A DNA stretch of 64,000 nucleotides. Source: Myxococcota bacterium. Lineage in GTDB: Bacteria; Myxococcota_A; SURF-8; G963663525. Under the pieces are notes generated by a model, which worked only from the letters and a program-made list of their open reading frames with translations, did no database searches and was not told the DNA's origin. Positions 1 through 64,000 of the stretch are shown here, one piece after another. The stretch spans positions 160,001 through 224,000 of the forward strand of contig CAXXVK010000060.1 in assembly GCA_963676915.2 (NCBI GenBank), in the 5' to 3' direction. Within the stretch, counting starts at the first letter, position 1. The number at the start of each line of letters is the position of its first letter. Position numbers and translations under genes: made by a program.

Positions 1-1773
1 GACGGACTCGAAGTGATGCGCCACACGGCGGCCCACGTCATGGCGCAGGCGATTCTTCGGGTATTCCCCGAGGCGAAACTGGCTATCGGTCCTACCGTGG
101 AAAACGGTTTCTACTACGACATCGATTTCGGCGACAAGGAGTTTTCTTCCAGCGATTTCAAGCGTATCCAGTCGGAGATGCAAAAGATCGTCAAGAAGAA
201 ATTCCCCATCGAACGCAAAGAAGTCAGTCGGGATGAAGCCCTCGCGATGTGGGAGCCGGAAGGGGAAATCTACAAAGTCGAACTGATCCAGGATCTTCCC
301 GAAGGCGAGACGATCAGCACCTATACCCAGGGTGAATTCACCGACCTCTGTCGCGGTCCCCACACTCCCCATACGGGTTTCGTGCGGGCGTTCAAACTGA
401 TGAGCGTGGCCGGAGCCTATTGGCGAGGCGATGAAAAGCGCCAGCAGCTCACTCGTATTTACGGAACCGCGTGGCCGACGAAAGATGCGCTGAAAGACTA
501 TCTCCACCGCCTGGAAGAAGCCGAGAAACGCGACCATCGTAAGCTTGCCAAGCAACTGGAATTGTTCATGATTTCCGAGGAAGCGGGCAAGGGACTTCCC
601 CTGTGGATGCCCAACGGAACGATTATTCGGGAAGAACTCGAAAAACTGGCCAAGGAAAAAGAATTCGACTACGGATACGAGCGCGTGGCGACGCCGCACA
701 TTACCCGGCAGGAACTGTATTTCCGTTCCGGGCATTTGCCATACTACAAGGATTCGATGTTTCCTCCGTTGTCCATGAAAGACAAGGACAAAGATGAGGA
801 TGAAGTGTTCTATCTCAAGCCGATGAACTGCCCTCACCATCACATGATTTACGCCGCTCGTCCGCGTTCCTACCGTGAACTGCCGTTGCGGCTTTCGGAA
901 TACGGTCAGGTGTACCGCTACGAGAAATCCGGTGAGCTGGCGGGAATTTTGCGCGTACGGGGAATGTGCATGAACGACGCTCACCTGTACGTCCGCGAAG
1001 ACCAGTTGAAAGAGGAATTCCAGCTCGTGATGCAGATGCACAAAGAGTACTACGAGCTGTTCGGCCTGAAAGACTACTACATGCGGCTTTCGCTGGGCGA
1101 CCCGGAAGACGACAAAAAATACTTCAAAGACGATGCTCTGTGGCGCAAGGCCGAAAAAATTTGTGCCGAGGCGATGGACGCGGCCGGAATGAATTACAAA
1201 ACCGTGCGCGGCGAGGCGGCGTTCTACGGTCCCAAGGTTGACGTACAATTCAAGAACGTGATGGGACGCGAGGAAACCAACGGCACGAACCAGGTCGATT
1301 TCCTGGCCGCCGAGCGTTTCAATCTGCGCTACATCGGTTCCGACGGACAAGAGCACAAACCGGTGGTACTGCATCGCGCCCCGTTGGGAACCCACGAACG
1401 CTTCATCGCTTTTCTGATCGAGCACTTCGCGGGTGCGTTCCCGCTGTGGATGAGCCCCAAACAGGTGGTGGTGATTCCCGTTGCAGCGGCGTTTGCCGAC
1501 TATGCCCACAAACTCAGCGCCGATCTGCGGGCGGCACGGATTCGCTCGGAAGTGGACGACTCGACCGAAACCCTCAACAAACGCATTCGCACGGCGATCA
1601 CTCATTGGAAGACCCCTTGCGTGCTGGTGGTCGGAGAGCGGGAAATGACTCAGGAAGCCGTCACGCTGCGCCAGTACGGTATCAAAGAGCAGAAACAGAT
1701 GCCGTACACCGAGTTCAAAGCCTGGGCCTTGGAACAAATCCGTACCCGTGCTTTACCGGATCGGGAGTTGTAA
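1..1773 (+). CDS. thrS: Threonine--tRNA ligase (5' end outside window)
   Basis: Motifs RHTAAHVMAQA, DLCRGPH, RDHRKL, KPMNCPHH, AAFYGPK, HRAPLGTHERF; frame is open from base 1. Confidence 0.98.
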   Translation, partial: DGLEVMRHTAAHVMAQAILRVFPEAKLAIGPTVENGFYYDIDFGDKEFSSSDFKRIQSEMQKIVKKKFPIERKEVSRDEALAMWEPEGEIYKVELIQDLPEGETISTYTQGEFTDLCRGPHTPHTGFVRAFKLMSVAGAYWRGDEKRQQLTRIYGTAWPTKDALKDYLHRLEEAEKRDHRKLAKQLELFMISEEAGKGLPLWMPNGTIIREELEKLAKEKEFDYGYERVATPHITRQELYFRSGHLPYYKDSMFPPLSMKDKDKDEDEVFYLKPMNCPHHHMIYAARPRSYRELPLRLSEYGQVYRYEKSGELAGILRVRGMCMNDAHLYVREDQLKEEFQLVMQMHKEYYELFGLKDYYMRLSLGDPEDDKKYFKDDALWRKAEKICAEAMDAAGMNYKTVRGEAAFYGPKVDVQFKNVMGREETNGTNQVDFLAAERFNLRYIGSDGQEHKPVVLHRAPLGTHERFIAFLIEHFAGAFPLWMSPKQVVVIPVAAAFADYAHKLSADLRAARIRSEVDDSTETLNKRIRTAITHWKTPCVLVVGEREMTQEAVTLRQYGIKEQKQMPYTEFKAWALEQIRTRALPDREL

Positions 1774-1800
1774 CCTCTGTAAAACACGGCTAGATTTTTG

Positions 1801-1837
1801 AAGGGACAGGTTCCGGTCGGAGCTTGTCCCTTTTTTT
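1801..1837 (+). terminator. Intrinsic terminator after thrS
   Basis: AAGGGACAGGTTCC-ggtc-GGAGCTTGTCCCTT stem (2 G.U pairs) followed by T-run. Confidence 0.8.
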
Positions 1838-1907
1838 GTCCCATGGATTGGAGAGACATGTTACCATGCGAATAATGAACGAATTCAATCGTGGAAAGGG
1901 GATGCCG

Positions 1908-2393
1908 ATGGATAGAAAAATCAACCTTGCGGATGTATTGGATATTGCCGTTCGGATCGAGGAAGAAGGATCGCGTTTTTACAAGAAAGCAGCCGAACTG
2001 GAAACGAATGAAGACCTTTCAAAAATGTTCGAAAGGTTATCCAAAGAAGAGCTGGCGCACGCCCAGAGCTATCGACAAAAAAAAGAGCAATTGGGCGAAA
2101 CCGAGGATCTTTTTCACACCGAGCTTTCCAAAGAGATCGAGGAATTCATTCATTTTACGCTCAAAGGAGATTTTTTCGATCTGGAAGTCGGCAAACAGTA
2201 TTTTACCAAACCGCATTCCAGTGTGGAGATCATCCAAACGGCCATCGACATGGAAAACCGCAGCATTTCTTTTTACGCAGCCTTGCGACAGTCGGCAGCC
2301 AACCCGGAAACTAGGAAAATGATCAACGGCATCATGAATGAAGAACTTTTCCACGTTGTGCGTTTGGGAAAACGTTTGGAAATGCATTTATAA
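1908..2393 (+). CDS. Rubrerythrin/ferritin-like diiron protein
   Basis: IEEEG..FY, EELAH, MENRSISFY, EELFH paired ExxH motifs; AAGGGGA RBS before ATG 1902/1908. Confidence 0.85.
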   Translation: MDRKINLADVLDIAVRIEEEGSRFYKKAAELETNEDLSKMFERLSKEELAHAQSYRQKKEQLGETEDLFHTELSKEIEEFIHFTLKGDFFDLEVGKQYFTKPHSSVEIIQTAIDMENRSISFYAALRQSAANPETRKMINGIMNEELFHVVRLGKRLEMHL

Positions 2394-2588
2394 GGCGAAT
2401 CCGTCGGTCCGTTGGGTAAAATTGCCCAACCTCCGAATTTTTCCCAGCATTTGCATTCTTACCCTGAAAACATCTTCCGAAGGAAACCTTCTTGCTCCGT
2501 TCGGCGGGAATGTGCTAGGTTGAGCAAGACTATACCCTGAGATGCCATTTTCACGGCCTCGCCCACCACGATCCGAGGAGGTTCGTCG

Positions 2589-3860
2589 ATGCTTTGCCGC
2601 TTGCTTCCAATTCTACTTGCCATTGTGTGTTTATCCTCGACGGCGTGGGCCGATACCGCCAAAAAGCCCCAACCGAAAGTTCTTTCGGATGAACTCTCGC
2701 TGCTCTGGATCGTCGAAGAACGTATCGATGACGAAAAGACCGATCTGGAACTGCTTCAGCACGCCATGCAAGCAGATTTGTACAAGATCGGTCTGCGGGC
2801 GATCAAGGGAACCAAGGCCAAGGCGCTGGCCAAACCCTGCGACATCGAAGCGATGATGAAAGACGAATTCTGCGCGTCGATCGGAGCGACCGACGCGGAT
2901 ATCGTTTTCGTCGCCACCGTGGATTCCAAAGCCAAGGTCAAAGACAAACGAAAACGCAAAAAAGCCAAAAAGATGGGCTATCAGGTGAAAGTTCAGTTGA
3001 AAATGTTCCGCGTGGACGAACAGCGGTACTATGGATCTCTCACCCAGTCTTCCTATGCCACGGCAGGAACCGCCAACCTGGCCACCCAGGAAGCTCTGAA
3101 AAAAATCGTCAATCCCATGACCATGCTGATTTCCATCAAAACCCACGCCACGATGTCCAAGGAAAATGTGGCGCAGATTTACGTTTCGGGATTGCCGTCG
3201 GCCGATCAATACAACAACATGTTGTTGCATTTCCCGCTGATCGACGTCGTTTCCGAAGCGCGGGTGCGTAATCTCGATCCAGAAAAAGGACAGGTCAGCG
3301 TCGTGTTCTCGGGAACCACCGTGGCAGGGCTTTCGCGTTCGATCAACAAATCCTACGGTGTCGGCCTGAAAACCACCGTGACCGGGCCGATGAAACTGGA
3401 CGCGACGTATTCGCCCTCGCACGCTTTCGCTATGCTATCGCATGTCTATGAAATCAAAGACAATAGCGGCGGACAGCGCACCGGAGACGCCGCCAAATTG
3501 AAGGTGGCGACCGCCAAACAGATCGATGCGCTCTGGCGCTACTCCAAAGTAGCCGATACGGGAACCGATACCTATTCTCCTCGCTATGCAACCCGTTTTT
3601 ACAACGACTATGGCGGAGAGTTGATCATCACCGGTAGCATCACCCGCACGGCGGACGTCTATTTTCTCGAACTGGTGGCCAAGCATCACAAGGCCGGAGA
3701 AATCGCCCGCGTGAAAAAGTCCGATCCGGGAAATATCGACGACTGGGCGAGGCTTGCGGTGATCGATCTCGGAAACGAAATCCTGCGTGGCCTCGACAGG
3801 AAAACCAACCGGTTGCCCTCCGACGAGAGGGAACAGTACCGAGCCTACCGCAATCAATGA
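2589..3860 (+). CDS. Exported hypothetical protein
   Basis: 423-aa ORF with N-terminal signal peptide (LLPILLAIVCLSSTAWA); no recognised domain. Confidence 0.75.
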   Translation: MLCRLLPILLAIVCLSSTAWADTAKKPQPKVLSDELSLLWIVEERIDDEKTDLELLQHAMQADLYKIGLRAIKGTKAKALAKPCDIEAMMKDEFCASIGATDADIVFVATVDSKAKVKDKRKRKKAKKMGYQVKVQLKMFRVDEQRYYGSLTQSSYATAGTANLATQEALKKIVNPMTMLISIKTHATMSKENVAQIYVSGLPSADQYNNMLLHFPLIDVVSEARVRNLDPEKGQVSVVFSGTTVAGLSRSINKSYGVGLKTTVTGPMKLDATYSPSHAFAMLSHVYEIKDNSGGQRTGDAAKLKVATAKQIDALWRYSKVADTGTDTYSPRYATRFYNDYGGELIITGSITRTADVYFLELVAKHHKAGEIARVKKSDPGNIDDWARLAVIDLGNEILRGLDRKTNRLPSDEREQYRAYRNQ

Positions 3861-3864
3861 TGAT

Positions 3865-3898
3865 ACGGCTCATTCCCGATAAGGAATGAGCCGTTTTT
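3865..3898 (+). terminator. Intrinsic terminator
   Basis: Perfect 12-bp stem ACGGCTCATTCC/GGAATGAGCCGT then Ts, immediately after the stop codon. Confidence 0.8.
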
Positions 3899-4243
3899 CG
3901 TTTGTTTTCAACAAAGTGGTGAACGATGAGGGACCAAGGCAGCGGTGTCCTTTTGTTGCACTTTAATAACAAAAGACTATTTCCAGATATGTAAAATGTT
4001 GACAAGCTCTTTTTTTTCGTTCTATTTTAAATCATTAAATATTATTATAAAGAAGATGTTTTAAACTGGTCATTGGATGAAGCGACTGGATATTAATAGG
4101 AAAATCATCGGGTGACGTTTATGACGGGGGGATAAAAATAGTTTGTTTTCAATTTTCTTCGTTGGGTGTGGCGTAGGACGGACCTAAGGGTGTATAATTG
4201 TGTGAGGAACCGGGAATAAGGTTCAGGTAGGAAAGAGGTCATC

Positions 4244-6181
4244 GTGACCAACCTTTTGCTGATCGACAACCAGAAAGACTTCGTTCGTGCCTGGCTGGAA
4301 ACCGTGAATTCCTTGTGGCCGGATGGAATGCACCGTTGGGTTACCGATACCTCGACCCTCGGAAACGATTCTGTGGATTTCGTTTTCGTTTCGTTGCAAA
4401 CCATCCCGAGTGAATCCGCTGTGGAATTCGCCAACTGGAGGGTTACGATTCCCGCCGATGCCCGCCTGCTTTTCATCGATGACGACGACAACCCTTGCTA
4501 TGCAAAACGAACGTTTTTACATCCGTGGCCGGCATTACCGCGAAAGCAGGTATTGGGTTCTATAGAGCACATTCTCGCTTTTAACCTTTTCGGATGTACG
4601 CAAAAAACGGTGGAAAAGGCACCGAGCGAAAAGATTTCCTCCGTTGCGGAAATCGGGGCCGACCTCTTCGATCGCATCCCCTTGGGACTCCGCGTACGCA
4701 ACCGCTATGGCGAAGCGGTCTACAAAAACGCCATGTTTTCCCAGCTCATCAAGGATAAAATCGCATCGGACAATCTCCGGTACATGATTTTCATCAATGG
4801 AAAAACCACGCAAGAGGTTTCCGAGCGGGAACTTGTGGAAATGGTGTTGCAAAACAGCCAGAGTAGCAAGCCGTTTCTTGCTCGAACATCCATGGATTCG
4901 ACGATCTACCAGATAGCATTCACGTCGGTCCAGGAAGGTATAAAAGGCAAGCTATGGATCGTCGAGATCTGGCGGGATATTACGGAAGAGGTGAATATCC
5001 AGAAGAGCCTGATCAATGCGCAGAAAATGGAAGCCGTCGGGAGCCTTGCCGGAGGCATCGCACATGATTTCAATAACTTGCTGGCCGGGATCATGGGCTA
5101 TGCCGACCTGATCAAGATGCTGGCCAAGGGAACGCCTGCTGCCCGGTATGCCGAGACCATCAGCAAAACGAGTGCGAAGGCTTCGGATCTGACGCAACAG
5201 TTGGTCGCTTTGACCGAACGGCGCGAACAAAGCCCGAAACCCATGAACATGGGAACGGTGGTCAAAAACGCTACAAAATTGATCAAAGCCGGTCTGCCTC
5301 CAACCGGAGGGTTCGAAGTATCGGATTATACCTCGCACGAGAGCGGACGAATTATCGGTATTCCCCAGCAGATTCAACAACTTCTGGTGTCGTTTTCAAA
5401 AGCGGTGAAAGACAGTCTGGAACAGGCCAAGTTGTCGTTGGATTGCCGAGATTATCGCCTCGATTCTTCCAGCGAATGGGTGAGGAAAAAGAATATCGAT
5501 CCGGGTTTGTACATCGGAGTGTTTATCAAGGTCGAAGGAGATTTGACGGATTTTACACTTTTCGAGCAGTTCAGACGTCTGGTGGAGGGCAAAAAGAAGG
5601 ATTTCGAAGTTTCCGGGGTCAGTCTGCAAGTTGCCGCCAACATCGTACAAGCCCATCAATGCCGCGTGTTGATCGAAAAAAAGGGAACCTCTGCTCAGCG
5701 TTTGGTTTTACTGTTTCCGAAACAGGACAAAACCATCGAAATCGATTCTACGGATGCCATCCAGATGGACCATCCCTGGTGCATTCTCGCGGTCGATGAC
5801 GAGGAAATCATTCGTCGTATGCTTGGCGTCGGTTTGGGACGCTTCGGCTACGAAGTCGAAACCGCCGAATCGGGAATGGAAGCTCTGGAAATCCTCAAGG
5901 ATCGACCGGAGGATTTCGACCTGATCCTGCTCGATATGCTCATGCCGGGATGGACCGGAGCGAAAACGTTTTACAAAATAAAAGAGGTTCTGCGAGATCC
6001 CCAAATCATCATCTTTTCCGGTATGGCCGATCCGGGGGATGTCAAAGATCTTTTACGCGACGGTGCTTTGGATTACATCCAGAAACCGATTCGGTTGCCG
6101 GTTCTGGCGCAACGTCTCAATGAATTCTTTGCTCAATCCCGAAAAGGTTCGGCCGCACCGATGCCTCGTGTCGGAAGCTGA
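4244..6181 (+). CDS. Hybrid sensor kinase-like/response regulator (PAS-like, HisKA, degenerate HATPase, REC)
   Basis: QKMEAVGSLAGGIAHDFNNLL H-box; C-terminal receiver (VDDE, LLDMLMP, IQKP); N/G boxes eroded. Confidence 0.88.
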   Translation: MTNLLLIDNQKDFVRAWLETVNSLWPDGMHRWVTDTSTLGNDSVDFVFVSLQTIPSESAVEFANWRVTIPADARLLFIDDDDNPCYAKRTFLHPWPALPRKQVLGSIEHILAFNLFGCTQKTVEKAPSEKISSVAEIGADLFDRIPLGLRVRNRYGEAVYKNAMFSQLIKDKIASDNLRYMIFINGKTTQEVSERELVEMVLQNSQSSKPFLARTSMDSTIYQIAFTSVQEGIKGKLWIVEIWRDITEEVNIQKSLINAQKMEAVGSLAGGIAHDFNNLLAGIMGYADLIKMLAKGTPAARYAETISKTSAKASDLTQQLVALTERREQSPKPMNMGTVVKNATKLIKAGLPPTGGFEVSDYTSHESGRIIGIPQQIQQLLVSFSKAVKDSLEQAKLSLDCRDYRLDSSSEWVRKKNIDPGLYIGVFIKVEGDLTDFTLFEQFRRLVEGKKKDFEVSGVSLQVAANIVQAHQCRVLIEKKGTSAQRLVLLFPKQDKTIEIDSTDAIQMDHPWCILAVDDEEIIRRMLGVGLGRFGYEVETAESGMEALEILKDRPEDFDLILLDMLMPGWTGAKTFYKIKEVLRDPQIIIFSGMADPGDVKDLLRDGALDYIQKPIRLPVLAQRLNEFFAQSRKGSAAPMPRVGS

Positions 6182-6200
6182 TTTTTCATGGATTGAAAAA

Positions 6201-6749
6201 TTACTCGTCCGCCAGCGGATATCCGGCTTCTACCCAGGCTTCCAGACCGCCATCGAGACAGGCTACATGCGTGTATCCGGCGGCAACCAGCGTATCGCAG
6301 GCACCAACCGACATCAGCCCCCGATAACAGTACAGCACTGTTTTACGGTCTTTGTCGTCACCGATGTAGGCCATGACCGCATCCATATCGGTATGGGCGA
6401 TGTGGGTGTCGGTATCGGGGAGTTGACCTTCGTCTCCGTGATACACGTTGATCAGCAGGAAGTCTTTGGTTTCCAACATTTCGTGGAGTTTTTCCGGCGA
6501 AACGGTCCAGACCTGCCCGACGTTTTCCCACACGGTTTGATCCGAACCCCCGGTACCTTCCTCGGTCGCTTCGGTTTCCTCATCCGAATCCGACGCAAGC
6601 TCGGTGTCGTCCGTATCGGCGGACATACCGATTTCCTCGTCACCGGCGGGTGGGTTGTCGCTTTCCTTACAGCCTGATGGAAGCAGCGCCACGAAGAAAA
6701 TCAAAACGAAAAGTGCTAAATTTTTCCAGCAGATACGAAGGTTGTTCAC
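6201..6749 (-). CDS. Rhodanese-domain lipoprotein
   Basis: Lipobox LLPSGC, acidic linker, VLYCYRG active-site loop, LDGGLEAW. Confidence 0.85.
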   Translation of the reverse strand: MNNLRICWKNLALFVLIFFVALLPSGCKESDNPPAGDEEIGMSADTDDTELASDSDEETEATEEGTGGSDQTVWENVGQVWTVSPEKLHEMLETKDFLLINVYHGDEGQLPDTDTHIAHTDMDAVMAYIGDDKDRKTVLYCYRGLMSVGACDTLVAAGYTHVACLDGGLEAWVEAGYPLADE

Positions 6750-6760
6750 AGCGCTATCAC

Positions 6761-7318
6761 CTATAGTTTTCCCCGAAACAGTTCACGGATGCAGATTTTG
6801 CCGTAATCCCATAGCAATCGGAACATACTACGAAAATCGAGATTACTGAAAATATTGTCGAAGGTTCCCATCGGCAGCATTAAAGGAATGATGCCACGGC
6901 TGTATTCCAGCATCCAGGCTTGATCCGGCACCCGGTAGCCTTTGGCGCGCCCTCTAGCAAGATGAGCGCGATCTCCCGGAAGCGAAACGGTCCGCGTCGT
7001 TTCACCTTCGTAGTAGGTCCACATTTCGCCGTCCAACATCCAGTCGTAGACATCCGCCGGGTAGCGACCCGAATGTCCCTCGGTGCCGATGGGCGTACCG
7101 AAGAGAATCACGTACTCGGTCAAGGAACCGTACAGCAGTTTGAGTGTTCCCATGGCTCCGCAGGCGTTGTTGAACACCCAGTCGAATTCACGGGTGATGC
7201 GACCGGGATACCGTTTCTCCAGTTCGCTGATGACGGTTTCGAACATCTCGTCCTGCGGTTTTCCTTTGGCGAGATCGACAATTTCCTGCAACTCGGCGAG
7301 ATCGAAAAGAGTGGTCAT
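6761..7318 (-). CDS. ERG2/sigma-1 receptor family protein (C-8 sterol isomerase-like)
   Basis: WVFNNACGAMG, SLTEYVILFGT, GHSGRY and WMLEYSRG match the ERG2/sigma1R family signatures. Confidence 0.88.
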   Translation of the reverse strand: MTTLFDLAELQEIVDLAKGKPQDEMFETVISELEKRYPGRITREFDWVFNNACGAMGTLKLLYGSLTEYVILFGTPIGTEGHSGRYPADVYDWMLDGEMWTYYEGETTRTVSLPGDRAHLARGRAKGYRVPDQAWMLEYSRGIIPLMLPMGTFDNIFSNLDFRSMFRLLWDYGKICIRELFRGKL

Positions 7319-7380
7319 GAAAATCCTCTATGGAAAATAAGAATAAATCGGTCGAACGTGTGACAAAACGTGAAAAAAGA

Positions 7381-9516
7381 TCAAAGTTGGTGGTACCAGT
7401 TGGAAAGCAGTTCGCTGCGTTCCTGTACGAAAATGCGTTTGAAACTGGCCTCTTCGTCTTCCCCTCGGCCAATGCTTCGTACCAGATCGAGCACGGCCGC
7501 AAACTCGTAATTATCTGCTAGATAAGATACAAACGAAGCCGCCTGTGCGTGTGCGCGGGCGTCGCCACGATTCAAAGTGCGGTCCCATTCACCGAATTCC
7601 CGGTATCCTTCACCTTCCATCAACAGTTTTCTCGGATGGTATTGGTTCGGAACGACTTTCTCCATCAACGTCAGGCTCAGGCCGCATTCGAGCCAGCGCG
7701 GCGTAGCGTCTCCCCCGATCTGCCGGACGATTCGGCGCGCCACGAGGGCGGCCAGTGTCGCCTGGGCTTCTTTTTTGTCGGTATGCATCCACTGGCCGTA
7801 CACCGGGATCGTTCCCGAGGATTCGGGGATATCCAGCCCGAAGGTCGTAACCATGGTGGAAAAATCTTTCGTCCCATCGACGAAGAAAGACAGCCGTTCG
7901 ACATCGGACAGATTGAGCGCCGTGAGCATTTTGTACAGGTTCTGTTCACAGAGCTTCCCCAGATCGATCAACAGTCCGTCGTTTTCGAGACCGGTGGCTT
8001 CGAAGTGACAGCGTCCTGCCGAGGTTGTGTACTGAAGACGGTTCCCCGTATCGGTGGAAGGAGGGGACGGAACTTGTTTCGCTACTTTCTTGGTCGCAGG
8101 CGGCGGCGTTTTCACGATGGTGGTCTGTTTTTGAGGCGCATTCTTTTCCGATACCGGTGAGCCGCCCATCAGAGAAAAACCAGCAATGGCCAGGCCAACC
8201 AGCACGACGGCCAGGCCTCCATACAGCACAATGGGGCGCTTTTTCTTTAAAGATATCGGGTTGTTACCGGTTGTCGGAGAACTCATGATGCCGTAGCGAC
8301 CGCTGGTTTCGAGCTCCAGTTTCGGGCGTCCCTCCCCCAGTTTGACTTTGCGGGAAGACACCTTTTGCAACTCGATTTCCGCTCCCATGTCGTAAAATCG
8401 CCGTTGCAGTTCCTTGGCTTTTTCGAATTCGAGTTTCGGCGACAAGGTAAGCGGTAAATTGCGCAGGATCATCCGAATGGCTTCGGCGGACCGACCCGTG
8501 GTCTGCTTCATGTATTCGATGACTTTGGCTTTGGCTTCGAGCTGCGAAAACCCAAGCAATTTCACCTGCATGAACACTTCTTCCCGACTCGGAGGCTCGA
8601 TGCTCGCCCCGCAGCGGCTGCAATGTTCCTCGTCTTTCAGGCGGGTGGCGACGCCGCAGTCGTCGCAGAACGTCCATTCCGAATCGACGAAATCCTTCTC
8701 ATTGATCACGATGGCGTCCAACTCGGAGATGATATCGCTATAGGACGGGTAGCGCTCCTTGGGAGATTTGGCCATCATCCGTTCGACGATGCGACCCAAC
8801 GAACGAGGGAACTGAGGGTTCAAAGCGACGAGATCCGGGATGGGATCTTTGATATGCTTCATGATCAGGCCGATGGCCGTTTCCGAGGTATACGGCGCTA
8901 CTCCGGTGATCAATTCGTAAAACGTCACGCCCAGGGAATACATATCCGCGTGAAAATCAATGGCTTTTCCGCTGGCCTGTTCGGGACTGATGTATTTCGG
9001 CGTTCCCAACGCCATACCGGTGGCGGTGAGGTTTTCGTCCGCCTGGGTCAGCTTGGCGATGCCGAAATCCACGAGCTTGGCGCCGCCCTCGGCTTCGATC
9101 ATCACGTTGCCCGGCTTCACGTCGCGATGCATCACGCCCTTGTCCGAAGAAAATTTCAAGGCGGCGAGGGTCTGCTGCATCAAGGTGATTTTTTGCAAAC
9201 CGGTCATTCGCATTTTTTTGACGATCAGATCCGACATCGGGATGCCGTCGATGAACTCCATCGCGTAAAACGGCACGCCTTCGGCGGTTCGACCGACGAA
9301 AAAAACATGAGCGATATTGGGATGTTTCAGGTTTGCGGCGGCACGGGCTTCCCGCTCGAAACGGGTGAGGTTCTCTTTGTCGGACATGATCGCGGGAGAA
9401 AGCACCTTCAGGGCCACCCGCATGTTGAGTTCCTCGTCCAGCCCCTCGAAGACCTTTCCCATCGCGCCTTCGCCAATTTTTTTCAGAACTTTGTAATGGC
9501 CGTATCGTTCGGACAT
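7381..9516 (-). CDS. Membrane Ser/Thr protein kinase (Hanks type) with zinc ribbon, L7/L12-CTD-like region, TM and extracellular domain
   Basis: GEGAMGKV, VALK, HRDVKPGN, DFGIA, GTPKYISPE; CDDC/CSRC; hydrophobic helix IVLYGGLAVVLVGLAIAGFSL. Confidence 0.93.
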   Translation of the reverse strand: MSERYGHYKVLKKIGEGAMGKVFEGLDEELNMRVALKVLSPAIMSDKENLTRFEREARAAANLKHPNIAHVFFVGRTAEGVPFYAMEFIDGIPMSDLIVKKMRMTGLQKITLMQQTLAALKFSSDKGVMHRDVKPGNVMIEAEGGAKLVDFGIAKLTQADENLTATGMALGTPKYISPEQASGKAIDFHADMYSLGVTFYELITGVAPYTSETAIGLIMKHIKDPIPDLVALNPQFPRSLGRIVERMMAKSPKERYPSYSDIISELDAIVINEKDFVDSEWTFCDDCGVATRLKDEEHCSRCGASIEPPSREEVFMQVKLLGFSQLEAKAKVIEYMKQTTGRSAEAIRMILRNLPLTLSPKLEFEKAKELQRRFYDMGAEIELQKVSSRKVKLGEGRPKLELETSGRYGIMSSPTTGNNPISLKKKRPIVLYGGLAVVLVGLAIAGFSLMGGSPVSEKNAPQKQTTIVKTPPPATKKVAKQVPSPPSTDTGNRLQYTTSAGRCHFEATGLENDGLLIDLGKLCEQNLYKMLTALNLSDVERLSFFVDGTKDFSTMVTTFGLDIPESSGTIPVYGQWMHTDKKEAQATLAALVARRIVRQIGGDATPRWLECGLSLTLMEKVVPNQYHPRKLLMEGEGYREFGEWDRTLNRGDARAHAQAASFVSYLADNYEFAAVLDLVRSIGRGEDEEASFKRIFVQERSELLSNWYHQL

Positions 9517-9541
9517 AGTGCACGTACTTTCGCTATAGAGC

Positions 9542-10345
9542 CTATTTCTGTTTCAGACCGGCAACGAATTTCATGCGGTTCGAACCGATTTCGATGGTGT
9601 CGTCATCTTCGAGAAGATATTCGGTTCCTTTGGGCAGTTTTTCTCCATTGACTTTGACCCCACCCATTCCACCGACCTGCACCAGCACGAAATCGCTACC
9701 CCGACGAGTTACGGTAGCGTGTTCTTTTCCCAGCATGAACCCGCCTTTTAGGCGAATATCCACGTTGGCGGCCCGACCCAGGCGAGTGGTCTGTTTGTCG
9801 ATGGAATAAGTCCGGCGGTCCATTTCGGTCAGTGCCTGGAAATGAGGTTTCAGGCGTTTTCCCATTTCCGCTCGGAGCGCGTTGAGCTGGGTTTTGCCCA
9901 TGGTCATCGTTTCATCGACCACCACCGGCTGAGAGGCACCGGGCTTGGCTTTCCGGGATGCCTCCACGGCATCGGACAAGGCGTCTTCGAACGACGTTTT
10001 GAACTGGCCGCCCGGCTTGTTCTGGTCGATCGCACGATCCCGCTCCAACTCGTCCCGCGACTGCTTGAAGGTCAGCATGTATTTCGCCACGCCGATCACG
10101 TACCCGTTGTGAAGCGGTGATTTTTCAATGGGTTCGCCGTTGATGAACAAGCCGTTTTTACCGGAAAGATCCTTGATGAACCAGATCGCGTTGCGCTGGT
10201 AGATCATCGCGTGTTTGCGGGAGACGAGAGGGTTGTCCAGGTGAATGTCGGACTCGGGATTTCGGCCGATGAAGATCATATGATCTTTCACAAGTCGAAT
10301 CGTTTTCAGCTTCTTCGAGCCTAAAACCACGGTAATTTCAGCCAT
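9542..10345 (-). CDS. Tandem FHA-domain protein
   Basis: IGR..SDI.L....VSRKHA..NG motif plus second LGR..VDI..HA..VNG domain; GGGAGGG RBS before ATG 10345. Confidence 0.9.
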   Translation of the reverse strand: MAEITVVLGSKKLKTIRLVKDHMIFIGRNPESDIHLDNPLVSRKHAMIYQRNAIWFIKDLSGKNGLFINGEPIEKSPLHNGYVIGVAKYMLTFKQSRDELERDRAIDQNKPGGQFKTSFEDALSDAVEASRKAKPGASQPVVVDETMTMGKTQLNALRAEMGKRLKPHFQALTEMDRRTYSIDKQTTRLGRAANVDIRLKGGFMLGKEHATVTRRGSDFVLVQVGGMGGVKVNGEKLPKGTEYLLEDDDTIEIGSNRMKFVAGLKQK

Positions 10346-10605
10346 CGGACCCGCCCTCCCTCGATGAGCTTTTCTAAAATACTGGTTGCGGAAATATCCA
10401 TAGGGAATAACAGGTATTTTACTGCAAAACCTCAAGGAAGCAACTGAAATCGATGATGGGTACAACGGATGGCTGCAATAACGTGTGATTGAAAATGGTG
10501 AAGAATTCGTTGTTTTTCAGGAAAACGTGACTTTTCGGTACAAAACAAGACGGCTGTGGTATAGTAACGCATTATCGTTTATCCGGAGGTACCGAACAGA
10601 CTCCC

Positions 10606-11865
10606 ATGTCGGAAAATGATGTACTGGCCTATCTCGGCTTGTTGTTTTTGTTGCTGTTTTCGGCTTTTTTTTCCGGTTCCGAAACAGCTTTGATCGGCAG
10701 CCGCCGCCTGATTCTCACAACTCAAGCCCAAAAAGGAAACCGTTCGGCCCAACGGGCACTGGATCTGATTCGCGAGCCGGGGTCGTTGCTTGGCACGATT
10801 CTGGTCGGAAACAATCTCGTCAACGTCGCTGCCGCCGCGCTCGGTGCCTATCTCTGGGGGCCGGTGACGGCAACCGTCGTCATCACGCTTCTGTTGCTTT
10901 TAATCGGTGAAATTCCACCCAAAACCCTGGCCACGTATTGGCCGGAAAAGATTGCAAAAACGGTAAGTTGGCCGATCTCGCAGTTCAAGCGTCTGTTCTG
11001 GCCGTTGGCCTGGATAGCACAATCTCTTACCGATCTGATTCTAAGACCGCTGTTCAAAAAGGTCGGTCCTCGGCGTGGATATTTCAGCCAGGATGAAATA
11101 TCCACAGCCCTTGGGTTGAGTCAGGCCGAAGGCGAACTGGAACCGGGGGAAGCCCGTATGGCCCAGGAAACCCTGGAGTTGGACAAAACCCTGCTCGAAG
11201 AGATTATGATTCCCCTCAAAGATACCGCCACGTTGCAAAAGGATTGGAACCTGGATCGGGTAGAGAAGGAAATTCGCAGCAGCCGGTTTTCCCGTTATCC
11301 GGTGTACGACCACCGCGGGCGTCCCATGAAACGGATGCTCCATATCAAGGATCTAGTGCTCGCCACCCATCGGAAGTACTGGTATGGTCTGACCCGCACG
11401 CTGGAAGTTCGCCCCGGCACGATGCCCGCCGACGATCTGTTGCGGGAAATGCAGATCGGTCGTTTCCATATGTGTGCTGTGGCGCAGGAAGACGGAAGCA
11501 TCGTCGGATACGTTACGATGGAAAGCGTATTGGAGGAAATCGTTGGGGAAATCACCGACGAACACGACAAGGAAGACGATCCCGTCAAAACTCAGGGAGA
11601 GAACAAATACCTTGTACGAGGCGATCTTGAATTGGCCGACGTTCAACTCATTTTGAATATCGATCTGGAAGCCGACGATCCGGAACAAACGCTGGAAGAT
11701 TATTACCGCGAACGGGCTGGAGGACGGCCATTTTCCTATATCGTGGTGGGACGCTCACGCATTCGTGCATCCAAAAAGAAATTCATCGTTGAGATTTTCG
11801 AAGACGAAGAAGCCTTGGAAGAGGAAATCGAGGAAGAGAAAAACGGGAATCACGCCAGTACTTGA
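10606..11865 (+). CDS. CNNM/CorB-TlyC family (DUF21 + CBS) membrane protein
   Basis: SAFFSGSETA, GNNLVN, GEIPPK, FSRYPV, LEEIVGEITDEHD. Confidence 0.9.
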   Translation: MSENDVLAYLGLLFLLLFSAFFSGSETALIGSRRLILTTQAQKGNRSAQRALDLIREPGSLLGTILVGNNLVNVAAAALGAYLWGPVTATVVITLLLLLIGEIPPKTLATYWPEKIAKTVSWPISQFKRLFWPLAWIAQSLTDLILRPLFKKVGPRRGYFSQDEISTALGLSQAEGELEPGEARMAQETLELDKTLLEEIMIPLKDTATLQKDWNLDRVEKEIRSSRFSRYPVYDHRGRPMKRMLHIKDLVLATHRKYWYGLTRTLEVRPGTMPADDLLREMQIGRFHMCAVAQEDGSIVGYVTMESVLEEIVGEITDEHDKEDDPVKTQGENKYLVRGDLELADVQLILNIDLEADDPEQTLEDYYRERAGGRPFSYIVVGRSRIRASKKKFIVEIFEDEEALEEEIEEEKNGNHAST

Positions 11866-11895
11866 GTTTTATCCGAATATCGAACTCGGCTCACT

Positions 11896-12921
11896 TCATT
11901 CATCGAGCTTTTCGGCCATCTCCCGAGCATCGTCGATCAGGCGGTCCAGTTTCGTCGAATCCAGGTGCAATGCCTTGGCGGAGGCTTCGACCATTTTCGG
12001 CATCGTGTAGTCGATGATGGTCACGCTTTTCTGCTCTTTGTCGTCCAGAATCCCGGCTTCGATTTCGTTGGCGATCCATTCGGCCAGACAGGCGGTCGCC
12101 ATAGCGGGAGTTACGGTCTGATCCGGCTTGAATTTGTGATGGTATTCAATCGCTTCCCGAATGTTTTCAGGGAGTTTCCACAATCGGGCCAGAATTCCCC
12201 CGGTTTCTTCATGCAAATCGTTGATCGCGGGCCAGAGCAGATCGAGGCTGAATCTGGCCTCGGGGGTTTTGCCTTCTCCAAGTGCGATCAACAACCCGGC
12301 CATACCGATATCGTGCATCAAGCCGATCAAAAACGCCTGGCCTTCCATCAACCCGGTACGAGAACCGATCAACTTGGCGACGCGGGCCGTCGCTACACTG
12401 TGACGACGCAGAAAATCCATCTGCTCGGAAAACCGTTCGACACGAAACACCCGCATGTCCATCGCCACCTGCCAGACGATATCCCGGATGGTAGCCAGTC
12501 CCAGACGAACGATGGCGTGCTCCAGGGAAATCATTTTGCTTTGTCCACCGTAGAACGGGGAATTGACGATTTGCAGCACGCGACCCGTCAAAACGGGGTC
12601 CATTTCGAGAACTTCGCCGATTTTGGCGAAGGTGATGTTCGTTTGCCCTGTGAGTTCGTGGACTTCCATGGCGATACGAGGAAGCACGGGAGGCTTGTAA
12701 TCGGGGGATTTGAACAGGGAAAGCAGCGTTTTCCTTAACGTTTTTCCCGCTTCCGATGCGTCGAGATCTTCGGACGATACCTGCCAGCGAGTCCGATCGA
12801 TCGTGCTCTTTTTTTCGATACGACCCAAAGCATCTTTGGCTTGCCGTTTCGGTGATGTTTTGCCGGAATTTCGAGAAGGGGCTGCGTCTTTTTTCTTTGT
12901 TTTTCGCCGACCGAGAAACAT
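11896..12921 (-). CDS. HDOD-domain signalling protein
   Basis: PVLP..DPVL..L..VNSPFY, AIVRLG, GLMHDIG, WKLP..I..AI..HH; GGAG RBS before ATG 12921. Confidence 0.9.
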   Translation of the reverse strand: MFLGRRKTKKKDAAPSRNSGKTSPKRQAKDALGRIEKKSTIDRTRWQVSSEDLDASEAGKTLRKTLLSLFKSPDYKPPVLPRIAMEVHELTGQTNITFAKIGEVLEMDPVLTGRVLQIVNSPFYGGQSKMISLEHAIVRLGLATIRDIVWQVAMDMRVFRVERFSEQMDFLRRHSVATARVAKLIGSRTGLMEGQAFLIGLMHDIGMAGLLIALGEGKTPEARFSLDLLWPAINDLHEETGGILARLWKLPENIREAIEYHHKFKPDQTVTPAMATACLAEWIANEIEAGILDDKEQKSVTIIDYTMPKMVEASAKALHLDSTKLDRLIDDAREMAEKLDE

Positions 12922-13016
12922 GGAAGCTCCGTTTCCTGAATGTCCATTCCTAGTATTTGATCGGCAGGTTTTGACGCAACAAAAGGGATTTTTTACGAAA
13001 AACGGAGAATGTTTCG

Positions 13017-13979
13017 TCAGTTTTTCGCTTTTCCGACAAGCTGTTGCAAACGTTCGAGCCGGGCTGGCTCCGACCGGGAAAACCACTCCATCGCCGATAG
13101 CAACTCGTATGCCTCGGCGGCGGATCGGGAGGCGAGTTCCGTTTGTCCTTTGGCGGCATACAGTTCGGCCAACTCTTCGTAAACAAAGCCGTCTTTTTCT
13201 CCGGCGGCATTCATTTCCCGTTCCAAAGCCTGCTGCATGTCCAAAGCCTCTTCGGCCTGTCCCATGGCTCGTAACGTACGAGCTACGCACCATGTCGCGA
13301 TCCGAATTTCTTTGGGTACTCCTGCGTTTTGCCGAAATTCCAGCGCGTCACGGAACATCGCCAACGCTTCGGAATACTCTCCCCGATCGAAGTACGTCCA
13401 GCCGAGGTTGTTGGTCAGGCTGCCTTTCCATTTTCGGGCTTTGGCGGAAGAACTACGCTCGACCATATCCAACGCCAGCCGGTTCCATTCCAGCGCGGTG
13501 TTCGGCTCGGCGACGATAGCAAGCATGTGGGCGGCATCGATGGCGTAAAACTCCTCTTTAAGTCCAAGCGCCAACCGAAAAGCCGCCAGAAACAGGGGAC
13601 GCGCACGGGTTTTGTCGCCTGCGGAGTTGAAACAGCGTCCTCGTTCCAACTGCAAACGGATCAGCGCAACACTTGGAGCATCGCCGATCAGCGCCTTTGC
13701 TTCGTCGAGACGGGTGTGGGCTTTATCGAATTGCGATCTCAGACTATGAGTCCGGGCGATCTGCGTGAGAAGTTCGGCGCGACGCAGTGGTTTCGTTTCG
13801 GCGGGGAAGCGGGACAGAAACTCGGTAAAGACACGTTCGGTATCTTCCGGGTGGTCGTAATCCCACAACCGGTCGAAATCTTCGGTCGACTCAACCGGTT
13901 TTTCAGGTTGTGGCTGAGGAGCCACTCCAGCGCAACCTACGAAAAAGACAACGAAAATGACAAGTAGTAAAGTACGCAT
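13017..13979 (-). CDS. TPR-repeat lipoprotein
   Basis: Lipobox FFVGC; helical repeats, NNLGWTYFDRGEYSEAL TPR. Confidence 0.8.
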   Translation of the reverse strand: MRTLLLVIFVVFFVGCAGVAPQPQPEKPVESTEDFDRLWDYDHPEDTERVFTEFLSRFPAETKPLRRAELLTQIARTHSLRSQFDKAHTRLDEAKALIGDAPSVALIRLQLERGRCFNSAGDKTRARPLFLAAFRLALGLKEEFYAIDAAHMLAIVAEPNTALEWNRLALDMVERSSSAKARKWKGSLTNNLGWTYFDRGEYSEALAMFRDALEFRQNAGVPKEIRIATWCVARTLRAMGQAEEALDMQQALEREMNAAGEKDGFVYEELAELYAAKGQTELASRSAAEAYELLSAMEWFSRSEPARLERLQQLVGKAKN

Positions 13980-14535
13980 CGCTTCCCTTTTTCCTTGCTC
14001 CACATCGTGTGGATCACTCCCGATCATGACGAATCAGAGAATATCGATTTACACCGTGATCTTGACTTATAACATACTGTAATTCTGTGTAAATGAGACG
14101 TAAAACAACGGGAAGGTGCATCAAAAAAGAGAGCACTAGACCCAATGATGATGAAGTTCTCATTCTTTCCTTTGGGTTGTCGCGGCGAGGCGGTAACCCA
14201 CTAAAAAAAAGGGATTGGCACGTAGGAAAGCGTCTTTCCATAGGCGGTGAATTTTTGTCTCGTCGCTACGGAATAAAGCAAGAATTTCTACAGCCACTAT
14301 ATTTTACGATGTGTCTGCTAGTATTTTTACTATAATATATTATTTGTAAACTTGTGCCGAAAATGGTACACTTTGACTGTTTTTGTATCGAAAAATGACG
14401 GCTGTGCCTGCTTTCCAGTACAGTGATTTTTGTTTTTGTTTGGCAATCAGGCCGGGTTACAGTATTCTCGGTTCTTGTTTCGGTTCGGACCAAACGAAGA
14501 AAACTTGCCCGATGTATGGGTCATAAAGGAAACGA

Positions 14536-15543
14536 ATGATGGACGATCTGCCGCAGACCGGCGAAGCGGAACGCTCCGAAGCTCCACAGCCTTCGGCTCC
14601 ACCTCCCCCGCCTCCGTCACCGCCACGGCAATATTACGTGCCGTACCAGCCGCCGCCCAAGAAAAAGGGGGGATCGTTCTGGACGGTGCTGCTCGGCGTC
14701 ATCGTGGGTGGCGTTATCATTATGCTGATCGGTGAATATTTCGACGATTTCGACGACTCCATCGGAGACGGCGACGTGCGTATCGGTGTGGTGAACCTTC
14801 TGGGTGCGATCGAAGACACTACGGTCGTGGTCGAAGACTTGCAGAATTTCGCCGAAAACAAAAACATCGACGGTATCGTGCTGCGGATCGATTCCCCCGG
14901 CGGCAGCGTCGGCGCATCCCAGGAAGTCTACCGGCAGGTCGAACTTGTCAAAAAGAGCAAACCGGTCGTGGTGTCGATGGGTAGCCTCGCGGCATCGGGT
15001 GGCTATTACTCGGCGGCGTCGGCAAGCATGATCGTGGCCAACCCCGGAACCCTGACCGGCTCCATCGGCGTGATCGTATCTTCGACGTACATGCGGGAGT
15101 TGATGGAGTTTCTCAAAATGGACCCGGTGGTTTACAAGTCCGGGAAACACAAGGATATTCTGTCTCCCTTCCGTCGCGCCACCGAAGAAGATGAAGCGTT
15201 GATCCAGAAGGTGATCGAAGACATCTACACCCAGTTCGTGGACGACATCGCCAAGGGGCGGAATATTCCTGCTGAAGAGATCAAAAAAATCGCGGATGGG
15301 CGGTTTTTCACCGCCAAAGAAGCCATTACGTACAAACTGGTGGATAAAACCGGCAACTTGATCGACGCCGCCAAAGAGACTGCAGTTCTTGCCGGATTCA
15401 TGCCGGATGCCGACATCGAGCTGGTGTATCCCAAGGAAGACAAGTTCAAAACCTTTGAAAAGTTTTTGGAAGGAGCTACGCGAGCGGTCATCCGAGCCGC
15501 TTCCGACTCCTCGACCAAGATCGAATATCGTATGAATCACTAA
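14536..15543 (+). CDS. sppA: Signal peptide peptidase SppA (36K type)
   Basis: LRIDSPGG, AASGGYY, TGSIGV, KSGKHKD, IADGR. Confidence 0.93.
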   Translation: MMDDLPQTGEAERSEAPQPSAPPPPPPSPPRQYYVPYQPPPKKKGGSFWTVLLGVIVGGVIIMLIGEYFDDFDDSIGDGDVRIGVVNLLGAIEDTTVVVEDLQNFAENKNIDGIVLRIDSPGGSVGASQEVYRQVELVKKSKPVVVSMGSLAASGGYYSAASASMIVANPGTLTGSIGVIVSSTYMRELMEFLKMDPVVYKSGKHKDILSPFRRATEEDEALIQKVIEDIYTQFVDDIAKGRNIPAEEIKKIADGRFFTAKEAITYKLVDKTGNLIDAAKETAVLAGFMPDADIELVYPKEDKFKTFEKFLEGATRAVIRAASDSSTKIEYRMNH

Positions 15544-15557
15544 ACTCGGGGCATGGA

Positions 15558-15914
15558 ATGAATATTGCCAAATCGCTTCTCCTGGTTGCCGTCGCCGTAA
15601 GTTTCACCGCGGCCGCCATTTTGTTTGTAGCGCTCAATCGCGATCCGGTACAACTTGAGTTTCTCATCCTCGAAAGCGTTCCGCTGCCCATGGGAGCGGT
15701 GGTGCTGATTGCCCTCGCCTTGGGTATTGTCATTGGTTTGGGAACCTCGGCCTGGTTCTGGTTCTCCCATCGCATTCGTCTTTCGGCTGAACGACGCCGA
15801 AACAAGGTTCTGCAAAAGGAATTGGACGACCTGCGCGCTCTGCCGTTTTCCGGCAAAGACGACGGACCGGAACAAAACCGAACCGTCGAAGACGACCAGA
15901 ACGCGGGGAACTGA
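15558..15914 (+). CDS. lapA: LapA-family lipopolysaccharide assembly protein
   Basis: Two TM helices with FVALN..V.L.F motif, basic coiled tail; directly upstream of a LapB-like gene. Confidence 0.7.
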   Translation: MNIAKSLLLVAVAVSFTAAAILFVALNRDPVQLEFLILESVPLPMGAVVLIALALGIVIGLGTSAWFWFSHRIRLSAERRRNKVLQKELDDLRALPFSGKDDGPEQNRTVEDDQNAGN

Positions 15915-15917
15915 GAT

Positions 15918-17042
15918 ATGGAAACGGCTTTCCAAGGGATGGTTCCCCTGTTTATTGCGTTCGCCGCCGGTATCGTTGTGACGTGGTTTGCGGCGACGAT
16001 TCTGCGCAAATACCGATTGCACCACCCGACATCCGAGCAAAAGCTTCTTCGTCGCAGACATCTAACCGCCGCCGAACACCTGATTCGCGAGGAATGGGAA
16101 GAGGCTCGAAGAATTTTGACCGAACTGGCGGTCAAAGACAGCGATGCGGTACAGACCTATCGCATATTGGGGTTCGTGCTTCGAAAACTCGGGTTGCATA
16201 CACGATCCAACCGGGTGTATCGCAGCCTGATCCTTCGTCCCGATCAAAGCGACGTGGACGTCCCGCGTGTGTTCTACGAACTGGCGGTCAACCAATGGGA
16301 AACAAAGCGCAGCCGGGACGCGCTGGAGTCCATTCGGAAAGCCGTGCGATTTCGACCCCGCTGGGCTATGGCGAGAAAAACACTGACATCCTGGCTGATG
16401 CGCCTGGATCGATGGGAAGACGCCGCCCTGGAACGCGAACAATACGAAAAATCCGAGCCGAAAGCCCACAAAACCGAACCGGAAATTTTGGGCCGGATCT
16501 ACGCTCAACATGCCTTACAGGCCGCTCGTTCCGGCGATACCGACAAAGCCCGTTTCGCGCTTAGGCGCGCCAAAGCCGAGCTGGGCGACCATCCCCAGGT
16601 TTTCCACGCCAAGGCCGTTTTGGCTGTGGCGACAGGCAATCTCGATACCGCCATCGAAGCATTTCGCGAAGCGCTGGAGTTGTCGATCGATTGCGCCCCG
16701 ATCGTGGGTTGGGAGTGGTTCGACGAAGGTGTAAAACACGAAAAGAAACTGCCGTTCCACAAATGGCTGTTGCGTCGCCGAGACGCCGGAGACGAGCGAT
16801 GGACCCACCTGCTGGAGGTCCGTTGGCTGCTCGAAGACGGTCAGGAAGAAGCCGCGCAAGACCTGTTGAAGAATCATCTGGTTCGTTACCGACACGATCC
16901 CCACGCCTGGAATCTCGCCCAAGAGCTGTCATTGAACCCGGAGCGTCCGCGACCCCAATGGAAATGCCGCCACTGCGGGGCGAAGTCGTCGAACCCGTCG
17001 TGGTTCTGTCCTGAATGCCAGCGTTGGGATTGCCACTTCTAA
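15918..17042 (+). CDS. lapB: LapB-like TPR protein with C-terminal rubredoxin-type zinc ribbon
   Basis: N-terminal TM, TPR-like helices, WKCRHCG...WFCPECQRW. Confidence 0.72.
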   Translation: METAFQGMVPLFIAFAAGIVVTWFAATILRKYRLHHPTSEQKLLRRRHLTAAEHLIREEWEEARRILTELAVKDSDAVQTYRILGFVLRKLGLHTRSNRVYRSLILRPDQSDVDVPRVFYELAVNQWETKRSRDALESIRKAVRFRPRWAMARKTLTSWLMRLDRWEDAALEREQYEKSEPKAHKTEPEILGRIYAQHALQAARSGDTDKARFALRRAKAELGDHPQVFHAKAVLAVATGNLDTAIEAFREALELSIDCAPIVGWEWFDEGVKHEKKLPFHKWLLRRRDAGDERWTHLLEVRWLLEDGQEEAAQDLLKNHLVRYRHDPHAWNLAQELSLNPERPRPQWKCRHCGAKSSNPSWFCPECQRWDCHF

Positions 17043-17155
17043 GTTCAAAAAACCTGAATTTTCAACGATATACAAGGTCGGGTGCTCTGCACCCGACATC
17101 AGACAATTGACAAACCCCATCTTTTCCGGCGGTTTTTATTTTTTCCGAGGTCAAT

Positions 17156-17336
17156 TAGCCCGCATACTTCATGAGGATCGTTGCGAGACGCCGAAAACCG
17201 AAGAACTTTCATGAAGTTGGAGTGATTTTTTAACGGAAGCATACTTGACAGTATGTTGAGTATAAAAAATCGGGAAACGAATGAAAGATCAAGAGTTTTC
17301 AAGTCGTAGTAGATTCTTCATGAATTATGCGGGTTA
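17156..17336. mobile_element. MITE copy 1 (~180 bp, TA-flanked)
   Basis: TA-GCCCGCATACTTCATGA ... TCATGAATTATGCGGGT-TA terminal inverted repeats; near-identical copies at 38562 and 60326. Confidence 0.85.
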
Positions 17337-17619
17337 GGCTCCGATGCCGACGGGAGCGAATTTTCCAATCGAAAGGCGAAAACCGATCCGATGTCGGTCC
17401 CTTGCGCAACAAAGGATCGCCACCATCTCCCAGCCATTTCACCTCCAAAAATTCGTACCTGAACAGTCCCTTTTTACCGAAAGTCGTTGCGTTCGAGGGT
17501 GGGAGTGATTACCTTACTTTTGGTTTTCGGAATCGGTCCCGTGTGAAAAAGGGAGGATTCCTAATCCAGTAACAATTTGAATTCTATTAAGAATTTTGAG
17601 AATGGGGCGGAAAATACCG

Positions 17620-19803
17620 ATGACGGACGTGACGACGAGTATTCAACGGCAGCTACAGGATGAATTCGACCGGTGCGAGCTACACCGCGACATCAAGCCC
17701 GAGCCTTATAAGGATGGCGAACGGCTTCGCCTCGACCTGACCGGTATTCATCCGCAGGTTCCTGGCCATGCGGATGTGGAAATAGAAAAATTTATCGGTG
17801 GAGGATTCGCCGGACAGGTCTACAAAGTCCGTCTGAACGCTATCGACGGCGAAGACGGTGCAATGATCGACGGCTTGGAGTTGGGACGATCGTATGCCAT
17901 GAAGATCCTGATTCCCCCGACGGGATTTTCGGTACTGTTCCGAGACGCCATTTACAAAACCGCCTACCAAAGCGATTTTGCCGCCCAGGTCAATCCCGAT
18001 GCTATGCGGGCGGGTAGTTTGTGGCAGCTTTTCATTCGCCGCGCTGCTTCTTTGGAATTCGGTTCCGAAAAATGCGTCGTTCAGCCGTTCGCCCATTTTT
18101 ACGACGCTCGTCTGCACGCCTATGGAGAGATCAGCGAGTGGGTAGAAGGTCGAACCTGGCATTACGAAATCGACGAAAACCTGTTCGAGCGCTGGACGGG
18201 TGATGTCGAATCCCTGGATGCGGACTCCAGTCCGGAATATTCCGAGAAAAAGCGTTTCATGAAACGTTTTGTGGCGATGCTGCATCGCATGGGCGCGCCC
18301 GAATTCGCCCGCCAATACGAATGGTGGAGCATGAAAAGCCAGCCCAACGTGCTCAAGCGCCTCAATGACGAGGACTACGACGGCCTGACCGCCATCGATT
18401 TCCGCGCCGGGTTGGCGCTGCTGTTTTTCCTGCCGATGAGTCCGGTAGACGTGAAACTGATCCGCGACGGGTTTCGGCGGGGACATTGGGTGCAGTTCGA
18501 CCGGGGGAACCTGTCCCAACTGCGGTATTACGTCGAAAGCCACCGGGAGTTCTTCGAGGATCTGCTGCCCGTGCTCGACGAATTGGAAACCACCGACCGG
18601 GCATATCGGGAATCTCAGATCGATCTTACCCATCACGGACTGAAAGCCCTGACAAATTCCCGGCTTCGCGGCTCGATCCGGCAGGGAAAAATTCAGGCGT
18701 GGCGAGCCAAAGGACAACTGGACGAGGACCGCGCCGAGACGCTCGAACGTTCGCCTTGGCTGTTTTCGTTGCTGTTTTTGCTTTCTCTGATTCCTTTGGT
18801 CGGCAAAGTCATCCGTAAAAGCTGGGGTAATGCACGGTATCGTAAACACTTGAAACAACTAACTGTTTCTCCTGGGTATCTCTGGCGAGCGATGCGGGCG
18901 AGTCGTATCGAAACCTTGATGAAATGGCAGAAAAGCGGCCGACGCAACGACGAAGCCCTGCTGCGGCTGGTTCATCGGCCCGTAGCGTTCTGGGCACAAC
19001 GGATACCTTTCGGACTGCTGCCTGCCTCGTGGCATCGTTCGATCATGGAGCCTTCGTATCTGTTGGGAAAAATCCGCGATTCCATCTCGTATTCCTGGCA
19101 GTTTTACAAAAACAGCGAGTTTCGCGAGCGCTGGCTGTTGGGAGAGTTGGAGGAGGGCCGCCGCCAGGGAATGTTGAACGAGGAGGATTTCCAGGAAATC
19201 GCCGGGCGGATCAAGGACCAGTTCATTCAAAAATACCTGAAAAGCGTGGCGATTCACTTGATGACCCTGCCCGTGACGCAGGTTGTGGCGCTGGTGATTG
19301 CCATCTACGCCTACTTCGCTTTCGCCGATACCTGGGAGGAAGGCATCGCGTATGCCACCGGTGTGATGGTGATTTTCCAGGTGCTTCCCTTCAGTCCGGG
19401 ATCGCTAACCCGTGGATTTTACGTGGTTTATCTGATAATCTCGGAGCGGGATTTCAAAAACTACAAAGTCGCCTGCTTCGTAAGTTTCTGGCACTACATC
19501 GGTTATTTGGGCTTTCCGCTGCAAATGGTGGCGCATTATCCGAAGCTGGCCCGTTTCATGGGCGGGCGCTGGGCCACGAAAATGGTGCACGTCGTGCCGG
19601 TGTTCGGCGAACGCGGCGGCCTGCTGGAGCACTTTATCTTCGACCTGTTTTTCAACATGCCGATATCGTTACGGAAAAGCTACCGCAAGCAACCGCTGAA
19701 AACCGTGCTGGGTGTTTTGGCGGTACTCGTGCTTCTCGTGCTTTTCCTTGTCGCGCTGTATTATCTGGCGGCCTTTGTCTTCGGCTGGTTGTTCGGTAAC
19801 TAA
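17620..19803 (+). CDS. Atypical protein-kinase-like fold membrane protein (pseudokinase candidate)
   Basis: GGGFAGQVYKV, YAMKIL, EWVEG, LHRMG...KSQPNVL, AIDFRAGLA; several hydrophobic helices in the C-terminal half. Confidence 0.7.
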   Translation: MTDVTTSIQRQLQDEFDRCELHRDIKPEPYKDGERLRLDLTGIHPQVPGHADVEIEKFIGGGFAGQVYKVRLNAIDGEDGAMIDGLELGRSYAMKILIPPTGFSVLFRDAIYKTAYQSDFAAQVNPDAMRAGSLWQLFIRRAASLEFGSEKCVVQPFAHFYDARLHAYGEISEWVEGRTWHYEIDENLFERWTGDVESLDADSSPEYSEKKRFMKRFVAMLHRMGAPEFARQYEWWSMKSQPNVLKRLNDEDYDGLTAIDFRAGLALLFFLPMSPVDVKLIRDGFRRGHWVQFDRGNLSQLRYYVESHREFFEDLLPVLDELETTDRAYRESQIDLTHHGLKALTNSRLRGSIRQGKIQAWRAKGQLDEDRAETLERSPWLFSLLFLLSLIPLVGKVIRKSWGNARYRKHLKQLTVSPGYLWRAMRASRIETLMKWQKSGRRNDEALLRLVHRPVAFWAQRIPFGLLPASWHRSIMEPSYLLGKIRDSISYSWQFYKNSEFRERWLLGELEEGRRQGMLNEEDFQEIAGRIKDQFIQKYLKSVAIHLMTLPVTQVVALVIAIYAYFAFADTWEEGIAYATGVMVIFQVLPFSPGSLTRGFYVVYLIISERDFKNYKVACFVSFWHYIGYLGFPLQMVAHYPKLARFMGGRWATKMVHVVPVFGERGGLLEHFIFDLFFNMPISLRKSYRKQPLKTVLGVLAVLVLLVLFLVALYYLAAFVFGWLFGN

Positions 19804-19838
19804 CCCGGTTAGTTCAGGCCAAAATCAATGACCGAAAT

Positions 19839-20924
19839 TTAAAATTCTCCGCGAAGCATGGCTTGGAATTCCGGGATGGGTTGCAGACTGCGCAGGTCGG
19901 GATCTTTGCGCATCATGTCGGTTTCCACGAAACCGTTCATCAGGGCGATTTTCAGATAGCGCATGGCCAGATCGCTTTTGTCCTGAAGGGCATAGATGCA
20001 CCCGATATTGTAGTAGGCATCCTGATAGTTCGGGTCGCAGACCAGCGCTTTTTTGTAGGCTTCCAACGCTTCGTCGTACATGTTGCGGGCGTAATAGGTG
20101 ATTCCGACACCGTTGGTGGCGAAGGGGTCGCAAGGGCTTTCTTTCAATGCCGCCTGGAATTTCGCCCGAGCCTGCTCGAATTTTCCCGCACCCAATAGAC
20201 CTTTGCCCTCATTTTTGTATTGGAGGGCTTTGTCGGTCAGTTTCAGCGCCGCCATCGGGTCGTAGGTGCCCGGTTCGGGGCGTGGTCCGTGCAGGACTTT
20301 CTTTTTGTGCTCGTACTTCCCTTTCAAATCCCCGAGAGCCTCCAGGTTTTCCGGCTCTTCGACACTGGGTTCGGCGAGTTCGTCGGTTTCCGGCAGCGGT
20401 TCCTGCGGTGTATTGGAAGGGATGGATTTGGAGGAAGAAACAGCGGATTTTGCGGGTTTAGCAGACTTTTTTGCAGCGGCGCGTTTCCAGTACAGCCCGT
20501 TTTTTCCGGTCAATCCCTGGATCGTGCAGCCTTTGGCATTGACGTTGACCGACCCGGACAGCACCTTGCCGGAACCATCCAGCAGCAACACACCGAATCC
20601 CCAGATTTCGCTAGAGCATCCGGGAGCATCCAGGCGGATTTTACCGGAAAGGCTGTCTTCCATCATCACGCCTTCCAGAATCAGGTCGCCGGATTTCAGG
20701 GTGACGCCTTCCGCCGGAAGAGCGAGTTTCCCCACGATTTTACCCGAAACGGCCGAAACCCGAATATCGCCCAGCAAACCGGACCAGTTGCCAGTGACAT
20801 CGGATTGTGCAAACAGGGTGGCGGGTAGCAGTAGCATCGGAAACAGAACCACCGAAATCGCAAGAAACCGTAGAAAAGAACGTTTGGAGGCTGAAATGTC
20901 ATAACCTATCGGATTTTTCATCAT
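19839..20924 (-). CDS. Exported protein with C-terminal TPRs
   Basis: Signal-like helix ending TLFA, beta-rich N domain, low-complexity linker, TPRs (AYYNIGCIYAL...DPDL.SL). Confidence 0.8.
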   Translation of the reverse strand: MMKNPIGYDISASKRSFLRFLAISVVLFPMLLLPATLFAQSDVTGNWSGLLGDIRVSAVSGKIVGKLALPAEGVTLKSGDLILEGVMMEDSLSGKIRLDAPGCSSEIWGFGVLLLDGSGKVLSGSVNVNAKGCTIQGLTGKNGLYWKRAAAKKSAKPAKSAVSSSKSIPSNTPQEPLPETDELAEPSVEEPENLEALGDLKGKYEHKKKVLHGPRPEPGTYDPMAALKLTDKALQYKNEGKGLLGAGKFEQARAKFQAALKESPCDPFATNGVGITYYARNMYDEALEAYKKALVCDPNYQDAYYNIGCIYALQDKSDLAMRYLKIALMNGFVETDMMRKDPDLRSLQPIPEFQAMLRGEF

Positions 20925-21034
20925 TTTTTGCCTTTTCCCCGTAAGTTTTCTTGACTTAATTTTATAAAATTATGTAAAGTTAATACATGTTGAAATGGAA
21001 AACGGTTCGTATACTGTAACGCAGAGGATGTGCT

Positions 21035-21340
21035 TTGTCGAATCCGCGACCGAAAAAAATCCTGTTGGATGTAGCAGGACAAAAGCTCAAGGTCATGACG
21101 GATCTGGAGGAATCCTACGTGCAGCGAATCGCCGCTTACCTGGACCGCCGGATCGGCGCGGTACAGAAGTCGGGGAATGTGGGGATTTCTCAAAAGACGA
21201 TCCTATTGGCGGCGTTGGATCTCGCCGAAGAGGTGATCAGTCTGAACCACCAGTTGAACGAATTGCGTTTTCGAAACGATTCCAATAAAAAGAGTGATTC
21301 CGATCCATTGACAGTTTCGGATAAGTTAGGGTATGAATAA
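21035..21340 (+). CDS. zapA: Cell division protein ZapA
   Basis: VAGQKLKV...EESYVQRIAAYLD...LAALDLAEE; canonical position upstream of rny. Confidence 0.85.
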   Translation: MSNPRPKKILLDVAGQKLKVMTDLEESYVQRIAAYLDRRIGAVQKSGNVGISQKTILLAALDLAEEVISLNHQLNELRFRNDSNKKSDSDPLTVSDKLGYE

Positions 21341-21371
21341 GAGTTGCGATTTTTTCGCACGTTTGGCACCG

Positions 21372-21545
21372 CCGGATCATGCGGCGTTCATATATAACAG
21401 GTTTCGGATCGAACCTCAGTAGCATTAGCCTTTTCCCCGGCCACAAGCCGGATCAGATAGCGCCCGGAATTTCCGGGTTCACCAGCCTACTAAGAGCCTT
21501 TTTCGGCCGATTCCTTGAACACCGCCTTGGTCATGATGGGTCCGA
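21372..21545. ncRNA. Structured RNA candidate at the usual 6S RNA (ssrS) position
   Basis: zapA-[gap]-rny synteny; long-range pairings GCGGCGTTCA/TGAACACCGC, TCAGTAG/CTACTAA, GAACC/GGTTC; strand unresolved. Confidence 0.4.
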
Positions 21546-21601
21546 CTGCGTAAATCCGGTGAAATTCCGGGGTAATTTACCCTCTGACAAGGAGAAAAAC
21601 T

Positions 21602-23164
21602 ATGCCTACGTGGCTTGCGATATTGTTGGTGTTGATGGCCGTTGGCGTCGGGATCGGCGCAGGCATCTATTTTCAGCAACTCAGGGAAAAGCTGGTCGCC
21701 AAGGAAGCCCGGCGAACCGCCGAAGGCATTGAAAGCGAAGCCAAAGCCAAAGCCGATCGCCTGTTGAAAGAAGCCGAGCTGAAAATCAAGGAACAGGAAA
21801 TCCGCAATCAGGAGCGTTTCGAGAAAGAGGCCAAGCAGCAACGTGAAAAGCTTTCCCGAATCGAGCAACGGCTGGAGGAGAAAGAAGATAAAGTCACCCG
21901 CAAAATGGAGAATCTCGAAAAGCGGGACGAAGAACTTTCACGACACAAAAACCGCCTCACCCAGAAAGAAAGCCTGCTGGATGACAAGGCGTTGAAAGCT
22001 GAAAAATTGCTGGAAGAGCGCAAAACGCAGCTCGAAGTCGTCGCCCAGATGACCAGTGAAGAAGCCCGACGCACCTTGATGGACCAGATGGTCGAGGAAT
22101 CCAAACAACAGGCTGCGCAACACCTCAAGGTGATGGAAGAAGACGCCCGCGACATGGCCGAAATGAAGGCCAAAAACATCATCGCTCAAACCATTCAGCG
22201 CTACGCCGGGGATTACGTCGCCGAAAAAACCGTCAGCGTGATCAGCCTGCCCAACGACGAAATGAAGGGCCGGATCATCGGCCGTGAGGGTCGGAACATC
22301 CGGGCGATCGAGGCGGCGACCGGTATTGATTTAATCATCGACGATACGCCCGAGGCGATCATCCTGTCCGGGTTCAACCCGATCCGCCGGGAAGTGGCTC
22401 GCATGGCCCTGGAACGGCTGATTTCGGATGGCCGGATTCATCCGACCCGGATCGAGGAAATGGTGCAGAAATGCGAGCAGGAACTTGAAGGAAAGATCAA
22501 GGATTTCGGGCAACAAGCCGCCATGGACTTGGGCATTCACGGCTTGCATCCCGAGTTGTTGAAACTGATCGGTCGTTTACGCTGGCGCACCAGTTACACC
22601 CAGAACGTCTGGGAACATTCGCTGGAAGTGGCTTATATGTCCGGCATGATGGCGTCCGAGCTGGGGATTTCGGTCAAGCAGGCGCGACGGGCCGGATTGC
22701 TGCACGATATCGGCAAGGCACTGACCCATGAAGTGGACGGCTCCCACGCCCTGATCGGTGCGCAACTGGCGAAAAAGTATGGCGAAACGCCGAAAATCGT
22801 CCACGCCATCAAGGCTCACCACGAAGAGGAAAAACCCGAAACCGTGCTGGCGGTGATCGTACAGGCCGCCGACAGTCTGTCCGGCGCACGCCCAGGCGCT
22901 CGAAAAGAAATCCTCGAATCCTACATCAAGCGCTTGTCCGATCTGGAGAACATCGCTCGTGGCTTCGACGGTGTGGACAAATCGTATGCGATTCAAGCAG
23001 GCCGGGAATTGCGGGTCATCGTGGAATCCCGCAAGGTCAACGACGCCGACGCGGTGATCCTCTCCAACGAAATCGCCAAGAAAGTCGAAGAGGATCTGAC
23101 CTATCCGGGACAAATCAAGGTTGTGGTCATCCGCGAAACCCGCGCCACGGGAGTTGCTCACTAA
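21602..23164 (+). CDS. rny: Ribonuclease Y
   Basis: N-terminal TM + coiled coil, KH (KGRIIGREGRNIR), HD (LLHDIGK), TYPGQIKV. Confidence 0.98.
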   Translation: MPTWLAILLVLMAVGVGIGAGIYFQQLREKLVAKEARRTAEGIESEAKAKADRLLKEAELKIKEQEIRNQERFEKEAKQQREKLSRIEQRLEEKEDKVTRKMENLEKRDEELSRHKNRLTQKESLLDDKALKAEKLLEERKTQLEVVAQMTSEEARRTLMDQMVEESKQQAAQHLKVMEEDARDMAEMKAKNIIAQTIQRYAGDYVAEKTVSVISLPNDEMKGRIIGREGRNIRAIEAATGIDLIIDDTPEAIILSGFNPIRREVARMALERLISDGRIHPTRIEEMVQKCEQELEGKIKDFGQQAAMDLGIHGLHPELLKLIGRLRWRTSYTQNVWEHSLEVAYMSGMMASELGISVKQARRAGLLHDIGKALTHEVDGSHALIGAQLAKKYGETPKIVHAIKAHHEEEKPETVLAVIVQAADSLSGARPGARKEILESYIKRLSDLENIARGFDGVDKSYAIQAGRELRVIVESRKVNDADAVILSNEIAKKVEEDLTYPGQIKVVVIRETRATGVAH

Positions 23165-23190
23165 CTCTCCGAAAATATGAAAACTTTTGA

Positions 23191-23221
23191 GACGCCTGCT
23201 GATTTTTCGGCAGGCGTTTTT
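23191..23221 (+). terminator. Intrinsic terminator after rny
   Basis: GACGCCTGCTGA-tttt-TCGGCAGGCGTT stem + Ts. Confidence 0.78.
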
Positions 23222-23225
23222 CGTT

Positions 23226-23367
23226 GGGATAAGTAGGATAAGTAGGTCGGGCAAATTTCTTGCCCGACATTGCCAAGGAATCGGTAGGGTAGCACGAACC
23301 AAGCATAGGGTAGCGACTGTGATTGAAGGGAAGTAGGAAGTAGGTCGGGTGAGGAATTATCCGACCT
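23226..23367 (+). repeat. REP cluster (family A, GTAG-type), two units
   Basis: GTAG-GTCGGGCAA-atttc-TTGCCCGAC at 23242-23268 and variant GTAG-GTCGGGTGA-ggaa-TTATCCGAC at 23340-23365, each preceded by a GG(AT)AAGTA tandem repeat. Confidence 0.75.
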
Positions 23368-23380
23368 GCGGAGTTTATTT

Positions 23381-23773
23381 TCACTTTTTCAATGGATCAG
23401 TCCCGATAAAAGGTAAAAATGGTTCCGAACCTTCTTTTAATATTCCATTGTCTGTAAAAGAGTAAATGTCCCGATAATTCATACTTGAGGTATAATAACC
23501 TCCACTAAATGAGTACGGATCTTTTCCTTTCACTGTATGAACCAATATCTTAATCTGGCTTTCTGCACAGGCTAAAGGAATAACAATTTCAATGCTGTTG
23601 CTCTCATCTAGATTCTTGAAAATTCTTTTCTTCTGGCAATTGAATATAGTAATTCGTTCAATTTTATTGATGCTGTTGTTTTTAACAAGTATGTAGAGAT
23701 TATTATCCCATGCGATGATCGAAAGGATAATTGCAATACATAGAAAAAACGTGATAATGATTTTTTTAGCCAT
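23381..23773 (-). CDS. AT-rich orphan small membrane-anchored/exported protein
   Basis: 130-aa ORF, N-terminal hydrophobic helix, two further Cys; visibly much lower GC than neighbours. Confidence 0.65.
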   Translation of the reverse strand: MAKKIIITFFLCIAIILSIIAWDNNLYILVKNNSINKIERITIFNCQKKRIFKNLDESNSIEIVIPLACAESQIKILVHTVKGKDPYSFSGGYYTSSMNYRDIYSFTDNGILKEGSEPFLPFIGTDPLKK

Positions 23774-23849
23774 TTGTTAATACTTATGGTGCGTAACATC
23801 ACCATTTTACCACAGCAAACACCTGAAAACTGACACAATAAGGATCATG

Positions 23850-23914
23850 CAATGTCGGGTAAATTCTTAACCCGACATTGGCAAAGTGTCGGGCAAGAAA
23901 TTTGCCCGACCTCC
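23850..23914 (-). repeat. REP cluster (family A), inverted relative to 23242 copy
   Basis: CAATGTCGGGT..ACCCGACATTG palindrome plus reverse-complement copy GGAG-GTCGGGCAAATTTCTTGCCCGAC at 23888-23914. Confidence 0.75.
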
Positions 23915-23971
23915 TCGTAACTTGCCCCAACGAACTAAAGCCAATCGACTAACTAGTAAAAAAACGATATC

Positions 23972-24658
23972 TTACGGCCATTCGATGCCGATGGTCGAAT
24001 CCAGCGCCCAGTGATGGCCGAACTTGAATGAATCGATGGGTTGGGGCAGGTTGGGAGCTTTGATACCGGTTGCGCCGTAAAGAATGGAAATCTCGTAAAC
24101 TACCGCCCAGTTTTTCGAGAGCGACGGATACCAGGTTCCCGACAACGGCAGGCGAAAAAACAATTCCCCGCCATAAAGAATTTTATCGCTTAAAATCACG
24201 CCGAGTTTCGGTCCCAAACCGGCTGAAATCACCCAATGTCCGAACACCCAACGATACGCCGTGCCGAAATACGCGCCCAATCCTGCAATCACGCTGAGTT
24301 CATCGCAATGGGAAAGAGAAAAATACGGTGTGAAATCGAAGATATACCCCGATCCCCCGCGTTTGATCCCGAAGTTGAGCAACCAGCCATGGCGGTCATC
24401 GACGATCAGGCCGGGGGCTGTGTTCACCGGGTCGGTCCCCGGACCTTTGGGGGTGTATTGCAACCGGTATTTTCCCTGATACAAGTATCCTATACGCGGG
24501 GACAGTTCGATTTTCGACAGTTTTTTCTTTCTCGGATGGTTCTCTTTGGTTTCGGCGGCATATCCACTGGAGAAGCACAACATACAAACGATCATCGAGA
24601 CCAGCGTGATCCACGCCAAGCCCGGCACCATTTTCGTTTGCTTCGATCCCCGATCCAT
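23972..24658 (-). CDS. Putative outer-membrane beta-barrel protein
   Basis: Signal peptide ending GYA, alternating Gly/aromatic beta-strands, C-terminal IGIEWP; start uncertain (24658 or 24631). Confidence 0.55.
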   Translation of the reverse strand: MDRGSKQTKMVPGLAWITLVSMIVCMLCFSSGYAAETKENHPRKKKLSKIELSPRIGYLYQGKYRLQYTPKGPGTDPVNTAPGLIVDDRHGWLLNFGIKRGGSGYIFDFTPYFSLSHCDELSVIAGLGAYFGTAYRWVFGHWVISAGLGPKLGVILSDKILYGGELFFRLPLSGTWYPSLSKNWAVVYEISILYGATGIKAPNLPQPIDSFKFGHHWALDSTIGIEWP

Positions 24659-24860
24659 ATCGTACCCTATCCTTGACCGTTCGAGAAAGGCCAGTATAGA
24701 GCAAGCGCTTTCCGGCGGCAAGGAACGGTTGCCGATCATCTTTCAGACGACTTCGTCGCCGGTCTCGACTTGAAAGACTCCCGGTATTCCACGTCTCGCC
24801 AACAACGAATCCGTCTCGAAATTGCCTCGAAATCCTCGGTCGCTAATTTTAGGATAGCTT

Positions 24861-26603
24861 CTACTCGAAAGTTGCGGGCGGCTTTTCCTGGCTGCCGAAC
24901 GGGTCTTCGACGTTCAGGCGTTTTTCCCGCTGTAATCGGAGTTTTTTCATGCGTCGTTTTTTGATCTGGATAACCATAAAGATCAAGAGCAGCACGGCTA
25001 GCAACGATACGATCAATTGCATCCGAAATACTTTGTAATAGGGCAAATACCCCCAAAGCGTGTCACCTCGCACCATAACGTTGCGAATATCGAGCAGACG
25101 CTCCCGGTCTTTGGGGGAACGAATGTCCCGAGATAGCGACAAAGCGTAGTTGATCTCGTTGATGGCCAGCGCCTGATTGGTATCGTAATATACGATAGCT
25201 TTGGCGAAATGCAGGAAAGGATCGGTCAACGATTGGTCATCGGCATGGTCGAGCCGTTTGACGGCTTGCTCGTATTCGCCCATATGCCAATGGGACAACG
25301 CCGCATATCCGGCGATACGACTCATCGAATTGTCGAGAATTTCCAGTTTGGCAAGACCCAATTGTGCGTCTCGATAGCGGTTGGAATGAAAATCCGCCAC
25401 GGTTCTGGCCCAGAGCGCAAAGATATCGTCCGGGTTTTTCGCTTCCCGAGCTTTCAGGCGTTTGTCGAAGTGGCGGTTGCCATCGAGTTCGAAAAACAGG
25501 TCATCGAAGGACGGAACCAGTTGTTTGTTTTTCGTCGGTTCCAGATCGTAGGCCGCTTCCAGCATTTCGGCGGCTTCCAGGTAGTTTCCGCTTTCATAGC
25601 GACAAGATCCCAGAGGAACGAAAAGCTTGCGCCGCAAATCGTCGGCCTGCCCCATGGTATCGAGCATCAGAGCTTCCAGTTCATCGCACAAACCGCCACC
25701 GGAATAGAGATCGATCAATCGTTTTTGCAGCACCGTACAGAGGGGATAACGGCGCATTCCGGCTTTGGATATGCTTGATGCCTGATTGAAAAGTTGTCTT
25801 TTTTCAAGCAGTTGAGATGTCCAGACCAGGGTTTTGCATACCGCATGACGCGAGATCGGGCTTTCGGCCTGGTACACGCGATCGAGCAAGGCATAAGCAT
25901 CTTCGCTCTTGCCCTGCAACAGATGCGTGCGCGCCATCTCGCGCATGGCGATTTCCCACAACGTTTCGTCCTCGGCTTCTTCCGTATACGGAGTCAACAG
26001 ACGGACCGCCGTTTCGAATTGACCACGCTGGGTGGCCAGTGCCGCTTCGAAAATCTCCAATTGACCGAGCTTGTTTTGAGAAGACAAGTCCGAGCGCATC
26101 GACTCCCACAGGTGTGGCATGGCATCGAGGATAGCGGTTTTGTAGTAATTTTGAAACGTTAGACCGAAAGCGTCGTCGGGCCGTTGTTCGACTTTCTTTT
26201 CTGAAACATTCCATTTCCATTTCGGCAAGCCGGGAACAGCCGCCGTAAACGCCTGCCATGCCGGAAGAATCGTTTCGGGAATCGGGTCGGTCTCGACACC
26301 AACCGCCACCGAACCGATAATTTTTGCTCCGGAAGAGCGTTGTTGCGGATGAAGCAAGCGGAAACAAACCTGAACGTCGCTGTTTTCTTTCAGCTTCAGA
26401 CAGGTTCGAACGCTGTCCTGACTGATGACGATATCGGTGAATTCACTGGTGGAAGGCAAGGCGGATTTCGCCTTATCGAAAAACCGCTGGACACCGGCCT
26501 GGCCTTCTTCATCGATGACCCAATGCGTTGTTTCTCCCATTAGTAAGGAAGGGAAAATCCACAACCCAAGTATCCCCATCCACATACCGATGAATTTCCC
26601 CAT
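24861..26603 (-). CDS. Exported TPR protein with C-terminal membrane anchor
   Basis: Signal peptide, TPR-like helices, LIVSLLAVLLLIFMVIQI followed by KKRR. Confidence 0.75.
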   Translation of the reverse strand: MGKFIGMWMGILGLWIFPSLLMGETTHWVIDEEGQAGVQRFFDKAKSALPSTSEFTDIVISQDSVRTCLKLKENSDVQVCFRLLHPQQRSSGAKIIGSVAVGVETDPIPETILPAWQAFTAAVPGLPKWKWNVSEKKVEQRPDDAFGLTFQNYYKTAILDAMPHLWESMRSDLSSQNKLGQLEIFEAALATQRGQFETAVRLLTPYTEEAEDETLWEIAMREMARTHLLQGKSEDAYALLDRVYQAESPISRHAVCKTLVWTSQLLEKRQLFNQASSISKAGMRRYPLCTVLQKRLIDLYSGGGLCDELEALMLDTMGQADDLRRKLFVPLGSCRYESGNYLEAAEMLEAAYDLEPTKNKQLVPSFDDLFFELDGNRHFDKRLKAREAKNPDDIFALWARTVADFHSNRYRDAQLGLAKLEILDNSMSRIAGYAALSHWHMGEYEQAVKRLDHADDQSLTDPFLHFAKAIVYYDTNQALAINEINYALSLSRDIRSPKDRERLLDIRNVMVRGDTLWGYLPYYKVFRMQLIVSLLAVLLLIFMVIQIKKRRMKKLRLQREKRLNVEDPFGSQEKPPATFE

Positions 26604-26994
26604 TGGCTTCGCTCCCGATTTTGTGCTAACATTTTACCGACGGATTTTCATGGTAGTGGATTCGCTACGATCTTCCAAGGGAAAATCCGCAGCCTGACAA
26701 GGATGGGGCGGATTTTTTCATGCGTTTCATGCCTGATGGACTCTTTTCGTCAGGGCGGCGGGTGATACGACGGGAAATGTAGTGCGGGTTCACATATGGC
26801 GAGAATTCGAAAACTTTGGCTGCAAGCGGGGTTTTTTCGTGGATTTTCGCAGGACTTTCTACGTGCGAAATGAAGGAATTCCGGCCAAAGGTTTGCGGTA
26901 TCGTGTGCCTTCTGATAGAATTATGTGCTGAGAATTACAAAAAATTCAGGTTTGCCCCGGATTTTTACCGTGCTCTTCCAGGAGTGGAAACCTC

Positions 26995-29900
26995 ATGAAA
27001 ATTACATGCGGAACCTGCTCCGCCAAATTTAAAGTGGCGGACAGCAAAATTCCGGACAAAGGGGTCGTGATCAAGTGTCCGAAATGCGGATCACCCATTC
27101 AAGTGGAAAAAGAAATTCCCGCCGAGGAGGCCGCACCTCAGGATCAGACACTGGACCCGTTGGATCTTCCTCCCGCGCCGGATTTCAATTCGGATTTGCC
27201 TCCGGCCGAGGATGTCGATGTGTTCGGCGCTGCAATTCAGGCTCCTCCCGAGGATGACGACGATGCTGGCGGGGTCACGTCCGGGACATTGTCGGATACG
27301 CAATTCAGTTTCGACGATCTCGGTCTGGACGAGGATCTCTCCCGTTCTGTGGACGATGACGATCTGTTCGATACCATTTCACCCGATTCGATTCCGACGG
27401 CCCCGGATATTTCCCTGGGCGATACGGAAGCACCCGCTTCCGCGTCGGCAGATGGCGTTGGGAAACTCGGTGCGACGAAATACGAGTTGGAAACCGGTTC
27501 GCAACAGGAAGACACCAGTTCTCTGACCCGTTTCGATCCCCTTCCCGCCGACACGCAATTCGGTGAAGATGCTACGGATTTCGGAGAAATCGATTACACC
27601 GGCAGCGATCAGGCTACCCAGGCGGTGTCCGACCCGCAAACCCAGATCGAGTCGGCCGAAGGTTCTCAGACGTTCAGCGAAATGGATATCGACCTTCCGG
27701 CTCCACCGGAAGAAGGCGGTCTGACCCAGTTCGCATCCCCCGACCAGTTAACCGGATTCGGCGAAGAAGATACGGATTTCGGTGCCGGGACGGACGTTAC
27801 GGATTTCGGTGGACGAGGCAACGAATTCACGGATTTCGGAGATCGCACGAATTTCGGCGATGTCGAGCAGTTGGGAGATGAACTTCTCGATCACCTGACC
27901 GATTTCGACACCAAAAAGACGTTTTCGGTCAAACGTCCCAGTGGGGATGTTGTCGGTCCTTTCACCGAAGATGCTATCCTGGACATGCTGGCTCGGGGCA
28001 AGCTTTCCGGCGAGGAACTGGTTGGTAAAGAGGACGACTGGACCCCGATCGTGGAAGTCGAAGCTTTTTCGGATGCCGCGCTTCAGGCACGTTCCCAGTT
28101 GGACTCGACCGAGGCCGTGATTCCGCAGGAATCGGAATCTCTGCTGAAAGAACGGGAACGCATTCAGGACGAAGCCAAACGCCGACGTCGGGCCGGTTCG
28201 CTCGATGTCGTTACCGGCGCTCGCGAAGGCAAACGACTTTTCAGCGGGAAAATTCTGGTCGCGCTACCGGTGATTGCCGTTCTGGCATTGGCCTTTGTAT
28301 ACTTCACGTTCATCGAAGAACGAGGCATCATCGACATTCTCACCGGCCACGATCCGTTGGAAGATGCGTACAAAGTCCGACTTTCCAACAATTCTCCGGC
28401 CTTGGTGTCCAAGTACAGCGAATACCTTTCGTTGATGTACAAAGACGACTTCCCCAGTTTGAGCAAAGCCCGCGAAAAGACACTGGAGACGCTCCAAGCC
28501 GAAAGCCCGTTCTGGGGAGAGGAACTGTTCCATGCCCTGCTTCATCTGGCGAATACGGAAATCATTCGCCGCTATGGTGGAGGCGTGCAGCTTCAACAGG
28601 AAGTCCAAAAGTCCGATGAAATCCTCCGGGCGGCGCAGGTGGTCAAAGACGACCCGGAATTCCACTTAGCCTTCGGTTCCTGGAATCTATGGAAACGGCA
28701 TTACGATACTGCGAAAAAAGAGTTCACCGAAGCGCTTTCGCTGTTCGGAAATCCCAACCACGAACGAACCTTGCATTTGCTGGCGGAAACCTACATTTTC
28801 CTTCCCGAAAAAGAACAGGGCTACCAGCACCTGAACAAACTCATCGAAAGCGACAAGGCCAACGCTCGAACGTATATCTTGTACGGATTGCTCTACGTTT
28901 CGGAAAAACGATTCGAAGAAGCTCGCGATCAATTCAACAAAGCACTTGAAATCGACCCGGAAAACCTGGACGCCCAGATCGAACTGGCGGCCACGACCAT
29001 GTACCTGCCGCAGGGAGAATCCAAGTCGATCAAAGAGCTGACCGAGATCAAAAACAAGAATCCCGATCGTCTTGCCCGTCGGCAACTGGGTAATATTCAT
29101 TACTACCTTTCTCTTGTCTACAAACGCCTCGATCAGTTGTACAAACAACAAAAAGAGTTGTTGGCCGCAATCGAGCAGGAGCCGGACAACTACATTTACC
29201 GTTTGAAGCTCGGGTATTTCCATCTCAACAAGCACGAGTACGAAAAAGCGGAAGAGCAGTTCGAGCACTGCAAGCTCAAAGCGCCGAAGGTAGCGGCCTG
29301 TCACGTCGGACTGGGAGAAGTGTTCCTGGCGACCAACCGCCCCGACCAGGCGTTATTCGTCATGGACAAAGTGGTCAAATGGGCCGCCAACGATTCCGAG
29401 GTTCATTTCCTTTTGGGTCGATCCTACGAAGGAATTTTCAAGCCGAAACTGGCGCTTGCGGAATTCAAAAAAGCCATGCAGCTCGATGGCAACCAGGTCC
29501 GGTATTTCACCCACACGGCCATGATGCACCTCAAGGATGGCAACCAGGTGGAAGCGGGTAACATGATTCAGCAGGCGTTGATGAAAGACCCGAATTCTTC
29601 ATGGGTTTTCAATGCCTTGGGTGAAATGCAACTCTACCAGAAAGACAACGCCACGGCGATCGAATCGTTCAAGGGAGCGATCAAAGCCAATCCGAAATTC
29701 ATTCCGGCATTGTACAATCTAGCCAACCTGTATCGCGACCAGGGACTGTACAGGCAAGCGATCGAAGAATACGACAAGGTGTTGGCACTCGACGAAAAGA
29801 GCGACCGTGCCCACTACGGTCTGGCAACGACGTATCTTGCACAGAAGCAACTCGATAAAGCCGTGGCCGAATTCGAACGGGCTTTGAGTCTCAATCGCCG

Positions 29901-30672
29901 CAATGCCGATTATTATTTCAATGCCGGTCTGGCCTACTACCAGAACGGCGAACGCGACGAAGCCCAAAAGCATTTCAACAAGGCCATCGAGCTTGCACCC
30001 AACCACAGTGGAGCGATGTTCTGGCGAGGCCGTGTCTATGCCGACCTGCTTCAATTCGACAAAGCCGTGGAAGCCTACGAGGCCGCTATTCAGCTCGACA
30101 AGGAAAACCCGAAAATTTACTACCACTTGGGAATGGTTTTCGAGCAACAGGACAAACCCGGCGACGCCATCGATCAATTCGATGCGGCATTGAAGTTGAA
30201 ACCGGACTTCCCGGATGTTTACGTGCGCCTGGGACTGGTGTACATGAGCCAGAACCGGATCATCCAAGCCATCAAGATGTTCAAAAACGCGCGTGACCTG
30301 AAAACCGGCGACATTGTGGCTACATTGGGTTTGGGGGATTGTTACGTCAGTCTCCAGCGCTACCAAAAAGCTATCAAGCTGTTCAAAGAAGCCATCGGTC
30401 GCAATCCCAATAATGCTCAGGCGCATTTCAAGCTTGGTGACGCCTACGCCCAGCAGTTGAAGTTCAAGGCGGCTCTACCCCATTTGAAGCGGGCTTTCAA
30501 CCTCGATCCTCTCGATCCACAAACCAACCGGCAGTTGGGTTTCGTGTACAAAGGACTGGATCAGAAAGCGTTGGCGATCCGTCATTTCCAGAATTATCTG
30601 GGACTGGAAGAGGAAAACAACGAGCAGGAAGATATCGAGGAAATCATTCTTCGAATGCGCAAAAACCTGTAA
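26995..30672 (+). CDS. Zinc-ribbon (MJ0042-type) / acidic repeat / GYF_2-like / TM / multi-TPR protein
   Basis: MKITCGTC...KCPKC; acidic TxFG repeats; VVGPF....L...KL...E...WTPI; TM; long TPR array. Confidence 0.88.
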   Translation: MKITCGTCSAKFKVADSKIPDKGVVIKCPKCGSPIQVEKEIPAEEAAPQDQTLDPLDLPPAPDFNSDLPPAEDVDVFGAAIQAPPEDDDDAGGVTSGTLSDTQFSFDDLGLDEDLSRSVDDDDLFDTISPDSIPTAPDISLGDTEAPASASADGVGKLGATKYELETGSQQEDTSSLTRFDPLPADTQFGEDATDFGEIDYTGSDQATQAVSDPQTQIESAEGSQTFSEMDIDLPAPPEEGGLTQFASPDQLTGFGEEDTDFGAGTDVTDFGGRGNEFTDFGDRTNFGDVEQLGDELLDHLTDFDTKKTFSVKRPSGDVVGPFTEDAILDMLARGKLSGEELVGKEDDWTPIVEVEAFSDAALQARSQLDSTEAVIPQESESLLKERERIQDEAKRRRRAGSLDVVTGAREGKRLFSGKILVALPVIAVLALAFVYFTFIEERGIIDILTGHDPLEDAYKVRLSNNSPALVSKYSEYLSLMYKDDFPSLSKAREKTLETLQAESPFWGEELFHALLHLANTEIIRRYGGGVQLQQEVQKSDEILRAAQVVKDDPEFHLAFGSWNLWKRHYDTAKKEFTEALSLFGNPNHERTLHLLAETYIFLPEKEQGYQHLNKLIESDKANARTYILYGLLYVSEKRFEEARDQFNKALEIDPENLDAQIELAATTMYLPQGESKSIKELTEIKNKNPDRLARRQLGNIHYYLSLVYKRLDQLYKQQKELLAAIEQEPDNYIYRLKLGYFHLNKHEYEKAEEQFEHCKLKAPKVAACHVGLGEVFLATNRPDQALFVMDKVVKWAANDSEVHFLLGRSYEGIFKPKLALAEFKKAMQLDGNQVRYFTHTAMMHLKDGNQVEAGNMIQQALMKDPNSSWVFNALGEMQLYQKDNATAIESFKGAIKANPKFIPALYNLANLYRDQGLYRQAIEEYDKVLALDEKSDRAHYGLATTYLAQKQLDKAVAEFERALSLNRRNADYYFNAGLAYYQNGERDEAQKHFNKAIELAPNHSGAMFWRGRVYADLLQFDKAVEAYEAAIQLDKENPKIYYHLGMVFEQQDKPGDAIDQFDAALKLKPDFPDVYVRLGLVYMSQNRIIQAIKMFKNARDLKTGDIVATLGLGDCYVSLQRYQKAIKLFKEAIGRNPNNAQAHFKLGDAYAQQLKFKAALPHLKRAFNLDPLDPQTNRQLGFVYKGLDQKALAIRHFQNYLGLEEENNEQEDIEEIILRMRKNL

Positions 30673-30697
30673 TTGTTAGATTTTTCACGCTTTTTTT

Positions 30698-30722
30698 ACC
30701 CCGCCTATACGGCGGGGTTTTT
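30698..30722 (+). terminator. Terminator between convergent genes
   Basis: ACCCCGCC-tatac-GGCGGGGT + T-run. Confidence 0.75.
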
Positions 30723-30754
30723 CGTGTCTGACGACAAAGAGGCGAAATCGCTAT

Positions 30755-32128
30755 TTACCCTCCGCAGACGTCGACCAGCGCCTTGCGGGCAGCATCGACC
30801 ATGAGGTCTATTTCCTCGATGGTCATCGTCAGCGGCGGCATGAACACCAGTACCGATCCCAGCGGACGCAGCATCACGCCGTAATCTCTGGCTTTGAGAC
30901 AGACTTTCGCCCCGATTTTCTCCTGCCAGGGATATTCCTCCAACGTAGCTTTGTCTTTCACCAGTTCGACACCGCACATCAAACCGCGTCGCCGGATCTC
31001 GCCGCAACAGTTCAATGGGGCGATCCATTCGTCCAGTCGTTGTGCGAAGTGCTTGATTTTCGGCTGGATTTCGTCCAGCACCTTCCCGGTTTCAAAAAGC
31101 TTCAAGTTGGCCAGTGCCGCCGCACAGGCCAGCGGATTTCCGGTGAAAGTATGGCCGTGGAAGAAGGTCCGAGCCTCTTCGTGGGTTCCTAAAAACCCTT
31201 CGAAAACCTGTGTGCTCGTCATCGTTGCAGCCAACGGCAGATACCCGCCGCTGAGTCCTTTGGCCAGCGCCATCAGGTCGGGACGTACGCCTTCCTGCTC
31301 GCAGGCGAACATCGTGCCGGTACGACCGAATCCGGTGGCTACTTCGTCGCAGATCAGCAAAACATCGTAGGCGTCGCATAGCTCTCGTACACGCTTGAGG
31401 TAACCCTCGGGTTGGGCCAACATCCCTGCCGCACCCTGCATCAACGGTTCGATGGTAAACGCCGCCGTTTCCTTGCCGTGTTTTTCGAAAGCCTGTTCCA
31501 AAGCGTCCCAGAAACGTTGCAACCCCTTGGGATCGTTCTCGGTTTTCGGCTCTCTCAGGTTGTACGGCGTCGGAACCCGGACCATTTCGAACAGCAACGG
31601 ATGATAAATACTATGGAATAGCTCGATACCGCCCAGCGATACCGAACCGATGGTATCGCCGTGGTACGCTTCACTCAATCCGATGAATTTTCGCCGATGC
31701 GATTGTCCGTTTTGCCTGTGGTATTGAAACGCCATTTTAAGGGCGATTTCCATCGCCGTGGAGCCGCTATCCGAATAAAAAACGTGATTCAGTCCTTCCG
31801 GGGTGATGTCCACGAGTTTTTCGGCCAGTCGGATCGATGGAACGTTGGCAAGACCCAACAACGTGGAATGCGCCACCTGGTCGAGCTGCTCCCGAATGGC
31901 ATTATCGATTTCCGGCACTTGATGCCCGTGTACGTTGGTCCACAGGCTGGCGATGGCGTCGAGGTAGCGCCGACCGTGGATGTCCTCCAGCCAGCAGCCC
32001 TCGGCTCGGGTGACGATCAACGGCTCGGACTCGGCGTATTCGGCCATCTGGGTGAACGGATGCCAGAGGGTGCGTCGGTCGATGTCCATTAACTCATTGA
32101 TTTCCTTAGAAGTATAGCCGTTTTCCAT
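30755..32128 (-). CDS. bioA: Adenosylmethionine-8-amino-7-oxononanoate transaminase
   Basis: LWHPFTQM, YSDSGS, YHGDT, DEVATGFGRTG, AKGLSGGYLP, FFHGHTFTGNPLAC. Confidence 0.95.
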   Translation of the reverse strand: MENGYTSKEINELMDIDRRTLWHPFTQMAEYAESEPLIVTRAEGCWLEDIHGRRYLDAIASLWTNVHGHQVPEIDNAIREQLDQVAHSTLLGLANVPSIRLAEKLVDITPEGLNHVFYSDSGSTAMEIALKMAFQYHRQNGQSHRRKFIGLSEAYHGDTIGSVSLGGIELFHSIYHPLLFEMVRVPTPYNLREPKTENDPKGLQRFWDALEQAFEKHGKETAAFTIEPLMQGAAGMLAQPEGYLKRVRELCDAYDVLLICDEVATGFGRTGTMFACEQEGVRPDLMALAKGLSGGYLPLAATMTSTQVFEGFLGTHEEARTFFHGHTFTGNPLACAAALANLKLFETGKVLDEIQPKIKHFAQRLDEWIAPLNCCGEIRRRGLMCGVELVKDKATLEEYPWQEKIGAKVCLKARDYGVMLRPLGSVLVFMPPLTMTIEEIDLMVDAARKALVDVCGG

Positions 32129-32405
32129 CGAATCCTCGTTTTTGTATCGGGAAATAAAACGCCCCGACTCTAACGAAGATGCCGTAGCGGGTCAAGCCGG
32201 ATGCCAGGGAAGAACGTGAAGTTTTTCCAAGACAGCCCGTTTCGGCAAGAAGATCATTTCCTTCTCGAAAGGGAATTTCGATTTTTTCGGTTGCACCGGG
32301 CTGGGGCGTTCTTACTTTATAGGCGTTCGGAATTTCAACGATTCGTGTCAACAAAGGAAACCGCCGGTTCGGTCGTGGTGAACGGTGAGCAAGGAGAAGA
32401 GGAAC

Positions 32406-32861
32406 ATGCAAGAATTCAAAACGGTAGACGACATTCTCGATTTCGCCATTTCGGAAGAAGAAGCCGCCAGCGATTTTTACACCCGGCTGGCCTCCAGTGT
32501 GAAAAAAGACTGGATGAAAAACGTGTTTTTGGGATTCGCCAAAGAGGAACAGGGACACAAGGCCAAGCTTCTCAAAATCAAGGAAGGCAAGCTGATTCCC
32601 GCCACCGGTCAGAAAGTTCTGGACCTGAAAATCGCCGACTACCTCGTGGACGTCACGCCTTCAGACGACATGGACTACCAGGAAGCATTGATCGTCGCTA
32701 TGAAAAAGGAAAAAGCGGCGTTCAAACTGTACAACGATCTTGCGGAAAAAGTGGATGATCCGCAACTCAAAGACAGCTTGCTGGCTCTGGCTCAGGAAGA
32801 AGCGAAACACAAGGTTCGTTTCGAGTTGGAGTACGACGAAACCGTCTACTCCGAAAACTGA
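32406..32861 (+). CDS. Rubrerythrin/ferritin-like protein
   Basis: FAISEEEAA.FY, EEQGH, KEKAAF.LY, EEAKH; purine-rich RBS before ATG 32406. Confidence 0.88.
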   Translation: MQEFKTVDDILDFAISEEEAASDFYTRLASSVKKDWMKNVFLGFAKEEQGHKAKLLKIKEGKLIPATGQKVLDLKIADYLVDVTPSDDMDYQEALIVAMKKEKAAFKLYNDLAEKVDDPQLKDSLLALAQEEAKHKVRFELEYDETVYSEN

Positions 32862-32909
32862 AAACCCTAAGGGAGGTTTTTTCCTCCTTGGATACGAAAG
32901 GATAACGAC

Positions 32910-33413
32910 ATGTTGAGTGAAAAAATGCTTAAAGCTCTCAACGAGCAGATTCGTGAAGAAACGTTTTCCGCCTACCTCTACTTTTCGATGGAGGCGTATT
33001 TCAAATCGTTGAATCTCAACGGCTTTGCCAACTGGATGCGCGTTCAGGCCATGGAAGAACTAAGCCACGTGACCCGCTTTTTCGATTTCATCAACGATCG
33101 CGGCGGCAAGGTGACGCTGCTAGCCATCGACGCACCGGAGCATCATTGGGAAAGCCCCGTCGCGGCTTTTGAAGCGACCTTGAAACACGAAAAGCACATT
33201 TCTTCCAAAATCAACGACCTTGTGGACATCGCCATCGACGAGCGCGACCATGCCGCCAACGCCTTTTTGCAGTGGTTCGTCAACGAACAGGTCGAAGAAG
33301 AAGCAAGTGCCGACGACATTCTGCAAAAGACCAAGATGGTCAGCGACGGTCCCGGCCTGTATCATCTCGATATGGAGATGGGCAACCGGGTGTTCACGCC
33401 TCCGGCTGCTTAG
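32910..33413 (+). CDS. ftnA: Non-heme ferritin
   Basis: LNEQI.EE..S.Y.Y, QAMEELSH, HEKHI, FLQWFVNEQVEEE. Confidence 0.93.
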   Translation: MLSEKMLKALNEQIREETFSAYLYFSMEAYFKSLNLNGFANWMRVQAMEELSHVTRFFDFINDRGGKVTLLAIDAPEHHWESPVAAFEATLKHEKHISSKINDLVDIAIDERDHAANAFLQWFVNEQVEEEASADDILQKTKMVSDGPGLYHLDMEMGNRVFTPPAA

Positions 33414-33503
33414 GCAATGTCGCCACATGCTATAGAGCTGATTGGTAAGCCTTAGTTTTTATTGCTATTTTTGGCTATTGGTTCCAACGAACCGGATAAC
33501 GAA

Positions 33504-33593
33504 GGGTGGCACGGGACAAGCGACGTGAAACGTCTGCTTGCCCGTGTACAAACAATGTTCATGGGCAACCTGCGGTTGGCCCATGGCACACCC
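33504..33593. repeat. REP doublet (family B, REPIN-like) copy 1
   Basis: GGGTGG-CACGGGACAAGC..GCTTGCCCGTG hairpin facing CATGGGCAACC-tgc-GGTTGGCCCATG-GCACACCC; second copy at 42695. Confidence 0.72.
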
Positions 33594-33700
33594 TTTGAAC
33601 ACCAAAACCAAATAATAACTGCTATAAGACAAACGTGAGGAGCAGGACGAGAGCCATGCTCCTGCAAAAAGTGTAACCCCTCGAAAATTCACTGCAATTT

Positions 33701-33740
33701 AAAACGCGCCGGGTGGATCAATCCTCCGGCGCGTTTTTTT
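33701..33740. terminator. Terminator overlapping the stop of the FadL-like gene
   Basis: AAAACGCGCCGG...CCGGCGCGTTTT stem flanked by A/T runs. Confidence 0.7.
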
Positions 33741-35083
33741 CGTCCTGTTGTGGTTTGAAGCCACGGAAGAATTCGCCCATCGTGGGATATTCTTCTCGGT
33801 CCTGCTCTTCCTTTTTCATGGCTTTGCGCGTGGCGCTCTCGGTGTCGTCGTTGTAGCGGATGCTTCCGGCGTACAGCAATCCAAGGTACCATTCTTTCAC
33901 ACCCAACCTGCGTTCCTGCACCACTTCGTGTCCGCCACCCATGGCCGCATTCAACCCCAGCATCGAGGTCGTAAAGGCGTTTTCCCAGCCGAACGCCGCC
34001 GTAATTCCGTAAAAATCGATTGCGGTAGGCATCCCTTCGCGGCTACGCGAGGGTTTGGGGGCCGAACTGAAATCGGTATACATCCCGGCACGCAGAAAAT
34101 ACCAGCGTCGAAAACGTTGCTCGAATCCCAGGTTGACGTTGCCGATGGCATCGAGCTTCACCGGTCCGTCCGCCAACTCCCGGTTGGTCTGGTCGTGAAT
34201 GGTCACGTCCGCAACGAAGGTCGTATTCAAAAACGGCTGAAACGCGACGCCCGCCCGAAAGGAAAACGGCATTTCGATGGATTCCGAAATCGTCCGGTTG
34301 GAAATGTAGATCGGCTCGTCTTGAGGATCGTTGGTGGTGTGGATCGACCGAAATCTTGTTTTCGACCGGGCCGGGAAGGCCGAACGAATCCTCAGTCCGG
34401 CCTGTATCATCGGATGAGGACGTATCCAGACACCCAGAATCGGCGTAAAACCGATGAAGGCACGCTCGGCCACGTTGACGGTATGATCGAAACGTCCGTT
34501 GAGTTCCGTCAGCTCCGAGCGATTTTCGTACTCGGTCCGATAGTAGGCATAGAGTGTCGCGCCAACGGCGAACGCCGGATGCAGCCGGTAGGCCACCGAC
34601 GGTCCGGCGAACATTTCCTGACTTTTGTTGGAAATGTCGATGTAGAGATAAGGTTGTTCCTTCTCGGTCACGAATTGCGCCGACTGCTCGTTGCTTTCCG
34701 GGACCGCGACGGTAAACGCCGCCGTCCAGTCCCCGAAGCGCATCAGGGTTCCCGTGGTCGCACCGATGACGTTGAACGCGCTCTGGGTCAGGTCTTTGCC
34801 GTCCCGATAGTTTTCCACGGTCCGATAGCGTAACTGGTAGATCGACAGGCTCAATGATAGCGAATCGTAACGGGCATTGGCCATTCCGGCGGGATTGTAG
34901 TACGCACCGGAAGGATCGTCCGAAATGGCAGTGAAAGCTCCACCCATCCCGGCGGCGCGTTCGCCGATCAGGCTATCACTATAATGATAGGGGTCTGCGA
35001 AAGCCGCCTGCAATCCGAGGAATAAACCACAGACAGCCAGCACTAGCCCGATGCAACGACGAGTGACCCGGCCCCTTCGCGGC

Positions 35084-35091
<8 letters not shown>
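33718..35091 (-). CDS. OmpP1/FadL-family outer-membrane transporter
   Basis: Signal peptide ending AAFA, GERAAGMGGAFTAISDDPSGAYYNPAG plug motif, beta-strands; start overlaps the upstream stop. Confidence 0.82.
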
Positions 35092-36469
<1,378 letters not shown>

Positions 36470-36563
36470 ACAGTCCTCAACCTAGAATCCAAAAAAAAAC
36501 ATTTGTCATGTTCGATTGCTCTCTTAGGAAAGCAAGAAAACGCGAAAGATGCAAGGAGTTTTC

Positions 36564-36617
36564 GCGAAAAAATTTCGCTCTCTTGACGTTTATTTTTCGC
36601 AAAGCGAAATATTTTCC
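36564..36617. promoter_or_regulatory. Candidate enhancer (UAS) boxes
   Basis: Palindrome GCGAAA-aaa-TTTCGC (36564-36578) and related GCGAAA-tat-TTTCC (36604-36617), 40 bp apart, upstream of a sigma54 promoter. Confidence 0.5.
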
Positions 36618-36744
36618 TTCTTTAGGGTTTATTTGTATCTAACAGTTATTTAACATTTGGTTTTAGAATCAAAAAAACTGTTTAATTACATATTGTTACG
36701 CTATTTATATTTGTTATTTTTTACTGTCCTTTGTGTATATCAGA

Positions 36745-36761
36745 TTGGTATTTTTTTTGCA
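36745..36761 (+). promoter_or_regulatory. Sigma54 (-24/-12) promoter
   Basis: TTGGTATTTTTTTTGCA: GG-N10-GC spacing, close to consensus YTGGCACG-N4-TTGCW. Confidence 0.7.
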
Positions 36762-36771
36762 CATCTTAAGT

Positions 36772-36902
36772 GCTGTTGAATCCCTCAAAAATCTCCCCGG
36801 ATTTTTGAGTCTTTGAGATCGGAGTGTGCCCCTACTTCGGTCTGGTTCGGAAAACTCCGAACACCCCCTGTGGCGAGAGTTCCCCCCTCTCGCCATTTTT
36901 TT
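36772..36902 (+). ncRNA. Candidate small RNA with four hairpins and C-rich loops
   Basis: Stems 36784-36809, 36816-36843 (2 G.U on + strand), 36845-36862, 36871-36895 + T7 terminator; no ATG-initiated ORF; starts at the expected +1 of the sigma54 promoter. Confidence 0.7.
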
Positions 36903-37223
36903 GATCTTTTCATTCGAGAGACGACTCTAATTCGTTAGAGAATCGCGTTCTTTTTGGTTACAATTATATCCTCATGGGGTTATGTTCTCGTGTCAATGCA
37001 AGTCATTCATTTATTTTTATCGGAATATTTTTTTGGAAAATAAATGGATTCCAAAGAAATTTTCTTTATAATGTATCCAGGTAGGTAAGATTGTTTCATG
37101 ATTCGTTGTATATGGAACATGAACTCCCAATGAAAACCGTTGTTTCACAAACACTTAGCCTCCAGCATTCGCTGAATGCCACAAGAAAACGATAGAGACG
37201 GACTGATTATTTCTGGAGTAACG

Positions 37224-38423
37224 ATGCAGCACACCCCCGTTGAAATCGACGCTTTTCCCGAAGCATGGCGTTCCTTGGCCGACGCCAACGCATCTCCTCT
37301 GATTTTCACCGACGAAAAAGGTCATCTGCTTTACGGGAATCCCTCGTGGCAGGCGTGGAGCCATGACCTTCGAACCACTTTGCTTGATGTTTCTGCAAAA
37401 CTTCTCCAGCATGAGTTTTCTCAAACCCGTTCCATTTTGGAAAACCTGACGATTCCGAATCTCGGTGCTATCGCCTGTACCTGCGAATGGCTTGAAGATC
37501 GAGGCAAACGTTTCGGGATGCTGCGTTTCGAGCCGGAGAACCAACCGGTCCTCGAACCCGGAAAAGTAGCCATCGACCGGGAAATGGCCGCCCGCTGGGC
37601 GTTGTTGTCCGCTCGCATGAACAGCGTGGCCGATGTGGCCGCCGGGTTGGCGCACGAAATCAACAACCCTCTGGGCGGTCTGTTGCAAACGGTACAGCTT
37701 TTATCGCGTAACCTGACCATCGATCACGAACGCACCCACGCCCAACTGGAAAAAATCGGATTTGCCGAGGACGAAATCACCAAGTTGGCAAAATACATCG
37801 AAGAACGCCAACTGCTTTATTTTCTTCAGATTATCGGCGAAAGCGGTGAGCGTGCCCGAGCGATGGTATCGTACATGGTCGAATTTTCCCGCCAGCGCCC
37901 GGCCGAGCATCACGAGGTAGATCTCGTCACGTTGGTAAAGCGCTGCATCGAGCTGGCCAAACTCGATACGGACATGCGTAAAATCTACCAATTCGCCCGG
38001 CTTCCCCTCGATATGACGGCCGATCCTACCTACATCGGTGGCGTTTGCATCGAACAACAAGCGAAATATGTATTCTTGCGCTCACTCAAGCGACACGCTG
38101 CCGGACTGCATGCCGCCACGCAGGAAAAGGATGCGTTTTTTCCCGAGTTGCGTCTCGATTTGAGCTATCGTGACGACCGGGCGGTGATCGTTTTCAGCGA
38201 CAACGGCCTGCCGCCCACACCCGAAGACATCCGCCTCGTCGAAGACGGTTCTCTGGATGCCGTATGGAGCACCGACGAGTCACGGTTCGATCTCGCCGTC
38301 AGTTCGTTTTTATGGCAATCCTTCAATCATGGTGGCTATACGTTGTCCGAAAACGAGCGAGGCGGCTGCACCACCGAACTGACCCTTCCGCGAAAAAACG
38401 GTCAATCGGCACATGTGGGGTAA
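37224..38423 (+). CDS. Histidine kinase-like protein with intact H-box and degenerate ATP-binding domain
   Basis: AAGLAHEINNPLGG; N-box reads YVFLRSLKRH; FSDNG retained; G2 replaced by SRFDLAVS; GGAG RBS before ATG 37224. Confidence 0.8.
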   Translation: MQHTPVEIDAFPEAWRSLADANASPLIFTDEKGHLLYGNPSWQAWSHDLRTTLLDVSAKLLQHEFSQTRSILENLTIPNLGAIACTCEWLEDRGKRFGMLRFEPENQPVLEPGKVAIDREMAARWALLSARMNSVADVAAGLAHEINNPLGGLLQTVQLLSRNLTIDHERTHAQLEKIGFAEDEITKLAKYIEERQLLYFLQIIGESGERARAMVSYMVEFSRQRPAEHHEVDLVTLVKRCIELAKLDTDMRKIYQFARLPLDMTADPTYIGGVCIEQQAKYVFLRSLKRHAAGLHAATQEKDAFFPELRLDLSYRDDRAVIVFSDNGLPPTPEDIRLVEDGSLDAVWSTDESRFDLAVSSFLWQSFNHGGYTLSENERGGCTTELTLPRKNGQSAHVG

Positions 38424-38516
38424 GAACAGACGTTTCAACGGATATTCACGTCTTCTCGTCGAGCAGGTATTTTCTCTTCAATCGTTTTTCGGTGATTATT
38501 TGAATGAAAAGTCACA

Positions 38517-38546
38517 GTAGGTCGGGCAAATTTCTTGCCCGACATT
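38517..38546 (+). repeat. REP family A copy
   Basis: GTAGGTCGGGCAAATTTCTTGCCCGACATT, identical to 23242-23271. Confidence 0.8.
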
Positions 38547-38561
38547 CCCAAAACAACGGGT

Positions 38562-38743
38562 TAACCCGCATTATTCATGAGGATCGTTGCGAGACGCCGA
38601 AAACCGAAGAACTTTCATGAAGTTGGAGTGATTTTTTAACGGAAGCATACTTGACAGGTTGTTGAGTATAAAAATTTCGGGAAACGAGTGAAAGATCAAG
38701 AGTTTTCAAGTCGTAGTAGATTTTTCATGAATTATGCGGGTTA
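38562..38743. mobile_element. MITE copy 2
   Basis: TA-ACCCGCATTATTCATGA ... TCATGAATTATGCGGGT-TA; near-identical interior to copy 1. Confidence 0.85.
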
Positions 38744-38765
38744 AGAATGAACCCGACTTTCGGTT

Positions 38766-40064
38766 TTATTCGTTTGTATCGCACCGAAACGGTTTGAGTT
38801 CCCCAACCCCGCGACGTTCGACGTACTCCCGCCAGACCCCGGGGCATTCTTTGGCCAGACGACAGGAAGCGCAAGGAGATTCGGGGTGAACCTTCCGACC
38901 CGCTTTTTGCGTCCAGCCTTCGCGCCATCCTGACTCTCCGGTTGAACTCAACAGCATTTTCCGTGTTCTTCCACGGACTTCCTCACCCCGCGCCACGCAC
39001 AACGGAACATCCAGCAGCGACACCAGCGGGCTTTCCTCACGTGGGGTGAGCAGGCGTGAAACCACCGCTTCAACGGCTGTCAGTGACGGCATCACCTCGT
39101 CGAAATGCTCCAACGCCCATCCACCCGGTTCGGGAAAGGAAAATGTGGCCGAAGACACCTCGGACCGGGTGAGATAGTCCAAGATTTCCGGCAGAAACTC
39201 CTGATTCTGCTTGGTAATCACCGTACTGGAAAACAGCGCCCGTTCGCCGAACCATTGTTCCCGCCGCGAACCCGTAGCCTCGACGACGTTGGCCAACGCA
39301 CGGGCTTTGATCTCGAAGGCGTTCGAGCGGGTGGTCAAAGCCTGTTCGATCTCCGGCTGATGCCCCAGAATCGATAACGTTACCTGATGCAGCCCCGCCG
39401 CGAAAATATTGCGACAGAAATCGGGTTTGGCGAACCCGTATCCATTGGAAATCATTCGGATCGAGCGATACCCCAGGCGTTTCGCCTCGGCCACCAGATC
39501 GAGGATATCCGGCCTCAAGGTGGGTTCCATAGCGGTAAACTCGACGCCCCGTGCCCCCCGTTCCCGTCGCTGGCGTAGCAAGACAAGCAAATCCTCGGTC
39601 GAGGTGTCGGGAATTCCCGCCGGGCGATTGATGCAGAAACGACAGCGGTTCTGGCAATGGGGCGAGGCTTCGATATCGAACGAAAGGGCGTTCTCGTCGT
39701 CGAAGATGTCGTACTTTCGACGAAGGTTGTCCCAAAAAGGAGGTTTTGGGCCGGAATCGCTGTTGCGCCGAACCAGTTCCACCATCAGCCGGGCGAAACG
39801 AGCAACGGACTCGGGTAGCGGTTCTTCGGCATCCAGCACGGCGAAATCGAACCAGCGGCTTCTCTCGAACGCCGGACGACCCTCCTTGTGGGGAAGAAGA
39901 CCCAGCTTCAAGGCGGTAGAATCACGGTAGGCGAACACCGCACGAATCGTTTTTCCCGGAACGATGTCCACCAGCTTCCAGCCGTCTCGAAACCCTTGAC
40001 CTGGGCGAAGCGGACGAAAAAGTTCCAGTAGGTTTTGAGGGATAACGGGGGCGTTCGAGGACAC
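38766..40064 (-). CDS. Radical SAM protein with N-terminal accessory domain and C-terminal Cys cluster
   Basis: CQNRCRFC (CxxxCxxC), FTAMEPTL, ISNG, VPLC, CASC...CPG. Confidence 0.88.
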   Translation of the reverse strand: MSSNAPVIPQNLLELFRPLRPGQGFRDGWKLVDIVPGKTIRAVFAYRDSTALKLGLLPHKEGRPAFERSRWFDFAVLDAEEPLPESVARFARLMVELVRRNSDSGPKPPFWDNLRRKYDIFDDENALSFDIEASPHCQNRCRFCINRPAGIPDTSTEDLLVLLRQRRERGARGVEFTAMEPTLRPDILDLVAEAKRLGYRSIRMISNGYGFAKPDFCRNIFAAGLHQVTLSILGHQPEIEQALTTRSNAFEIKARALANVVEATGSRREQWFGERALFSSTVITKQNQEFLPEILDYLTRSEVSSATFSFPEPGGWALEHFDEVMPSLTAVEAVVSRLLTPREESPLVSLLDVPLCVARGEEVRGRTRKMLLSSTGESGWREGWTQKAGRKVHPESPCASCRLAKECPGVWREYVERRGVGELKPFRCDTNE

Positions 40065-40138
40065 GATAAGCCCCTTTTCACGTTAGACAATACGTTGTAA
40101 AAGCATGTTCGAAACTCGGAACTTGCCAAAAAGACACG

Positions 40139-41281
40139 CTAAAACCCGAAAATGGCACCGAAAATTCCCAAGGGATTGTAGCTGCGCAACAAAAGCTGAT
40201 CCCCGTGGCCGATCATGGCGAATCCTGTGATCAAGCCAAGCACCGCCATTCCAATGAACAATCCTTTCAGCGCCGTAACGATGGTTTTGGATTTTTTCTC
40301 GGTCTCGCTTCCCGAAATCCGGGTACCGACGAAAGGATTGACCTTGAATCGCTTTCGCACGCCTTGTTTGCGTTCCTGCTGCTTTCGGTACTCGTCGAGC
40401 GTAAGTTCCATCGAGCCTTTTTGTTCTTCTTCCGGCTCGACTTCCACAAGCATCCGATAGGCATGGGGAATTGCAACGTGGGTCGCCTGGGGATCGTAGC
40501 CCTTTTCCTCGTCGTCCTGCGCTTTCGGTTTTTCCGGTTCTGTTTTTTTCGCGCCGACTTTGGACAGGGCTTCGTCGTCCATCGCCCGAAGATCCTTGGT
40601 GGCCGCCGTCAATTCACCCCGTTCCTCGAAAGCAAAATCTCCGCCGAAAATGCTTCCGGCAGGTTCGGGTGCGTCTTCGGGGGGAGGTGGTTGGGAATGT
40701 GAAGCGACACGCATCGAGGGGTCGGACCCGCTGGCGATTTCCTCGGCGAATTCGGAATACGCCGGTTGACTGGGTGATGAAGCCTCTCCCGGATTTTGAA
40801 AATCCTCCATAGGCATCTGAAGATCGAACGCGCTGGAACCGGTATCCGGCACCGGTAATTTCTGATCATCAATCGCATTCATATCGAGGCCGGTTCTGTT
40901 TTCGATGTCCAGCAACTGGCTGCCGGGCGTGAACTGGCTCATCATTTCTTCCTGGCTGATGGGTCCGGAAGATTCCTGCGGGGAGGCAAGATCGTAGTTT
41001 TCCGACGGATTACCGGAGAACATCTGACCGCCACTGAATGAGTCTTGATTCGAGGTTTCAGGAGGAGGGAACGACGGAGACGAGTTTTGTTGCGAAAAAT
41101 CGCCCAAGTCCTCGTCCGTAGCGAATTGCGAAGCCATGAAATCCGGTTCGGGCTCGGGTTCCGGCGGGTGAATCGTGAAAATGTTGCTGCAACTCAAGCA
41201 GCGGACACGGCTTCCTTCCGGTTTTATTTTACTATCGTCGAAACGAAACCGACTTCCACAATTAGGACATTGGACTTTCAT
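40139..41281 (-). CDS. Zinc-ribbon (MJ0042-type) protein with acidic linker and C-terminal TM
   Basis: MKVQCPNC...VRCLSC; long Ser/Glu/Pro-rich linker; hydrophobic C-terminus. Confidence 0.82.
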   Translation of the reverse strand: MKVQCPNCGSRFRFDDSKIKPEGSRVRCLSCSNIFTIHPPEPEPEPDFMASQFATDEDLGDFSQQNSSPSFPPPETSNQDSFSGGQMFSGNPSENYDLASPQESSGPISQEEMMSQFTPGSQLLDIENRTGLDMNAIDDQKLPVPDTGSSAFDLQMPMEDFQNPGEASSPSQPAYSEFAEEIASGSDPSMRVASHSQPPPPEDAPEPAGSIFGGDFAFEERGELTAATKDLRAMDDEALSKVGAKKTEPEKPKAQDDEEKGYDPQATHVAIPHAYRMLVEVEPEEEQKGSMELTLDEYRKQQERKQGVRKRFKVNPFVGTRISGSETEKKSKTIVTALKGLFIGMAVLGLITGFAMIGHGDQLLLRSYNPLGIFGAIFGF

Positions 41282-41657
41282 GGAATCCCTTCGACCTTTC
41301 ACGCACATCAAATACAACTATGCGAAAAACATCTCTTTTTACAATGATTTTACCCCGGAGTCAAGGTGGTCGGGTGTTTCGGAACCTCGTCACGAGGCGA
41401 AATTTCGAAAGATTACCGCTTGTTGGAGTGATGAATCAGGTGAAGAACCACCCAAAAAACGTAAGAATCCTCACTCGTCGCAGCAAAACGAGCGAGTTTG
41501 TTACTGCTCCTCTTACAGTTCCTTTCCTCCATGAAAGTCATGAAATTTGGTGTAAGAGAAGACTTGCGCTATACTTTGTCCGACGGGTTAATAAATTTTC
41601 AAATCATAACGTCCACTTGGTTGTGAATAGTAATCGTTTACGGGGGACGCAGATTTC

Positions 41658-42188
41658 ATGAAAAGCAAGACCAAACTCTTCTTGTTGCTGGCAGTTGTTG
41701 GGTTGTCTTGGTACAATTGGGATGATATTGACCAATGGATGGAGCAACGGGAAATCTCCGACTGGCAGTCGGAAGGCGATTTGAGAACCTCCTCCCGTAT
41801 CAAACGCCACGCCTGGAAAACCTGGCTGAAACTGAAAAAAGCCATCGAAAACAAACATGCGGAAACGGCCATGATAGACCGTGACCGATTGCTGATGGAT
41901 GCCAGCATCGCGGAAGCGGCGCTGATGTACGACAACGAAGTCGCAAAAGACGAGTATGAGAAGATAAAAGATCAGGAATTTTCCGTCCGGCAGTCTGCCA
42001 AAATTCTTCGGGTGAAAGTTTCGGTGATCAATGAAGCGATCGACGATGGGAAACTGAAAGCTTCGTACAAAAAACGGACTTATCGAGTCAACCGAATCGA
42101 CCTTGCCCGCTTTTGGAACAATATCGTCATCGAAGGGGAAGCGGACAAATATCCGGATGATCTTTCCACCGCGATTTTACAGCAATAA
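41658..42188 (+). CDS. Membrane-anchored protein with excisionase-like (HTH_17) C-terminal domain
   Basis: N-terminal KLFLLLAVVGLSW; FSVRQSAKILRV....I..GKLKA......YRV...DL motif. Confidence 0.6.
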   Translation: MKSKTKLFLLLAVVGLSWYNWDDIDQWMEQREISDWQSEGDLRTSSRIKRHAWKTWLKLKKAIENKHAETAMIDRDRLLMDASIAEAALMYDNEVAKDEYEKIKDQEFSVRQSAKILRVKVSVINEAIDDGKLKASYKKRTYRVNRIDLARFWNNIVIEGEADKYPDDLSTAILQQ

Positions 42189-42694
42189 CATTTCAGGGTC
42201 TGCACTTGCCTTGACCGCAGTCGGTCGAATAGTGGAAAACTTGAGTCTTCTCCAGTATTTTTTCGAGATAGACCATTGGATGATCGTCTTCCTGCATTAT
42301 CCGATTTCCCATTTAAAGATAAAATATATGAATGAATGTATCTTTTGTGAAATGATTGTGGAAAAGAAAAATACCCAGTTAAAAAAGTAAACAAAGTAGC
42401 ACTAACTTTCTTATTTTATTAGGTTTTTTGCCTTTATTTCACTGTTGAAAACCCACTTTCAACGCATTTTGGAAAAATCTTTCCACATTTTTTCCACAGG
42501 GTTACATTCCCACAACTGATTGATCTCTTTTCGAAAATGGCAATAGCTGTCTAAATTTTTTTGCAAATACACACGAAAAATAAATAAGGCTTCTTTGGGG
42601 AATTTCCCTATGGTGAATTTTGGGGAAAACACGTTTTCTGGATAGATATAGCCGGTATGATTTGGTTCCAGCGATAGAGAATCCTGGAAACGAA

Positions 42695-42782
42695 GGGTGA
42701 CACGGTCCAAGCGACGTGAAACGTCAGCTTGCCCGTGGTCGAACGATGATCGTGGGCAACCTGCGGTTCACCCATGCCACCC
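42695..42782. repeat. REP doublet (family B) copy 2
   Basis: GGGTGACACGG..CAAGCGACGTGAAACGTC.GCTTGCCCGTG ... GGGCAACCTGCGGTTCACCCATGCCACCC; homologous to 33504-33593. Confidence 0.72.
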
Positions 42783-42878
42783 ACAACGAAAAGGGTAAGG
42801 AGCGCTAAAGGCAAAGTATAACGGCTATGGCACTGTCGAAACTCATCCGAACACCGGATATTTCATAAAAATCGTCGC

Positions 42879-43060
42879 TAGCCCGGATAATTCATGAGAA
42901 ATCGTCACGAGACGCCGAAAACCGACGATCTTTCACGGAGTCAGGGCGGTTTTCACCTGCAGTCAAACGGAACAATCTGTCGAGGATGAAAACCGGGAAA
43001 CCGTTGAAATATCAATAGTTTTTAAGTCATAGCAGGTGTTTTATGGTTTTTTCTGGGTTG
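42879..43060. mobile_element. Diverged MITE copy 3
   Basis: TA-GCCCGGATAATTCATGA left end, shared GAGACGCCGAAAACCGA core, decayed right end. Confidence 0.7.
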
Positions 43061-43081
43061 CAGCACTTTTGGGGCTGACGT

Positions 43082-44182
43082 TCAGGCGACTCCGGCTTCC
43101 TGGGTCGAAGGAGTTTCTTTGCAGAGAATCAGCACTTTGGGCCAGATTTTCTCCAGTGGCAGGACGTGATCGACACCGCCGTGCTTGATGGCTTCATTCG
43201 GCATTCCGAAGACCACGCAGCTTTTTTCATCCTGAGCGACGTTTTTGGCACCGGCATCGTGCATTTCCTTCATGCCCTGTGCGCCGTCGTCGCCCATGCC
43301 CGTCATAATGACGCCTACGGCATTCGATCCGGCATAACGGGAGGCCGAACGAAACAGCACATCGACCGAGGGCCGGTGACGGCTGACCAACGGACCCTCG
43401 CGCACTTCCACGTAATATCGCGCACCACTGCGCTTGAGCAGCGTATGTTTGTTGCCCGGAGCGATCAACACGCGGCCCGGAACGACCGAATCGTTGTTGG
43501 CCGCTTCTTTGACGTTGACCCGGCAGATGCTGTTGAGCCGTTCCGCGAACGACGTCGTGAATTTTTCAGGCATGTGCTGGACGATCACCGTGCCGGGAGC
43601 ATCCACCGGCAGGGCTTCGAGGTAGACTCGCAAGGCTTCGGTGCCTCCGGTGGAGGCTCCGATCACCACCACTTTTTCCGTGGTTTGGATCAAAGCGCGA
43701 CTGTTGGCCTTGGATAGTACGGCGTCTGCCGAAAGCTTTTTCTCGGCACGCAACTGCACCGTAGGAAGAGGTTTGGGGCTGGTCATCGCGGCGGCTTTTA
43801 CGGCATCGCAGATCAGCATCCGGGACTCCTCGATAAACTTTCCTACACCAAGTTTCGGTTTGGTGATGATATCGACCGCTCCCAGTTCCAGGGCTTTGAT
43901 GGCGGTCGCCGCCCCTTTTTCAGTCAGGCTGGAGCACATCACGACCGGGATGGGATGCTGGTGCATCAGTTTCTTGAGAAAGGTCAAGCCGTCCATGCGA
44001 GGCATTTCGACGTCCAGCGTGATGACGTCGGGAACTTCCCTTCGCAATCTCTGCGCTGCAATGTAGGGATCTTGTGCGGTTGCCATGACTTCGATCCGGG
44101 GGTCGCTTTCCAAAACGGCGGTCATCGCTTGTCGTACCACCGCCGAATCGTCGATTACCAGCACTTTGATTTTATCGGGCAT
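43082..44182 (-). CDS. cheB: Chemotaxis protein-glutamate methylesterase CheB
   Basis: REC + GASTGG, VQHMP, HRPSVD, TGMGDDG. Confidence 0.97.
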
Positions 44183-44210
44183 GGGACTTTCTCACGTTCC
44201 AAGGAGTTGA

Positions 44211-45080
44211 TTATAAAGGCTTTCTGTAGACCGTCGGCGCAACCGTTTTGAAATCGCTGCTGACATTCGAAAGGGACTCCGAGTGCCCGAGGAAAAGGTA
44301 TCCGCCCGGCTGAAGCTGATTGTAAAACTTGCGAATCAGCTGCCGTTTCGTTTCGAGATTGAAGTAAATGATCACGTTTCGGCAGAAAATGACGTGCATT
44401 TTCTTTTTGATCCCGAACGAATGATCCATCAGGTTCAGTTGCCCGAAAGTAACCTTGGAGCGAATCTCGGGAAGTACTCTGTAGTATCCTTTGTAGTCCC
44501 CTTTACCGGCCATCAGATATTTGTAGCGATAGTTCGCGGGAATTTGCTGCACGAGATTTTTTGAATAAATGGCCCGTGTGGCCGCTTGCAAGACTTCCAT
44601 CGATATATCCGTGGCGAGAATCGAGTATTCCGATTTCAGCCGAAGCAGGTGATCGTTCAGAACCATCGAGAGGGTATAAGGCTCTTCTCCCGTCGAGCAC
44701 CCCGCGCTCCAGAAACGCAAACTGTCGTACGGTCGCCAAACGCCTTCTTTTTCCAGTGCGGGAAGCACCTGTTCAACAAGAATCCGAAAGTGGTCGTGTT
44801 CCCGGAAAAATTCCGTTTTGTTGGTCGTGATGGCGTCGATCAGCGATCCCAATTCTTGCTCGAATCCCTCTTTGTCCTGCAACAATAGGTAATATTCGTT
44901 GAAAGACTTCAGCCGTAACCGGCGCAAACGTTTGATGATTCGCGAGGCCACCATGGTCTTTTTGCCATCGGCCAGATGAATGCCTGTATGTTCGAAGATT
45001 ACTTCGCGAAACTGCCTGAAAAGGCGATCCGACATCGGCGGGATTCGAAACGATCCCGAATCTTCCGTAGTTCCAACCAT
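44211..45080 (-). CDS. cheR: Chemotaxis methyltransferase CheR
   Basis: TTNKTEFFRE, WSAGCSTGEEPY, IFCRNVIIYF, GHSES. Confidence 0.97.
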   Translation of the reverse strand: MVGTTEDSGSFRIPPMSDRLFRQFREVIFEHTGIHLADGKKTMVASRIIKRLRRLRLKSFNEYYLLLQDKEGFEQELGSLIDAITTNKTEFFREHDHFRILVEQVLPALEKEGVWRPYDSLRFWSAGCSTGEEPYTLSMVLNDHLLRLKSEYSILATDISMEVLQAATRAIYSKNLVQQIPANYRYKYLMAGKGDYKGYYRVLPEIRSKVTFGQLNLMDHSFGIKKKMHVIFCRNVIIYFNLETKRQLIRKFYNQLQPGGYLFLGHSESLSNVSSDFKTVAPTVYRKPL

Positions 45081-45180
45081 GGCTCGATCCTTTTTTTGCG
45101 GTCATTCAAGAACCGCCGAATCCTTCAAACGACTCGGAGCTTTTCCGTCGTCCGGTTTTTCGGCGTGGACTCTCTTCCGG

Positions 45181-45735
45181 TCATGCCGGCGGCTGCTGCT
45201 CCGTGGAGGTCGTTTCGACCTCTTCCGTTACGAGATCCGCCGACTGTTCGAGGACTTCCAGCTCTTCCAGCGACAGAACCTTGTCGATGTCGAGGATGAT
45301 CACGAAGCCGCTTTCACGCTTGCCCATTCCTTTGATGAACTCGGTTTTCAGCTTGGAACCCAGCTTCGGGGGAGGACCGATCAGGCTTTGATCGATATCC
45401 ACCACTTCGCTGACCGAATCCGCCAGAGCACCCACTTGCAGGCTGTCGCCGTTGATGTTGAGTTCGACGATCACGATGCAGGTGTCCGAGGTGCGTTGAA
45501 TCGCGTCCATCCCGAGATTCTGCCGCAGATCGATCACCGGGACGACATTGCCGCGCAGGTTGATCACACCGCGTAAAAAGTCGGGCGTACGGGGAACCTT
45601 GGTAATGTGCGTGAAATCGAGCACTTCACGAACTTTTGAGATTTCCAGGGCGAAGTCTTCCTCGCCCAGACGAAAAGTCAGGAATTGATTGACCAGGTTC
45701 GTGGAATCGTTTTGGATTTCCATTTTTTCCTCCAT
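45181..45735 (-). CDS. cheW: CheW
   Basis: FLTFRL, VREV, GVINLRGNVVPVIDLR. Confidence 0.96.
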   Translation of the reverse strand: MEEKMEIQNDSTNLVNQFLTFRLGEEDFALEISKVREVLDFTHITKVPRTPDFLRGVINLRGNVVPVIDLRQNLGMDAIQRTSDTCIVIVELNINGDSLQVGALADSVSEVVDIDQSLIGPPPKLGSKLKTEFIKGMGKRESGFVIILDIDKVLSLEELEVLEQSADLVTEEVETTSTEQQPPA

Positions 45736-45750
45736 TGACGTTGAAAAGGG

Positions 45751-47796
45751 TCAATATCGTTCGAAATTATCGTCCGAAACATCCGGATCGGTTTCGAGAT
45801 GAAGTTGTATGCCTTTGCCTTTGTTTTGGCCGTTTGCCTTGTTTGATGCGTAGGTTTTGTGCTCAATATGAGCGACTTTCTTTGGTTGTCGCTGCTTCGG
45901 GTTCTCATCGTCGTAATAAAGATGGTGATGGTCCAACTTGAAGAAAGCCACCTGCTCGTTCATGCTGATCGCCTGGCTCGATAATTCTTCACTGGTGGCG
46001 GCCATTTCTTCGGTGGCGGAAGCGTTTTGTTGGATCACCTGGTCGAGTTGATGAATCGCTTTCGTCACCTGCTCGATACCATTGGCCTGTTCGTTACTAC
46101 TTGCGTTGATTTCCTTCACGAGGTCTGAGGTTTTCTGGATCACCGGCACGATTTCGCCGAGCAGGGCACCGGCTTTTTCGGAGATCTCTACACTGGACAC
46201 CGACAACTCGCCGATTTCCTTGGCGGCGCTTTGGCTGCGTTCAGCCAGCTTGCGGACCTCGGCGGCTACCACGGCAAATCCCTTGCCATGCTCTCCGGCG
46301 CGGGCGGCTTCGATGGCGGCGTTCAACGCCAGCATGTTGGTCTGTCGGGCGATCTCTTCGATAATGTTGATCTTCTCGGCGATACTTTTCATGGCATTGA
46401 CGGTTTGAGACACCGCCGCACCACCTTCTTCGGCATCCTCAGCCGCCTTCTGGGCAATAGAAGCCGTTTGCTGGGCGTTATCGGCATTTTGCTTGACTGT
46501 GGAACTCATTTGTTCCATCGAACTGGAGACTTCCTCGACGTTCGATGCCTGTTCGGAAGCACCTTGGGCCATCTGTTGTGAAGAAGAATTGACCTGTTCG
46601 GAGCCGACTGAAACCTGTCCTGCTGCGTTTTGAACCTCGGTGACCACTCTTGTCAGGTTGCCTACCATGACCTTTAAGGAGTTGGCGAGATCTCCGATTT
46701 CGTCGCGCTTGTCGATATCGATTTTGACCTTCAGGTCACCGTTGGCGATTCTATCGGCAATTTGCGATAAGCTGTTGATAGGACGGGAAAATCCACGAGC
46801 CGCGAACAGTGCAAAACCGGTAATCAACAACGATATCACGACCAGCAATAAAATGACGTCGTTGCGCATGGCATACAGCGGAGCCAGCGCTTCGGCCTCG
46901 TCGATCTCCGAAAGAATCACCCAGTCCACGCCTTTGATATCGACTTTGGTAAAAGCTCCATACACCGGAATCCCCCTGTAATCGGGATACAACTCGGTGT
47001 CACTGAAACCTTTCATCGCTTTTTCGACGCCGGCGGTCTGGATTTTCTTCTTCAAGATGGTGCTGTCCTGTTCGAAACGACTATCCGAGCGCATCTTGTA
47101 GTCCGCGCCCACAAGATAGGTTTCTCCCGACTCTCCCATTCCTGTTTTTTCCTGCATGATTTCGTTGATTGCACCGATCGGCATTTGTAAGGCAACCGCG
47201 CCAAGAACTCTGTCATTTTTCAGAATGGGAGCAGCGATAAACGATGCAGCCACACCGTTGCTTGGAGCGTAGGATTCGAAATCCGTCAGTAGGATTTCAC
47301 CGGACATGGCATTTTTAAATGTCTTGGCCAATCCACTGCCACGATACTGACCTTTTAACAGGTTGCTCGCAAAATCGGCCTCGTGCTCGACCGTAAACAC
47401 CACATCGCCTTCGGCAGTGATCAGAAACAGGTCATAGTACCCGTATTCTTTCTCGTAATGAGAGAGCAGGTCTTTAAAGGTGGTATCGGCTTTTTGATAC
47501 AGTTCCCCTTCAACTCCACCGTTTTTGAAAGCATGTTCATACGTTTGTAGGGCTTCGGAAATATCGTGAAATGCAGCAAGTACGGTAACGTCGCCGTAGC
47601 GTTCTTCAAACCAGCTTTCGATTTGATGCCTTTTGATTGTCATAATCGCTTCGAGCTTGCTTTTAACATCGTCATCGATGGTCTTGCTTGTTTGCAGGTA
47701 GTTCGAGGTAGACGCCAACAGCATCGGGATCAATCCGACCAGTAGGAACATCAGGATCAGTTTCGGGCCGATCTTCAAATTGCGAATGAGATTCAT
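45751..47796 (-). CDS. Methyl-accepting chemotaxis protein (Cache-type sensor, HAMP)
   Basis: 2 [19 protein letters not shown] Cache motifs, [30 protein letters not shown]; C-term NFERY. Confidence 0.95.
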
Positions 47797-47933
47797 GGTT
47801 TTTTCTCCTTTTGTGTTTTCAGGCTGTTGAAGAACGCCATAACCTCTGATGTCAAAAAATCGCTACTGACGCTAACGTTCCACCTTCCCCTATTTTGTTC
47901 GCGGACCGCCCCTTGACGGTCCGCTCCCTTCCA

Positions 47934-50039
47934 TCACATCCTTTCGAAATCATGATCCGAAATGTCCGGATCGTTCGAGAAGTCCAGGTTCAAGCCCTGG
48001 GTTTTTCTATTGCCATTGCTTTTTCGAGCAACCGATTCGATCTTTTTCGTGGGTTTGATCACGGAGTCGCTCATTTGCATGGAGTGAGATCCCAGACCCA
48101 GCTTGAAGAACGAAACCTGATCGTTCATGTTGACCGCCTGCCCGGAGAGTTCCTCGCTGGTGGCGGCCATTTCTTCGGTGGCGGAAGCATTTTGCTGGAT
48201 CACCTGATCGAGTTGATGAATGGCCTGCGTTACCTGCTCGATGCCGTTGGCCTGTTCGTTGCTGCTGGCATTGATTTCGCGCACCAGATCGGAGGTTTTC
48301 TGGATCACGGGCACGATTTCACTGAGTAAAGCCCCTGCCTTTTCGGAAATTTCCACGCTGGAGACCGATAACTCGCCGATTTCCTTGGCGGCGCTCTGGC
48401 TGCGTTCAGCCAGCTTGCGGACCTCGGCGGCTACCACGGCAAACCCTTTTCCGTGTTCTCCGGCGCGGGCGGCTTCGATGGCGGCATTTAGCGCCAGCAT
48501 ATTGGTTTGTCGAGCGATCTCTTCGATGATGTTGATTTTCTCGGCGATGCTCTTCATGGCATCGACGGTCTGTGTCACCGCCGCTCCACCTTCTTCGGCA
48601 TCCTCGGCGGCTTTCGAAGCGATGGAAGCGGTTTGCTGAGCGTTATCGGCATTTTGCTTGACCGTCGCACTCATTTCCTCCATCGAGCTGGTGACTTCCT
48701 CCACGTTGGCGGCCTGCTCGGAGGCACCTTGCGCCATTTGCTGCGAGGACGAATTGACCTGCTCGGAACCGACGGCAACCTGGTTGGCGGCGTTTTGTAC
48801 ACCCGTGACGACTTTGGTCAGGTTTTCCACCATATCTTTGAGAGAAATCGACAGCCGGTCCGCCTCGGAACGAGGATTGATGGCGACCGTCAGATTGCCC
48901 TGGGCGACATCTTCGACGAGATCGGCCATGGCACGCTGGGCTTCCACCATGTCTCGGAATGAATCGGCCAACTCGCCGATTTCGTCTTTGCTGTTGACTG
49001 CGATGGTCAGATTCATATCGCCGACGGCCAGTTCCTTGGAGGCATGGACCATGGTGCTCAGCGGGTTGACGATCGCCCGGCTGATGCGGAACGATAGGAA
49101 AACCCCGACAATCAACGCCACCAACGCGGCGACGAGGCTGATTGTGATGGACCGCTCGTTTTCACTCAGCATCTGAGGGCCAAGAATATCTTGCTGGTTT
49201 TTGTTGGCAAGTTTGACTTCTTCGGCCAGCGAAGCCATTTTCGGACCCAAGGTGTCCATGGTATAGGCCACGATCTTATTGCGGTCGAAAATGGTTTTTG
49301 CCAATGCAGTAAAGGCCGCTTCGTATTTTTCTTTATCTTTCATCACACTAGCCAGGTGCTCCCGGCGGTCGCGGTTTTGCAACTCGTCGTCCAATACTTT
49401 CAGGTACTTATGGAATTCACTCAGCTCTTTTTCCACCCGTGTAACGTGGCTTTGCTCGTTGTTTTCGAGGAACTTGATGACGTACAGCCGAGCCAACAAC
49501 AGGTTTCGCAGTCCGAGACTGGCGTTGTATGCTGCCAGCATATCGTTGTCCCGTTTTGCCGTGGTGATGATGTCGGTCAGGTTCCGTTCCATTTTCGGAC
49601 CGGCGACGTTCAGCACCTCTTCCTCCAGCTGGCGACGCTTTTCTTGTTTCTCCACGACCTGATGAAAAGCATTGTCGTACGTTTTGGAATCTCCCTGCAT
49701 GGTCAACAGTTTGTTCTTTCGTTCCCCTTCTTTTTGTTCTTCGAGAGCGGTGGCCACGAAATTCTCTACTTGGCTCCAACGTTCCTCGTATTTTTGCTTT
49801 GCTTCGTCGGTTCCGGTGATGAGGAAGTTTTTCACCTCCATCCGTGCTTCGAGAAGGTTGGCTTGAATCCTCCCCATCAGGTTCGTACTGCGGGCGACAC
49901 CTCGATAGGTTGTGAATCCGGTACACGCATTGGACAACGAGAAACTACCCACGGCGGCGATGATGATCAGCAGCCCGATCACGATGCCGAAACCGGTACG
50001 GATTTTCGATGCAACAGACATGTTGTTGAAATTGAACAT
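47934..50039 (-). CDS. Methyl-accepting chemotaxis protein (long helical periplasmic sensor)
   Basis: 2 TM, HAMPs, MCP signalling hairpin; C-term DFERM. Confidence 0.95.
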
Positions 50040-50355
50040 GATTTTTACCTTTCTGCTAAAATTGCGGTGAAGTAGCGGAAGGGACTTTCTGTTGCATGAA
50101 AATCTTGGGAGTTTATTCTTAGAACATCCCTGTCCTTTAAAGAATGCGTTGACTTTTCAACCGTTTTGTTCCCCCCAAATGTCTCGGACTCTCAGTGCTT
50201 CTATCCTTGAAGCGTCGTGCGTCTCCTTTCCTGGTTTTGACCTTCGAAATTTTCCAAATTCCGTTCACTGTTGTTGAATGCATTGGTGTTGATTTCCGCA
50301 TGTTGTTTCTGTGATGTCGTTTCGTGAACCGCCCTTAAAGGGCGGTTCGTATGTC

Positions 50356-52572
50356 TTAAATCCTTTCGAAATCGTCGTCCGAAATATCCGGATCGTTCCC
50401 AAGATCGAGTCTCAATCCATGTTTTGGGTCTTTGAGGGATTTTGACCCGTTGGTTTTTGCTGGAGTAACCGTTGTATTCGATGCCCTGAAGGCTTGATGC
50501 GATCTGCCGTTCGACAGTTTGAAGAACGCCACCTGCTCGTTCATACTGATGGCCTGACTGGACAATTCCTCGCTGGTAGCGGCCATTTCTTCGGTCGAAG
50601 CGGCGCTTTGCTGGATCACCTGGTCCAGCTCGTGGATGGCCTGGGTTACCTGTTCGATACCGTTGGCCTGTTCGTTGCTGCTGGCGTTGATTTCACGTAC
50701 GAGATCGGAGGTTTTCTGGATCACCGGCACGATCTCTCGTAGCAATCCGCCCGCCTTTTCGGCGATTCCCACGCTGCTTTCGGAAAGTTCGCCGATCTCT
50801 TTCGCGGCAGTCTGGCTACGCTCGGCCAGCTTGCGGACTTCGGCGGCCACCACGGCGAACCCTTTGCCGTGCTCCCCGGCGCGGGCGGCTTCGATAGCGG
50901 CGTTCAACGCCAGCATATTGGTCTGGCGGGCGATCTCTTCGATAATATTGATCTTTTCGGCGATGCTTTTCATCGCTTCGACGGTCTGCGTTACCGCCGT
51001 GCCGCCTTCCTCGGCATCCTCGGCCGCTTTCGAGGCGATGGACGCGGTTTGCTGGGCGTTGTCGGCATTTTGCTTGACGGTGGCGCTCATTTCCTCCATC
51101 GAACTGGAAACCTCTTCCACGTTCGATGCCTGTTCCGAAGCGCCTTGCGCCATGGACTGCGAGGACGAATTGACCTGCTCGGAACCCACCGCCACCTGAT
51201 TGGCCGCCCCCTGGACTTCGGTCACGACCTTGATCAGGTTGAGCACCATGTCATTGAGGGAAATGGCCAGCATATCGGATTGGGAACGGGGCTTGATGTC
51301 TACCGTAAGGTTACCCTGGGCCACCTGTTCCACAAGATCGGCCATCGCCCGCTGAGCTTCCACCATTTCCTGCAAAGAGAACGCAAGTTCGTCTTTGTTC
51401 GAACGAGCTTGGACGTCATGTGACAAATCCCCTTTGGCTACATCGCTGACGAGATTCGTCATTTTCCGCTGGGCTTCCACCATGTCCCTGAACGATTCGG
51501 CCAACTCGCCGATTTCATCCTTGCTTTTGAAGTCGATCTTTAAATTCACGTCGCCGACGGCCAGTTCCTTGGAGGCTCCGACCATGGCAATCAGGGGATC
51601 GACAATCGCCCGGCTGATACGAATGGAAAGGAAGATACCAACGATGAGAGCCACGATGGCTGCAATAACACTGACAATGATGGAACGTTCGTTTTCCGCC
51701 ACCAGCTTCGGACCTAAAACATCCTGCTCGTTTTGGTTGGCGAGCTTGATTTCCTCAGCCAGTGAGGCCATGCCCGGTCCCAGAACGTCCAACGTGCTGG
51801 TAACGATTTCATTGCGTTTGATAATAGTTTCTGCGACCGAATCGAAAGCGTTTCGGTATTTTTCCTGGTTCTGGCTTACAGATGCCAAGTGTTCCCGGCG
51901 GTCGCGATTTTGCAGTTCGCTGTCCAGCACCTTTAAATAAGATTCGAATTGGCCCAGTTCTTTACCGACACGGTCGACGTGGCTTTGTGCGTTATCTTCC
52001 AGGAATTTAACAACATACAGTCGTGCCAGTAGAAGGTTCCGCATGGCGAGACTTGCGTTATAGGCCGCCGTCATATCGTGATCGCGATTGGCCGTAGTGA
52101 TGATGTCCGTCAAGTCGCGTTCCATCTCGGGACCGACAACGTTCAATACTTCATCTACCAGGTGATGGCGCTTGTCTTGTTTGACAACGATTTGCTCGAA
52201 GGCATTGTCATAGTTTTTCGCGTTTTTATCCATCTCCAGAAGCTTGTTTTTGCGCTCCCCTTCATGTTGATTTTCAGTAGCCGTTGTAATGAACTCTTCT
52301 ACCTTGGCCCAACGCTCTTCAAACTTCTGCTTCGCTTCGTCGGTTCCGGTTATGAGGTAGTTTTTCACCTCCATCCGGGCTTCGAGGAGATTGGCTTGAA
52401 TCCTCCCCATCAAATTCGTGCTGCGCGCAATGTTCCGGTAGGTTCCGAAACCCTCCGAGGCGTTGGATAACGCCAGGCTGGCGACAGCGGCGACGATGAT
52501 CAGCAAGCCGATCACAATGCCGAAACCGAACCGAATTTTGGACGCAACTTTCATGTTCTTGAAATCCACCAT
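50356..52572 (-). CDS. Methyl-accepting chemotaxis protein, paralog of 47934-50039 with an extra HAMP-like repeat
   Basis: Shared [22 protein letters not shown] sensor; duplicated MVEAQR..LV..VA.G.L unit; C-term DFERI. Confidence 0.95.
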
Positions 52573-52758
52573 TTTTTCTCACCTTTCCTACGGATTATGG
52601 TACTTATCGCGAGAAAGACTTGAATCACTTCAAAGTGCACTTTCAATGGCTATCGCTTCCGCTTTTGCCCTTCTCTCCTCCTAAAAATCATTCATCAAGA
52701 AGGACGTTCCCCTCGGAAAAAGTAAAAACAGGTGAGGGGAACATCCGAATAGGTTGGC

Positions 52759-55110
52759 CTAGAAGGCTTCGAAATCTTTGTCGATGGCGTCATCGCTTCC
52801 GTCGAGAAGCAGTTTTACGCCTTTGGTGTCTCCGTTGCCGTGGTTGGAAGGCGGCGACTTTTTGCTGCTTGTGCGTGAAACGGGGCTTTTCATGCTTTGC
52901 CTGAAAGCCGACGAACCGGATCGCTTGATCTTGAAGAACGAGGCCGATTGCAGCAGTTGCTCGCCTTGACCAGAGAGTTCTTCGCTGGTGGCGGCCAGTT
53001 CCTCGGTGGAAGCGGCGCTTTGCTGGATCACCTGGTCGAGCTGGTGAATGGCCTGGGTTACCTGCTCGATGCCGTTGGCCTGTTCCGAACTGCTGGCGTT
53101 GATTTCACGCACGAGGTCGGAGGTTTTCTGAATCACCGGCACGATCTCGTTGAGCAATCCACCCGCTTTTTCGGCGATTTCCACGCTGCTTTCGGAGAGT
53201 TCGCCGATTTCTTTGGCGGCAGTCTGACTGCGTTCGGCCAGCTTGCGGACTTCGGCGGCCACCACGGCGAATCCCTTGCCGTGTTCCCCGGCGCGGGCGG
53301 CCTCGATGGCGGCGTTCAGCGCCAGCATGTTGGTCTGGCGGGCGATTTCCTCGATGATGTTGATTTTTTCGGCGATGCTCTTCATCGCTCCGACGGTTTG
53401 TGTTACCGCCGCGCCGCCTTCTTCGGCATCTTCTGCGGCTTTCGAGGCGATGGACGCGGTTTGCTGCGCGTTGTCGGCGTTCTGCTTGACGGTCGCGCTC
53501 ATTTCTTCCATCGAGCTGGAAACTTCTTCCACGCTCGAAGCTTGCTCGGAAGCGCCCTGCGCCATGGATTGCGAAGACTGGTTGACCTGCTCCGCTCCGG
53601 TAGCTACTTGACCGGCTGCCGATTGCACGTCTTCGGCAAAGCGGGTGAGATTGCCAATCATGTTGTTGATGTTGTCGGCGATTTTCTCGAAGTTTGCGGC
53701 GATTTCAGCCGTGTCGTTATCCGAATCGGCCACTTGCACGTCCACGTTCAGATCGCCTTCGGAGACTTTACCCAGTGCAGTAACCAGCTTGCCGACTTCG
53801 CCTTCCTGGTAATTGGCCTGCTTTTTCGCCACTCGCGCCGCTTCGCGAACGGCGGTTTGATCGATGATGAATTCAAACGCCGCCACGGCATTGCCGCTTT
53901 CGTTTTTGATCGGCGTGGAGATGTAATCGATTTCCATCCGATGATCGCCCGGTGTGGCGACGGTGGAGCTTTCCGTCATTTTACGGGTGTTCATCGCTCG
54001 TTCGCTGGCGCAGTTGGCCGTCTGGCATTCTCCACCTTTCAAAGAATGGTAGCATTTGGTTCCCAGCATTTTCTCCGGTGTGCTTCCCGAAATATTCGCC
54101 AATTGCTTGTTGGCAAACAGAATATTGAATTCCTCGTCTACGCCGAGCACGGGAATCGGCACGTTGTCCAGATGTCCAACCAGTTCGTCGGTAAGACCGT
54201 TGATGCCGTCCACCATTTTCATCCAGGCGCCTTTGTATGCCGAAGAATCGCTGCGTTCGGTCAGACGCCCGGCCTTGACGTTGGCGCTCATACCGTTGAC
54301 GTCATCCAGCAGTTTTCGCAATACCCCAATGACTTCGGCAAGTGCCGCCATCATCTGGCCGATTTCGTCCAGGCTTTTATCGGTGATTTCCTGGTCGATT
54401 TCTCCGGCGGCCATCGCGGTCATCATGGACGAGGCATTGTTGAGCCGTTTGGCGATGGTGCGACTGATCCACCAGGCGAGTGCTGCGCAAAACAGCGTCA
54501 AAATGAGAGAAAACACCAAAATGCGGTTGCGCCAACCCGCGATTTCCTCGTTGACGTCTTCGATATACATGCCGGTCCCCACAACCCATTGCCAGGGTTC
54601 GAAATACTGAACGTAGGAAATCTTCGGCACGATGCGGTTTTTCTGGTCTTTGTACTGCCACATGTAATCGACGAACCCAGCTTTGTCGCTCAAAGCCACG
54701 TCCACCATTTCCTCGAACATCTTTTTGCCGTGCGGGTCTTTGTTGTCCCTGACGCTTTTGCCTTCGAGCGCTAGGTTGAATGGGTGCATGACCATGATGT
54801 GGTCGGTATCGTTGATCCAGAAATAGTCATTCATTTCGGGACCATAGCGCACAGAACGCACGGCTTCGGCGGCTTGTTTGCGGCCTTCTTCATCGGTGAG
54901 CGTTCCGGCCACAACCATGTCATGATAATGCTTGACGACAGATACAACGACTTCGGTCTGCTCCTTTATTTTTTCACGTTTCTTGTCTACCAGTCCGTCG
55001 CCGAACTGGGGAACGATCCAACCCATGATGGAGCCAATGAACAGGGTAATGATAACGAAGCTCAATGAGAGGATTTTCCAGCCGATCTTCAGGTTCGAGA
55101 AGAATTTCAT
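52759..55110 (-). CDS. Methyl-accepting chemotaxis protein (single Cache, HAMP, PAS)
   Basis: [29 protein letters not shown] sCache_2 motifs; cytoplasmic PAS; C-term DFEAF. Confidence 0.95.
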
Positions 55111-55146
55111 GATGCGGTCCTTTCACACAGGAGTATTGAATGCCGA

Positions 55147-57286
55147 CTAGGATTGCGCCGAGAGATCCTCGGTCTTCTCTTTGATTTTTCGGTTTTTACC
55201 GATGGAAACTTTTTCATCCATGTTGGCCATGCGTACGAGGCCCAACACGTCTACGATCAACGCCACATTGCCGTCGCCCATGATGGTCGCGCCGGACAGC
55301 CCGACGACATCCTGGTAAATACGTCCGAGGGATTTGATAACCGTCTGGTAGTCGCCGATCACCCGGTCCACCACCAGTCCGACGCGCTGGTCGCCGTGGT
55401 TGACGATCACCGCCTCCTCGATTTCCGGCCGGATACCTTCGATCCAGAACGTTTCGCGCAGGCGCACGAACGGCAGCAACTCGCCCCGGACCTGAATCAG
55501 ATTTCGTCCACGATCCAGTGCGATGGTTTCCGGTGTCATTTCAATGCATTCCACGATGGCATTGATGGGAATGACGTATTTTCCAGCCCCGATTTCGACC
55601 AGCAGACCGTCGATGATCGCCAGCGTAAGAGGCAGGTAGAGATCGATTCGCGTGCCTTTTCCCGGTTGGCTGTCGATTTCGATCGATCCCCGCAGGCTTT
55701 CGATTTCCCGTTTCACCACGTCCATTCCCACGCCGCGTCCGGAAATCGATGTAACCGATTCCGCCGTGGAAAAGCCGGGGCGCATGATGAGGTTGAAAAT
55801 TTCTTTTTCGGTCAAATCTTCGTCGGCGGCGATCAAGCCTTTTTCGATGGCTTTGGCGCGAATGGCTTCGGGGTTCAGTCCTTTTCCGTCGTCTTCGATG
55901 GAAATCACCACGTTCGCTCCCCGATGCATGGCGGACAGGCGGATCGTGCCACGCTCCGGCTTTCCGGCTTCCAATCGTGCTTCCTGGCCTTCGATACCAT
56001 GGTCCAGGCTGTTGCGAATCAGGTGCACCAGGGGGTCTCCGAGGCGGTCGATGACGGTTTTGTCCATTTCCGTCTCACCACCCTGGGTGACGAGATCGAT
56101 TTGCTTGTTCAGTTCCGACGAGAGGTCGCGTACCAGGCGACGGAAGCGGCTGAACGTCCCGCCGATGGGCATCATGCGGATATTCAGCACGATATCGCGC
56201 AATTCTCCGGTCAGGCGATCCACTTCCTCCACCGGAGAATCGAGTTCGAGACTGTCGATTTTCGAGGCCACGCGGGACAATTGCGCCTGGGTGATGACCA
56301 GCTCGCCGACGAGATTGATAAGGTTATCGAGTTTGTCGGCGGGAACGCGAACCGTTTCTCTGGCAGTGGCTTTGTTGAAAGCCTGCAACGCTTTCTGTTC
56401 TTGAAGCGCCGATTGGATTTTCGTCTTGGAGACGCCTTTTGTCTCGGAGAGAAGATCGCCAATACGTTTTTGCGTTCCTAAAACCTGTTCGATATCTTCC
56501 GCTTTGGCATCGCCACGATCGACGAGAATTTCTCCCAACCGTGGGATGTCTTCGGCTTCTTCTTCGGAAATACGCCGAATATCGATTTCGCATTCATCCT
56601 CGACGAAAATGAACACGTCGCGGATGTCGTCCTCGTTGTTGGAGGTGGTTAGGACGATATCCCAGGACAAATAGCACCTTTCCGGGTCGATTTCGTCCAG
56701 CGGGGGAATGGCTTCGAGGTTCGTGATGACTTCGCATTCCCCAAGCCCTTTTAGCTCGTCGATCAGAAGTGCCGGGTCCATTCCCCTGGAAAATATTTCG
56801 GGATCGCCTTGGAAACGGACCCGGTACACCTGTTTGCTGGGAGGAGCGGCTTCTTCTTCTGGTTTTTGCTCTTTCGTCTCTTTCATCGCCTTTTTGGCGG
56901 AACGCGGCATCAGTTCGTGCAAACGCTCGATAATCTTCAGGTTTTGCGTATGGCTGACGCTCGGACCACCCTGGCTTTGGTCGAGCATGGCGCTGATTTG
57001 ATCGCGGGAGATCAAAATCAGGTCGATGAAATCTTTTGAGATTTTCATCTTTCCTTCGCGCACGAGATCCAACGCGGTTTCGACGTGGTGGGTAAAGTCC
57101 GCGATGTCGTCGAACCCGAACATCGACCCCGAACCCTTGATCGTATGCATGGCTCGGAACAGCCGGTTGACCGCATCGATGTCCTCGGGATCGGACTCGA
57201 TATTCAAAATGCACTCCTCGATATCCGTAAGGAGTTCTTCGGCTTCCTGCAAAAAAAACGTCGGCAAAGTTGGCGGATTCACTCAT
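55147..57286 (-). CDS. cheA: Chemotaxis histidine kinase CheA (apparent frameshift near start)
   Basis: FRAMHTIKGS, HLIRNSLDHG, GFSTA..SGRGVGMDVV, CheW domain; likely start MSESANFADVF at 57286 is out of frame across A8 at 57251-57258. Confidence 0.93.
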
Positions 57287-57311
57287 GGTATTAAATCCTT
57301 ATAAACGAGGG

Positions 57312-57677
57312 TTATTTCAGGACTTTCTTTACGACGGAAACGAGTTGGGGCGGCTTGAACGGCTTGACGATCCACCCTGTGGCCCCCGCCTTTTTTCCTT
57401 CGAGTTTTTTTCCGCTTTCCGATTCGGTCGTCAGCATGACGATGGGAATGAACTTGTACTCTTTCCGGCTGCGGACCTCCCGGATGAGTTCGAGTCCGTT
57501 CATGTTGGGCATGTTCAGGTCGGTGATGAGCATATCGATGGTGTCGTTCGTCAATTTGGAGAGCGCATCCACGCCGTCTTCCGCCTCGACCACATCGTAT
57601 CCGGCCTGCTTGAGCGTAAAGCTCACCATTTGCCGCATACTGGTCGAATCGTCGGCTGTCATGATTACCTTGCTCAT
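57312..57677 (-). CDS. cheY: CheY-like response regulator
   Basis: MSKVIMTADDS, ITDLNMP, LTTES, WIVKPF; own AGGAG RBS before ATG 57677. Confidence 0.92.
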   Translation of the reverse strand: MSKVIMTADDSTSMRQMVSFTLKQAGYDVVEAEDGVDALSKLTNDTIDMLITDLNMPNMNGLELIREVRSRKEYKFIPIVMLTTESESGKKLEGKKAGATGWIVKPFKPPQLVSVVKKVLK

Positions 57678-57678
57678 G

Positions 57679-57993
57679 TCAGATCTCCTTCGCTTGCGTC
57701 TCGAAGACGGCACCGAATTCCATTCCCCGGCGTTGGAAAACGCCTCGTGCACGACTTCGTTGTCACCTTGGACCGTTATCTTTTTGTCATGTATTTCCGA
57801 ATACTTGAGAGTAGATAGCAGCACTTGCAATCCCGCCGTATCGCAGCTCTCGACGGCGGAAAGATCAAGAACCAGCGAAGGAGACTGTTCGAACGCATCC
57901 AGCAGCGTTTGTCGGGTCTGTTCGACTTCGCTCACCTTGAGCGCTCCTTCGGTTCAAATCGACGGTTTTCGTCTTCTTCGGTTTTTTCGACAT
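57679..57993 (-). pseudogene. STAS-domain protein with two apparent compensating frameshifts (may be sequence error)
   Basis: LVLDLSAVESCDTAGLQVL STAS motif; ATG 57993 and TGA 57679 share a frame that differs from the core, with shifts near 57955 and 57725. Confidence 0.7.
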
Positions 57994-58008
57994 CGGATTC
58001 CCTTTCGA

Positions 58009-59825
58009 TCAGAAAAGCTCGAAATCTCCCAAATCTTCATCATCTTGATCATCGAATAATTCGATATCCGTTTCTTCCGACGAATCCTGCGATTCGTCCT
58101 TGGTTTTTTTGAATTGTTCGTGCACGTCCCGTTCGCTTTGCATGGTGTAGCGATCAAGATGGTTCTGGAGGTGCTGCGAATGCTCCGTCGGGTCGTCCGA
58201 CATCAACGGTTCGATACGTTCGGCGAGTTGATTCAACTCGCTGAGAATCGAGGCGAAAGCGTTCTCCAATTCACTCAGGAAAACCAACTCGTCTTCCGCT
58301 TCGTCGAAGCGAGCACCCAAAAGATCGGTTTTTTGAAAGCCCGTTGTGAGGATTCGCGATAGATCTGATAGGACTGGATGATTTCATCCACCACCTGATC
58401 CACATCGGAAGCGTTTTCGTTATCGCCTTCTTTGCTGCCGGAACGGGATTTGATGGTGGATACCATATCGGCCAGACCTTCGAGAGCCTGAACGACCTGG
58501 AACACCTGTCCCTCGGAATCCTTCGACAATTCCTGCACTTCTTTGGCCAGAATCCCCAGCGACAACCCGGCATCGCCCAACTGGCGGGACATGATGATGG
58601 CGTTGAGCGCTTGCAGACTGAGCATGTCCGAAATCGACCGGACTTTCTTGATGTGCCCGGCGACCTGGTTGGAAGATTCCACGGCATCGTCGAGAGCGTT
58701 GGAAAGACGCAAACCCAGGCGTTCGCCGTCTTTGAGCATGCGACTGACCGCCTGCAAAAGTGCTCGTAACCGACTGAAAGGATTGGAAGTTCTCTGTCCA
58801 CCCTGGGATTTCTCGCTGCCGTGAGCCAGGCTGTCGATATCCTTTTTCAGCCCGTCAAACGAGTGGCTCAGTTTCATTCGGGCATCGTGAATGTCTTCGA
58901 GCACACCTGAAATCTGCGTGATCTGCAACCGCACCAGCACGTTGATTTCCGAGAAACTTTCAATATTATCAATATCTTGCAGTGCTTCTATAACGTGCTC
59001 GATGCGCTGGCGGGTGATATCGTTGAACTGGATCGCCACCACCGCTTCGGCGACTTTTTGGGAAATCTCTTTCGAACGCTGTTCGATATCCGAAAGGCGC
59101 TCCTGCGAAATATGGAACAGTCGCTCGATTTCCGTCGTCGCTTCTTCGGCGTCGAACACCGCTTTGCTGAGCATCGTTTCCAGTTTTTGCGCGCCGCTGT
59201 CGAGTTCCGAACCGATGCCGCGCAAAATGGCGCGAACGTCGTCGATGTTTTCGGTGAGCAGTTCGGCTCGATCGCTGATGTCTCTGGAAAATCCTTTGAT
59301 TTCGAGGGAATAGTCTCCGAACATTTTATCGGCGTTGTCGGAGCGGGTGGATTGGATGGAAATGTTGATGCCGAAAATACCCAGACGCCAGGCGATTTCC
59401 TTGATGTTGCTGATACCCAGATCGAGCGTTTTCATCAATGAAATCAAGGTGCCTACGTTGTCCCGGCTTTGGAAAACGCCCGAGCTGGCATTGCGCAGAC
59501 GTTCGATGGCTTTCATCACCAGGCTACGGATGTCCACCACGGCGCAGTCGCTCGATTCCAGATCCAGGGATTTTCCGGCTTTCTTCGAGATTTCCGCAAC
59601 TTCCTCCGCGCCGTTGTAAAACACCTGCAACGCCGAACCGAGACGAACGAAATTCGGTTCCGAGTTTGCATTGGCTTCTTTCAGGCGGTCGATCACCTCT
59701 TGCATGTGCTGTCGAATATCAACAAGAGGTTCAATCAATGATGTTGAATTGTCGGAAGTGGAGAGCAACATACATCCTGTTTTCGTCACCCGGACCCTAT
59801 CCCGGTCCGGTTTGTTTTCGATCAT
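58009..59825 (-). pseudogene. Cytoplasmic MCP-like coiled-coil protein, split by one frameshift (may be sequence error)
   Basis: QFNDITRQRIEHV, LQALNAIIMS; C-terminal fragment RYTMQSERDVH..DFELF; adding one base to T6 at 58329-58334 joins the two ORFs. Confidence 0.75.
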
Positions 59826-60239
59826 GAAAACATTGTTCTCTCCGGTCGTTCACCGTTTCAGATGAATGCTTCGGAGAAAACTCGAATTTTCCACGTGGTT
59901 CGAGGAACCATCGCTACTAGACGAATACGGTCTGTCGAAGGATTTCTTGAGTTTTCTAGATGCAAAGGTAAGTTTTTTACTTGGAAAAAGTATCCGACGA
60001 TCGGAATTGGAACGCGATCGACTCCCTTGAAATTTTCTTGAAGATTGTTGGAAAACAGGACATGAAAAAGTGAGGTAAAAACCGATAACATATTGTTATT
60101 ATATGTTTATTGTAGAAAATTTAAATATTCATCATCTTTAGGTTTACGCAGGCATTATATGTGTTAATTCAAATACATACAGGAAGAAATTAATACATTC
60201 AGTGCAGTTGTGTTTTCCTGTGGATTTTTCGATTGATTT

Positions 60240-60327
60240 CAGTCTGTCGAGGATGAAAATTGAGAAACAAGGGAAAAAGTAAAAGGTTTTCAAATGGAAG
60301 GTGATTCTTCATGAATTATGCGGGCTA
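60240..60327. mobile_element. Right half of a diverged MITE in tandem with copy 4
   Basis: TCTGTCGAGGATGAAAA shared with copy 3; ends TCATGAATTATGCGGGC-TA, sharing the TA with the next copy. Confidence 0.65.
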
Positions 60328-60507
60328 GCCCGCATTATTCATGAGGATCGTCGCGAGACGCCGAAAACCGAAGATCTTTCACGAAGTTGGAGCGATTTTT
60401 TAACGGAAGCAACCTTGGCAGGTTGTTGAGTATAAAAAATCGGGGAAACGAGTGAAAGATCAAGAGTTTTCAAGTCGTAGTAGATTCTTCATGAATTATG
60501 CGGGCTA
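60326..60507. mobile_element. MITE copy 4
   Basis: TA-GCCCGCATTATTCATGA ... TCATGAATTATGCGGGC-TA. Confidence 0.85.
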
Positions 60508-61205
60508 GCGGAAGGCTCCAACAAACGTTTTGCCTGGAGGTCGGCTTGTTCGATGTCATTTCGTAAACGTTCGAGATAGGAAGCGAGATCCTCTTGACGG
60601 GTATCGGATGGAACCTGAAACGGAGCGCCCTCGACGAGAGCCACCCGTGCGAAAGGCGGAACCACCCGGTAGCGATCCCAGCTTTTTTCCAAAAGTATCC
60701 CCGGCGACGACCAGCCGCCCAAAGGGACGATCCATGCTCCGGTACGTCGGGACAACTCGACCGCGCCCCGCTTGGGTTCTCCTTTCGGACCTCGCGGGCC
60801 ATCCACGGCCAGGGCGGCATGATATCCCTCTCGAAGGCATTGGGTCATGGCGTCCAGGGCTTGTGCCCCTCCTCGGCTGGAGGAACCGCGCACCACATGA
60901 AATCCCAATCCTTCGAGAATACTGGCCTGCAACGCCCCGTCACGAGACAACGAGGCCATCTGCACCATGGGTGTCGGGTGAGGATAGGCAAACAAACCGA
61001 GTTGACGACCGTGAAAAAAAGCCACGATGATCCGTTCGCCACCGATGAGCACGTCCGTCACGTTTCGATGAGGTACGAAAACACGCCGCCAGCTCGACCG
61101 CAGCGCACGAATCAGTTTTTGCCCTCCCCAGGCTAGTGAAACGTGGTGGGGTTCGAGAAAAAACTCATCGTTTGTGGAGCATTTTTCATGCATGTATAGA
61201 TTCAC
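60489..61205 (-). CDS. Lysophospholipid acyltransferase-like (DUF374) protein
   Basis: FFHGRQ, SLSRDG, VRGSSSRGG, VDGPRGP, SWDRY..P.PF; stop codon lies in the MITE TIR; start uncertain. Confidence 0.85.
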   Translation of the reverse strand: MNLYMHEKCSTNDEFFLEPHHVSLAWGGQKLIRALRSSWRRVFVPHRNVTDVLIGGERIIVAFFHGRQLGLFAYPHPTPMVQMASLSRDGALQASILEGLGFHVVRGSSSRGGAQALDAMTQCLREGYHAALAVDGPRGPKGEPKRGAVELSRRTGAWIVPLGGWSSPGILLEKSWDRYRVVPPFARVALVEGAPFQVPSDTRQEDLASYLERLRNDIEQADLQAKRLLEPSASPHNS

Positions 61206-61315
61206 GGGAGAACTTGTATCGTTCTAAACGTTTGATGGCTTTTCCAAAAACCGTGCGCTACAGTCTACCGTACGAAACGCGAAAGACTGTGTTTTCAATC
61301 TGTTGCACCGTCTCC

Positions 61316-62551
61316 TTACTTTTTCGCCTTTCCTCCCCAGCCCTGCTTCAACACACGGATGCCGTTGCGGTAGAGAATCCGGTCGATTTCGTCGTCCGAG
61401 AAGAATTTTTTCATTTCCTCGACGATGCCGTCGATCTGATCCGGGGTGAAGCAGTCTTTGAAGGGGTCGGTCAGACCGTCGAAATCCGTTCCAATGCCGA
61501 TGCAGGATACATCGCCGACCAGATTGCGGATGTAGACCATGTTTTCGACGATATCCTTGATGCCTTTTCCGTCCGAGCCGTAGCGTTTCACCGGGTCCAC
61601 CAGCCAGCGACGCGACAGAATCAACCCTACGATGCCGCCGAGTTTGTGGATACGGCGGATTTCGTCGTCGGAAAGGTTGTATTCGTGGTCGAAGAAATGT
61701 TTTAGGCCGACGTGCGAGGCCACCACCGGTCGGTTGTATTCTTCGCAAAGATCGTAAATGGCGTGACGGGCATGTTCCTGGCAGTGGGCGAGATCGATGA
61801 GGATGCCCATGTCCAGCAGTTTACGGGCGAAAGGTTCCGCAAGCTTCGACGGATCACCCCAGGTCCAACTGGCTCGTTTCATCTGGAAGACGGTGTCATC
61901 CCGACGAGGAACGATGCGGCCACCCTTTTTATGGGGAATGTACTCGGTGCCGTCGGTCTGGGGACAGAACATGTTGTCCCAGAAATGCCCAGGGGTGATC
62001 ATGGACACACCACGTTCCTTGAGGTAGTCGAGGCGGCTTTTCGTGCGCTCCCAAAAATATTCGACCGATTCGTCCTTGCCCGGTCCGTACCCCAGCGCGT
62101 GCGATCCCTCGATCGCGTGGACCATGGCGATTTCATCCTCGGCCAGCGTGTCGAGATCCTCGACGCGGGTCACCATTTTCAAGCGTTTTTCTCCAGACCG
62201 CGCCCGCTTGTTGGTGTTGATCGCCGATTGCTCCAGCGTGTCCATCATTTTCAGCAGCGTTTCCCAGGGATCGGCGGTTAGCAGCGGTCCGTAAAACCAC
62301 GGGGCGAACGTCCAGGAAATCGCTCGAAAAGGCGCTTTGATCCCTTTGCCGACGAAACCCGGCTCGATCACGTAATGGGCGCAAAGCATGACTTTTTCAG
62401 GACTTTTCTTGAGATTTCCCCAGCGCGTGCGGAAACTCAGGGGGTTCCAGAAACTTCCCGAATAGACCAGCGCCCGAAAGGATTTGCGCAGGTAGGGAAG
62501 ATAATACATTTTCAGACTGGGATGGACGTGCAGGTCCAGCAATCGACTCAT
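61316..62551 (-). CDS. Membrane dipeptidase (M19) / amidohydrolase family protein
   Basis: DLHVHP, AIEGSH, IDLAH, VASH, NLSD, GIGTDFDG. Confidence 0.88.
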   Translation of the reverse strand: MSRLLDLHVHPSLKMYYLPYLRKSFRALVYSGSFWNPLSFRTRWGNLKKSPEKVMLCAHYVIEPGFVGKGIKAPFRAISWTFAPWFYGPLLTADPWETLLKMMDTLEQSAINTNKRARSGEKRLKMVTRVEDLDTLAEDEIAMVHAIEGSHALGYGPGKDESVEYFWERTKSRLDYLKERGVSMITPGHFWDNMFCPQTDGTEYIPHKKGGRIVPRRDDTVFQMKRASWTWGDPSKLAEPFARKLLDMGILIDLAHCQEHARHAIYDLCEEYNRPVVASHVGLKHFFDHEYNLSDDEIRRIHKLGGIVGLILSRRWLVDPVKRYGSDGKGIKDIVENMVYIRNLVGDVSCIGIGTDFDGLTDPFKDCFTPDQIDGIVEEMKKFFSDDEIDRILYRNGIRVLKQGWGGKAKK

Positions 62552-62619
62552 AGGTCACCTCTGCAATCGCGTTACGAATCAACCCGCGAAAAGCGCCGTT
62601 CGTTCTCCGTAGGTCGCCG

Positions 62620-63426
62620 TCAAGGGGATACCAGATTGTTCCGATCCGGCAAGCCGATCAACCACCGGCTCACCATTCGCCACCCGGCCGGATCGACCAG
62701 ATAGCTGTAATGTGTAAAAGGCGTTGCGTCTATGGCTTCGCTGCCCGGCAGAATCGCCGAACGGGCAGGAAGAATCATTAAATCGCCGTCACTCCAGAAA
62801 CTAATGCTTTTTATGGCCGTAGGCCATGTTTTTTCGTTCAATTTTCGCATCAAATCGCTATTGGGACGCAATTGGCGCGTGATCTCGGTGTTGGCGAAAC
62901 GGGCCGCGTGGGTTCCCTGATGGGGACTGCCCAGGGTGGTCAACGTGGCGGTGCGTTGATCCAGGCCCAATTCCTGAATCGCAAAACGGCAGACGATACC
63001 CCCGAGGCTGTGCCCGACGAGATCCACTTTTTGTTCTCCCGTCACGTCGCACACTCTTTCCACAAACCGCACGAGCGACCGCGCCATCTGAACCACATCC
63101 CGATCCTCTTCGAAATGCACGCTGTAGCTGCGAGTGCGTCCCAATAACGTTAAGTAGGCGGCATGACCGAGAAAATTCCCCCGGTTCCCTCCCAACCCGT
63201 GGACGAAAACCAGGGGCCGGTAGCCATCGTATTTTTTGAAGCGCACGGGATCGGTTTTCGGAGCCAGCAGGCTCAGTCCCAACAACGGGGTCTGGAGCAG
63301 GTGCCGACCCACATCGGGATCGACCTTGCGTAAAAGATCCACCACGGCTTGAGCCAGAAAAGCCCCCGCTTTTCCGGTTTGACGAGAGAGCTTTTTCAAC
63401 GGAAAACTGCGGCTGGCAGGAATCAT
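62620..63426 (-). CDS. Alpha/beta hydrolase (lipase/esterase)
   Basis: VFVHGLGG, VGHSLGG nucleophile elbow, TLGSPHQGT, catalytic Asp/His candidates. Confidence 0.9.
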   Translation of the reverse strand: MIPASRSFPLKKLSRQTGKAGAFLAQAVVDLLRKVDPDVGRHLLQTPLLGLSLLAPKTDPVRFKKYDGYRPLVFVHGLGGNRGNFLGHAAYLTLLGRTRSYSVHFEEDRDVVQMARSLVRFVERVCDVTGEQKVDLVGHSLGGIVCRFAIQELGLDQRTATLTTLGSPHQGTHAARFANTEITRQLRPNSDLMRKLNEKTWPTAIKSISFWSDGDLMILPARSAILPGSEAIDATPFTHYSYLVDPAGWRMVSRWLIGLPDRNNLVSP

Positions 63427-63430
63427 CGAG

Positions 63431-64000
63431 CTACTCCTTTTCCGGAGTGTTTTCAGGGGGTTCCTGGTCCGGTTTCGGGGTTTCTTCCACCGGTTCGGGC
63501 GATTTCTGAAGCTGCTTTCGCGCTACGTTCAAGGCGGCCTGAAAGCTTTTCATGCGTTTTTTCCAGCGCTCGATTCCGTAGGACAGCCGCTGGATGCGCT
63601 CGGAAAGATCCGTCAGCATTTCCGCCGCCTGTTCCACCGTCTGTCGGTCGGGTTTCTTTTCACCGGTTAGGCCGTCTTTTTCGGCGTCGGACAACCCGAA
63701 GATTCGGATCAGGTCGCGGATCTCATCCAGCGAATAGGAGAAAAGCTGCAAGTCCTGGATTTGACGGCAGAATTTCACCCAGCGTTCCTCGTACAGCCGA
63801 AAGCCTCCCTCACTGCGCCGGGTCGGCTCGATCAACCCGCGTTCTTCCCAGTATTTGAGGGTCCGGGCGTTGAGACCGCTGGATTTGGCCAGCTCACCGA
63901 CGGTCAGCAAGTTACGGATATCTCCGCGCTTTTTTCGCCCACCACGAGCGCCGGGCAGGCCGATTTTCTTCGAGATTTTCTTGATATCCGCCGTCGAATA
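63431..64000 (-). CDS. MerR-family transcriptional regulator (5' end outside window)
   Basis: LTVGELA....N.RTLKYWEERGLI.P..RSEGGFRLY; frame open to window end. Confidence 0.88.
   Translation of the reverse strand, partial: YSTADIKKISKKIGLPGARGGRKKRGDIRNLLTVGELAKSSGLNARTLKYWEERGLIEPTRRSEGGFRLYEERWVKFCRQIQDLQLFSYSLDEIRDLIRIFGLSDAEKDGLTGEKKPDRQTVEQAAEMLTDLSERIQRLSYGIERWKKRMKSFQAALNVARKQLQKSPEPVEETPKPDQEPPENTPEKE

Follow-up and report, generated by a model that had tools for sequence, protein, structure and literature searches.

Positions 36772-36902 (plus strand) of the window very probably contain a small RNA gene that has not been described before and whose hairpin loops are rich in cytosine. 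By the window we mean the whole stretch of 64,000 nucleotides analysed here (contig CAXXVK010000060.1 of a Myxococcota bacterium, positions 160,001 to 224,000). Lying in an AT-rich intergenic gap, the gene of about 131 nt appears to have a promoter and a terminator of its own; it is probably driven by the NtrC-type activator encoded divergently from it, and the two recur together in nearly all species genomes of a small, uncultured class. We lean towards the view that it belongs to a new family of small RNAs that depend on sigma-54 and act in trans, working like Pxr, RsaE or 6C, free of Hfq; that the RNA pairs to G-rich RNA is a part of this reading that we regard as evenly balanced.

Results

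Position, fold and strand of the predicted RNA gene

Features are listed in Table 1. We infer a transcript running from a +1 at about 36772, set by counting the C of the promoter GC as -12, to the end of a U7 tail; its sequence is single copy in the genome. RNAfold of 36772-36905 (plus strand) gave four hairpins with a minimum free energy of -51.3 kcal/mol (z = -5.50), equalled by 0 of 200 dinucleotide shuffles; the opposite strand gave -45.0 (z = -2.81), equalled by 2 of 200 shuffles, and lost hairpin 2. This fold agrees with the preliminary description in its four hairpins, C-rich loops, single-stranded C linker and U7 tail, the loop strings given there including the closing bases; the strand specificity claimed for hairpin 2 stands, its number of G.U pairs being three, not two. 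Runs of C lie in three loops and one linker. At 36870-36902 a GC-rich hairpin is directly followed by a U-run, as in intrinsic terminators, and a consensus scan placed the terminator at 36870-36896; no sigma-70-like promoter was found upstream of the RNA in the consensus scan. The RNAs of relatives also fold strongly (z = -6.87 and -6.27).

Table 1 Features of the predicted small RNA locus and adjoining genes, in window coordinates.
Feature	Positions	Strand	Description
NtrC-family response regulator, putative activator	35084-36469	-	receiver, sigma-54 AAA+ domain, Fis-type HTH
Box 1, palindrome GCGAAA-N3-TTTCGC	36564-36578		putative activator-binding; about 208 bp before predicted +1
Box 2, GCGAAA-N3-TTTCC	36604-36617		putative activator-binding; 40 bp after box 1
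IHF-like site	36636-36648	+	one mismatch, weak
Sigma-54 (-24/-12) promoter, TTGGTA-N6-TTGCA	36745-36761	+	GG at 36747-48, GC at 36759-60 (GG-N10-GC)
Predicted small RNA	36772-36902	+	putative +1 to end of U7 tail, about 131 nt
Hairpin 1	36784-36809	+	11 bp; loop CCCC at 36795-36798
Hairpin 2	36816-36843	+	11 bp, three G.U/U.G pairs; loop UGCCCC at 36827-36832; not formed on opposite strand
Hairpin 3	36845-36862	+	7 bp; loop AAAC, without C-run
Linker CCCCC	36864-36868	+	single-stranded in the fold
Hairpin 4, intrinsic terminator	36870-36902	+	10 bp (6 G-C pairs); loop UUCCCCC; then U7 at 36896-36902
Histidine-kinase-like gene (HisKA only)	37176-38423	+	Pfam HisKA 4.1e-08; neighbour outside the conserved module

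Promoter, upstream boxes and activator

Comparisons were made across the class (here equal to the order), represented by 10 species genomes in four families (G000-G009; G000 is the genome of the window). The promoter has its GG and GC 10 bp apart, rpoN is encoded in the genome and candidate activator sites fall within 100-250 bp upstream, a combination consistent with enhancer-dependent sigma-54 transcription. Promoter and palindromic boxes had all been named in the preliminary description and agree with the sequence, the +1 following from the placement of the -12 element. The near-IHF site reported there is present with one mismatch and is not significant alone (7 one-mismatch matches in 3166 bp vs 2.75 expected; at least as many in 5 of 200 shuffles), so that, taken by itself, it would carry little weight.

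A matching box was found at -188 to -211 in 9/10 class loci; in 3/10 loci (G000, G004, G005) pattern matching located another box some 40 bp further downstream, and in G007 one 29 bp downstream. The promoter pattern matched exactly once per upstream extract, at the equivalent place, in nine extracts and in G008; the tenth extract was truncated. The genome holds 76 sigma-54-like promoter matches; this one alone carries a pair of such boxes between -260 and -90, which suggests that the RNA may be the main or only output of the activator's two-component pathway.

The putative activator matched the Pfam domains Response_reg (1.6e-27), Sigma54_activat (3.6e-69) and HTH_8 (1.5e-10). It reached the cut-off of no NCBIfam equivalog, the best being AtoC (481.7 bits vs 714); LuxO and GlrR gave 354.5 bits (cut-off 800) and 339.6 bits (cut-off 763), respectively. 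A protein-cluster lookup returned generic NtrC clusters only. Orthologs are present in 10/10 class genomes (55-90% identity; one cut by a contig end). A search of genome contigs with the activator protein gave 39 loci, two of them class members only; matches labelled Bradymonadales (47-48% identity) were kinase-regulator operons without the RNA and were set aside. Feedback on the activator mRNA was also considered: on the plus strand the leader in G000 (36470-36563) lacks any stretch of four C, so the mRNA contains no G-run there, and nothing consistent was found.

Conservation of the module and of the loops

In 9/10 genomes, spanning three of the four families, boxes, one sigma-54 promoter, C-loop hairpins and a terminator lie divergent from the activator ortholog; G002, the sole species examined of its family, has an ortholog (55-58% identity) without such an RNA beside it. 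The preliminary description had taken the locus for an independent sigma-54 small RNA gene tied to its divergent NtrC-family activator, and the regions upstream of orthologous activators, which it had proposed to collect, bear this out in keeping the -24/-12 element and the C-loop hairpins. The RNA units in the nine genomes measure 128-294 nt, have hairpin loops with C4-C7 and are preceded by the palindromes about 205 bp upstream. A terminator-pattern search of metagenomes gave 14 matches, two of which are further members, one of these with the activator too; the remaining 12 follow coding genes and are ordinary terminators. The family set thus comprises 11 RNAs (nine genomes and two metagenome contigs), with the 3' end set in all of them at the terminator hairpin and U-run; two class members are metagenome-assembled genomes.

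Stems vary between genera; loops stay C-rich. Over the 11 RNAs there are 40 runs of at least four C, 34 in hairpin loops and 39 unpaired, and only one run of at least four G; 34/63 hairpin loops carry a C-run, and exactly three C-run loops are found in 8/11 members, each member having 4 to 8 predicted hairpin loops, counts that overstate independent support because the RNAs are related by descent. The terminator stem GGCGAGAG/CUCUCGCC is common to 7/11 members, with compensated changes in G004, G006/G008 and G003, read directly from the sequences and not from a formal pair count. Within genera, G006 vs G008 gave 53 pairs (0 broken, 1 compensatory, 8 one-sided) and G000 vs G001 gave 30 pairs (0 broken, 1 compensatory, 2 one-sided); many one-sided changes go via G.U, which pairs on the strand of the RNA only. 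Hairpin 3 keeps a 6-bp stem in G001 with a different loop. Identity between G000 and G001 is 89% in the promoter, 79% in the RNA, 70% in the boxes, 37% in the spacer and 45% in the downstream flank. One family of the class has, on differing stems, repeats of a second motif in its loops, AGCAGUAUC or AGCUGUAUC: G005 has four copies, one metagenome member one, and the other two exact copies and near-copies.

Target searches

The preliminary description had proposed that the RNA represses G-rich ribosome-binding sites. Such repression is plausible by analogy only, and two target scans of G000 did not rise above their reversed controls: duplexes between five exposed segments and 18153 start-codon windows reached -18 kcal/mol or lower 307 times with the real and 371 times with the control segments, and 7-mers complementary to the unpaired segments were enriched 1.13-fold in ribosome-binding windows (control 1.16); both are weak negatives, since gene starts came from crude open reading frames. 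Ribosome-binding windows in G000 hold more G5 than C5 runs (62 vs 22 of 7127), which is generic. The best candidate was a site of 16 nt complementary to the terminator loop, situated in a hydrolase gene's 5' leader (G000:C21:15361); it was rejected as a conserved target, the site being absent upstream of the G001 ortholog (compared by eye).

Discussion

Proposed mode of action

In the mechanism we propose, sigma-54 RNA polymerase would wait at the -24/-12 promoter and fire only once the phosphorylated regulator had bound both GCGAAA-N3-TTTC palindromes (some 205 and 165 bp upstream) and looped over to the promoter; the GC-rich hairpin and U7 would then stop transcription. Three hairpin loops and one linker of the RNA would each keep a run of 4-6 cytosines unpaired, and these runs would most likely pair in trans, without Hfq, with G-rich mRNA stretches such as Shine-Dalgarno-like GGGG(G), a proposal drawn from Pxr, RsaE/RoxS and 6C, which are thought or known to act so. 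No Pfam match to Hfq was found in G000 (control positive in 5/14 reference genomes), and with a genome only 90.8% complete its absence is not proven.

The C-runs might instead be docking sites that capture an RNA-binding protein, in the manner of CsrB/RsmZ with CsrA and CrcZ with Hfq/Crc, motif and protein both being new. CrcZ is likewise driven by sigma-54 and an NtrC-family protein and adjoins its activator gene; the number of hairpin modules and the length of the RNA vary between genera with loop motifs constant, the second loop motif (AGCWGUAUC) sits on differing stems, and the pairing scans gave no target signal, all of which would suit a decoy. The recurrence of three C-run loops, however, looks like a fixed architecture and not an expandable array; the known RNAs with several C-loops pair (RsaE/RoxS and, reportedly, 6C and IsrR); and no candidate C-binding protein was identified, CsrA being encoded in the genome but recognising GGA, which is missing from the loops of these RNAs. 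We consider sequestration unlikely; if true, the RNA would be a modular, multivalent decoy, with the C4-C7 runs of all members and the repeated AGCWGUAUC loops of one family as docking sites, in a new Csr/Crc-type circuit of an Hfq-less lineage with a dedicated two-component/sigma-54 switch.

Relation to known small RNA families

An Rfam search at permissive thresholds with the region and nine relatives' loci returned only weak matches to SOX2OT, snR84 and mir-16, all outside the RNA, in keeping with the earlier remark that the sequence was not recognised as a known family; no description of this small RNA was found in the literature.

Several known systems share parts of the arrangement. In Vibrio, Qrr RNAs are transcribed from sigma-54 promoters under the NtrC-family activator LuxO, qrr1 lies divergent from luxO, and there are about four stem-loops; promoter class, divergent activator gene and hairpin number are alike here. 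Qrr needs Hfq, and its conserved region does not consist of C-run loops; the RNA of the window has such loops, in a genome where Hfq was not found; Rfam gave no Qrr match. GlmY (GlrK/GlrR) and CrcZ (CbrA/CbrB) have sigma-54 promoters, distant upstream activator sites and adjacent genes for the controlling two-component systems, and act as decoys through other motifs. A kinase-like gene stands downstream of the RNA in the window, just as glrK does downstream of glmY, but this neighbour is conserved within the genus only, and there was no Rfam match to GlmY/GlmZ. RsaE/RoxS, 6C and IsrR of Gram-positive bacteria likewise expose several C-rich loops on one small RNA; they belong to unrelated lineages and gave no Rfam match, and they are not known to be sigma-54 dependent or to have a dedicated enhancer-binding protein as partner. 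6C is reported to bind multiple mRNAs via C-rich loops without RNA chaperones (PMC6486639), and IsrR is reported as a C-rich-loop small RNA (PMC9410917).

The closest parallel is Pxr of Myxococcus xanthus and relatives (RF01812; PxrR/Nla19), and the RNA of the window might be a highly diverged member of that family, not of a separate one. The two share a sigma-54 promoter with an upstream enhancer region, an adjoining NtrC-type regulator gene and several stem-loops. According to PMC5568312 and PMC5684412, Pxr has a sigma-54 promoter and its gene adjoins that of an NtrC-type response regulator, nla19, 262 nt past its 3' end (PMC5568312); the C-run in the SL1 loop, U then seven C in the Rfam consensus, is essential, and no hfq homolog was found in myxobacteria (both PMC5684412), as none was in G000. 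Two records of the same class are, moreover, labelled Myxococcota or Myxococcales metagenome-assembled genomes. Against membership, the RNA of the window lies divergent from the 5' end of its activator gene and not downstream of a regulator 3' end, lengths differ, 4-8 hairpins with three or more C-loops replace the three stem-loops with one C-loop of Pxr, and the family occurs in a different, uncultured class.

The Pxr model (gathering cut-off 80 bits) matched neither positions 36000-37600 of the window (E<=10) nor the whole G000 genome (E<=0.001) nor the nine relatives' loci (E<=1). Across the phylum it matched 0/151 genomes and reached at best 21.9 bits in five large genomes, both weak results in that few candidates were scored and the control stayed below the cut-off; a 21-mer of Pxr SL1 (published primer, up to 2 mismatches) gave one match, with 2 mismatches, in 301 phylum genomes, about the 1.3 expected by chance. 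That 21-mer match recurred in a search of 200 genomes. We judge membership of the Pxr family distinctly improbable; were the RNA a deep relative of Pxr, the origin of Pxr-type control would shift to outside the fruiting myxobacteria.

Probable independence from neighbouring genes

It is very improbable that the unit is the 5' leader or attenuator of a downstream gene, the kinase in the window, and not a free-standing RNA. A plus-strand open reading frame does begin 73-281 nt past the terminator in G000, G001, G004, G006 and G008, but the next long one is convergent, on the opposite strand, in G003, G005, G009 and one metagenome member; the kinase adjoins the RNA in G000 and G001 only, the gene on the other side of the activator is likewise restricted to the genus, and flanking genes are not conserved. 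The 10-bp GC-rich hairpin and U7 end the unit, a sigma-70-like site (36936-36964) lies between terminator and kinase gene, and the flank past the terminator has diverged between G000 and G001. Transcription reading through to the kinase had been named in the preliminary description as an observation that would speak against an independent gene; on the comparative side, the kinase falls outside the conserved module. That the region is non-functional, an AT-rich intergenic stretch structured by chance with a fortuitous promoter-like motif, is scarcely credible. Consensus matches by themselves prove nothing, but the structure z-scores of -5.5 to -6.9, the ordered module kept in 9/10 genomes despite complete turnover of stem sequence and the lack of broken pairs in both within-genus comparisons all stand against it.

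Significance

Few sigma-54-dependent small RNAs are known to us (Qrr, Pxr, GlmY, CrcZ/CrcY and NrsZ), and in every one of these cases a signalling pathway turned out to have the RNA as its main output. The module described here, which joins a small RNA to an enhancer-binding protein, is conserved across a lineage of class rank known from only 10 species genomes. Rfam 15 lacks this family, so genome annotation could gain from a covariance model of its members. Pxr can also be compared with it, as an RNA with a C-run loop of this kind whose direct targets are still unknown according to PMC11928866; the loops are all that the eleven diverged natural variants have kept, which points to the part that is functionally important.

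Features of the window locus

The boxes, promoter, hairpins and terminator named in the preliminary description were all found in the sequence 36300-37100, as was the IHF-like 13-mer.

Features at the small RNA locus and loci of related RNAs. Bare coordinates are window positions; L-numbers are locus handles.
Feature	Position	Strand	Remarks	Basis
Putative activator	35084-36469	-	Receiver, sigma-54 AAA+ and Fis-HTH domains	
Palindromic box 1	36564-36578		GCGAAA-N3-TTTCGC	Sequence
Box 2	36604-36617		GCGAAA-N3-TTTCC; 40 bp after box 1	Sequence
IHF-like 13-mer	36636-36648			One-mismatch match
Sigma-54 promoter	36745-36761		TTGGTA-N6-TTGCA; GG and GC ten bases apart	Sequence
Predicted small RNA	36772-36902	+		
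Kinase-like gene, right of the RNA	37176-38423	+	HisKA	Pfam
RNA with second loop motif	L048:900-1193	-		
RNA with second loop motif	L086:2432-2640	+		
RNA with second loop motif	L082:12725-12958	-		

Promoter region. The +1 of the RNA was predicted at 36772, counting the C of the promoter GC as -12; no sigma-70-like promoter was detected ahead of the RNA in a consensus scan. The sigma-54 promoter pattern has 76 matches across the whole genome; at least one box-like match lies at -260 to -90 in three of these (one in a mirrored control window), and two GCGAAA-type boxes are found upstream of the RNA promoter only. Judged by the box motif model, the RNA may be the main or only sigma-54 target of the activator. 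The proposed IHF-like site is present with one mismatch but carries little weight, 7 such matches being found in 3166 bp (2.75 expected).

Fold. For 36772-36905 (+), RNAfold predicts four hairpins plus an unpaired C5 linker, at -51.3 kcal/mol (z = -5.50; 0 of 200 dinucleotide shuffles as good). Hairpin loops are, in order, CCCC, UGCCCC, AAAC, and UUCCCCC; seven U follow directly after the last hairpin, where a terminator was called by consensus scan. On the reverse strand the fold is weaker (-45.0, z = -2.81), and hairpin 2 does not form. Three G.U pairs are present in hairpin 2, not two as first described.

Flanking genes and genome content. NCBIfam equivalog cut-offs are unmet by the activator (AtoC, 481.7/714; LuxO, 354.5/800; GlrR, 339.6/763). 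HisKA is the sole Pfam domain of the kinase-like gene at E<=0.001, an ATPase domain not being called; to judge by the point at which similarity to the second species of the genus (G001) sets in, translation may actually begin at the second ATG, 48 nt inward. The next ORF after the activator, 33718-35322 (-), overlaps the activator 3' end as listed and gave no Pfam match; G001 alone shares it (76% identity). An internal signal-peptide-like stretch indicates that its true start is probably internal. One rpoN and a csrA are present in the genome; Hfq gave no match, its absence not being proven in a genome that is 90.8% complete.

Conservation across the class

The genome carries one copy of the RNA. 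Among 40 relatives, BLAST with the RNA gave a match solely in the same-genus G001 (84% identity). In the alignment of these two genomes, identity is 89% for the promoter, 79% for the RNA, and 70% for the boxes, against 37% for the spacer and 45% for the downstream flank; the conserved islands coincide exactly with the predicted functional parts.

The class, identical with the order, comprises 10 species genomes. All 10 have a clear activator ortholog (55-90% identity), truncated by a contig end in one case. From each ortholog start, 1400 nt were extracted in the divergent direction, the truncated locus being obtained separately. The same ordered module of boxes, promoter, hairpins and terminator was seen in 9/10 class genomes. 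Each module contains one or two palindromes of the type GYGMAW-N3-WTKC, exactly one sigma-54 promoter pattern match, and 128-294 nt of hairpins followed by the terminator. In 9/10 loci the first palindrome lies at -188 to -211 relative to the predicted start.

The module RNA is absent from G002, another species of the class, where a protein-coding gene takes its place. This locus (L050, G002:C7:87437-91615) combines an activator ortholog (55-58% identity) with half-sites resembling the boxes, and a small lipoprotein-like gene is immediately preceded by a weak sigma-54-like site without the GC of -12; the activator may control this protein gene in G002. The next-closest activator relatives (47-48% identity; loci L005, L006, L008, and L012 of Bradymonadales-labelled and unlabelled MAGs) lie directly after a same-orientation histidine kinase gene, without a divergent small RNA, and probably belong to a paralogous two-component system.

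A metagenome scan with the hairpin pattern of the shared terminator returned 14 contigs. Two carry further members, one with activator, boxes and promoter, the other cut at its 5' end; the remaining 12 are ordinary terminators after genes and were rejected. Six class genomes have that terminator version, and the pattern matches each of them exactly once.

The RNA is rejected as a leader of the downstream gene: the kinase-like gene and the gene on the activator's other side adjoin the module only within the genus, the next long ORF past the terminator is convergent in 4/10 loci, and the consensus scan places a sigma-70-like promoter 3' of the terminator.

Conserved elements of the RNA

Each member was folded from its predicted +1 to the U-run, and 11 RNAs were compared. 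Stems differ almost wholly between genera; hairpins persist and loops keep runs of C4-C7. Runs of at least four C number 40 (34 in hairpin loops, 39 unpaired; sequences related, counts not independent), as against a single run of four G. C-runs occupy 34 of the 63 predicted hairpin loops of these related RNAs, and exactly three C-run loops are present in 8/11 members.

Seven members have the terminator stem GGCGAGAG/CUCUCGCC in common. Compensated changes alter it in G004 (A-U to C-G) and G006/G008, whereas G003 has a wholly different stem. No predicted pairs are broken within genera (G006/G008: 53 pairs, 1 compensatory and 8 one-sided changes; G000/G001: 30 pairs, 1 compensatory and 2 one-sided changes, G000 being the genome of the window). 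RNAs of two relatives have z = -6.87 and -6.27.

A single-stranded 5' motif, CAUUGAAYC...UUUGCCCU, is kept in one family of the class and partly in the window's RNA. In that same family, hairpins with differing stems also carry a second loop motif, either AGCAGUAUC or AGCUGUAUC (four copies in G005; one in the metagenome contig meta86; two exact copies, with near-copies besides, in meta82). The motif is absent from the window's RNA; its repeats look like tandem duplication of a hairpin module of roughly 35 nt.

Mode of action and targets

In the proposed mechanism with the best support, the phosphorylated NtrC-type regulator would bind the two palindromes and switch on sigma-54 polymerase; a terminated small RNA would be produced, displaying C-runs that, by analogy with Pxr and the Gram-positive C-rich-loop RNAs, could base-pair, independently of Hfq, with G-rich parts of mRNAs.

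Target scans were run on crude ORF-based starts of one genome, that of the window. Five exposed RNA segments against 18153 start windows gave no excess of duplexes over reversed controls, and 7-mer enrichment equalled that of controls (1.13 vs. 1.16). One site stood out (G000:C21:15361-15378, locus L093), with perfect complementarity to the terminator loop and 3' arm over 16 nt. It lies in the leader of an alpha/beta-hydrolase-like gene, about 50 nt ahead of the gene, and can itself form a small hairpin. The G001 ortholog has no such complement in its upstream region. Repression of G-rich ribosome-binding sites, as first suggested, thus found no support in these scans. A protein decoy is a live alternative to mRNA pairing, and both the variable number of hairpin modules and the repeated second loop motif speak for it.

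Relation to known systems

Rfam 15 gave no match for the window's RNA or for nine relatives, in agreement with the view that no known family is involved, and full-text searches turned up no published account of an RNA of this kind in the lineage. Small RNAs driven by an enhancer-binding protein include those of Qrr/LuxO, GlmY/GlrR, and CrcZ/CbrB; these share their logic with the RNA described here, but neither activator models nor Rfam gave a match.

The closest known system is Pxr. According to PMC5568312 and PMC5684412, Pxr has a sigma-54 promoter with enhancer, adjoins the NtrC-like regulator gene nla19/pxrR, and forms three stem-loops; a C-to-A substitution in the loop of SL1 abolishes function, and myxobacteria are stated to have no hfq homolog. 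The SL1 loop of the Rfam Pxr consensus is U followed by seven C. Membership in Pxr is rejected: the Pxr model gave no match, and gene order differs, the RNA here being divergent from the regulator start whereas pxr lies downstream of the regulator end. Pxr was not found in samples of the phylum to which the window's genome belongs, the model searches among these being weak negatives. PMC11928866 places the presumed origin of pxr within the Cystobacterineae and describes its direct targets as still unknown.

Because promoter class, regulator adjacency, C-run loop, and the lack of an hfq match correspond, the RNA would, as far as can be seen, work like Pxr. The locus is very probably a genuine small RNA gene, conserved class-wide and controlled by a dedicated sigma-54 activator; the RNA represents a new family within a known kind.
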